Part shown: one piece after another, positions 1-32,268 of the stretch | How positions within the stretch are numbered: the first letter of the stretch is position 1 | How the letters are laid out: every line of letters starts with the position of its first letter | Assembly (NCBI GenBank): GCA_965371825.1 | Contig: CBDUZY010000001.1 | Coordinates: 1 to 32,268 of the forward strand | DNA from: an uncultured bacterium | GTDB taxonomy: Bacteria > Planctomycetota > Phycisphaerae > UBA1845 | Direction: 5' to 3' | DNA: 32,268 nt | Translations under genes and position numbers: made by a program | Notes under the pieces: generated by a model | Database searches by the model: none | What the model saw: the letters and a program-made list of their open reading frames with translations, nothing else | What the model was told of the DNA's origin: nothing

Positions 1-336
1 CTTGCGTCCGCTCTCGCCCTCCTGCTGGAGCTTCTCGAGCGCCGGAACCACCGTGACCAGAATCTGGAAGATGATCGACGCCGATATATAGGGCATTATG
101 CCCAGCCCGAAGATCGTGCTCTGTGAGAGGTTGCCACCGGTGAACAACTCGAACGTGCTCACCAGGTCACCGAGTCCGCCCCCGCCCGCAGGAGTGCGGG
201 CACCCATCGCCACCTGATCCACACCCGGCACGGGCACGACGAAACCGATCCGATACGCCGCCAACATGCCGAATGTAAACAGAATCTTGTTCCGCAGCTC
301 GGGAATCTTGAAGATATTCAATAGCGTCGAAAACAT
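1..336 (-). CDS. secY: Preprotein translocase subunit SecY, N-terminal part (runs off the window edge)
   Basis: The minus frame is open from ATG 336..334 to position 1. It is absent from the ORF track because there is no stop in the window. My translation is MFSTLLNIFKIPELRNKILFTFGMLAAYRIGFVVPVPGVD...GLGIMPYISASIIFQILVTVVPALEKLQQEGESGRK, which matches the conserved SecY N-terminus. The position downstream of rplO is canonical. Confidence 0.9.
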   Translation of the reverse strand, partial: MFSTLLNIFKIPELRNKILFTFGMLAAYRIGFVVPVPGVDQVAMGARTPAGGGGLGDLVSTFELFTGGNLSQSTIFGLGIMPYISASIIFQILVTVVPALEKLQQEGESGRK

Positions 337-381
337 ATCAGTTCGAGACTCAGGTCCGGCCGTGATGCCACGGGCGCAACC

Positions 382-828
382 CTAAACCACTCGGGATTCG
401 CCTCCGGCAGCGGCGATTTTCTCCACCGCGGATTTACTGAACTTGGCCGCGTCCACGGTCAGTTTCTTGGTCAGCTCGCCCTGTCCCAGGACCTTCACGG
501 GCATTCGGACGTTGCGAATCAAGCCCGCCTCATGTAGCGACTGTGGCGTCACGTGACCGTTGGCCTCGTACTTCTCTTCGAGCGATGCAACGTTCACAAT
601 GCTGTACCGCGTCGTGAACCGAGCATTGTTGAACCCTCGCTTCGGAATCCGCCTGAAGGTGGGCATTTGCCCGCCCTCTGCCATCCCGCGTTGGCTCCAA
701 CCAGCTCGCTGCCCACAACCGTTGGCGCCGCGGCCCGAGGTCTTGCCCCAACCGGAGCCCTCACCGCGACCGACGCGCCTTCCACGCCGATCGGACCCGG
801 CCAACTTCGTCATCTCTGAGAGGTCCAT
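382..828 (-). CDS. rplO: 50S ribosomal protein L15
   Basis: 148-aa ORF with ATG start. It carries the GRGxGSGxGKTSGRG motif typical of L15 and sits in the spc-operon position before secY. Confidence 0.96.
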   Translation of the reverse strand: MDLSEMTKLAGSDRRGRRVGRGEGSGWGKTSGRGANGCGQRAGWSQRGMAEGGQMPTFRRIPKRGFNNARFTTRYSIVNVASLEEKYEANGHVTPQSLHEAGLIRNVRMPVKVLGQGELTKKLTVDAAKFSKSAVEKIAAAGGESRVV

Positions 829-837
829 GTCGTTTTG

Positions 838-1599
838 CTATCCCGCAAGAGATACGCCGCGTAGGCGTTCCACGTTTTCAGGGCTCAGCATTGAGGTCAG
901 TCCTTTCAGCGTCGCCTGCACCAGGTTCTTTGGACTGTTGGAACCGTAGCTCTTGGTCAGAATGTCGTGCACGCCGGCCAGTTCCAAAACAGCTCGCACG
1001 CTGGCGCCGGCGATTACGCCGGTACCCGGGCTTGCCGGCACCATCACGATGCGGCTGGCTCCGTACCGCCCGATTACCCTGTGCGGCAGAGTTCCGCCGG
1101 CGAGCTTGATCGGGACCATCGCCCGAGTCGCTATTTTCTTGCCCTTTTCCACAGCCGAAGGGACTTCCTTCGACTTGCCGTAGCCGATACCCACTCGCCC
1201 CTTACGATCTCCCACTACCACCAGGGCCCCGAAGCTGAACCGTCGTCCACCCTTTACCACTGTTGCGCAGCGGTTGATCTTGACCACGACCTCACCGATG
1301 CCGTCCTCTTCAGAATCCGCCGGCCCGTTTCGTCCGCGGGGACCGGATGGTCCGCGACGCCTCGCCCCCATCGGAGGGCGCTGCGCCGGTCTTCGTGGCG
1401 CCGGTGCGGCCGGTCGAGGTGCCGCTGGTTCCGGTGCGGCGGGCGTAGGTGCCGCGGCCTCTGGCTCCCTGGAAGGCGCGGTGGTTTCCGGCGCCGGGGA
1501 AGGGGCGGTAGTTTCCGGCGCGATTTCCTTAGGCTCACCGGCCGGCCCATCGGGCTTTACGGAATCAGGCGGCGTCGGTGTAGTCTCGGGCTCATCCAT
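838..1599 (-). CDS. rpsE: 30S ribosomal protein S5 with a long Pro/Ala-rich N-terminal extension
   Basis: The C-terminal ~155 aa (VVKINRCATVVKGGRRFSFGALVVVGD...GASVRAVLELAGV) is canonical S5. ATG 1599 lies 31 nt after the rplR stop. An alternative internal ATG at 1371 (M77) has no purine-rich SD. Confidence 0.9.
   Translation of the reverse strand: MDEPETTPTPPDSVKPDGPAGEPKEIAPETTAPSPAPETTAPSREPEAAAPTPAAPEPAAPRPAAPAPRRPAQRPPMGARRRGPSGPRGRNGPADSEEDGIGEVVVKINRCATVVKGGRRFSFGALVVVGDRKGRVGIGYGKSKEVPSAVEKGKKIATRAMVPIKLAGGTLPHRVIGRYGASRIVMVPASPGTGVIAGASVRAVLELAGVHDILTKSYGSNSPKNLVQATLKGLTSMLSPENVERLRGVSLAG
1471..1521 (-). repeat. Two 24-nt direct repeat copies (22/24 identical) with a 27-nt period inside the S5 N-terminal extension
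   Basis: ggaaggcgcggtggtttccggcgc (1471..1494) versus ggaaggggcggtagtttccggcgc (1498..1521). They encode APETTAPS twice. Confidence 0.85.
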
Positions 1600-1630
1600 A
1601 GCGTATCTGTCACCCAGCTTCCAAGGAATC

Positions 1631-1999
1631 CTATAGCTTAAGTCCTGCCTCGCGCGCCGCCTCGGCCAGCGCCTTCAGTCGTCCGTGGTAGCGGAATCCG
1701 TTGCGGTCGAAGCAAGCGCTGTCCACCTTCTGCGCCCGAGCCCGCTCTCCGAGAATCGTGCCCACGACCTTCGCCGCCGCGACATTGCCACCGTCCTTAG
1801 TCTGCTCCCGCAAGTCACGATCGCGCGTACTCGCTTGGCAGATAGTCACACCGGCGTCATCGTCAATGAGTTGGGCATAGATATTCTTCAGACTACGGAA
1901 TACCGTAAGCCGCGGCCGCTGGGCCGTTCCATTCACGCGCTTTCGGATTACGCGTTTACGTCGAGCGCGTCGCAGTATTTTCAATTCGTTGGACTTCAT
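1631..1999 (-). CDS. rplR: 50S ribosomal protein L18
   Basis: 122-aa ORF with ATG start and L18-like sequence (RPRLTVFRSLKNIYAQLIDD...FDRNGFRYHGRLKALAEAAREAGL). Correct spc-operon position. Confidence 0.96.
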   Translation of the reverse strand: MKSNELKILRRARRKRVIRKRVNGTAQRPRLTVFRSLKNIYAQLIDDDAGVTICQASTRDRDLREQTKDGGNVAAAKVVGTILGERARAQKVDSACFDRNGFRYHGRLKALAEAAREAGLKL

Positions 2000-2049
2000 T
2001 TCGATCTATCGTCGGCCCGCACCGTTTAGCGAGCCGTAGCTCTTGCGGC

Positions 2050-2646
2050 CTACGCCGTACTCGTCAGCGCCTTGCCCTGCTTTCGCTTTATGTGCTCGCC
2101 TTCGTAGCGGATGCCCTTGCCTTTGTACGGCTCCGTCTTGCGCAGCGAGTGAATCTCCGCAGCGAACTGACCAACAAGCTGCTTGTCGAACCCCCGGACA
2201 ACCAGTTGCGCGGGATCGGTCTCCCCGCGGGCGGCCTCTCTTTCGACCACGATTTCCAGGCCGTCGGGAACAGTCAGCTCGAACTGCGACCCCAAACCAC
2301 GACGCCGTCCCGTAAACCCGACGTTCAGATGGAGGGTGCGTCCTGCCAGCTTGCAGTTATATCCGGTTCCGTAAATCTGGAGCCGTCTCTCGAACCCCTC
2401 AAAGACACCTTTCACCATGTTGGCGATCAGCGCCCGAGTCAGCCCATGGTTGGCTCGGGCTTGCTTGCTGTCGTCCAACCGGGTCACGTTCACGCACTTA
2501 GCGGTCTCATCCAGGGTCACACCGGCGTTAGAGGGATAGCGCCACGAATTCGAGCCCTTGGGCCCCGACACCGAAACCTCGCCGCCGGCCACCTGGACCG
2601 TAACTCCGGCGGGAATTGGCACTGGTTGTTTTCCGATTCGCGACAT
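2050..2646 (-). CDS. rplF: 50S ribosomal protein L6
   Basis: 198-aa ORF beginning MSRIGKQPVPIPAGVTV, with PEPYKGKGIRY near the C-terminus. Canonical L6. Confidence 0.96.
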   Translation of the reverse strand: MSRIGKQPVPIPAGVTVQVAGGEVSVSGPKGSNSWRYPSNAGVTLDETAKCVNVTRLDDSKQARANHGLTRALIANMVKGVFEGFERRLQIYGTGYNCKLAGRTLHLNVGFTGRRRGLGSQFELTVPDGLEIVVEREAARGETDPAQLVVRGFDKQLVGQFAAEIHSLRKTEPYKGKGIRYEGEHIKRKQGKALTSTA

Positions 2647-2703
2647 TCAACCTTCCTAACCAGACACCCGTTCGATCCGACGGGCTCCCTTCGCCCCACC
2701 TTC

Positions 2704-3099
2704 TCAATACACGGTGCAGAGAAGCTCGCCGCCGATCTTGCGCTCTCGGCACACCCGGTCGCTCAGAACCCCCTGCGGCGTGGAGACAATCGCCACACCC
2801 AGCCCATCGAGCACGCGCGGCAGATCGGCGACCCCACGATAGACCCTGCAACCGCCTCGTGAGACGCGCTTCAGATTGTGCAACACCGTCTCACCGCGCG
2901 GTCCGTACTTCAAATCGATTCGGAGGATCCCCTGCTTGGTATCCTCGATCAAATCGTATCCCTCTATGTACCCCTCCTCCTTGAGAACCCGGGCAATCCC
3001 CGCTTTCATCTTCGAGGCCGGGATACTCACCTGCTTGCGCCGCACGTGCAAGGCGTTCCGGACACGGGTCAACATATCCGCAATTGGATCAGACCACAT
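2704..3099 (-). CDS. rpsH: 30S ribosomal protein S8
   Basis: 131-aa ORF with the DPIADMLTRVRNA motif and conserved position. Confidence 0.96.
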   Translation of the reverse strand: MWSDPIADMLTRVRNALHVRRKQVSIPASKMKAGIARVLKEEGYIEGYDLIEDTKQGILRIDLKYGPRGETVLHNLKRVSRGGCRVYRGVADLPRVLDGLGVAIVSTPQGVLSDRVCRERKIGGELLCTVY

Positions 3100-3140
3100 C
3101 GCAACGATCTTCCCTGTAGTTCATGTCGGTAACAGCCTGT

Positions 3141-3326
3141 CTACCAGCTTGCCTTGCGCACGCCCGGAATAAGTCCCTCGAGGGCGAGTTCCCTGAAACA
3201 AATCCTACACACCTGAAACTTGCGATAGACCGCCCGCGACCGCCCGCACAACTGGCAACGGCGCACCTTCCGGCATGCGAACTTCGGCGGGGCCTTCGCT
3301 TTGTTGATCCAAGCCTTCGTGGCCAT
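3141..3326 (-). CDS. rpsN: 30S ribosomal protein S14, short zinc-ribbon (type Z) form, 61 aa
   Basis: The track ORF (109 aa) was trimmed to internal ATG 3326..3324. This gives [61 protein letters not shown] with CxxC...CxxC. The ATG overlaps the rplE TAA stop (TAATG). Confidence 0.93.
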
Positions 3327-3883
3327 TAGTTGTCTTCGTCCTCGCCTTCTCGCAACGGCATGCCCAGCCGGGTCAAGAGCGCCCGAGCGTGCGTATCGTT
3401 CTCGGCACTTGTCACAAACGTAATGTGCATCCCCTGGCTGTAAACCATCTTGCCCAGATCGATCTCGCAAAAGACCGACTGGTCGGGCACGCCCATCGAG
3501 TAGTTCCCTCGGCCGTCAAAACTCCGCGGATTCAGACCCCGAAAGTCACGAAGTCGTGGAATCGCGGCGTTAAACAAGCGGTCCACGAACTCGTACATTC
3601 GCTTGCCACGCAGCGTCACCCGGCAGCCGATGTCCATCCCTTTGCGGGTCTTGAAGTTCGAGACCGCGCGAGCCGCCCGCCGAATCTGCGGCTTTTGGCC
3701 CGTGATCCTGCCCAGGTCCTCCACGGCGGCCGGCAGACGTTTCTTGTCCACCGTCGGCGAACCGGTCCCCATCACGACCACGACCTTTTCGAGCGCCGGG
3801 ACCGCCATGGGGTTCTTGAGCCCAAGCGCGGACTGCAACTCCGGCTTGATTTCGTCTCTATAGCGTTCCAACAACCGGGCCAT
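3326..3883 (-). CDS. rplE: 50S ribosomal protein L5
   Basis: 185-aa ORF with ATG start, L5-like sequence ([16 protein letters not shown]...) and conserved position. Confidence 0.96.
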
Positions 3884-3919
3884 GAGTAACCGTCCCGCTC
3901 CACCGCTAGACCGGCGGAT

Positions 3920-4282
3920 CTACTTTTCCGTCAGGCGTTCCGCCCTCGTCAACGTGTGCACGGTCGTTCCGGCCGTGCTTACACGTCGCTTGCTCGTGAT
4001 AGCTCCGTGCGCATCCCGATCCACCTCGAAGTGGATCCGCAGACTCTTGCCCGCGCTCGAATCGTACGGCAACACATTCGAAATATGGATCGCGGCTTCC
4101 TTTTGCACACGTCCGCCCTGTGGGTTCCTTCGCGTCGGACGAACGTGGCGATACACCATGTTCACACCCTCGACGACGACCTGGCCACGCTTCCGATCCA
4201 CGCGGAGGATCTTACCCTTGGCTCCGCGATGGTCGCCGGTGATCACCTCAACCATGTCGTTTTTTCGAATGTGCAACGCCAT
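3920..4282 (-). CDS. rplX: 50S ribosomal protein L24
   Basis: The track ORF was trimmed to ATG 4282 (MALHIRKNDMVEVITGDHRGAKGKILRV, a KOW motif). The longer start would overlap rplN. Confidence 0.93.
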   Translation of the reverse strand: MALHIRKNDMVEVITGDHRGAKGKILRVDRKRGQVVVEGVNMVYRHVRPTRRNPQGGRVQKEAAIHISNVLPYDSSAGKSLRIHFEVDRDAHGAITSKRRVSTAGTTVHTLTRAERLTEK

Positions 4283-4331
4283 GTTACTATCCGCCGTGCA
4301 TCCGCCCTTTGCCGGGGAGTCCAAAGTCGCC

Positions 4332-4748
4332 TCAGACGACCTCCTCCGCCAAGGATACAATCTTCATAAAATTCTTCTCGCGAAGCTCGCGGGCGACCGC
4401 CCCGAAGATTCGCGTTCCTCGCGGTTCGTTTTTCTCGTCGAGCAATACGACCGCGTTGCTGTCGAAGCGAACGTAGCTGCCGTCGGGACGGCGCATCGGG
4501 GCACGGGTCCTGACCACCACGGCCTTTGCTTTTCGTCTCTTGGACCGGTCCTTGCGATCGGTGCCGCCGGTGAACTCGCTGTTGGGCAAGGCCTTCTTGA
4601 CAGCCACGATGACGATGTCACCGATCCCGGCGACCTTCAGGCGGCGCTTGCCGCTCCGGGAGGTGCTGCCCTTGTAGACGTTGAACACCATCGCGGCCTT
4701 CGCCCCGGTGTTGTCACACACGTCCACCATCGTCTGCATCTGGATCAT
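4332..4748 (-). CDS. rplN: 50S ribosomal protein L14 (138 aa, slightly expanded)
   Basis: MIQMQTM..DNTGAK...[18 protein letters not shown]...[25 protein letters not shown] is canonical L14 with extra basic residues in an internal loop. Confidence 0.96.
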
Positions 4749-4810
4749 GTCGCTGTCCCGGTTGGCCAGGCGACCGCCGCAGTCAGCCCGTCCCTACTCG
4801 CTCCCATCCA

Positions 4811-4855
4811 GTTGTCACTCACTTAGTTGCCACTAACTTAGTTGCCACTCACTCG
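4811..4855 (-). repeat. Three imperfect tandem copies of a 15-nt unit spanning the rpsQ stop codon
   Basis: Plus strand: gttgtcactcactta / gttgccactaactta / gttgccactcactcg. On the coding strand this reads ...GTG AGT GGC AAC TAA | GTT AGT GGC AAC TAA | GTG AGT GAC AAC. Confidence 0.9.
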
Positions 4856-5131
4856 GCGCAAGATGCGGCTCAATCGCCAGCACTTCGTCTTCGAAAGTCG
4901 TCGACAGGCAACCACCTCGACAACGTCACCCACTCGAGCTTCGTTCTTCTCGTCGTGGGTGTGTAAAGTGGTCGACCGCCGATAGTACTTGCCATACTTC
5001 GGGTGCCGCACCAAGAAGTCGAACCGGACACGGATCGTCTTCTCGCCTTTGTCCGACACGACTTTTCCCGTGCGGCAATCGCGCTTGCCTCGCTTCGCCT
5101 TCGTCACGGTTGTCTGAGGCACACTCGTCAT
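4838..5131 (-). CDS. rpsQ: 30S ribosomal protein S17
   Basis: 97-aa ORF with ATG start and S17-like core (GKVVSDKGEKTIRVRFDFLVRHPKYGKYYRRSTTLHTHDE). Position between rpmC and rplN. Confidence 0.95.
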   Translation of the reverse strand: MTSVPQTTVTKAKRGKRDCRTGKVVSDKGEKTIRVRFDFLVRHPKYGKYYRRSTTLHTHDEKNEARVGDVVEVVACRRLSKTKCWRLSRILRRVSGN

Positions 5132-5188
5132 GATCGCACGATAACCTCGTCAACACACCCGTTGCCGCCGGTCCGCCGGCGGTAAACC

Positions 5189-5437
5189 TCAACCGCCCTT
5201 GCGGTGGGTAGCGGATGACTCCAGGTGGTACTGTTGTTCCTCAATTCCCGTCTCGCCTCTCTCACGAAGGGTCGTCAGGACCCTCGCAATGTCGTGGCGA
5301 ACGGCCTTCAACTGGTGCGGGTTTTCGAGCTTCTCCGTCACAGCCTGGGCACGCAGGTCAAAAAGGTGTCGCCGGATACGATCCAACTCCGCGTGCAACT
5401 CCGGAGTCTTCATTTCCCGAATCTCGACAATCTTCAT
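5189..5437 (-). CDS. rpmC: 50S ribosomal protein L29
   Basis: Trimmed to ATG 5437 (MKIVEIREMKTPELHAELDRIRRHLFDLRAQ). The longer ORF would overlap rplP. GAGG lies upstream. Confidence 0.92.
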   Translation of the reverse strand: MKIVEIREMKTPELHAELDRIRRHLFDLRAQAVTEKLENPHQLKAVRHDIARVLTTLRERGETGIEEQQYHLESSATHRKGG

Positions 5438-5463
5438 CCCGCAGACCTCACTCGCCCCGCCGG

Positions 5464-5883
5464 CTACAGACCGTGGCGCCGCCTTACGAATCGACACCTA
5501 TAGGGAAGCTTATGTGCCACACGCACCAGCGCCTCTCTGGCGACGTCTTCCTCGACTCCGCCGATCTCGAAGAGCATCCCCCCCTCACGTACCGTGGCGA
5601 CCCAAAACGCCGGATCGCCCTTGCCCTTGCCCATTCGCGTTTCGAGCGGCTTGGACGACACGGGCTTGTGAGGAAACAGCCGCACGTACACCTGACCTTC
5701 ACGGTGAAGGTAGTGCGTGGCGGCCACACGACCCGCCTCGATCTGTCGAGCGGTCACCCAACCCGACTCCAAGCACTGCAACCCAAACTCGCCGAAGGCC
5801 ACGGTGTTGCCCCTGCCGGCGGTGCCGCGCACCTTACCCCGCTGGCTTTTACGCCACTTGACTCGCTTGGGCATCAAGGCCAT
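5464..5883 (-). CDS. rplP: 50S ribosomal protein L16
   Basis: MALMPKRVKWRKSQRG... is canonical L16. ATG 5883 is preceded by GGAG plus an 8-nt spacer. The track start at 5886 is a TTG one codon upstream. Confidence 0.95.
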   Translation of the reverse strand: MALMPKRVKWRKSQRGKVRGTAGRGNTVAFGEFGLQCLESGWVTARQIEAGRVAATHYLHREGQVYVRLFPHKPVSSKPLETRMGKGKGDPAFWVATVREGGMLFEIGGVEEDVAREALVRVAHKLPYRCRFVRRRHGL

Positions 5884-5939
5884 CAAAAAAACTCCGCAAA
5901 CTCCGTAACGACTGTCAGCCGCGACCCGCGACCGGTCGT

Positions 5940-6647
5940 CTAACCCCTCTTCCCTCGTCGACCCTCACGTCCACGCCCGCGGTAAGAGGTATCCTCGAGC
6001 ACCACCTCTTCGCCGTACCGACCGTGATACAGCCAGACCTTCACGCCGATCGTGCCGTACTTCGTCCGGCAAACCGCTTTGCCATAATCGACGTGGGCTT
6101 GCAGTGTGTGCAGCGGAATCGACCCGCGTAACTGGGTCTCCCGACGAGCCATCTCCGCCCCGCCGAGGCGCCCCGCGCACATGATCTTCACGCCCTTGGC
6201 TCCGGTGGCCATTACGGATTCGATCCGCATTTTCATCACCCGCCGGAAACCCGCTCGCTTCTTGAGCTGTTCCGAAACAGCTTCGGCCACCAGCTTCGCG
6301 TTACCGTCGGGAACCTTGATCTCCACGATATTCAGGTTGATGTTGCGATCCACCAGGTTCTCGAGCGCTTCCTTCAGCTTGTCGACCTCTGCACCCTTAG
6401 GACCAATCACCAGTCCCGGGCGGGCGGTGTGCAACAACACCTTGACTTCGTTTCGAGTCCTCTCGATCTCCACCTTCGCGACGGCTGCGTAGGGCGGCTG
6501 CTTGTTGAGCCTGTCATCTATGTACCGGCGGATTCGCTGGTCCTCGATCAGGAACTCGGCGAACGCCGCCTTGGGCGCAAACCACCGCGACCGCCACTCC
6601 TCGGTGATACCGATACGAAACCCGATCGGGTTGACTTTCTGGCCCAC
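5940..6647 (-). CDS. rpsC: 30S ribosomal protein S3
   Basis: GTG start giving MGQKVNPIGFRIG, with KH and S3-C domains. GGAG lies 7 nt upstream. Confidence 0.96.
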   Translation of the reverse strand: MGQKVNPIGFRIGITEEWRSRWFAPKAAFAEFLIEDQRIRRYIDDRLNKQPPYAAVAKVEIERTRNEVKVLLHTARPGLVIGPKGAEVDKLKEALENLVDRNINLNIVEIKVPDGNAKLVAEAVSEQLKKRAGFRRVMKMRIESVMATGAKGVKIMCAGRLGGAEMARRETQLRGSIPLHTLQAHVDYGKAVCRTKYGTIGVKVWLYHGRYGEEVVLEDTSYRGRGREGRRGKRG

Positions 6648-6699
6648 TTACGACTCCAGCTAAAACCCGCGACTTCTATTCGAACCCGCTCGGCTTACC

Positions 6700-7053
6700 T
6701 CATCCCTCTGCAACAGTTACGACTATGTGACTGGTTCTCTTCGCGATCGGATGGGCCCGCCCGCGATCCTTGGGGCGCCAGCGGCGGTAGTACGGACCGC
6801 CGTCAATCCGAGCGACCTTGACGAACAGCCTCCCCATATCGGCCTCTTGCTCGTCCGCGCTGACCATGGCCGACTTCAACACATCCTGAATCAGCCGGGC
6901 GCTCCGCCGGGTGTTGAAGCGGAGCTGCTCCACGGCCTCGTCACAACGACGACCGCGGATCACGTCGATCAGCAGCCTCGCCTTTCGAGGGGCGATGCGG
7001 GCGAAGCGATGCTTCGCCGTCCATTCCTTAACCGTGTTCTCAGCCGCCGACAC
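6700..7053 (-). CDS. rplV: 50S ribosomal protein L22
   Basis: 117-aa ORF with GTG start and L22-like sequence (AKHRFARIAPRKARLLIDVIRGR). Conserved position. Confidence 0.95.
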   Translation of the reverse strand: MSAAENTVKEWTAKHRFARIAPRKARLLIDVIRGRRCDEAVEQLRFNTRRSARLIQDVLKSAMVSADEQEADMGRLFVKVARIDGGPYYRRWRPKDRGRAHPIAKRTSHIVVTVAEG

Positions 7054-7091
7054 CGTCTATATCACTCCAAGCAAACCGCTGTCCGACACAC

Positions 7092-7364
7092 CTACCGCGA
7101 TTTCCTCCCACTGCCGTGCCCACGGAAGGTACGCGTCGGGCTGAACTCACCAAGCTTGTGCCCGACCATATCCTCGCTCACGTAGACCGAGTGGAAAACC
7201 TTACCGTTGTGGACCTCGAAGCGCTGTCCGATGAACTCCGGAACGATCGTGCAGCGCCGCGACCACGTACGAAGGACCATGCTCTGACCGCTTTCCTTCA
7301 GGAGCATCACCTTCCGGAATAGCTTCTCGTCGACGAAGGGACCTTTCTTCTGTGAGCGCGACAT
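7092..7364 (-). CDS. rpsS: 30S ribosomal protein S19
   Basis: 90-aa ORF reading [15 protein letters not shown]...[32 protein letters not shown]. Confidence 0.96.
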
Positions 7365-7375
7365 CGTAGCCCTCG

Positions 7376-7396
7376 CGGTGACGCAACCGGCGTCAC
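7376..7396 (-). other. Perfect 8-bp stem / 5-nt loop RNA hairpin just upstream of the rpsS SD
   Basis: Transcript strand: GGTGACGC-CGGTT-GCGTCACC, followed by GCGAGGGCTACG ATG. It lies in an unusually long (101 nt) rplB-rpsS spacer. Confidence 0.5.
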
Positions 7397-7465
7397 CGCC
7401 GGGTCACCGTAGCGTTCCAGTCTTTTCCAGCGGGACGTCCAGCCCCGCCCATTCGAAACAGTCCC

Positions 7466-8332
7466 TTACCGCTTGGGCACCGGTAGCTGCCCGTAGCGTC
7501 TGCTCTTGCGACGACGGAGTATCCGGGAGTTCGACACCTTGTTCGGCGCCCGGGTCCTGCCGCCCTTCGCGAGTTTTCCCGTCGGGCTGCAGGGGTGGCG
7601 TCCGCCACCGCTCCGCCCTTCACCACCACCCAGCGGGTGTGAGACGGGGTTCTTCGCCGTACCGCGAACGTGCGGCCGACGCCCGCGGTGGCGCGTTCGT
7701 CCGGCCTTTCCCCATCGAATATTCTGATGCTCGACGTTGCCTACTTGGCCTATCGTCGCACGACATTCCGAGCGTACCTCGCGCATCTCGCCCGAGGGAA
7801 GAATCAGTATCGCCCACTCGTCTCCGCGGGACAAAAGCCTTGCCGATGCCCCGGCGCTTCGGACCAGCTTACCTCCCTGTCCGACGTTCATTTCGACGTT
7901 ATGAACGTCCAGCCCGGGCGGCATGTTCTTGAGGGGCATGGCGTTACCGACTTTCGGCTCGACGGTCTGCCCGCTCTCGACGGTATCGCCGGCCGTCAAC
8001 CCCGCCGGTGCGAGGATGTAACGCTTCTCTCCGTCCTCGTACTCGACTAGGGCGATGTGACAGGTTCGATTGGGGTCGTACTCGACCGCCTTGACCGCCC
8101 CCACCACTCCGTCTTTGTTACGCTGGAAGTCGATGTGGCGGTAAATCCGCCGCGCTCCGCCACCACGGTGGCGTGCCGTAATGCGCCCATGATGATTTCG
8201 TCCGCCGTGCTTGCGCAGTCTCTCACACAACGCCTTCTCGGGACGCTTGTTCTTGTCGGTCAACTCGGCGAAGTCGTTCACAGTGGAACGTCGCCGGCCG
8301 GGCGAGGTTGGCTTGTACTTCCTGATACCCAT
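7466..8332 (-). CDS. rplB: 50S ribosomal protein L2
   Basis: 288-aa ORF with ATG start. Sequence runs MGIRKYKPTSPGRR...GGGEGRSGGGRHPCSPTGK. Confidence 0.97.
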   Translation of the reverse strand: MGIRKYKPTSPGRRRSTVNDFAELTDKNKRPEKALCERLRKHGGRNHHGRITARHRGGGARRIYRHIDFQRNKDGVVGAVKAVEYDPNRTCHIALVEYEDGEKRYILAPAGLTAGDTVESGQTVEPKVGNAMPLKNMPPGLDVHNVEMNVGQGGKLVRSAGASARLLSRGDEWAILILPSGEMREVRSECRATIGQVGNVEHQNIRWGKAGRTRHRGRRPHVRGTAKNPVSHPLGGGEGRSGGGRHPCSPTGKLAKGGRTRAPNKVSNSRILRRRKSRRYGQLPVPKR

Positions 8333-8396
8333 CTTATTGCTGACTCGTCGCGGACAACCCGACCGCGAAACCCCTCGCCGTCACTCCCTTGAGTCT

Positions 8397-8708
8397 CTAG
8401 AACAGATCGATGTGGTGGTCCGCATGCAGCACCACCACCGCCTTTTTCCAGTCCGCCGTCTTTCCCGTCTTGTATCGCACCCGGCGAGCCTTGCCTTTAC
8501 GCATCGCCGTGCGGACGGAAAGAACCCTCACGTTGTAGATCTTCTCGATCGCCTGCTTGATCGTCGGCTTCGAAGCGTTGCGGTGAACCTCGAAGGCATA
8601 CGACCCGCCGCGGGCCGGCCGTGTTCGCGACGCCCCCTGCGACAGCGAAGCCTGGTGCGTACCCTTTTCCGTCACCAGCGGTCGCTTGATTACGTGATAA
8701 ATATCCAT
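8397..8708 (-). CDS. rplW: 50S ribosomal protein L23
   Basis: 103-aa ORF with ATG start, L23-like sequence (VIKRPLVTEKG...KIYNVRVLSVRT) and conserved position. Confidence 0.94.
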   Translation of the reverse strand: MDIYHVIKRPLVTEKGTHQASLSQGASRTRPARGGSYAFEVHRNASKPTIKQAIEKIYNVRVLSVRTAMRKGKARRVRYKTGKTADWKKAVVVLHADHHIDLF

Positions 8709-8723
8709 CGCGACCGCTCGCCC

Positions 8724-9362
8724 CTACTTCCCTTCGTTCGCGACACCGCCGCCACTTAGGCGCTCGAACGCCGGCTTCGTGAAAATCAAGCACGGCCGAC
8801 GCAACACCTCGTAGGCGTTCAGATCGTCAACTACGCGGATGTCCGTATTAGCCAAGTTCCGCCCGGACCGATAGGCGTTCTCGTTCGCCTGATGCATGGC
8901 GACTAGGCACCCCCGCTTGACGCCCAGGGCGGCAAGCATCGTCGCGAACACCTTGGTCTTCGGTTCGGGGCAATCCAGCTCTTCCAGAATCATCACCTCG
9001 TTCGCCTGGATCTTGGCGAGGATCGCGCTGTAGCAGGCCAAGCGGCGCATCTTTTTCGGAAATCCCTTGAACGCCCTGGGGCCTCGCTTCCCGAAGGTCC
9101 TTCCGCCGCCGCGTCGGATCGGTGTCCTGATCGCTCCGGCCCGGGCGTTTCCGGTTCCCTTCTGGCGGTAGAGCTTGCGAGTCGACCCCTCGACGTCGCT
9201 TCGACGTTTGGTGCGCGCACTGTCTTGCCGTTGATGGTCCAGGTAGGCAACGATGGCCTGTTTGATGAGGCGCGGACGAACCAGTCCGCCGAGACACTCG
9301 GGGTCGATTTCGACCTCGCCCGCCTGCTCGCCCTTCATGTTGAATACCGGAACCGCCAACAA
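8724..9362 (-). CDS. rplD: 50S ribosomal protein L4
   Basis: 212-aa ORF carrying YRQKGTGNARAGAIRTPIRRGGGRTFG. It has an apparent TTG start 6 nt after the rplC stop, so the exact start is uncertain. Confidence 0.93.
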   Translation of the reverse strand: MLAVPVFNMKGEQAGEVEIDPECLGGLVRPRLIKQAIVAYLDHQRQDSARTKRRSDVEGSTRKLYRQKGTGNARAGAIRTPIRRGGGRTFGKRGPRAFKGFPKKMRRLACYSAILAKIQANEVMILEELDCPEPKTKVFATMLAALGVKRGCLVAMHQANENAYRSGRNLANTDIRVVDDLNAYEVLRRPCLIFTKPAFERLSGGGVANEGK

Positions 9363-9368
9363 CAGAAA

Positions 9369-10019
9369 CTATCCCTTCTTCTTGGACTGGCGAATCATAA
9401 CCAACGATCCGTTTGGCCCGGGAATACTACCTCTGATCACCATCAGGTCGTGTTCGGCGTCCACCTTGATCAGCCTAAGCGAGCTTGAGGTACGGCGAAC
9501 ACTGCCCATATGCCCTGCCATATGCTTGCCCTTCTTGATCCCACGGCCGGTACCACCGGGAGCGTGCGACCCGATGCCGCCCGGAGAACGATGCTTCCGC
9601 TCCGTTCCGTGCGACGCGCACAAACCCCCGAAACCGTGGCGCTTCATACCGCCGGCAAAGCCCTTGCCCTTGGTGATGCCGGTGACATCAACGTGCCCAA
9701 CCGACTCCTGGGTGAACTGCTCGACCGTTATTACGTCGCCCGGCGAAACCTCGGCCGGTTCCAAGAGCCTGATCTCACGGACTACCCGCTTGGGACCGGC
9801 ACCCGCCTTGGCCGCGTGGCCGATCATCGGCTTTGTCGATCGATGCGGCTTGGCGTCGCCGAAACCCAGCTGGATCGCGTCGTATCCATCGCTCTCGTTT
9901 CGCTTGACCTGCAGGACCACACACGGTCCGGCCTTGACGACCGTCACCGTCTCCATCACGCCGCGCTCGCCCAGAACGCGCGTCATACCGATCTTGGTTC
10001 CCAGCAGTCCTGCCGCCAT
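9369..10019 (-). CDS. rplC: 50S ribosomal protein L3
   Basis: Trimmed to ATG 10019 (MAAGLLGTKIGMTRVL, matching the usual L3 N-terminus). The track ORF begins at GTG 10076. Confidence 0.93.
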   Translation of the reverse strand: MAAGLLGTKIGMTRVLGERGVMETVTVVKAGPCVVLQVKRNESDGYDAIQLGFGDAKPHRSTKPMIGHAAKAGAGPKRVVREIRLLEPAEVSPGDVITVEQFTQESVGHVDVTGITKGKGFAGGMKRHGFGGLCASHGTERKHRSPGGIGSHAPGGTGRGIKKGKHMAGHMGSVRRTSSSLRLIKVDAEHDLMVIRGSIPGPNGSLVMIRQSKKKG

Positions 10020-10176
10020 ACGGAAATCCCAGTCTCGCCGAGAGCACCTCGAACGAGATCGCTCCATTCCCAACACGTGCGATCAAACTCACACGTAGTT
10101 AACTGTCTAAACCGAGAGGACACGTTACCGAGCCCGAGAAAGAGCCCGGAGCCAAACCGTCAAAGAAGCCCACTCG

Positions 10177-10488
10177 CTATGTCTTGATCTTCACGAACAC
10201 ACCGGCGGGCACCTGGATGCGGTTAATCGCCTCGACCGTCCGCGCCGTCGGCTCGCTGATGTCGATAATGCGCTTGTGCGTCCGCATCTCAAACTGCTCT
10301 CGCGATTTCTTGTCAATGTGGGGACCGCGAAGCACCGTGTAGCGCTCGATCCGCGTGGGCAGTGGAATCGGACCGTGCACCTTGGCACTGGTCCTCTTCG
10401 CGTGCTCAACGATCTCTTGCGCCGACGCGTCCAACGCTCGGTGATCATACGCTTCCATGCGAATGCGGATTCGGTTCTTTGCGCTCAC
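10177..10488 (-). CDS. rpsJ: 30S ribosomal protein S10
   Basis: 103-aa ORF with GTG start and canonical S10 sequence ([16 protein letters not shown]...). Confidence 0.96.
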
Positions 10489-10523
10489 GCGTCGTCAACC
10501 CTTCCATCAGGAGCTTAGTCAGC

Positions 10524-10542
10524 CGCTATCCTCAAGATAGCG
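10524..10542 (-). promoter_or_regulatory. 7-bp stem / 5-nt loop hairpin in the predicted rpsJ 5' UTR
   Basis: Transcript strand: CGCTATC-TTGAG-GATAGCG. It lies between the predicted promoter (10554..10581) and the rpsJ GTG. Confidence 0.4.
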
Positions 10543-10553
10543 ACAGACCCGTT

Positions 10554-10581
10554 AGCATACGCCTCCGGAACATGCTGTCAA
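10554..10581 (-). promoter_or_regulatory. Sigma-70-type promoter candidate for the S10/spc operons
   Basis: The minus strand reads TTGACA (10581..10576), a 16-nt spacer, then TATGCT (10559..10554). This is about 65 nt upstream of the rpsJ start, inside the 264-nt fusA-rpsJ spacer. Confidence 0.55.
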
Positions 10582-10752
10582 CACCAATTCCCAGGCAACT
10601 TCCGCGCTTCTGATTGCCGCTGGACTCGGCGACGGCAACCTCCTTCCGCGCGAGATGCGTCTCCAACCGTCGTGTTCGGCCCTCCGCAACGGACAGCGTC
10701 GCCCGATAAACTATGGCACCACTGACGTTCGTGCGCCCACATCGAATGTACG

Positions 10753-12822
10753 TCACCCGACCAGGGCCTTGGCCTCGGCCGCCGGGACGGGTGCATAGTG
10801 TGCCGGGGTCATTGACGACGTGGCGCGACCTTGGGAGAGGCTTCGGAGCTTGGTGACGTAGCCGAACATCTGCGCCAGCGATACCTCAGCGGAGATCACC
10901 CGGGCCTGGCCACGGGCCGAGGTATTCCGAACCAGGGCTTTCCGGGCGTTGAGGTCGGCCATGATCGCCCCGAGATACTCCTCGGAGGTCACGACCTCGA
11001 CGTCCATGATCGGCTGGAGAAGCACGGGCCCCGCAGCGTTCAAAGCGTTGTGAAAGGCGACGTGGGCCGCGCTCTCGAACGCCGTCTCCGAGCTCTCCGT
11101 CTGATGTTGCCTGGCCCCGATGATAGTCGCCTTCCAGTCGATCACGGGGTATCCGCCCAGCGTACCGCTTTGGGCTGCCCCGGTGATGCCCAACTCGACG
11201 GCGGCGGCGAACTCCGGTGCGAGTGCCTCGTAGCCCACGGTGTTTACCACCGTTGGCCCTTTGCCCCTACCGTCTTTCGGCAGGGGCTCCAACCGCAGGC
11301 GAACGACCGCGAAGTGATTTCGGCCGCCGATCTGGCGAGCGAACCTACCCTCGCCCTCGCCGACCCCCTCAACCGTTTCTCTGTACGAGACGCGTGGTTT
11401 TCCGACGATGACATCCACGTTCATCCCGGTCCGCAGCCGGTGCATTACGACCTCGAGGTGCAACTCGCCCATCCCCGAGACCAGCGTCTGTCCCGTCTCG
11501 CTGTTGATTGTGACGCTGATCGTCGGATCCTGCCGCTCGAGGGCGTTTAGGGCATCGAGGAGTTTGTCGCGATCGCGTGAGGAGCGGGGCTCTACCGAGA
11601 TGCTGATAACCGTCTCGGGGAACGTGATGGACTCCAATATGACGGGGTGTCGGGCGTCGCACAGTGTCTGCCCCGTGAGCGCCTCCTTCGGCCCGACGAC
11701 GGCGACGATATCACCGGCCACGGCTTCGTCGAGCTGGTCTCGTCGCTTGGCGAACATGCGATAAATCCGGCTTACGTTCTCTTTGTGCCCGGTAGACGTG
11801 TTGAGAAGGCGCACGTTCGGCTTGAGTGTGCCCGAATAGACACGCAGGAAGTACAGGTCGACCGGCTTTTCGGCGACGACCTTGAAAACCAGCGCCGCAA
11901 CCGGACCGGATGGGTCGCCGGAGAGTTCGCGCTCGACGCCCTCCCGCGTGGGGTCTTCGGCTTTTACCGGCGGAACGTCAAGAGGACTGGGAAGATAGTC
12001 GCACACGGCGTCCAACATTCGCTGGACCCCGATGTAGCGGAGTGCACTACCGCACAAAACGGGGTAGAGGGTCCGGGACAGCGTGCTTCGGCGCACGGCC
12101 GACCGGATGGATTCCGCATCGACCGGCTCGTTATGGACGTACTTCTCCATCAAGTCGTCGCAGTGTTCGCAAAGAGTCTCCAACAGCATGTGTCGTCCGC
12201 GTTCCGCCGCGGCGCAAAGGTCATCCGGAATCTCTCGTACCTCGAACGACGAACCCAGTGCCTCCCGGCTGTAGTAGACGGCCTTCATCTCGACCAGATC
12301 GATGAGGCCTTCGAAACTCCCGGCCGCCCCGATCGGAAGCTGAAGCTGAAGCGGATTGGCACCGAGCCGCTTACGAATCGAGTCCACGCTGCGCTCGAAG
12401 TCGGCCCCTACGCAATCCATCTTGTTGATGAAACACAGGCGCGGTACACCGTACTTGTCTGCTTGGCGCCAGACGGTCTCGGACTGGGCCTCGACCCCTT
12501 CCTTGGCGTCGAAGACAGCCACCATCCCGTCGAGAACACGAAGAGACCTCTCGACCTCCGCCGTGAAGTCGACGTGCCCGGGCGTGTCTATCAGGTTGAT
12601 CGTGTGACCGCGCCAGGGACAGCTTACCGCGGCTGAGTAGATCGTAATCCCTCGAGTCTGTTCCTGTTCATCGAAATCGGTCGTAGTGGTGCCGGCGTCG
12701 ACCTCGCCCATGCGGTGAGTCCTACGCGCATAGTAGAGGATGCGCTCGGTCGTCGTGGTCTTCCCGGCGTCGATGTGGGCGGCTATCCCGATGTTGCGAA
12801 CCGTAGCGAGGTCGATACTCAT
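10753..12822 (-). CDS. fusA: Elongation factor G family GTPase (str-operon copy, divergent)
   Basis: Trimmed to ATG 12822 (MSIDLATVRNIGIAAHIDAGKTTTTERILYY). G motifs AHIDAGKTT, RGITI, DTPGH and NKMD are present, and all five EF-G domains are recognisable. Position after rpsG. Confidence 0.92.
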   Translation of the reverse strand: MSIDLATVRNIGIAAHIDAGKTTTTERILYYARRTHRMGEVDAGTTTTDFDEQEQTRGITIYSAAVSCPWRGHTINLIDTPGHVDFTAEVERSLRVLDGMVAVFDAKEGVEAQSETVWRQADKYGVPRLCFINKMDCVGADFERSVDSIRKRLGANPLQLQLPIGAAGSFEGLIDLVEMKAVYYSREALGSSFEVREIPDDLCAAAERGRHMLLETLCEHCDDLMEKYVHNEPVDAESIRSAVRRSTLSRTLYPVLCGSALRYIGVQRMLDAVCDYLPSPLDVPPVKAEDPTREGVERELSGDPSGPVAALVFKVVAEKPVDLYFLRVYSGTLKPNVRLLNTSTGHKENVSRIYRMFAKRRDQLDEAVAGDIVAVVGPKEALTGQTLCDARHPVILESITFPETVISISVEPRSSRDRDKLLDALNALERQDPTISVTINSETGQTLVSGMGELHLEVVMHRLRTGMNVDVIVGKPRVSYRETVEGVGEGEGRFARQIGGRNHFAVVRLRLEPLPKDGRGKGPTVVNTVGYEALAPEFAAAVELGITGAAQSGTLGGYPVIDWKATIIGARQHQTESSETAFESAAHVAFHNALNAAGPVLLQPIMDVEVVTSEEYLGAIMADLNARKALVRNTSARGQARVISAEVSLAQMFGYVTKLRSLSQGRATSSMTPAHYAPVPAAEAKALVG

Positions 12823-12947
12823 GACCGATTCCCTGCACTCCTCCGCCGTAGCACGGGCGGACCACCGAAGCACACCGGCGCTCCGGCTACACAGCGAGCC
12901 CACCCGGCAAGTCGGGCGGGCTCTTCCACGAAAGTCACGACGCGCGG

Positions 12948-13424
12948 TTACCAGGCGAAGTGGGCGAATGCCTTGTTCGCCTCAGCCATCCGGTGAATGT
13001 TCTCACGGGTAGTCACGGCTGTCCCTTCGCCCTTCGCTGCGTCCATGATCTCCTGAGCGAGTGACTGGCTGACCGGTCGCCCCTTCTTCGCCCGGGCGGC
13101 CTCACGCAGCCAGCGAAACGCCAGAGACTGCTGGCGCTTGCGGTTGACCGGCATGGGCACCTGATAGTTGCTGCCGCCGACGCGCTTGGAGCGGACCTCC
13201 ACGTTGGGCTTGCAGCGAGCGATTGCCTGCTCGAACACCTCGAGCGGCGATTGATCCGACACGCGCTTGGCGACGATATCCATTGCGTTGTAGAAGACCC
13301 GCGTGGCGGTACTCTTCTGGCCGTCCCACATGATGCTGTTGATGAACTTGGAAACGAGCAGGCTCTCGAACCGGGTGTCCGGTTTCAACTGCGCCGACGA
13401 GTTCGTGAATTTCTTATAACCCAT
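12948..13424 (-). CDS. rpsG: 30S ribosomal protein S7
   Basis: 158-aa ORF with ATG start and S7-like sequence (...[19 protein letters not shown]...KAFAHFAW). Confidence 0.96.
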
Positions 13425-13502
13425 AGCTAATGCCGATCCGTAGACCGTTCCACCTCAATCGGGCGACCAGCCCGACACATAACCTAACCAGTTTACGCGG
13501 AC

Positions 13503-14102
13503 CTAGATACCGCTCACGGCCCTCCGTCGATTACGCCGTCCACGCAGCTTCAGGCACACGCCCACAGCCAGGAGCAACTCAACCAACGCCTTCATGGCGA
13601 ACGGAAGGAAGCCCGTCGCCACCGCCAACCGGAGGTCGCCGCCGAACCACACAACCTGCCAACCTACCCCGATAGCAAACACGACAATCAAGCCGATCGC
13701 CCCGGCTACGAGCAACCGAGCAGCCCCAGCCGACTCGTCTCCGCGGAACACACTCACCAACCATGCGGCCCCGACGAATCCGACTATGTACCCGCCCGTC
13801 GGACCCATGACACCCAGCGAACCAGCGCAGAACACGGGAAGCCCCAGCGTCCCCAGCGCCAAGTACGCGAGCATCGCCCCCGCCGCCGGACCGGGACGGA
13901 GCATCAGTCCCGCAAGCAGAACCGCCAATAGCTGCAACGTCATGGGCACTACTGTGCCGGGCACGGGAATCCGAACCTGGGCCGCGAGGGCGGTCAGCAG
14001 GCAGAAACCCGCCACGCCGAGCAGCGTGCGACCCGCGCTATGCACAGCAACCGACCTGCCTACCGCACTCTCAAACACAGCTTCCGAGTCCGTGGTCCGC
14101 AA
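13503..14102 (-). CDS. bioY: BioY-family biotin transporter (ECF S-component-like), polytopic membrane protein
   Basis: 199-aa hydrophobic ORF with BioY hallmarks: AQVRIPVPGTVVPMTLQLLAVLLAG...LGLPVF..G......GPTGGYIVGF. TTG start at 14102 is preceded by AAGGAG plus a 9-nt spacer, 41 nt after the rpsL stop. Confidence 0.85.
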   Translation of the reverse strand: MRTTDSEAVFESAVGRSVAVHSAGRTLLGVAGFCLLTALAAQVRIPVPGTVVPMTLQLLAVLLAGLMLRPGPAAGAMLAYLALGTLGLPVFCAGSLGVMGPTGGYIVGFVGAAWLVSVFRGDESAGAARLLVAGAIGLIVVFAIGVGWQVVWFGGDLRLAVATGFLPFAMKALVELLLAVGVCLKLRGRRNRRRAVSGI

Positions 14103-14143
14103 CGAAACATTCTCCTTAGGCCAAACCCAACTGACGCTCGCAA

Positions 14144-14533
<390 letters not shown>

Positions 14534-14580
14534 CGATTCTCTCTACAGCCTTGTGTCGCTCATCGCGACGTTCCAACTAC

Positions 14581-14605
14581 ACAAAAGCGTCCAAGTCCTC
14601 CGGAC
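14581..14605 (-). terminator. Weak hairpin plus U-tract immediately after the rpoC stop (possible partial terminator)
   Basis: Transcript strand: GTCCGG-AGGAC-TTGGAC (4 GC/AU pairs plus 2 GU pairs), followed by GCUUUUGUGU. The stem is weak, so this is a low-confidence call. Confidence 0.25.
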
Positions 14606-19021
<4,416 letters not shown>

Positions 19022-19114
19022 CGGCGGTCAGTCCTCTTCTGGAATCACTTGCCATTGCAGGCTCTTCCGGCATACTCGACAAAGCACACTTCCAGCGTCC
19101 TATCCCTCGTGCCC

Positions 19115-19606
19115 TCATGCTACACTGCCGGACGTCGCAACGACCGGCGACAGCGTAGCACCGGCGAGGAGCTCCAACACCTCCACCCCGTGCTGTTTCT
19201 TGAAACCCAGCTCTTCACAGAAGTCCACCTCCGTCCCGTATGCGATGGCGTCGACGCGTTCGACACCGTACTCCCTAAGCGCCGCAATCACGCGCCTGGC
19301 CATCTCTCGGGCTATACCGGAGGCGTCGTGCTCGATGCGACCGTCCGTCCTCGTCACGCACGCGGGTCCCTGGTAGGCGGGATCCAGCTTGCACTCCGCC
19401 AATCTTCCCCACAGACCGTCCGTTACTCCGCGGGCAAGACCGATCAGCTCTCCGTCATGTCGCGCCGTCACGATGCAGAAGGTGTTCCGGAGCATCTTGT
19501 CGATCTTCGTCCGTTCGTGCGTCGTTTCGTGGTGCTGTCGGCCATAGAACGCCAACAGCTCCTCCGGAGCGGGCTTGTTCGTGGAGTATGTGATTCCGGT
19601 GAACAT
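19115..19606 (-). CDS. GNAT-like N-acyltransferase (163 aa) inserted between rpoB and rpoC
   Basis: ATG 19606 is preceded by AAAGGAG plus an 8-nt spacer. GNAT-like segments are CIVTARHDGELIGLARGV, LDPAYQG, GIAREMARRVIAALREYGVERVDAIAY and FCEELGFKK. The family assignment is by eye only. Confidence 0.6.
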   Translation of the reverse strand: MFTGITYSTNKPAPEELLAFYGRQHHETTHERTKIDKMLRNTFCIVTARHDGELIGLARGVTDGLWGRLAECKLDPAYQGPACVTRTDGRIEHDASGIAREMARRVIAALREYGVERVDAIAYGTEVDFCEELGFKKQHGVEVLELLAGATLSPVVATSGSVA

Positions 19607-19679
19607 CTCATTCACTCCTTTTCGTGGCCATCGGTTCCCGTTAGACGCCACGGCGTCAACGGTCGGTGACAACACCTGA

Positions 19680-22600
19680 CTATCCGACGTGTCGTTTCTC
19701 CAAGTGAATGTTCAGACACAGTCCGCGGATCTCGTTACACAGGACATCGAAGGAGACCGGCGTCCCGGCCTCGAGCGTGTTACGCCCCTTCACCATTGTC
19801 TCGTAGATCTTCGTTCGCCCTTCGACGTCGTCACTCTTGACCGTGATCAACTCTTGCAGCACATAGGCCGCTCCATATGCCTCGAGGCCCCAGACCTCCA
19901 TTTCCCCGAAGCGCTGTCCGCCGGTGCGGGCCTTCCCACCCAGCGGCTGTTGCGTGATCAGGCTGTAAGGTCCTGTCGCTCTGGCGTGGATCTTGTCGTC
20001 GACGAGATGGTGGAGCTTCAACATGTAGATGTAGCCGACGGTGATGCCCTGGTCGAAGTACTCGCCGGTACGCCCGTCTCGAAGACGAACCTTGCCACCG
20101 GGGCGAAGCTTCGAGAAGCGAAGGTCGTTCGTTGCGGCCCCCGCGATGGCTTCAGCGTCCCCCTGACGACTCGTGGCGACCTCGTTCGCCTCCCGCAGGG
20201 CCGTGTGGATCTCCTCCTCAGACGCCCCGTCGAAGACCGGGGTTACGGCCTGGAGACCAATCACTCTGGCGGCCCATCCCAAGTGGGTCTCCAGAATCTG
20301 CCCCACGTTCATACGTGACGGCACGCCCAGGGGATTCAGCAAGAGGTCCACCGGTGTGCCGTCGTCCAGGAAGGGCATGTCCTCTTCGGGAACGATCTTC
20401 GCAATCACACCCTTGTTGCCATGCCGCCCGGCCATCTTGTCTCCCACCGAAATCGAACGCTTGGTGGCCACATAGACCTTCACCATCTCGAGGACGCCCG
20501 AAGGAAGCTCGTCACCGCGCTTCATCTGAGCGGACTTGCGATCGCGCTCCTCCTGGATCTCCTCGATCCGCGGCCAGAACCGCTCGACTATCGTCAGGCA
20601 ATCCTCACGCTTCGACGCGGGTTTGACCCATTTCAGGTCCCTCGACCGGACGTGTTCGGCGAAGATGTCGATTTGCTCCATGATGACCTCGTCAAGGTCG
20701 CTGTGGCCGACCTTCTGGCGCGTGTTCGGGTCGATCATGGGTGTCTCCATGACGGGTTCGATCTCGTCACAGAGTTGCTTGAAGCAGGCGATGATCCGGG
20801 CGTTCTGCTCGCCCACGTACTTCTCGATCTCCTCGTTCAGTTCTCGGCGCTGCTCGTCGGTCATGTGGATCCGGCGGCTGAAACGCTTGGCCCCGATGAC
20901 GATTCCCTGTTCGCCCGCCGGCAGCTCCAGCGAGTCGTTCTTCACATCCTCCCCTGCTCGACCGAAGATCGCGTGCAGCAACTTCTCTTCCGGGCTCAGC
21001 TCGCTCTTCGACTTCGGACTGACTTTGCCCACGAGGATATCGCGCTGTTGGACCCGAGTGCCTATGCGCACTATCCCGTCGGCATCGAGGTTCGCGAGGG
21101 CTTTCTCGGATACGTTGGGGATGTCGGCTGTGAACTCCTCCCGCCCGAGCTTTGTCTCTCGAACCTCTATGTCATATTCGTCGATGTGGATGCTGGTGAA
21201 GGTGTCGTTTCGAACGAGGCGCTCACTGATAACGATCGCGTCCTCGAAGTTGTGACCGTCATAGGTCAGGAACGCGACCAACACGTTCTTACCGAGAGCC
21301 AACTCGCCGTCGGCGGTCGCGGGTCCGTCCGCGATGATGTCCCCCGCCTTGACCCGCTGCCCCGGCTGGACCAGCGGTTTTTGGTTCATACACGTCCGCT
21401 CGTTGAGGCCCTGGAACTTGCGAAGCAGGTACTCGTCCGTGTCGTCGATCACGATCCGTGTAGCGTCGACGTACGTCACTTTCCCCGTCGTCCGGCTCTT
21501 GACCACCATGCCGCTGTTCGCGGCCACCGCCTTTTCCATTCCGGTCGCTACGACCGGAGGCTCCACCTTCAGGAGCGGGACGGCCTGTCGCTGCATGTTC
21601 GATCCCATGAGAGCGCGGTTCGCGTCGTCGTGCTCCAGGAACGGAATCAACGACGCCGAGACGCCGATCGTTTGCTTGGGCGAGATATCGACAAAGGTGA
21701 CCTGATCGGCATGGACCTGACCGAGGTCACCGTGCCGTCGGACGATCAGGTTTCCCTCCCGAAGGCGATCGGATCCAGGTTCCACAGCCTCGGGAGGAGC
21801 GAGCGTCTCGCGCATCTCCTCGTCGGCGCGCAGGAACAGGTGTTCCCCGATCTTCCCGTTCTTGCCGACCTTGCGGTACGGAGTGATGAGGAAGCCGTAG
21901 TCGTCGACCGCGCTGTACAAACTCAGCGAAGCGATCAGCCCGATGTTCGTCCCTTCCGGGGTCTCGATCGGGCAGATCCGTCCGTAGTGGCTGATGTGAA
22001 CGTCGCGAACCTCGAAGCCCGCCCGCTTTCGGTTCAGCCCGCCCGGGCCTAGCGCTGAGAGACGTCGTTCATGGGTGAGCTGGGACAGAGGGTTCGTCTG
22101 GTCGACGACCTGCGACAGTTCCCCGCGCCCGAAGAAGAGCTCCACGGCTGAGCTGATTGACTTGCTATTGATCAGTTCCGCCACCCGGCCTAGCTGATCC
22201 GGATCCTTGAGGCTCATCCGTTCCTGCACCGTTCGGCGGAGTTTGAGGAATCCCTTCCGCATCTCGTCGGCACACAACTCGTCGAGCGTTCGCAGGCGCC
22301 TGTTGCCCAGATGGTCGATGTCATCGACGGCGAACGCCGACTCGCCGGTTCGCAGCTTCAGAAGGTACCTGAGGCAGTTGACCATGTCCTCGACGGTGAG
22401 CGTCATGGAACCACCGTCGCTATCGATCTCGAACTTGCGATTCAGGCGAAACCTGCCGACCTTGCCCAGGCGATAGCGGTTCTCGTCATAGAATTTCTCG
22501 CCGAACAGCTTCTTCGCCTTGTCGATCTGGGGGGGGTTGCCCGGTCGGAGCCGTCCGTAGATCTTGAGCAGGGCTTCCTCGTACGTGCGGCTCGTATCCT

Positions 22601-23453
22601 CCGCCAGGGTGTTGAGGATGAGCGGATCGGACACCTTGCTTATCACCCGCAGGCTCTTTAACGGAAGGCCCTGGATCCGCTCCACCGCGTCGCCGACCTG
22701 ACACCCGGCCCGAACCAGCACCTCGTCCTCCTCCTCGTCGACAATCGGCGAAACCGTGTACATCTCCGGCTTGAGGGCGGAGGTCCGCACCATCTTCGTC
22801 CGGTAGAACGTCTCGACGATCGCCTCGTCCGTGGAGTACTGCTGATCCATAGCCCGAAGGAATGTGGTCGCCGGCAGCTTGCTCGATTGGTCGATGCGTA
22901 CGACCAGCAGGTCCTTCTTGGTGACCTCGATCTCGATCCAACTGCCCCGCTCCGGGATGATGCGGCAGGCGTGCAGCGCCCGGTCGCCCTCGGCCTGGTC
23001 CTTGATGAAGTCCACGCCGGGGGAGCGGTGAAGCTGGGAGACGATCACCCGCTCCGCCCCGTTAACTATGAACTCGCCGCCGCCGATCATGATCGGCATG
23101 TCGCCCAGGTAGATCTGATCCTCTTGGATCTCGTCGCTGTCCTTGCGCACCAGGCGAAGGCGCACGCGGAGCGGCATACCGTAGGTCAGGCGCAGCTCGC
23201 GGCATTCGTCCGGTGTATATCGCGCTTTTCCCAGCTCGTAACTGATGTAGTGCAGGGCGAGCTTTCCGTCGTAACTCTCGATCGGGAACATCTCCCGAAG
23301 CAGCGATTCGAGACCCCGAGGGGCTCGCTCCGCCGGAGCAACCTCCTCCTGGAGGAAACGAGAGTACGAGCGCGTCTGAATGCCGATCAGGTCCGGAATC
23401 CCGATCGCATCTCCGACCTTCGAGTAGTTTCGGACGGCAAGTGTCGTCGTCAT
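19680..23453 (-). CDS. rpoB: DNA-directed RNA polymerase subunit beta
   Basis: Trimmed to ATG 23453 ([30 protein letters not shown]), with GAGGGA upstream. Conserved beta motifs are present throughout, for example [20 protein letters not shown] and the FGEMEVW-type segment. Confidence 0.98.
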
Positions 23454-23678
23454 AGAGCAAGTCCCTCGTTCAATCGCCCGTGTCGCTTGCGCATGACGCA
23501 AGCGCTGGCTCGTCGGCCGGCGCCGACGAAAGAACACGATACAACAGTGGGACGACCCTCATCGTGCGGGGCTTCCGGTGGACCGGGTGTCCCATCAACC
23601 CGGTCGATCCCGCCCCGCCGTGGACGTGAATTTCCCGCGGGATAAACAAATAAACAAGTCGATCTATACGATCCTCAT

Positions 23679-23713
23679 CCCAAACCAAAGCGGGCAACCC
23701 AGCATCTGCCCGC
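23679..23713 (-). terminator. Intrinsic-terminator-like hairpin (attenuator candidate) between rplL and rpoB
   Basis: Transcript strand: GCGGGCA-GATGCTGGGT-TGCCCGC (7-bp stem), followed by TTTGGTTTGGG. It sits about 95 nt after the rplL stop. This mirrors the known partial terminator at this junction in E. coli. Confidence 0.5.
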
Positions 23714-23808
23714 CGCGGCAGCACCAGTCATCCGATGCAAGCCGCCATCCGAAGTCCGGTAACCGGCAAGTCTCGTTGATCGCGACCAACGACGCCGGCC
23801 ATGGTCGG

Positions 23809-24213
23809 TCAGGAAATCGTGACGGCTCCGCCCGCCTCTTCGATCTCCGTCTTGACCTTCTCGGCCTCTTCCTTCGACACGCCTTCCTTGATCGCCTTGG
23901 GACAGCTCTCCACGAGCTCTTTGGCTTCCTTGAGCCCCAGGCTGGTTAGCGACCGAACGACCTTGATCACCGCTATCTTCTTGTCCCCGTAGCCCGCAAG
24001 AATGGCGTCGAACAGGGTCTGTTCTTCGACCTCGGCCGGGGCGTCCCCGCCTGCGCCGGCTGCCATCATCACTCCACCGCCGGCAGGCTCGATTCCGTGC
24101 ACTTCCTTCAGGCAGTCCACGAGCGACTGGGCGTCCTTAACGGTCAGGTTGACGAGCTTGTCGGCGAGTTCTTTGGTCTCGGTGCTGAACTCTACTGCTG
24201 GGGCCTCTGCCAT
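23809..24213 (-). CDS. rplL: 50S ribosomal protein L7/L12
   Basis: 134-aa ORF with an Ala/Gly hinge and a C-terminal domain ([38 protein letters not shown]). Confidence 0.97.
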
Positions 24214-24380
24214 CGACTCCTACTCCTTAACTTCGTATTTCGCCGCAACGATAGGCAACCCACCCCGAAGTGGGTCATTTCATCCGCCGGCGGCGGACCA
24301 GTCGTCATGCGGCGTCTTGGTTCATCGTGCGTGTTGTCCGATCAATCCGACCGGACACCCCGTGCGGTTCGTTTCCGCAG

Positions 24381-24893
24381 TCAGGCGGCTTTGTCGGCCA
24401 GGGCCTTCAGGCAACCGGCGATCTTCGCCTGCGGCGATCCGATGCAACCCGCGATAGCTCTGCCCGGCGAGGAAATCAGCATCATCAGCTCGCCCAGCAG
24501 CTCGGTCCGCCCTTTCATCTTCGCCAGGGTTTCGACCGAGATCAGCGACGGATCACCGTCGAAGATCGCCTGCTTGAGCTTGAGCTCCGTAAACTCCCGG
24601 GCGGCCCCTACCAGGATCTTCGCGATATCGATCAGCGATTCCGGCGAGGTAACCAGAGCACAGGGACCTTCCAACGCTTCACCGAGTGGGGCGAGCGGTC
24701 CGTCCTCAAAGGCTCTTCGAGCCAGGCTGTTCTTTATGACCTCGAGACGCGCCGACTTTTCGCGGAGCATTCCCCGCAAAGACTCCTGCGCCTTTACGTT
24801 CAATCCGGTCAGTTCCACGACGCACGCGCTACGCATTCCCCCATAGCGCTCGCGAAGATCATCGGCGACCAACTTCTTGACAGCCTTGCTCAT
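24381..24893 (-). CDS. rplJ: 50S ribosomal protein L10
   Basis: 170-aa ORF with ATG start, L10-like sequence and a position immediately upstream of rplL. Confidence 0.94.
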   Translation of the reverse strand: MSKAVKKLVADDLRERYGGMRSACVVELTGLNVKAQESLRGMLREKSARLEVIKNSLARRAFEDGPLAPLGEALEGPCALVTSPESLIDIAKILVGAAREFTELKLKQAIFDGDPSLISVETLAKMKGRTELLGELMMLISSPGRAIAGCIGSPQAKIAGCLKALADKAA

Positions 24894-24947
24894 CGATTCA
24901 TCCTGCCGTTGCTACGAACCCAATTTCACTACCGGGCAGCGCCGCCG

Positions 24948-25676
24948 TTAAGCGCTTGCCGTAATCGTTACCGACGGCGTCCGGGTCGCCGTGAGGCAGA
25001 CCCGCTTCATATAGTGGCCCTTTGCCGCGGAAGGCTTGATCTTCACGAAGTGGTCGATCACCGCCTCGATATTCGCCTTGAGATCGCCGTCCGAGAAGCT
25101 CACCTTGCCGACCGGAAGGTGGATATTCCCACCGTCGTCGTTGCGAAACTCCAATCGACCGGCGGCGAACTCCTTGACAGTCGCCGCGACATCCGGCGTC
25201 ACCGTCCCGGCCTTCGGTGTCGGCATCTTCCCCTGCGGGCCCAATATCCGCCCCAGCTTGCCGACTTTGCCCATCATCGATGGGTGGGCGACCGCCACGT
25301 CAAAGTCGAACCAGCCCTCCTTGACCTTGGCGATCAGCTCGTCACCACCGGCTTCGGTCGCTCCCGCTTCCTTCGCGGCGTCCGCCACCGCCTCGTCGCA
25401 GAACGCGATCACCTTTCGGGACTTGCCAATCCCCTTCGGCAAGGAGATCGCCCCGCGGAGCATCTGATCGGCCTGCTTCGGATCGATGCCCAGATGAAGC
25501 ACGATTTCCACGGTGTGATCCATGTCCTTGCGCTTCTTGCCGTTCTTGTACTTCCGGTCGGCCTTGATCGCCGCCATCTCCTTGACCTTGGCGATCCCCT
25601 CGTCGACACTCATGGGTGTGGACGCACCACCACCCGTCTCCAACTGCTTCCGGTATGCAACGCTTCTGTACGCCAC
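24948..25676 (-). CDS. rplA: 50S ribosomal protein L1
   Basis: L1 core: EIVLHLGIDPKQADQMLRGAISLPKGIGK...GPQGKMPTPKAGTV. The start is ambiguous. GTG 25676 has GGAG 10 nt upstream and gives about 242 aa. GTG 25721 directly abuts the rplK stop and gives 257 aa. Confidence 0.9.
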   Translation of the reverse strand: MAYRSVAYRKQLETGGGASTPMSVDEGIAKVKEMAAIKADRKYKNGKKRKDMDHTVEIVLHLGIDPKQADQMLRGAISLPKGIGKSRKVIAFCDEAVADAAKEAGATEAGGDELIAKVKEGWFDFDVAVAHPSMMGKVGKLGRILGPQGKMPTPKAGTVTPDVAATVKEFAAGRLEFRNDDGGNIHLPVGKVSFSDGDLKANIEAVIDHFVKIKPSAAKGHYMKRVCLTATRTPSVTITASA

Positions 25677-25721
25677 TTGTTCACCACTCCGCCCGAGAGC
25701 GATCCCAGGCTGGAAAATCAC

Positions 25722-26156
25722 CTAGTCGACAATATCGATTCCCATCGAGCGCGCCGTACCCGCGACGATGCGCTCCGCCGCCTCCACCGTGTTGGCGTTC
25801 AGATCCGGCAGTTTCCGCTCGGCGATCGTGCGGACCTGCGCGGCGGTCACCGTCCCGACCTTTTCCTTGTTGGGCACGCCACTGCCCTTCGCAATCTGGG
25901 CGGCATCCTTGAGCAGCACGGCCGCCGGCGGACTCTTGACCTCATAAGTGAACGATCGATCCGAGTACACGGAGATCACCACCGATACGGTCATTCCGTT
26001 AAGCGACGCCGTCGCCGCGTTGAACTGCTGAACGAACTGGCCTATGTTCACGCCGTGCTGCCCGAGCGCCGGACCTATGGGCGGCGCGGGCGTAGCTTGT
26101 CCGCCCGGGGCCTGCAGCTTGATCGTCGCGGTCAGTTCCTTACCCTTCTTCGCCAC
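25722..26156 (-). CDS. rplK: 50S ribosomal protein L11
   Basis: 144-aa ORF with GTG start after AGGAG. Sequence runs [27 protein letters not shown]. Confidence 0.96.
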
Positions 26157-26242
26157 TTGGACTCCTAACCCGCCGCCATGACGGGACAGAACACTCCGAT
26201 TGCCGATCGATCACCACCCGGCTCCGACCGGAGTGAAATCGC

Positions 26243-26833
26243 CTACTCGACCTTCTCCAGTTGCCAGTACCCCACCTCGATGGGCGTGGATCGACCGAAG
26301 ATCGACACCACCACCGACACCATGCCTCGCTTCTCGTCGACGGTATCGACCTCTCCCTCGTAGCTCTCGAACGCCCCGTCGGTGATCTTCACCTGATCGC
26401 CCTTGTGGATGTTCAGGCCCGACAGTCCCGGCTGCTCCTCCGCCTTTTCCGAGGCGGCTAGCATTCCGACAACATCCTGCTCGGGCATGCTGGTCGGTTT
26501 CCCGTCTGAACCGATGAAATCGCCCACACCGGTCGTCTCTTTCATCAAGAACCACACGGCCTCCGGGATCGATCCATCCTCCTCGCAGGCCATCTCTACG
26601 AAGACGTAACCCGGATAGAGCTTCCGCTCGACGATCTTCAGCACGCCCGACTTCATCCGCTTTTCTTTGAGCGTCGGGACCAGGATCCTGCCGACACGTG
26701 TCTCGAGCCCCTCGATCTTGACCTTGCGATCGAGTGCCTGTCGCACCTGCTCCTCTTTGTTGGAAGCGACGCGCAGGACGTACCACTTCATGCCCGGCGC
26801 GGTAATCTCGGTTGTATTCGGGACGTCGGTCAT
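26243..26833 (-). CDS. nusG: Transcription termination/antitermination factor NusG
   Basis: NGN domain (KWYVLRVASNKEEQV...) plus KOW domain (GDQVKITDGAFESYEGEV). ATG 26833 overlaps the secE TGA (ATGA). Confidence 0.94.
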   Translation of the reverse strand: MTDVPNTTEITAPGMKWYVLRVASNKEEQVRQALDRKVKIEGLETRVGRILVPTLKEKRMKSGVLKIVERKLYPGYVFVEMACEEDGSIPEAVWFLMKETTGVGDFIGSDGKPTSMPEQDVVGMLAASEKAEEQPGLSGLNIHKGDQVKITDGAFESYEGEVDTVDEKRGMVSVVVSIFGRSTPIEVGYWQLEKVE

Positions 26834-27384
26834 CTCTTGAGCACACCGAACCATCTGAATCCCGTCTGGAACACGATGTCCACGACGAACAGGTAGGTGG
26901 CCATCAGCACCGTGAACATAATCACGACCTTGGTCGAGCCGATGATCTCTCGTCGCGTTGACCAGTTCACTTTCTTCATTTCGCCTTCAGTGGCGATCAT
27001 GAAATCGCTGCCCGTCCTGTTGGAGTACGACAGCCACCACAGCAAGCCGCCGAACACGACCGCAAAGACGATCGGAATCCCCGTCGTGATCAGCAAGGAA
27101 AGCACATCGTCGCCCTGGTACACCTGCAGGCGGTCCCAGACGAAATACGCACCCCAAGCGATCAAGGCTCCGCCCGCGGCCATCGTGCCGTTACGGGTGG
27201 CTTTGCCCTGCTCGGGCTTGTACTGCCTGAAGAAACCGCCCTCCGTTCGACGTACGGCGGGGCCGCGCGGGACGTCAGAGGCGCCGCCACCTGATCGCCC
27301 ACCGGGCACGTCACCTCCGCCATTCTTCCGCGAAGGTGTCGACCCCTCCTTACGCTTGATCGCCGTCGTCTCGCTGTCGTCCAT
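26830..27384 (-). CDS. secE: Preprotein translocase subunit SecE, three-TM form with a Gly/Arg-rich N-terminal tail
   Basis: The C-terminal segment KVNWSTRREIIGSTKVVIMFTVLMATYLFVVDIVF is the conserved SecE helix, and two further hydrophobic helices lie upstream. ATG 27384 is preferred over TTG 27447, so the start is uncertain. Confidence 0.85.
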   Translation of the reverse strand: MDDSETTAIKRKEGSTPSRKNGGGDVPGGRSGGGASDVPRGPAVRRTEGGFFRQYKPEQGKATRNGTMAAGGALIAWGAYFVWDRLQVYQGDDVLSLLITTGIPIVFAVVFGGLLWWLSYSNRTGSDFMIATEGEMKKVNWSTRREIIGSTKVVIMFTVLMATYLFVVDIVFQTGFRWFGVLKR

Positions 27385-27469
27385 CTTGTCGCCTAAGTCT
27401 CCACTCGCCTCGGGTCGCGATTCCACCGGACGCCGCGACCGACCCAAACCACGATCGGACCGCCCCCGA

Positions 27470-27542
27470 CAGGAGCGGAGGGACTTGAACCCCCAACCGC
27501 CGGTTTTGGAAACCGGTGCTCTGCCAATTGAGCTACGCTCCT
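27470..27542 (-). tRNA. trnW: tRNA-Trp (anticodon CCA)
   Basis: The minus strand AGGAGCGTAGCTCAATTGGCAGAGCACCGGTTTCCAAAACCGGCGGTTGGGGGTTCAAGTCCCTCCGCTCCTG folds as a cloverleaf. It has a 7-bp acceptor stem, anticodon loop TTCCAAA and T-loop TTCAAGT. No 3' CCA is encoded. Confidence 0.93.
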
Positions 27543-27575
27543 AAGCAGATCCCATCCCTCGCCGCCAGCGGGAGT

Positions 27576-27743
27576 CTACTTCCTCTTGATCTTGTGGATC
27601 GTGTGCTTTCGCTGTCGCTTGCAGTACTTCGATCGCTCTAGCTTGGGCGTACCGCCAAGAACGTTCACACTCGTCCGATAGTTAAGGTCGCTGCACTCCT
27701 TGCACTGCAACCACACGTATTCACGCTTGACCGCCTTCGCCAT
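27576..27743 (-). CDS. rpmG: 50S ribosomal protein L33 (55 aa; below the ORF-track length cutoff)
   Basis: My translation is MAKAVKREYVWLQCKECSDLNYRTSVNVLGGTPKLERSKYCKRQRKHTIHKIKRK*. The L33 pattern is present, and the position between tuf and tRNA-Trp/secE is classic. Confidence 0.9.
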   Translation of the reverse strand: MAKAVKREYVWLQCKECSDLNYRTSVNVLGGTPKLERSKYCKRQRKHTIHKIKRK

Positions 27744-27787
27744 GTCGATCTACATCCGCAAGCAGTCGCCGCCTGCAACCACGTTCC

Positions 27788-28990
27788 CTACTCGATAACC
27801 TTCGCCACCACGCCCGAACCAACGGTGCGCCCGCCCTCACGAACCGCAAAACGCAGACCCTGCTCCATCGCGATCGGCTTACCCAGTTCGACCAACATCG
27901 TGATGTTGTCGCCGGGCATGCACATCTCCGCACCCTGGAGGCTCAAGGCCCCGGTTACGTCGGTCGTCCTGAAGTAGAACTGCGGGCGGTACCCGTTGAA
28001 AAACGGCGTGTGCCGTCCCCCTTCCTCCTGGGTCAGCACGTACACCTGTGCGTCGAACTTGGTGTGCGGCGTGATCGACCCCGGGTGGGCCAGCACGTGG
28101 CCCCTTTCGACCTCGTCCTTCTTGGTGCCTCGAAGCAGGCAGCCCACGTTGTCACCCGCCTGGCCGGAATCCAGCGTCTTGTTGAACATCTCGACACCCG
28201 TGACCGTCGTCTTTTGGGTCTCGGTGAGCCCGACGATCTCGACCTCCTCGCCCACCTTGATCTGGCCTCGATCGATCCTGCCAGTCGCCACAGTTCCACG
28301 GCCCTTGATGCTGAACACATCCTCCACCGACATCAGGAACGGCTTGTCTACCTCTCGCTCCGGTATCGGAATCTGCTCGTCAAGAGCGGCGAGCAGTTCC
28401 CTGATGCACTCCGTCGCCGCCGCATCGGTCGGATTGTTCATGGCCGGAAGCGCGGACCCGCGGATCAACGCGATGTCGTCGCCCGGGAAATCGTACTTCG
28501 ACAGAAGCTCGCGCACCTCCATCTCGACCAGCTCCAAGAGCTCCGGGTCGTCGACCAGGTCCACCTTGTTTAGGAACACAACAATGTGCGGAACGTTCAC
28601 CTGCCGCGCCAGGAGAATGTGCTCTCGGGTCTGCGGCATCGGACCGTCCGCCGCTGACACGACAAGGATCGCCCCGTCCATCTGGGCGGCGCCCGTGATC
28701 ATGTTCTTCACGTAGTCGGCGTGTCCCGGACAATCGATGTGGGCGTAGTGTCGCGCCTCGGTCTCGTACTCGACGTGCGCGGTAGCGATAGTCAGAATCT
28801 TGGTCGAGTCGCGTCGCCCTTGCTTCTCAGAAGCCTTGGCCACGTCGTCATACGAAATGGCCTTGGCCATCCCCTTCTGGCTCTGCACGAGGCACATGGC
28901 GGCCGTCAGCGTCGTCTTGCCGTGGTCGACGTGCCCGATAGTGCCCACGTTGACGTGAGGCTTGGTTCGTTGAAATATTTCCTTGGCCAT
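27788..28990 (-). CDS. tuf: Elongation factor Tu
   Basis: 400-aa ORF beginning [31 protein letters not shown], with DCPGHADY and NKVD. GGAGGT lies 9 nt upstream. Confidence 0.98.
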
Positions 28991-29171
28991 CCAGTAGCTA
29001 CCTCCACTCGATCGGCGTCCTTCTCGCCGTGCCAGTCCTTTACCCGATCACGCTCTTAGCTAACTGCTCCGCGAGACGCCTGCCAGTCACGCAACCGATC
29101 ACAGTCGCGATCCCGACGCCACTCAGAGCACCGTCGGCCACGTCAGAGCTTCTCGCGCCGCGCCATAAACA

Positions 29172-29244
29172 AGCTGCTGACGGGAATCGAACCCGTGACC
29201 TCGTCCTTACCAAGGACGCACTCTACCAGCTGAGCTACAGCAGC
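29172..29244 (-). tRNA. trnT: tRNA-Thr (anticodon GGT)
   Basis: The minus strand GCTGCTGTAGCTCAGCTGGTAGAGTGCGTCCTTGGTAAGGACGAGGTCACGGGTTCGATTCCCGTCAGCAGCT folds as a cloverleaf. It has anticodon loop TTGGTAA and T-loop TTCGATT. tRNA-Thr upstream of tuf is a common arrangement. Confidence 0.93.
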
Positions 29245-29422
29245 AATCTCACCCACCGCGCCCCGGGCGCACGCGCGGACCGCCGATGCACTCGCGCCCG
29301 CCGGCGAGCCTCGCGAAATGCTCGATATCGCCGGCACGCAGTCCCGCCAGCCACACATCGAGCCACTATCATCCCGCGGCGTACGGCAGCAATACCGCCA
29401 CAGCTACGCCCAGAGCCCCGCA

Positions 29423-29450
29423 AATATACGGATTACCGCCAACCTGTCAA
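29423..29450 (-). promoter_or_regulatory. Strong sigma-70-type promoter candidate for the tRNA-Thr/tuf transcription unit
   Basis: The minus strand reads TTGACA (29450..29445), a 16-nt spacer, then TATATT (29428..29423). An A/T-rich UP-like tract (AAGTTTTGCA) lies immediately upstream. This is the first minus-strand signal after the divergent AKR gene. Confidence 0.6.
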
Positions 29451-29694
29451 ATGCAAAACTTGCCGAAAACCATTCCGCTCACTCGCTCCCTCACCGGCTA
29501 CCCAGTCGAAGGCGGAGGAACCTCACGCCTGCTTCGACCTGTAATAACGTCACCCTACCGTTTTTAGTGCATCCCTTGCCTTCCGCCTGACTCTTGAGTG
29601 CAACGCGACCTGGCCCTAGCATTACGCGCGGCGCGCCCGACATCCCTCGGCGGCCCAACGAACCGTCGCAGCCAATCATGGAGTTCACAAAGTA

Positions 29695-30648
29695 ATGGAA
29701 CACCGAGCCCTGGAACGAACCGATCTCGAAGTTTCCACCATCGGACTTGGTACCTGGGCGATGGGCGGCGAGGCTGATGTCTGGGGCACGGTGGACGATC
29801 GCGAGTCCATTGCCGCTATCCACCGCGCCCTCGACCTCGGCGTAAACCTGATCGACACCGCCCCGATCTACGGCCTCGGGCACTCTGAGATCATCGTCGG
29901 CAAGGCGATCAGGGAGCGCCGCAGCGAGGTCGTCCTCGCCACCAAGTGCGGGCTTTTGCCGCCACCGTCGAAGGGCACGCTGCCACGGCGATGTCTGAAA
30001 CCTGAGAGCATCGTCCGCGAATGCGAGCAGAGCCTCAGGCGGCTACATACCGAAACAATCGATCTGTATCAGTGCCACTGGCCCGACCCTGACACGCCCC
30101 TCCGGGAGACGATGACGGCCCTTACAGACTTGCTCAAGCAGGGAAAGATCCGGGCGATCGGGCTATCCAATTTCGGCTGCGAGAAGTTGGCGGCCGCGTG
30201 CGAGTTCGGCCCCGTTCATGCCCTCCAACCGCCGTTCTCGATGGTTCAACCACGTGCCGCTAACGACCTGCTGCCCTTCTGCGCTGAGCGGGGAATCGCC
30301 GTTCTTCCCTACAGCCCGCTTGCCAAGGGCCTGCTGACCGGCAAGTTCAGCGAAGACGACACCTTCCACGGGATTCGAGAGAAAGACCCCGATTTCATGG
30401 GGCGACGCTTTCGCCGGAACTTGCAGTTGGTGGAGGCTCTCAAGAGCATAGCCGGCCGATATGACAAGACCCTGGCACAACTAGTGATCAACTGGACGGC
30501 AACGTTCCCAGCCGTTACGTCGGTGCTCGTCGGTGCGAAACGACAGTCCCAAGTAGTGGAAAACGTCGGCGCAGTAGGCTGGACCATCACACCCGACGAC
30601 CGGACCGGCATAGACGAACTCGTCAGAGGAAACGCCGGTGACGCCTGA
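29695..30648 (+). CDS. Aldo/keto reductase family oxidoreductase
   Basis: 317-aa ORF with ATG start. AKR hallmarks are LGTWAMGG, IDTAPIYGLGHSEIIVGKAI, LATKCG, IDLYQCHWPD, IRAIGLSNF and PYSPLAKGLLTGKF. Confidence 0.9.
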   Translation: MEHRALERTDLEVSTIGLGTWAMGGEADVWGTVDDRESIAAIHRALDLGVNLIDTAPIYGLGHSEIIVGKAIRERRSEVVLATKCGLLPPPSKGTLPRRCLKPESIVRECEQSLRRLHTETIDLYQCHWPDPDTPLRETMTALTDLLKQGKIRAIGLSNFGCEKLAAACEFGPVHALQPPFSMVQPRAANDLLPFCAERGIAVLPYSPLAKGLLTGKFSEDDTFHGIREKDPDFMGRRFRRNLQLVEALKSIAGRYDKTLAQLVINWTATFPAVTSVLVGAKRQSQVVENVGAVGWTITPDDRTGIDELVRGNAGDA

Positions 30649-32268
30649 CGCCGGTCGTGTCGAGCGGAGGTCGGAGGTTCACGGCTCTTCTCGACCGCCT
30701 TCATCGCGGGGGAGCTCGGCTGGTGACCGCAAGGACGAGGACTCGCTAGCCGAACTGTCCGGCGTGACCGGTAAGTATCGCCAGGCGCATGGTCCGACCC
30801 GGCGGCCGCCACATGGCGTCAGCTTGCTGCTTCCCGCCGTCGCCGCTGTTCTTGTGGCCTCCTTGGCATTCGTGGCCAACAGGCCTGAAAGTCTCAGCGC
30901 CGCGACATTTCGCATCGCTGGAGAGGGTCGCTCCGACGAACAGCTCCCGTTCAGCGACCACTTGCTGCGTTTCGCCGCAACGCGACTGGCCGGACCCGGA
31001 GCCGTTTCAGCCGGTCAACCTCGGTGGTTCGTCGATTCGCCTGCCGAAGATCTCTTGCGCGTTGTCGTGTTGTCCCGTGATGTCGGGCCCGGCGCCGATC
31101 TTGCGTCCGAGATCGCCACTGCCTTTTTGCAGCAGGTCGAAGAGGAAGCCGCCGCCGTTCGCGACACGCCGGCCGAGGCAGAGCGCATCGTCGCCGGGCG
31201 TGTCGATGAGCTCACGGCGCGGTTAGAGGCGGCCGGCGAGCAGATGGACGAAGTGGTGGCCTCGATGCCGGCTGGCGACCCCAGCACGCAGCACGCCGCC
31301 GTGCTCGAGAAGTGGCGTGCCCTCCGCGCGGAGTTCGCCGCCGCCCGTGAGGAACTGGCAGTTGCGACGGCCGATTTCGCCGAACTCAGGTCCGAGCCGG
31401 AGCCCACGCACGGCGTGGTTACGGCCGACGAACGCCGCGAGGCCGTCGCGTCCGATCTTGGGCTGCAGCAGGACCTGCGGGAACTTGCCGTGACCTTGAG
31501 TGAACTGAAATCACACATGGTTGGAGTCTACCGCGGGACCGGCCCGCGGCTCGAGCTGCTCGTCTCCGCCGCGGACGGGCTTCACCTAACCACATCGGAT
31601 CAGGACACCGCTCAGTTGGACAAGGGCACGGCGGCCCGGGTCGACGCGGTGGTTGCGGAGGCGCTGGAATACGGCGAACTGCTCGCCGAGTTCGCAAAGT
31701 CCTGGTCAGCCGAATTCCACCTGTTGCAAAAAGTCCATATCGATCCGCAGAGCGGCGAGATCCTGGACTTCTACTTCCAGACACGGTCTTTACTCAACGA
31801 CTTCCTTTTCACCTCGGCCAAACACCTAACCGCCATGCGCGGCGAAATCAATAGGATAGGAGAGAACCAGACCGACCACGCCAGATATCATGTTCTTCAC
31901 TCCGACCTGGTGCGTGCCTTCCAGACGTTGCAAGGAGCGCATCATCGGTTCGAGTTTTCGGCCGGCGGAATCGAAACACCGGACAACTTCCGGATCGATG
32001 CGGCGTTGCGAAGCGCCAGTGGACTTCGGCGCCGGTCACAGGATCGCATGCGCGTGATAGAGAACCGGTTGAATGAAGTGGCCGTTCGCCGTGCCAGAGA
32101 GTTGCACGCCGAGGCGATCGCCCGGACCCAACGTCTTCTCGATCGCACTAGGGGCAAGACGGATCAGACGGTCGATCAGCTCGTCGCACTGCAGGACAAG
32201 CTAACGGCGACGGTTGGGATGAGTGAGGAGTTCGCCGTCGCAGTTGTCCGCGCGGAGTTAGCCAGGAA
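30638..32268 (+). CDS. Membrane-anchored coiled-coil protein, 5' part (runs off the window); possibly a Wzz/GumC-like polysaccharide co-polymerase
   Basis: This frame is open from 30614 to the window end and is missing from the ORF track because it has no stop. There is one hydrophobic helix (GVSLLLPAVAAVLVASLAFVAN). It is followed by RWFVDSPAEDLLRVVVLSRD...ASEIATAFLQQV and a long helical Ala/Glu/Arg/Leu-rich region. The start is either GTG 30638 (GAGG 8 nt upstream, overlapping the AKR end by 11 nt) or GTG 30764. The functional call is tentative. Confidence 0.55.
   Translation, partial: MTPDAGRVERRSEVHGSSRPPSSRGSSAGDRKDEDSLAELSGVTGKYRQAHGPTRRPPHGVSLLLPAVAAVLVASLAFVANRPESLSAATFRIAGEGRSDEQLPFSDHLLRFAATRLAGPGAVSAGQPRWFVDSPAEDLLRVVVLSRDVGPGADLASEIATAFLQQVEEEAAAVRDTPAEAERIVAGRVDELTARLEAAGEQMDEVVASMPAGDPSTQHAAVLEKWRALRAEFAAAREELAVATADFAELRSEPEPTHGVVTADERREAVASDLGLQQDLRELAVTLSELKSHMVGVYRGTGPRLELLVSAADGLHLTTSDQDTAQLDKGTAARVDAVVAEALEYGELLAEFAKSWSAEFHLLQKVHIDPQSGEILDFYFQTRSLLNDFLFTSAKHLTAMRGEINRIGENQTDHARYHVLHSDLVRAFQTLQGAHHRFEFSAGGIETPDNFRIDAALRSASGLRRRSQDRMRVIENRLNEVAVRRARELHAEAIARTQRLLDRTRGKTDQTVDQLVALQDKLTATVGMSEEFAVAVVRAELAR

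Follow-up and report, generated by a model that had tools for sequence, protein, structure and literature searches.

A gene for a BioY-family protein lies between rpsL and rpsG in the str cluster of the window (the whole 32,268-nt stretch of DNA analyzed), and this placement was found to be fixed in the family of uncultured Planctomycetota to which the genome belongs (family f1). Solitary BioYs, biotin auxotrophy and the str operon were already known; the apparently undescribed element is a bioY gene held permanently between rpsL and rpsG. Few bacterial gene pairs are as stable as these two, and here a transporter is held inside the pair across more than 20 genera, a rare and clean example of a core translation operon capturing a metabolic gene. 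As a whole, the reading that we consider probable is that a solitary BioY of a biotin auxotroph was captured once, became a vertically inherited str cistron and is carried on an mRNA shared with its neighbors.

Layout and distribution of the bioY-bearing str cluster

The cluster is encoded on the minus strand in the order rpoC, rpsL, bioY, rpsG, fusA, with the following features:

14606..19021, minus: rpoC, an ORF of 1471 aa upstream of the str cluster; rpoC products of relatives 71-85% identical
14589..14605, minus: terminator-like hairpin and T-run (GTCCGGAGGACTTGGAC GCTTTTGTGT) from the consensus scan, directly after the rpoC stop and 56 nt before rpsL
14144..14533, minus: rpsL (ribosomal protein S12, 129 aa), PF00164 at 121.6 bits; relatives 77-91% identical
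14103..14143, minus: rpsL-bioY spacer of 41 nt, read from the sequence, carrying the Shine-Dalgarno AAGGAG
13503..14102, minus: bioY, an ORF of 199 aa with about six membrane helices, PF02632, TTG start
13578..13592, minus: TM6 codons K171-A-L-V-E175, from alignment column counts
13425..13502, minus: bioY-rpsG spacer of 78 nt, read from the sequence, holding a 6-bp hairpin
12948..13424, minus: rpsG (ribosomal protein S7, 158 aa), PF00177 at 187.4 bits
10753..12822, minus: fusA (EF-G), an ORF whose homologues align from the start at 12822

The gene positions, both spacer lengths, the AAGGAG and the TTG start reported in the first-pass annotation were all recovered where it had placed them. The rpsL stop codon (TAG) occupies 14146..14144 on the minus strand, the Shine-Dalgarno lies at 14117..14112, 9 nt ahead of the bioY TTG, and this TTG at 14102 is the earliest start codon possible in the bioY frame. 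Translation of BioY would begin at this TTG, with a Shine-Dalgarno of its own. The start of fusA is likely the ATG at 12822 (MSIDLATVRNIG...) and not the GTG at 12903 of the ORF list (window 12823..12903); in tblastn searches with the product of the 12822 start, relatives matched from residue 1, and with this start the rpsG-fusA spacer would measure about 125 nt. The site at the end of rpoC was the sole terminator-like match of the consensus scan on the coding strand outside coding sequence, and it may mark a split between rpoBC transcription and the str genes. The same scan, based on a sigma-70 consensus from which Planctomycetota promoters may differ, detected no sigma-70-like promoter in the 72-nt rpoC-rpsL spacer.

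The distribution of the arrangement was assessed in a sample of relatives (40 genomes, 24 of them in f1) and in a class-wide sample (251 genomes). A BioY homologue was present in 20 of the 24 f1 genomes of the relatives sample, and in all the relatives' loci that were fetched (n = 19/19) bioY immediately preceded rpsG in the same orientation. Upstream of bioY, rpsL was found in the 17 loci reaching that far, the other two (G023 and G016) stopping at a contig edge, while fusA followed rpsG in all 17 f1 loci extending far enough. The rpsL-bioY-rpsG order was also shared by G005, G028 and the contig-split G013, and seven more f1 genomes from the class sample had BioY 88 to 182 nt from rpsG. In total, 28 of 32 f1 genomes (22 genera, the window's own genome counted) and both genomes of family f5 carried rpsL-bioY-rpsG, indicating that the synteny for which the first-pass annotation had advised a comparison with related genomes is conserved. 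Of its description of bioY as inserted at this locus, the position between rpsL and rpsG held, but the insertion is not a trait of this genome, being an old event fixed family-wide. Gene order at the trio is thereby an easy marker with which to recognize this large family of uncultured Planctomycetota.

Among the f1 genomes without the arrangement, two (62% and 72% complete) lacked the entire rpsL-rpsG region, and in the two others (G017 and G019) rpsL and rpsG were 136 and 138 nt apart, with no BioY anywhere in the genome. Both f5 genomes (G028 and G038) kept the trio, with rpoC on another contig and no fusA after rpsG; in G028 its neighbors were a sodium-symporter-like gene and a convergent leucine-rich-repeat gene. 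The surroundings in f5 differ yet the trio is intact, indicating that it holds together while its context changed.

Beyond these two families the arrangement was not detected. The 60 BioY-bearing genomes of the class sample comprised 12 from f1 (the window's own included), one from f5 and 47 others. It was absent from 46 of these 47, 26 being excluded by their listed coordinates and 20 by 2.5-kb flanks, and the remaining genome (G081, 70% complete) had no rpsG match. In families f2 and f6, which belong to the same order, BioY was located at unrelated sites and rpsL and rpsG were adjacent. Neither rpsL nor rpsG was found near BioY in the loci examined from other phyla (0/15).

The rest of the str cluster was also variable within this order. 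Unlike in f1, no fusA was found after rpsG within 1-1.9 kb at loci L045, L046 and L048-L050 (f2, f3, f4 and f6) or at L037 and L041 (f5); the cluster has been repeatedly rearranged within the order. In family f10, the 407-nt rpsL-rpsG spacer of G033:C160 (locus L047, 1484-1890) contained no BioY and had a predicted folding energy of -179 kcal/mol.

A join of a foreign bioY fragment to the str contig by assembly or binning had to be weighed, the window's genome being a fragmented MAG (3.4 Mb, 648 contigs, 74% complete). The same order was nonetheless recovered from about 30 independent assemblies of 24 genera, plus GenBank record JBBTCJ010000027 (Planctomycetota, the closest public record), which rules out an assembly error. 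The composition of bioY (G+C 0.657, GC3 0.755) was close to that of its neighbors, with a genome G+C of 0.620, and the BioY tree tracks the family, leaving an artefact with a practically negligible probability.

Spacers and transcription of rpsL-bioY-rpsG

Neither the 41-nt nor the 78-nt spacer contained a promoter-like or terminator-like consensus, in scans with the sigma-70 consensus from which Planctomycetota promoters may differ. This agrees with the absence of a terminator-like U-tract on either side of bioY remarked upon earlier, and no T-run of four or more was present in the 78-nt spacer. A hairpin had been pointed out in that spacer, and TCGGGC-TGGTC-GCCCGA does exist at 13475..13459, but it carries no statistical weight (z = -0.61): 47 of 200 dinucleotide shuffles folded as well, and in DNA of 62% G+C a spacer that folds like its shuffles holds no more hairpin than expected by chance. 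The element was accordingly discarded as a structured feature.

Some spacers in the relatives were much shorter. Between rpsL and bioY they ranged from 0 to 5 nt in several genera (0 nt in G011, where stop and start abut as TAGATG, 3 nt in G007 and 4 nt in G020), and between bioY and rpsG they were as short as 6 nt (G015), 12 nt (G038) or 17 nt (G014 and JBBTCJ01), leaving no space for a terminator plus a promoter. Terminator-like sites, each a hairpin followed by a T-run, were found in none of 23 bioY-rpsG spacers and in three of 21 rpsL-bioY regions, two of these three sites lying inside a possible coding extension of bioY. The gene has the layout of a str cistron: it shares the strand of rpsL and rpsG, is separated from each by a short distance only, and has no terminator on either side. 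Co-transcription of rpsL, bioY and rpsG appears likely from the spacer lengths and the missing terminators.

An alternative is that bioY is transcribed and regulated independently, from a promoter in the spacer or in the 3' end of rpsL and with hairpin termination before rpsG, in which case uptake would be uncoupled from the ribosomal genes. Several observations lend it something: hairpins after bioY had z below -2 in seven of the 18 relatives' spacers of at least 40 nt, G024 has a terminator-like site just past rpsL, and a scan of this kind would miss non-consensus promoters. The evidence from G028, a genome of lower GC in which consensus signals can be read, points both ways. A promoter-like TTGGCA-17-TATACT ahead of rpsL and a canonical terminator after rpsG, none being seen from rpsL to bioY, favor a shared transcript, but the 264-nt bioY-rpsG spacer of this genome contains a second promoter-like site (TTGCGA-16-TATAAT), so that rpsG may have a separate or second promoter there. 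The post-bioY hairpins of the relatives are GC-rich and have no U-tract, and they could attenuate or tune read-through, or stabilize the mRNA. Against separate transcription stand the spacers without room for it, the lack of U-tract terminators before rpsG, the absence of a promoter-like site in the window's own region, a spacer there that folds no better than shuffled sequence, and the trio kept intact in f5 with neither rpoC nor fusA next to it. We regard independent transcription as improbable. Under the favored reading of a shared transcript, bioY would most likely be carried on one mRNA from the str promoter together with rpsL, rpsG and, in f1, also fusA, and biotin import would be constitutive, scaling with ribosome synthesis and not responding to biotin.

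This setting differs from those described for regulated bioY genes. The bioYMN operons and the BirA-, BioR- or BioQ-regulated bioY operons of Rhodobacter, Rhizobium and Corynebacterium encode the same S component, but here no BioMN was found near or far, the context is one of housekeeping genes, and no operator-like palindrome was seen in the 41-nt spacer. The canonical str operon of E. coli and most bacteria, rpsL-rpsG-fusA(-tuf), has the same order and strand as the cluster of the window, which also follows rpoBC as in many bacteria; here, in contrast, a membrane-protein cistron divides rpsL from rpsG, and no tuf follows fusA. In E. coli, S7 exerts its translational feedback at the rpsL-rpsG spacer. 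In the window, rpsG is instead preceded by the 3' flank of bioY, without a conserved element or an Rfam match: Rfam returned nothing in 12700..14800 (E up to 1), nor in the rpsL-rpsG spacers of five relatives, and the conserved leader before rpsG common to bioY-less relatives was not found in the window's spacer.

That leader was observed in f2 and f3 relatives without a str-embedded bioY, whose rpsL-rpsG spacers measure 109-191 nt (L046:1876-2066, L048:1577-1685(-) and L050:1631-1790). These spacers share the motif GAGTATGG(T/G)GA(G/C)CGG, followed by a hairpin and then by CCAGAAGGGAGCAG just ahead of the rpsG ATG, and have very stable predicted folds (-54 to -96 kcal/mol), making them candidates for an S7-type leader RNA.

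BioY identity, biotin economy and the TM6 lysine

The 199-aa ORF matched Pfam PF02632 with 94.2 bits (cut-off 25) over profile positions 2-139 of 140, and a genome-wide scan gave a single BioY match in the whole assembly, at 95.2 bits. No NCBIfam model matched the protein. An AlphaFold2 model built from a 17-sequence alignment had a pLDDT of 90.5 and a pTM of 0.82, and its top Foldseek matches were chains A and C of 4DVE, the BioY of L. lactis (E 1e-7, TM 0.73-0.77); other ECF S components (FolT, RibU, ThiT and PanT) ranked behind, with E 5e-3 or worse. A sequence search of the PDB returned 4DVE as its only match. Profile and predicted fold bear out the initial assignment of the ORF to BioY, and its product is a member of the BioY family, an S component, with a variant TM6 motif.

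The L. lactis protein, of a group II ECF system, is 24% identical to the BioY of the window and has the VP.TLQ and GPTGGY motifs in common with it, but it carries the canonical lysine (...PGDCIK) that the window's BioY lacks at that position. The L. lactis BioY uses a shared EcfAA'T module, and its authors, as cited in PMC3459881, reported that on its own it binds but does not transport.

The genes around biotin in f1 are those of an auxotroph. At the TIGR00433 cut-off, bioB was not detected in any of 32 f1 genomes (0/24 in the relatives sample and 0/11 in the class sample), the window's own included, and bioD was absent from the five f1 genomes searched for it (own plus four 99-100% complete). 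The same five all had a BirA-type ligase, with four matches above the cut-off and a partial one in the window's genome, and four of the five, this genome included, had BCCP. EcfT/CbiQ (PF02361) was likewise absent from these five genomes, although the profile matched in 11 of 14 reference genomes used as control; dedicated A components are indistinguishable from other ABC ATPases. Since the window's genome is only 74% complete, gene absences rest on the 99-100% complete relatives. The auxotrophy raised by the first-pass annotation as a matter to check is thus in accordance with the gene content, and its description of a solitary BioY also withstood the search for EcfT/CbiQ. A Phycisphaera MAG without biotin-synthesis genes had been noted earlier (PMC11136935).

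In the 251 genomes of the class sample, BioY was present in 60 and bioB in 155, both in none and neither in 36. The two states alternate inside families (BioY/bioB: f12, 22/12; f16, 23/2; f20, 1/6; f22, 1/8), and these within-family switches indicate that the complementarity is not owed to a single split. This mutual exclusivity argues strongly, though indirectly, for biotin import by these BioYs, and we infer biotin as the substrate of the BioY of the window. The 36 genomes with neither gene, G017 and G019 among them, suggest that another biotin uptake route probably exists in the class.

Like the Planctomycetota, Chlamydiae are members of the PVC superphylum. The BioY of Chlamydia trachomatis and eight solitary BioYs (Finkenwirth, Kirsch and Eitinger; PMC3459881, PMC4049904) resemble the present case in having the S-component fold, no BioM, BioN or EcfT, and a host without biotin synthesis. 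The chlamydial protein transported biotin in E. coli without BioMN (PMC3459881), and so did all of the solitary BioYs tested in that host (8/8; PMC4049904). In the favored reading, the BioY of the window would bind the substrate in the membrane and take up biotin with no ECF energizing module to assist it, and it would be the only biotin route of a lineage that lost synthesis yet biotinylates the carrier protein of acetyl-CoA carboxylase. An external biotin need is predicted for f1 organisms, which could be useful in cultivation attempts. Known solitary BioYs, in contrast, have not been reported in a str operon, and the crown f1 proteins differ from them in having the TM6 lysine one turn earlier. 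A full-text literature search found no paper joining bioY with rpsL/rpsG or the term 'str operon'.

This shift was apparent in an alignment of 60 BioYs (37 not embedded in str, four basal f1, two f5 and 17 crown f1). Of the signature residues of the family (the VP.T.Q loop, T-G-G-Y-.-.-G-F, and P-F and the lysine in TM6), positions P53, T55, Q57, T102, G104, Y105, F109, P167 and F168 were invariant, and all are kept in the window's BioY. Position 175, corresponding to the TM6 lysine that may be linked to biotin binding, was K in all 37 non-str BioYs, in the four early-branching f1 proteins and in both f5 proteins; in 16 of the 17 crown f1 proteins it was E or Q (E175 in the window). K171 was present in exactly those 16 crown proteins without K175, and the lone crown protein with K175 has L171, so that the K175/K171 exchange co-varies perfectly across the 17 crown sequences. 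In non-str BioYs position 171 was mostly G (29/37). Four residues are about one helical turn, so the helix face that bears the charge is probably unchanged.

These substitutions bear on a further alternative, in which the str-embedded BioY changed function, taking up another vitamin-like substrate or serving as a membrane anchor for str mRNA or nascent ribosomal proteins, while biotin enters by other means. It draws on the replacement of a lysine invariant in 43 other BioYs by E or Q in nearly the whole crown, on the identity of only 43-58% among BioYs within f1, and on G017 and G019, which live without BioY or bioB and imply another biotin route in the family. The exact match between gain of K171 and loss of K175 looks instead like compensation and argues for it over a loss of function, all the other invariant BioY positions are retained, f1 falls on the BioY side of a strict complementarity across 251 genomes, and the gene is the only BioY of its genome. 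A change of function is to our mind very improbable, although the crown-clade lysine change leaves room for altered binding.

With biotin import retained as the preferred function, BioY is ordinary in what it does; its placement, its lineage-wide retention and its relocated lysine are the modestly surprising aspects. The linkage of bioY with the str genes may carry a selective advantage. A more elaborate proposal is speculative and rather unlikely: the linkage would be adaptive and no frozen accident, subjecting the only biotin importer of an auxotrophic lineage to the same growth-rate control as ribosomes and EF-G; the crown clade would then have remodeled the binding pocket (175->171, possibly for ECF-independent transport); and co-translational insertion of BioY into the membrane would, as a side effect, tether the rpsL-rpsG-fusA mRNA there. 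The family provides a natural test of ECF-free solitary BioY function, with the relocated pocket lysine as probe.

Origin and losses of the str-embedded bioY

Maximum-likelihood analysis of 60 BioYs united the 21 f1 proteins in one clade (SH-aLRT 96) and placed the two f5 proteins, with weak support, outside it. An independent insertion in f5, hinted at by this free tree, found no support in the AU test or in the constrained-tree likelihood: a single clade of the 23 str-embedded BioYs gave an AU p of 0.74 and was 11 lnL units better than the free search. One insertion for all the str-embedded BioYs is compatible with the data, not proven by them. The rpoC tree recovered f1 (support 99), with G017 and G019 nested among BioY-bearing lineages, which indicates two secondary losses of bioY, and grouped f5 with f1, f7, f8 and f11, a clade that was supported as a whole though not in its branching order.

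The neighbor-like composition of bioY and a BioY tree that follows the family rule out a recent horizontal transfer, and by these sequence criteria the insertion is old. In the favored scenario, bioY would have arrived between rpsL and rpsG a single time, in the forebear of f1 and probably of f5 too, and vertical descent would afterwards have kept it there as an established gene of the str cluster.

A second passenger was observed upstream, where a GNAT-like gene lies between rpoB and rpoC (window 19115..19675, minus strand). At the corresponding loci of the relatives (L071-L100) it was present in most f1 genomes, although not in G003, G010 or G022, and also in f5, f8, f2 and f6, but not in f3, f4, f7 or f9. 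Its spread is wider than that of bioY and different from it, indicating that the two passenger insertions were separate events.

Follow-up and report, generated by a model that had tools for sequence, protein, structure and literature searches.

A gene for a predicted GNAT-fold protein between rpoB and rpoC in a lineage of Phycisphaerae

The genes for the beta and beta' subunits of RNA polymerase (RNAP), rpoB and rpoC, form one of the most conserved adjacent gene pairs in bacteria, and in Helicobacter and Wolbachia the two genes are fused. A lineage-wide change in an RNAP core gene is represented by the cyanobacterial and plastid split of rpoC into rpoC1 and rpoC2 (10.1101/2025.04.14.645983), and a 2025 survey of the rplKAJL-rpoBC cluster gives only this cyanobacterial split and separations of rplKA and rplJL as divergences (10.1101/2025.04.14.645983). 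Among GNAT-type enzymes, plastid GNAT1 and GNAT2 acetylate both N-termini and lysines of proteins (PMC11585782). Here, we describe a gene, referred to as X, that separates rpoB from rpoC, and we suggest that it encodes a clade-specific, vertically inherited GNAT-fold enzyme, the gene of which would have been inserted once in the ancestor of a large Phycisphaerae lineage and kept since. To this reading as a whole, i.e. a vertically inherited GNAT-fold enzyme that is co-expressed with RNAP and for which the target is left open, we assign a probability of about one half. The first-pass annotation knew of no earlier description of the arrangement; likewise, the open-access literature that we searched describes neither a planctomycetal gene lying between rpoB and rpoC nor a GNAT in an RNAP operon, and an earlier mention is possible. 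What appears to be new is the clade-wide placement of X between rpoB and rpoC together with a GNAT that has an unusual loop and active-site configuration, while the GNAT fold itself is known.

Layout of the rpoB-X-rpoC block

The window, i.e. the whole stretch of 32,268 nt that was analysed, is organised on the minus strand throughout, in the order tRNA-Thr, tuf, tRNA-Trp, secE, nusG, rplKAJL, rpoB, X, rpoC, rpsL, rpsG, fusA, rpsJ and rplCDWB. The gap between rpoB and rpoC comprises 658 nt (19022..19679). The features on which the following rests are:

23689..23714, minus strand: terminator-like hairpin in the rplL-rpoB spacer; no other such site lies directly upstream of rpoB-X-rpoC
19680..23537, minus strand: rpoB, RNA polymerase beta; orthologues carry RNA_pol_Rpb2 Pfam domains
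19607..19679, minus strand: rpoB-X spacer of 73 nt, holding a Shine-Dalgarno sequence and no terminator-like site
19621..19615, minus strand: Shine-Dalgarno sequence AAAGGAG of X, followed by an 8-nt spacer and the ATG at 19606
19115..19606, minus strand (as rpoB and rpoC): gene X, 163 aa, predicted GNAT fold
19022..19114, minus strand: X-rpoC spacer of 93 nt, with an SD-like AGAGGA 5' of the rpoC ATG and no terminator-like site
18890..18873, minus strand: nearest downstream terminator-like site in the terminator scan, within rpoC
14606..19021, minus strand: rpoC, RNA polymerase beta'
13503..14102, minus strand: bioY, inserted into the rpsL-rpsG pair; another foreign gene within a core operon in the same clade

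The gap, the reading frame of X, the lengths of its flanks and the Shine-Dalgarno sequence with its spacing had all been given in the first-pass annotation and were reproduced here, and the peptide strings quoted there (ELIGLARGV, LDPAYQG and FCEELGFKK among others) were all found in the X protein. An alternative in-frame GTG at 19675 would extend X to 186 aa; the homologues begin at the ATG instead. For rpoB, the longest ORF has a GTG start, and translation may in fact begin at MTTTLAV, ~28 codons further downstream. ORFs on the plus strand that overlap X (e.g. 18974..19669) are by-products of the high GC content. A scan with Rfam for conserved RNA elements matched two tRNAs and nothing in the spacers.

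X is most likely devoid of transcription signals of its own; it would form part of the rpoB-rpoC transcript, with translation starting from the Shine-Dalgarno sequence that precedes X. The terminator scan of the window found nothing in the 73-nt or the 93-nt flank, in agreement with the earlier proposal that X lacks flanking terminators and consistent with co-transcription. Across the 80 species genomes introduced below, the median length is 66 nt for the rpoB-X spacer and 85 nt for the X-rpoC spacer. The spacers fold no differently from shuffled sequences (mean z about -0.5) and contain T-runs mostly of <=3, and there are SD-like sites 5' of both X and rpoC. Because the spacers are short and unstructured, terminator-like sites are absent, and the three genes share a strand and have individual Shine-Dalgarno sites, the sequence strongly suggests that X is co-transcribed with rpoB and rpoC. 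The level of X would then follow those of beta and beta', since all would be made from the same mRNA. An internal promoter for X is possible, because promoters in Planctomycetota are too poorly defined for a sigma-70 scan to speak against one.

Conservation and descent of X

X is a real gene. When 5.8 billion proteins were searched, 912 homologues were obtained at E<=1e-3, the best 120 of which are 63-77% identical to X and 160-170 aa long; a divergent member used as query gave 730 matches, and the family contains well over a thousand protein clusters at 90% identity. The family is also compact: among 1.84 billion cluster representatives, all searched with an HMM, only 130 proteins matched at E<=1e-3. 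At NCBI and JGI, members are annotated as 'hypothetical protein', 'GNAT family N-acetyltransferase' or 'RimI-like'. A cultured carrier was looked for among the matches, and every named match is a MAG. Among 80 orthologues, the mean pairwise identity at the three codon positions is 0.69/0.75/0.45, with the third position most variable, and the median NG86 dN/dS is 0.25, which is an upper-side estimate because dS is saturated at a GC3 of 0.78. The GC3 of X (0.76) is close to that of rpoB and rpoC (0.80-0.81). X starts with ATG at 57 of 81 loci and with GTG at the other 24, and an SD-like 4-mer precedes it at 70 of the 81, compared to a frequency of 0.30 at random positions. The codon-position pattern, the dN/dS of 0.25 and the 912 homologues thus dispel the concern, raised in the first-pass annotation, that X is merely a GC-driven open frame.

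To analyse synteny, one genome per GTDB species was scanned, 140 of which encode an X relative, and the best 80 of these (L001-L080) were taken. These are labelled as MAGs of Phycisphaerae, Phycisphaerales or Planctomycetota, with a single one (L062) labelled Alphaproteobacteria. In all 80 genomes, rpoB lies upstream of X on the same strand, and rpoC lies downstream in 78, the contigs of L021 and L048 ending first. The order rpoB-X-rpoC is also present in a divergent sub-branch, with about 51-55% identity to X of the window, at five metagenome or MAG loci (L086-L090). In two of these (L088, CP054187.1, and L089), a PAS histidine kinase gene, not rplL, precedes rpoB and bioY is absent, and X is still between rpoB and rpoC. 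Conservation of X at this locus in relatives, which had been put forward as a point to check, is therefore borne out by the 80 species genomes and the divergent sub-branch. Across the loci, the closer X is in identity to its counterpart in the window, the closer RpoB (r 0.61) and RpoC (r 0.65) tend to be to theirs; the mean identity is 65% for X and 78% for RpoB and RpoC.

Several database entries in which X appeared to be joined to other proteins were inspected. A fusion of X to beta' in L024 (1671 aa) was rejected because the DNA has a stop at 3064. Fusions of X to the RpoC N-terminus (P0126), an aminotransferase (P0127) and ATP synthase gamma (P0146) look chimeric, and we treat them as chimeric assemblies because the contigs are short and unrelated genes are joined mid-domain; the longest contig recorded is that of the P0126-like P0125 (19.6 kb), the others being of the 1-kb class. 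A match of 1608 aa (P0159) is spurious and represents a repetitive surface protein.

To find loci without X, we searched for a DNA pattern in which the RpoB C-terminal motif MV[KR]G..FDVL.[NH]EI[RK] lies within 137-197 nt of an RpoC motif; because the permitted spacer is only about 11-71 nt, the pattern leaves no room for X. This gave at least 120 metagenome loci with rpoB directly followed by rpoC. Among the matches listed, none has X or bioY, and RpoB is 58-73% identical to that of the window. In a neighbour-joining tree of 143 near-complete RpoB sequences (1195 columns, midpoint-rooted, no bootstrap), 68 X-bearing loci share a most recent common ancestor with 70 tips, of which two (L115 and L150) are X-less, and 73 other X-less loci fall outside this group. 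L115 and L150 group with the X-bearing L079 and keep the diagnostic residues of the clade's RpoB, which also has a 7-aa insertion. As X-bearing loci were found via X and X-less loci via the short-spacer pattern, the tree samples these two arrangements, and in-clade genomes with other arrangements are missed. Because the X-bearing loci form one RpoB clade with two apparent losses, we infer that X was inserted a single time, long ago, and has since been inherited vertically. Thus, in the simplest reading of the sequences, X would have been inserted once and descended vertically, with at least one loss or relocation; its absence from the rpoB-rpoC junction of L115 and L150 suggests that it is dispensable there or has moved elsewhere.

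The same data bear on whether X has anything to do with RNAP. X could be a hitch-hiker, i.e. a housekeeping acyltransferase of small molecules or of proteins in general with no specific link to RNAP, which entered a permissive spacer and is retained at this site because expression is strong and growth-coupled and because excision risks damage to rpoBC. Core operons of this clade do take up unrelated genes. For instance, bioY, which encodes a membrane transporter component, is placed analogously between rpsL and rpsG, and toxin-antitoxin-like and other cassettes also enter the spacers around X: a HEPN-like gene together with a gene of ~88 codons lies between rpoB and X in L042 and between X and rpoC in L079, and L066 has a 5.3-kb insert that includes a gene for a dockerin-domain protein. 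The two in-clade losses fit this scenario as well. Against it, X is kept in 68 of the 70 sampled in-clade RpoB tips and is more stable than bioY or than the linkage of rplL to rpoB. Overall, we regard a passenger gene as a credible explanation, one that is on the unlikely side and has to be taken seriously.

Fold and remodelled active site

The first-pass annotation recognised a GNAT-like layout in X, and profile and structure searches agree. X passes the threshold of the Pfam family PF00583 (Acetyltransf_1, clan CL0257) with 24.9 bits compared to a cutoff of 20.7 (E 2.6e-5), and the match is in two stretches that are split at a loop insertion. An AlphaFold2 model based on 72 sequences has a pLDDT of 85.8 and a pTM of 0.80; its order of secondary-structure elements, E-H-H-E-E-E-H-E-H, is the GNAT order beta1-alpha1-alpha2-beta2-4-alpha3-beta5-alpha4-beta6, and the C-terminal tail from about residue 147 is variable and modelled with low confidence. 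When this model was compared to the PDB with Foldseek, 188 matches were obtained at E<=0.001, and the best 50 of these are all GNAT-type acetyltransferases. Serotonin N-acetyltransferase 1 of rice chloroplasts (OsSNAT1), which we take to belong to the GNAT1/GNAT2 group of plastid enzymes described in Arabidopsis, is the top match, in a structure with bound acetyl-CoA (6k5m, 7dai-7dak; E 5.6e-10, TMq 0.70, 23% identity), and superimposes on the model with an rmsd of 2.1 A over 146 columns. At the level of sequence, the two are remote matches (phmmer E 0.045, profile E 0.0013). We conclude that X has a GNAT fold, as modelled. The next matches are the uncharacterised GNATs SA2161 and DR_1678, followed by AAC(6')-Iy, YpeA and GNA1. 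Thus, the structural neighbours include small-molecule acetyltransferases (SNAT, AAC(6') and GNA1), as would fit a hitch-hiking housekeeping enzyme.

Because the cluster contains rplL two genes upstream of X, X had been likened to RimL, and one may ask if it is a RimL/RimI-type N-terminal acetyltransferase of L7/L12. X is a small GNAT within the rplKAJL-rpoBC cluster, a RimI structure (7n1l) is among the Foldseek matches, at rank 33 (E 8.9e-6), and the nearest solved family, the plastid GNAT1/2 or SNAT group, has N-terminal acetyltransferase activity (PMC11585782). By contrast, there is no RimL structure among the best 50 of the 188 Foldseek matches, and NCBIfam gives no Rim family and only matches of 13.6 and 12.8 bits to models of amino-acid N-acetyltransferases with cutoffs of 180 and 154, i.e. 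its best score is to an unrelated equivalog. Moreover, X persists where rplL is outside the operon. The RimL-like label thus did not hold up, and a role of this type is very improbable. A function as a GNAT toxin of the TacT/AtaT type or as a defence gene was also considered and rejected: no PADLOC defence model matches X at E<=1, and no small antitoxin-like ORF lies beside X, the neighbours of which are rpoB and rpoC.

The active site of X deviates from that of its structural relatives at two places. Conservation was scored over 238 full-length family members from both sub-branches, with the following result:

19319..19366, minus strand: loop segment PACVTRTDGRIEHDAS, residues 81-96 of X, model pLDDT about 62
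19391..19393, minus strand: codon of Cys72 on strand beta4, motif AECKLD, Cys in 238/238
19217..19219, minus strand: codon of Cys130 in helix alpha4, motif DFCEELGF, Cys in 238/238
C72, K73, L74, Q79, G80, P81, R90, E92, E126, D128 and C130: 100% conserved
D75 and D94: at least 99% conserved (D94 in 237/238)
H93: 99% conserved
E71: 98% conserved
C44: 97% conserved
C83: 51% conserved, Ala in the other branch

First, in the alignment of the X profile to the PDB sequence, SNAT1 VDPSYQG-QGLGKAL pairs with LDPAYQGPACVTRTDGRIEHDASGIAREM in X. The extra segment of ~15 aa that had been seen at the CoA loop is thus a true 15-residue insertion between beta4 and alpha3, and it splits the Q-x-x-G-x-A pyrophosphate motif into Q79-G80 and S96-G97-I98-A99, so that X lacks the contiguous motif A (Q/R-x-x-G-x-G/A) of the beta4-alpha3 junction. 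Second, VDFCEELGF of X aligns with VDFYKNLGF of SNAT1, placing Cys130 at the position of the Tyr in alpha4 (Y..lGF). This Tyr is the general acid in many GNATs and is common in the superfamily, not universal; in X it is replaced by Cys in all 238 members. The replacement of Tyr by Cys130 and the wider sharing of the loop insertion go beyond what the earlier annotation had noted.

The invariant residues of X, polar and catalytic in character, are concentrated on beta4, in the inserted loop and on alpha4, and it is near these elements that the thioester sits in GNATs. Their type suggests that X is an enzyme rather than a scaffold. A metal site with four Cys/His ligands drawn from C44, C72, C83, H93 and C130 was considered and is weakened by the presence of Ala in place of C83 in half of the family. 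Because the GNAT core, beta4 and the S-G-I-A start of alpha3 are intact, X probably still binds an acyl-CoA, and because both halves of the pyrophosphate motif are conserved, CoA binding in particular may survive the insertion. In this reading, the 15-aa loop (P81..D94, with R90, E92, H93 and D94) would cover the pyrophosphate site, the remodelled site would contain C72 on beta4 and, where many GNATs have the general-acid Tyr, C130, both of them invariant, and E71 is the likely general base. Canonical acetyl transfer is not assured, as X has a split pyrophosphate motif and lacks the Tyr that would act as general acid.

The history of the two changes appears to differ. Second-tier relatives of X, with about 25-31% identity, come from MAGs labelled Chloroflexota and Planctomycetota, and in the five contexts examined their genes have no recurrent neighbours. 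Because these relatives share the loop in unrelated contexts, the insertion predates the move into rpoBC, and the existence of such homologues, at about 30% identity, is in line with X being a hitch-hiker. The Tyr-to-Cys change, as judged from the sequences compared, is specific to the rpoBC-embedded clade; being clade-specific and invariant, it suggests specialisation after the insertion and in this respect speaks against a hitch-hiker.

Possible functions and comparison with known systems

In our preferred reading of X as an enzyme co-expressed with RNAP, its most likely activity would be to N-acylate a conserved target, which may be a protein of transcription or translation. Such a target is attractive given the position of X and, by analogy, the protein-acetylating activity of its nearest solved relatives. 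Acylation of RNAP or of L7/L12, as proposed in the first-pass annotation, is plausible purely from position. Position is a weakened guide in this clade, as the unrelated bioY lies in rpsL-rpsG, and because core operons accept such unrelated passengers we divide the probability among three ways of reading X.

In one of these, X would be a factor dedicated to RNAP that physically associates with beta/beta': it would help them to assemble as a chaperone, join the enzyme as an accessory subunit or modify the nascent subunits during translation, and its GNAT fold would serve mainly as a binding module or support non-canonical, Cys-based chemistry. Made in step with beta and beta', it would bind or covalently modify one of them, or a factor docking on them, through a GNAT site rebuilt around two invariant cysteines and the invariant R-x-E-H-D loop. 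The retention of X between rpoB and rpoC even when rplKAJL is detached from rpoB is consistent with such a function, as is its identity of 65% where RpoB has 78%, a remarkably strong conservation for a GNAT of this size. The interrupted P-loop and the restriction of the Tyr-to-Cys change to the rpoBC-embedded clade, with Tyr kept elsewhere, point in the same direction, and so do the diagnostic residues and 7-aa insertion of the clade's RpoB. However, there is no Rosetta-stone fusion, given that those to the RpoC N-terminus, the aminotransferase and ATP synthase gamma look chimeric and that in L024 is an artefact; the invariant residues look catalytic and do not form a broad interface; and L115 and L150 lost X yet keep the RpoB signature of the clade. 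We consider a dedicated RNAP partner doubtful, both as a general role and in the specific form outlined here.

The implications depend on which reading applies. Were its action directed at the transcription machinery, X would be a new protein that regulates or modifies RNAP in this lineage only, and if it is an RNAP partner, it would represent a lineage-specific, enzyme-type component of transcription with non-canonical GNAT chemistry. If X is not linked to RNAP, X and bioY together show that operons for core information processing serve Phycisphaerae as expression platforms for unrelated genes. In either case, a foreign gene held in the RNAP core operon is a natural experiment on how insertions there are tolerated or exploited. 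X also stands for an uncharacterised subfamily of GNATs in which the CoA loop is interrupted and an active-site Tyr has become Cys, and it can serve as a simple synteny marker for the clade.

RimI, RimJ and RimL are, like X, small GNATs, and they modify the translation machinery; X has no family-level sequence match to them, and the match in structure ranks low. To our knowledge, rim genes are not located inside rpoBC. The plant plastid GNATs of the SNAT1/NSI type (6k5m, 7dai-7dal) are the best structural match and have the blocks LIGxARxxxD, DPxYQG and VDFxxxLGF in common with X. By contrast, YQG and (S)GIA are set apart by 15 additional residues in X, which also has a Cys where DFYKNLGF of SNAT1 has Tyr, and X is bacterial and operon-embedded. 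The second-tier GNAT subfamily (P0149, P0151, P0152, P0163 and others) is homologous to X (hhalign probability 99.8%, 29% identity over 154 columns) and has the same insertion, QGP...IExD..G(I/V)G. Unlike X, its members keep the Tyr (FYxxxGF) and have a conserved ICE motif, and in the five contexts examined their genes adjoin neither rpoB nor rpoC. Finally, the known split of rpoC and the known fusions of rpoB to rpoC alter the subunit genes themselves, whereas in the lineage described here an unrelated enzyme gene has been intercalated between them and maintained.

X-less loci within the X-bearing clade and RpoB features of this clade

Two metagenome contigs, Ga0272443_10004258 (L115) and Ga0123519_10025802 (L150), have rpoB followed directly by rpoC and are placed within the RpoB clade of loci carrying X, the GNAT-fold gene between these two genes. 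Their nearest relative is the X-bearing locus L079 (RpoB identity of 84% and 81%, respectively). The absence of X from the rpoB-rpoC junction of these loci looks like secondary loss or relocation.

In the RpoB alignment, the X-bearing clade has a 7-aa insertion at about residues 960-966 of the window RpoB together with a small number of diagnostic residues, two of which are lysines. The insertion and the diagnostic residues are missing in the X-less outgroups and are also present in L115 and L150. These features may be ordinary synapomorphies of the clade; alternatively, they could be candidate modification sites. In the divergent sub-branch, the gene preceding rpoB encodes a PAS sensor histidine kinase, and is not rplL, in L088 (1..5950) and L089 (1..5941), and RpoB is about 1490 aa in these two loci versus 1285 aa in the window.

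Insertions into the spacers flanking X and doubtful database entries

In three X-bearing loci, additional DNA lies in one of the spacers flanking X:

L042, about 5100..5825, rpoB-X spacer: two-gene cassette
L079, 5424..6136, X-rpoC spacer: two-gene cassette homologous to that in L042
L066, 6477..11620, X-rpoC spacer: 5.3-kb insertion

One gene of the cassette encodes a HEPN-like protein, whose Pfam HEPN score of 20.8 bits is slightly under the cutoff, and the other a protein of ~88 aa. The cassette resembles a mobile module of the toxin-antitoxin type for which the X-flanking spacers would be landing sites. The L066 insertion contains the gene for a dockerin-domain protein of 522 aa, an ORF of 287 aa and a pair of paralogous ORFs of 420-470 aa without a Pfam match; X adjoins rpoB in this locus.

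L062 (JANQQE010000027.1) is labelled “Alphaproteobacteria bacterium”, and has the gene order rpoB-X-rpoC-rpsL-bioY and an RpoB with 75% identity to the window RpoB; this bin is probably mislabelled or contaminated. In three protein-database entries, part of X is joined to another protein: the N-terminus of RpoC in P0126, a class-III aminotransferase in P0127 and ATP synthase gamma in P0146. We do not regard these entries as true fusions, and they most likely represent chimeric assemblies or deletions.

bioY and other features of the window

Three further features of the window lie outside the rpoB-rpoC junction:

13503..14102 (-): bioY, BioY family, 199 aa (Pfam, 94 bits), with rpsL and rpsG on either side
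26830..27447 (-): SecE homologue, 205 aa
23689..23714 (-): GC-rich hairpin of 9 bp, with a T-rich tail after it, in the rplL-rpoB spacer

The rpsL-rpsG pair is normally inseparable. bioY lies between these genes in most X-bearing loci, the exceptions being L033, L035, L041, L088 and L089, and is absent from all X-less outgroup loci whose sequence reaches rpsL-rpsG. In the SecE homologue, the SecE domain spans only residues 153-200 and is preceded by a long N-terminal extension. The hairpin has no Rfam match; its location is that of the classical rplL-rpoB attenuator.
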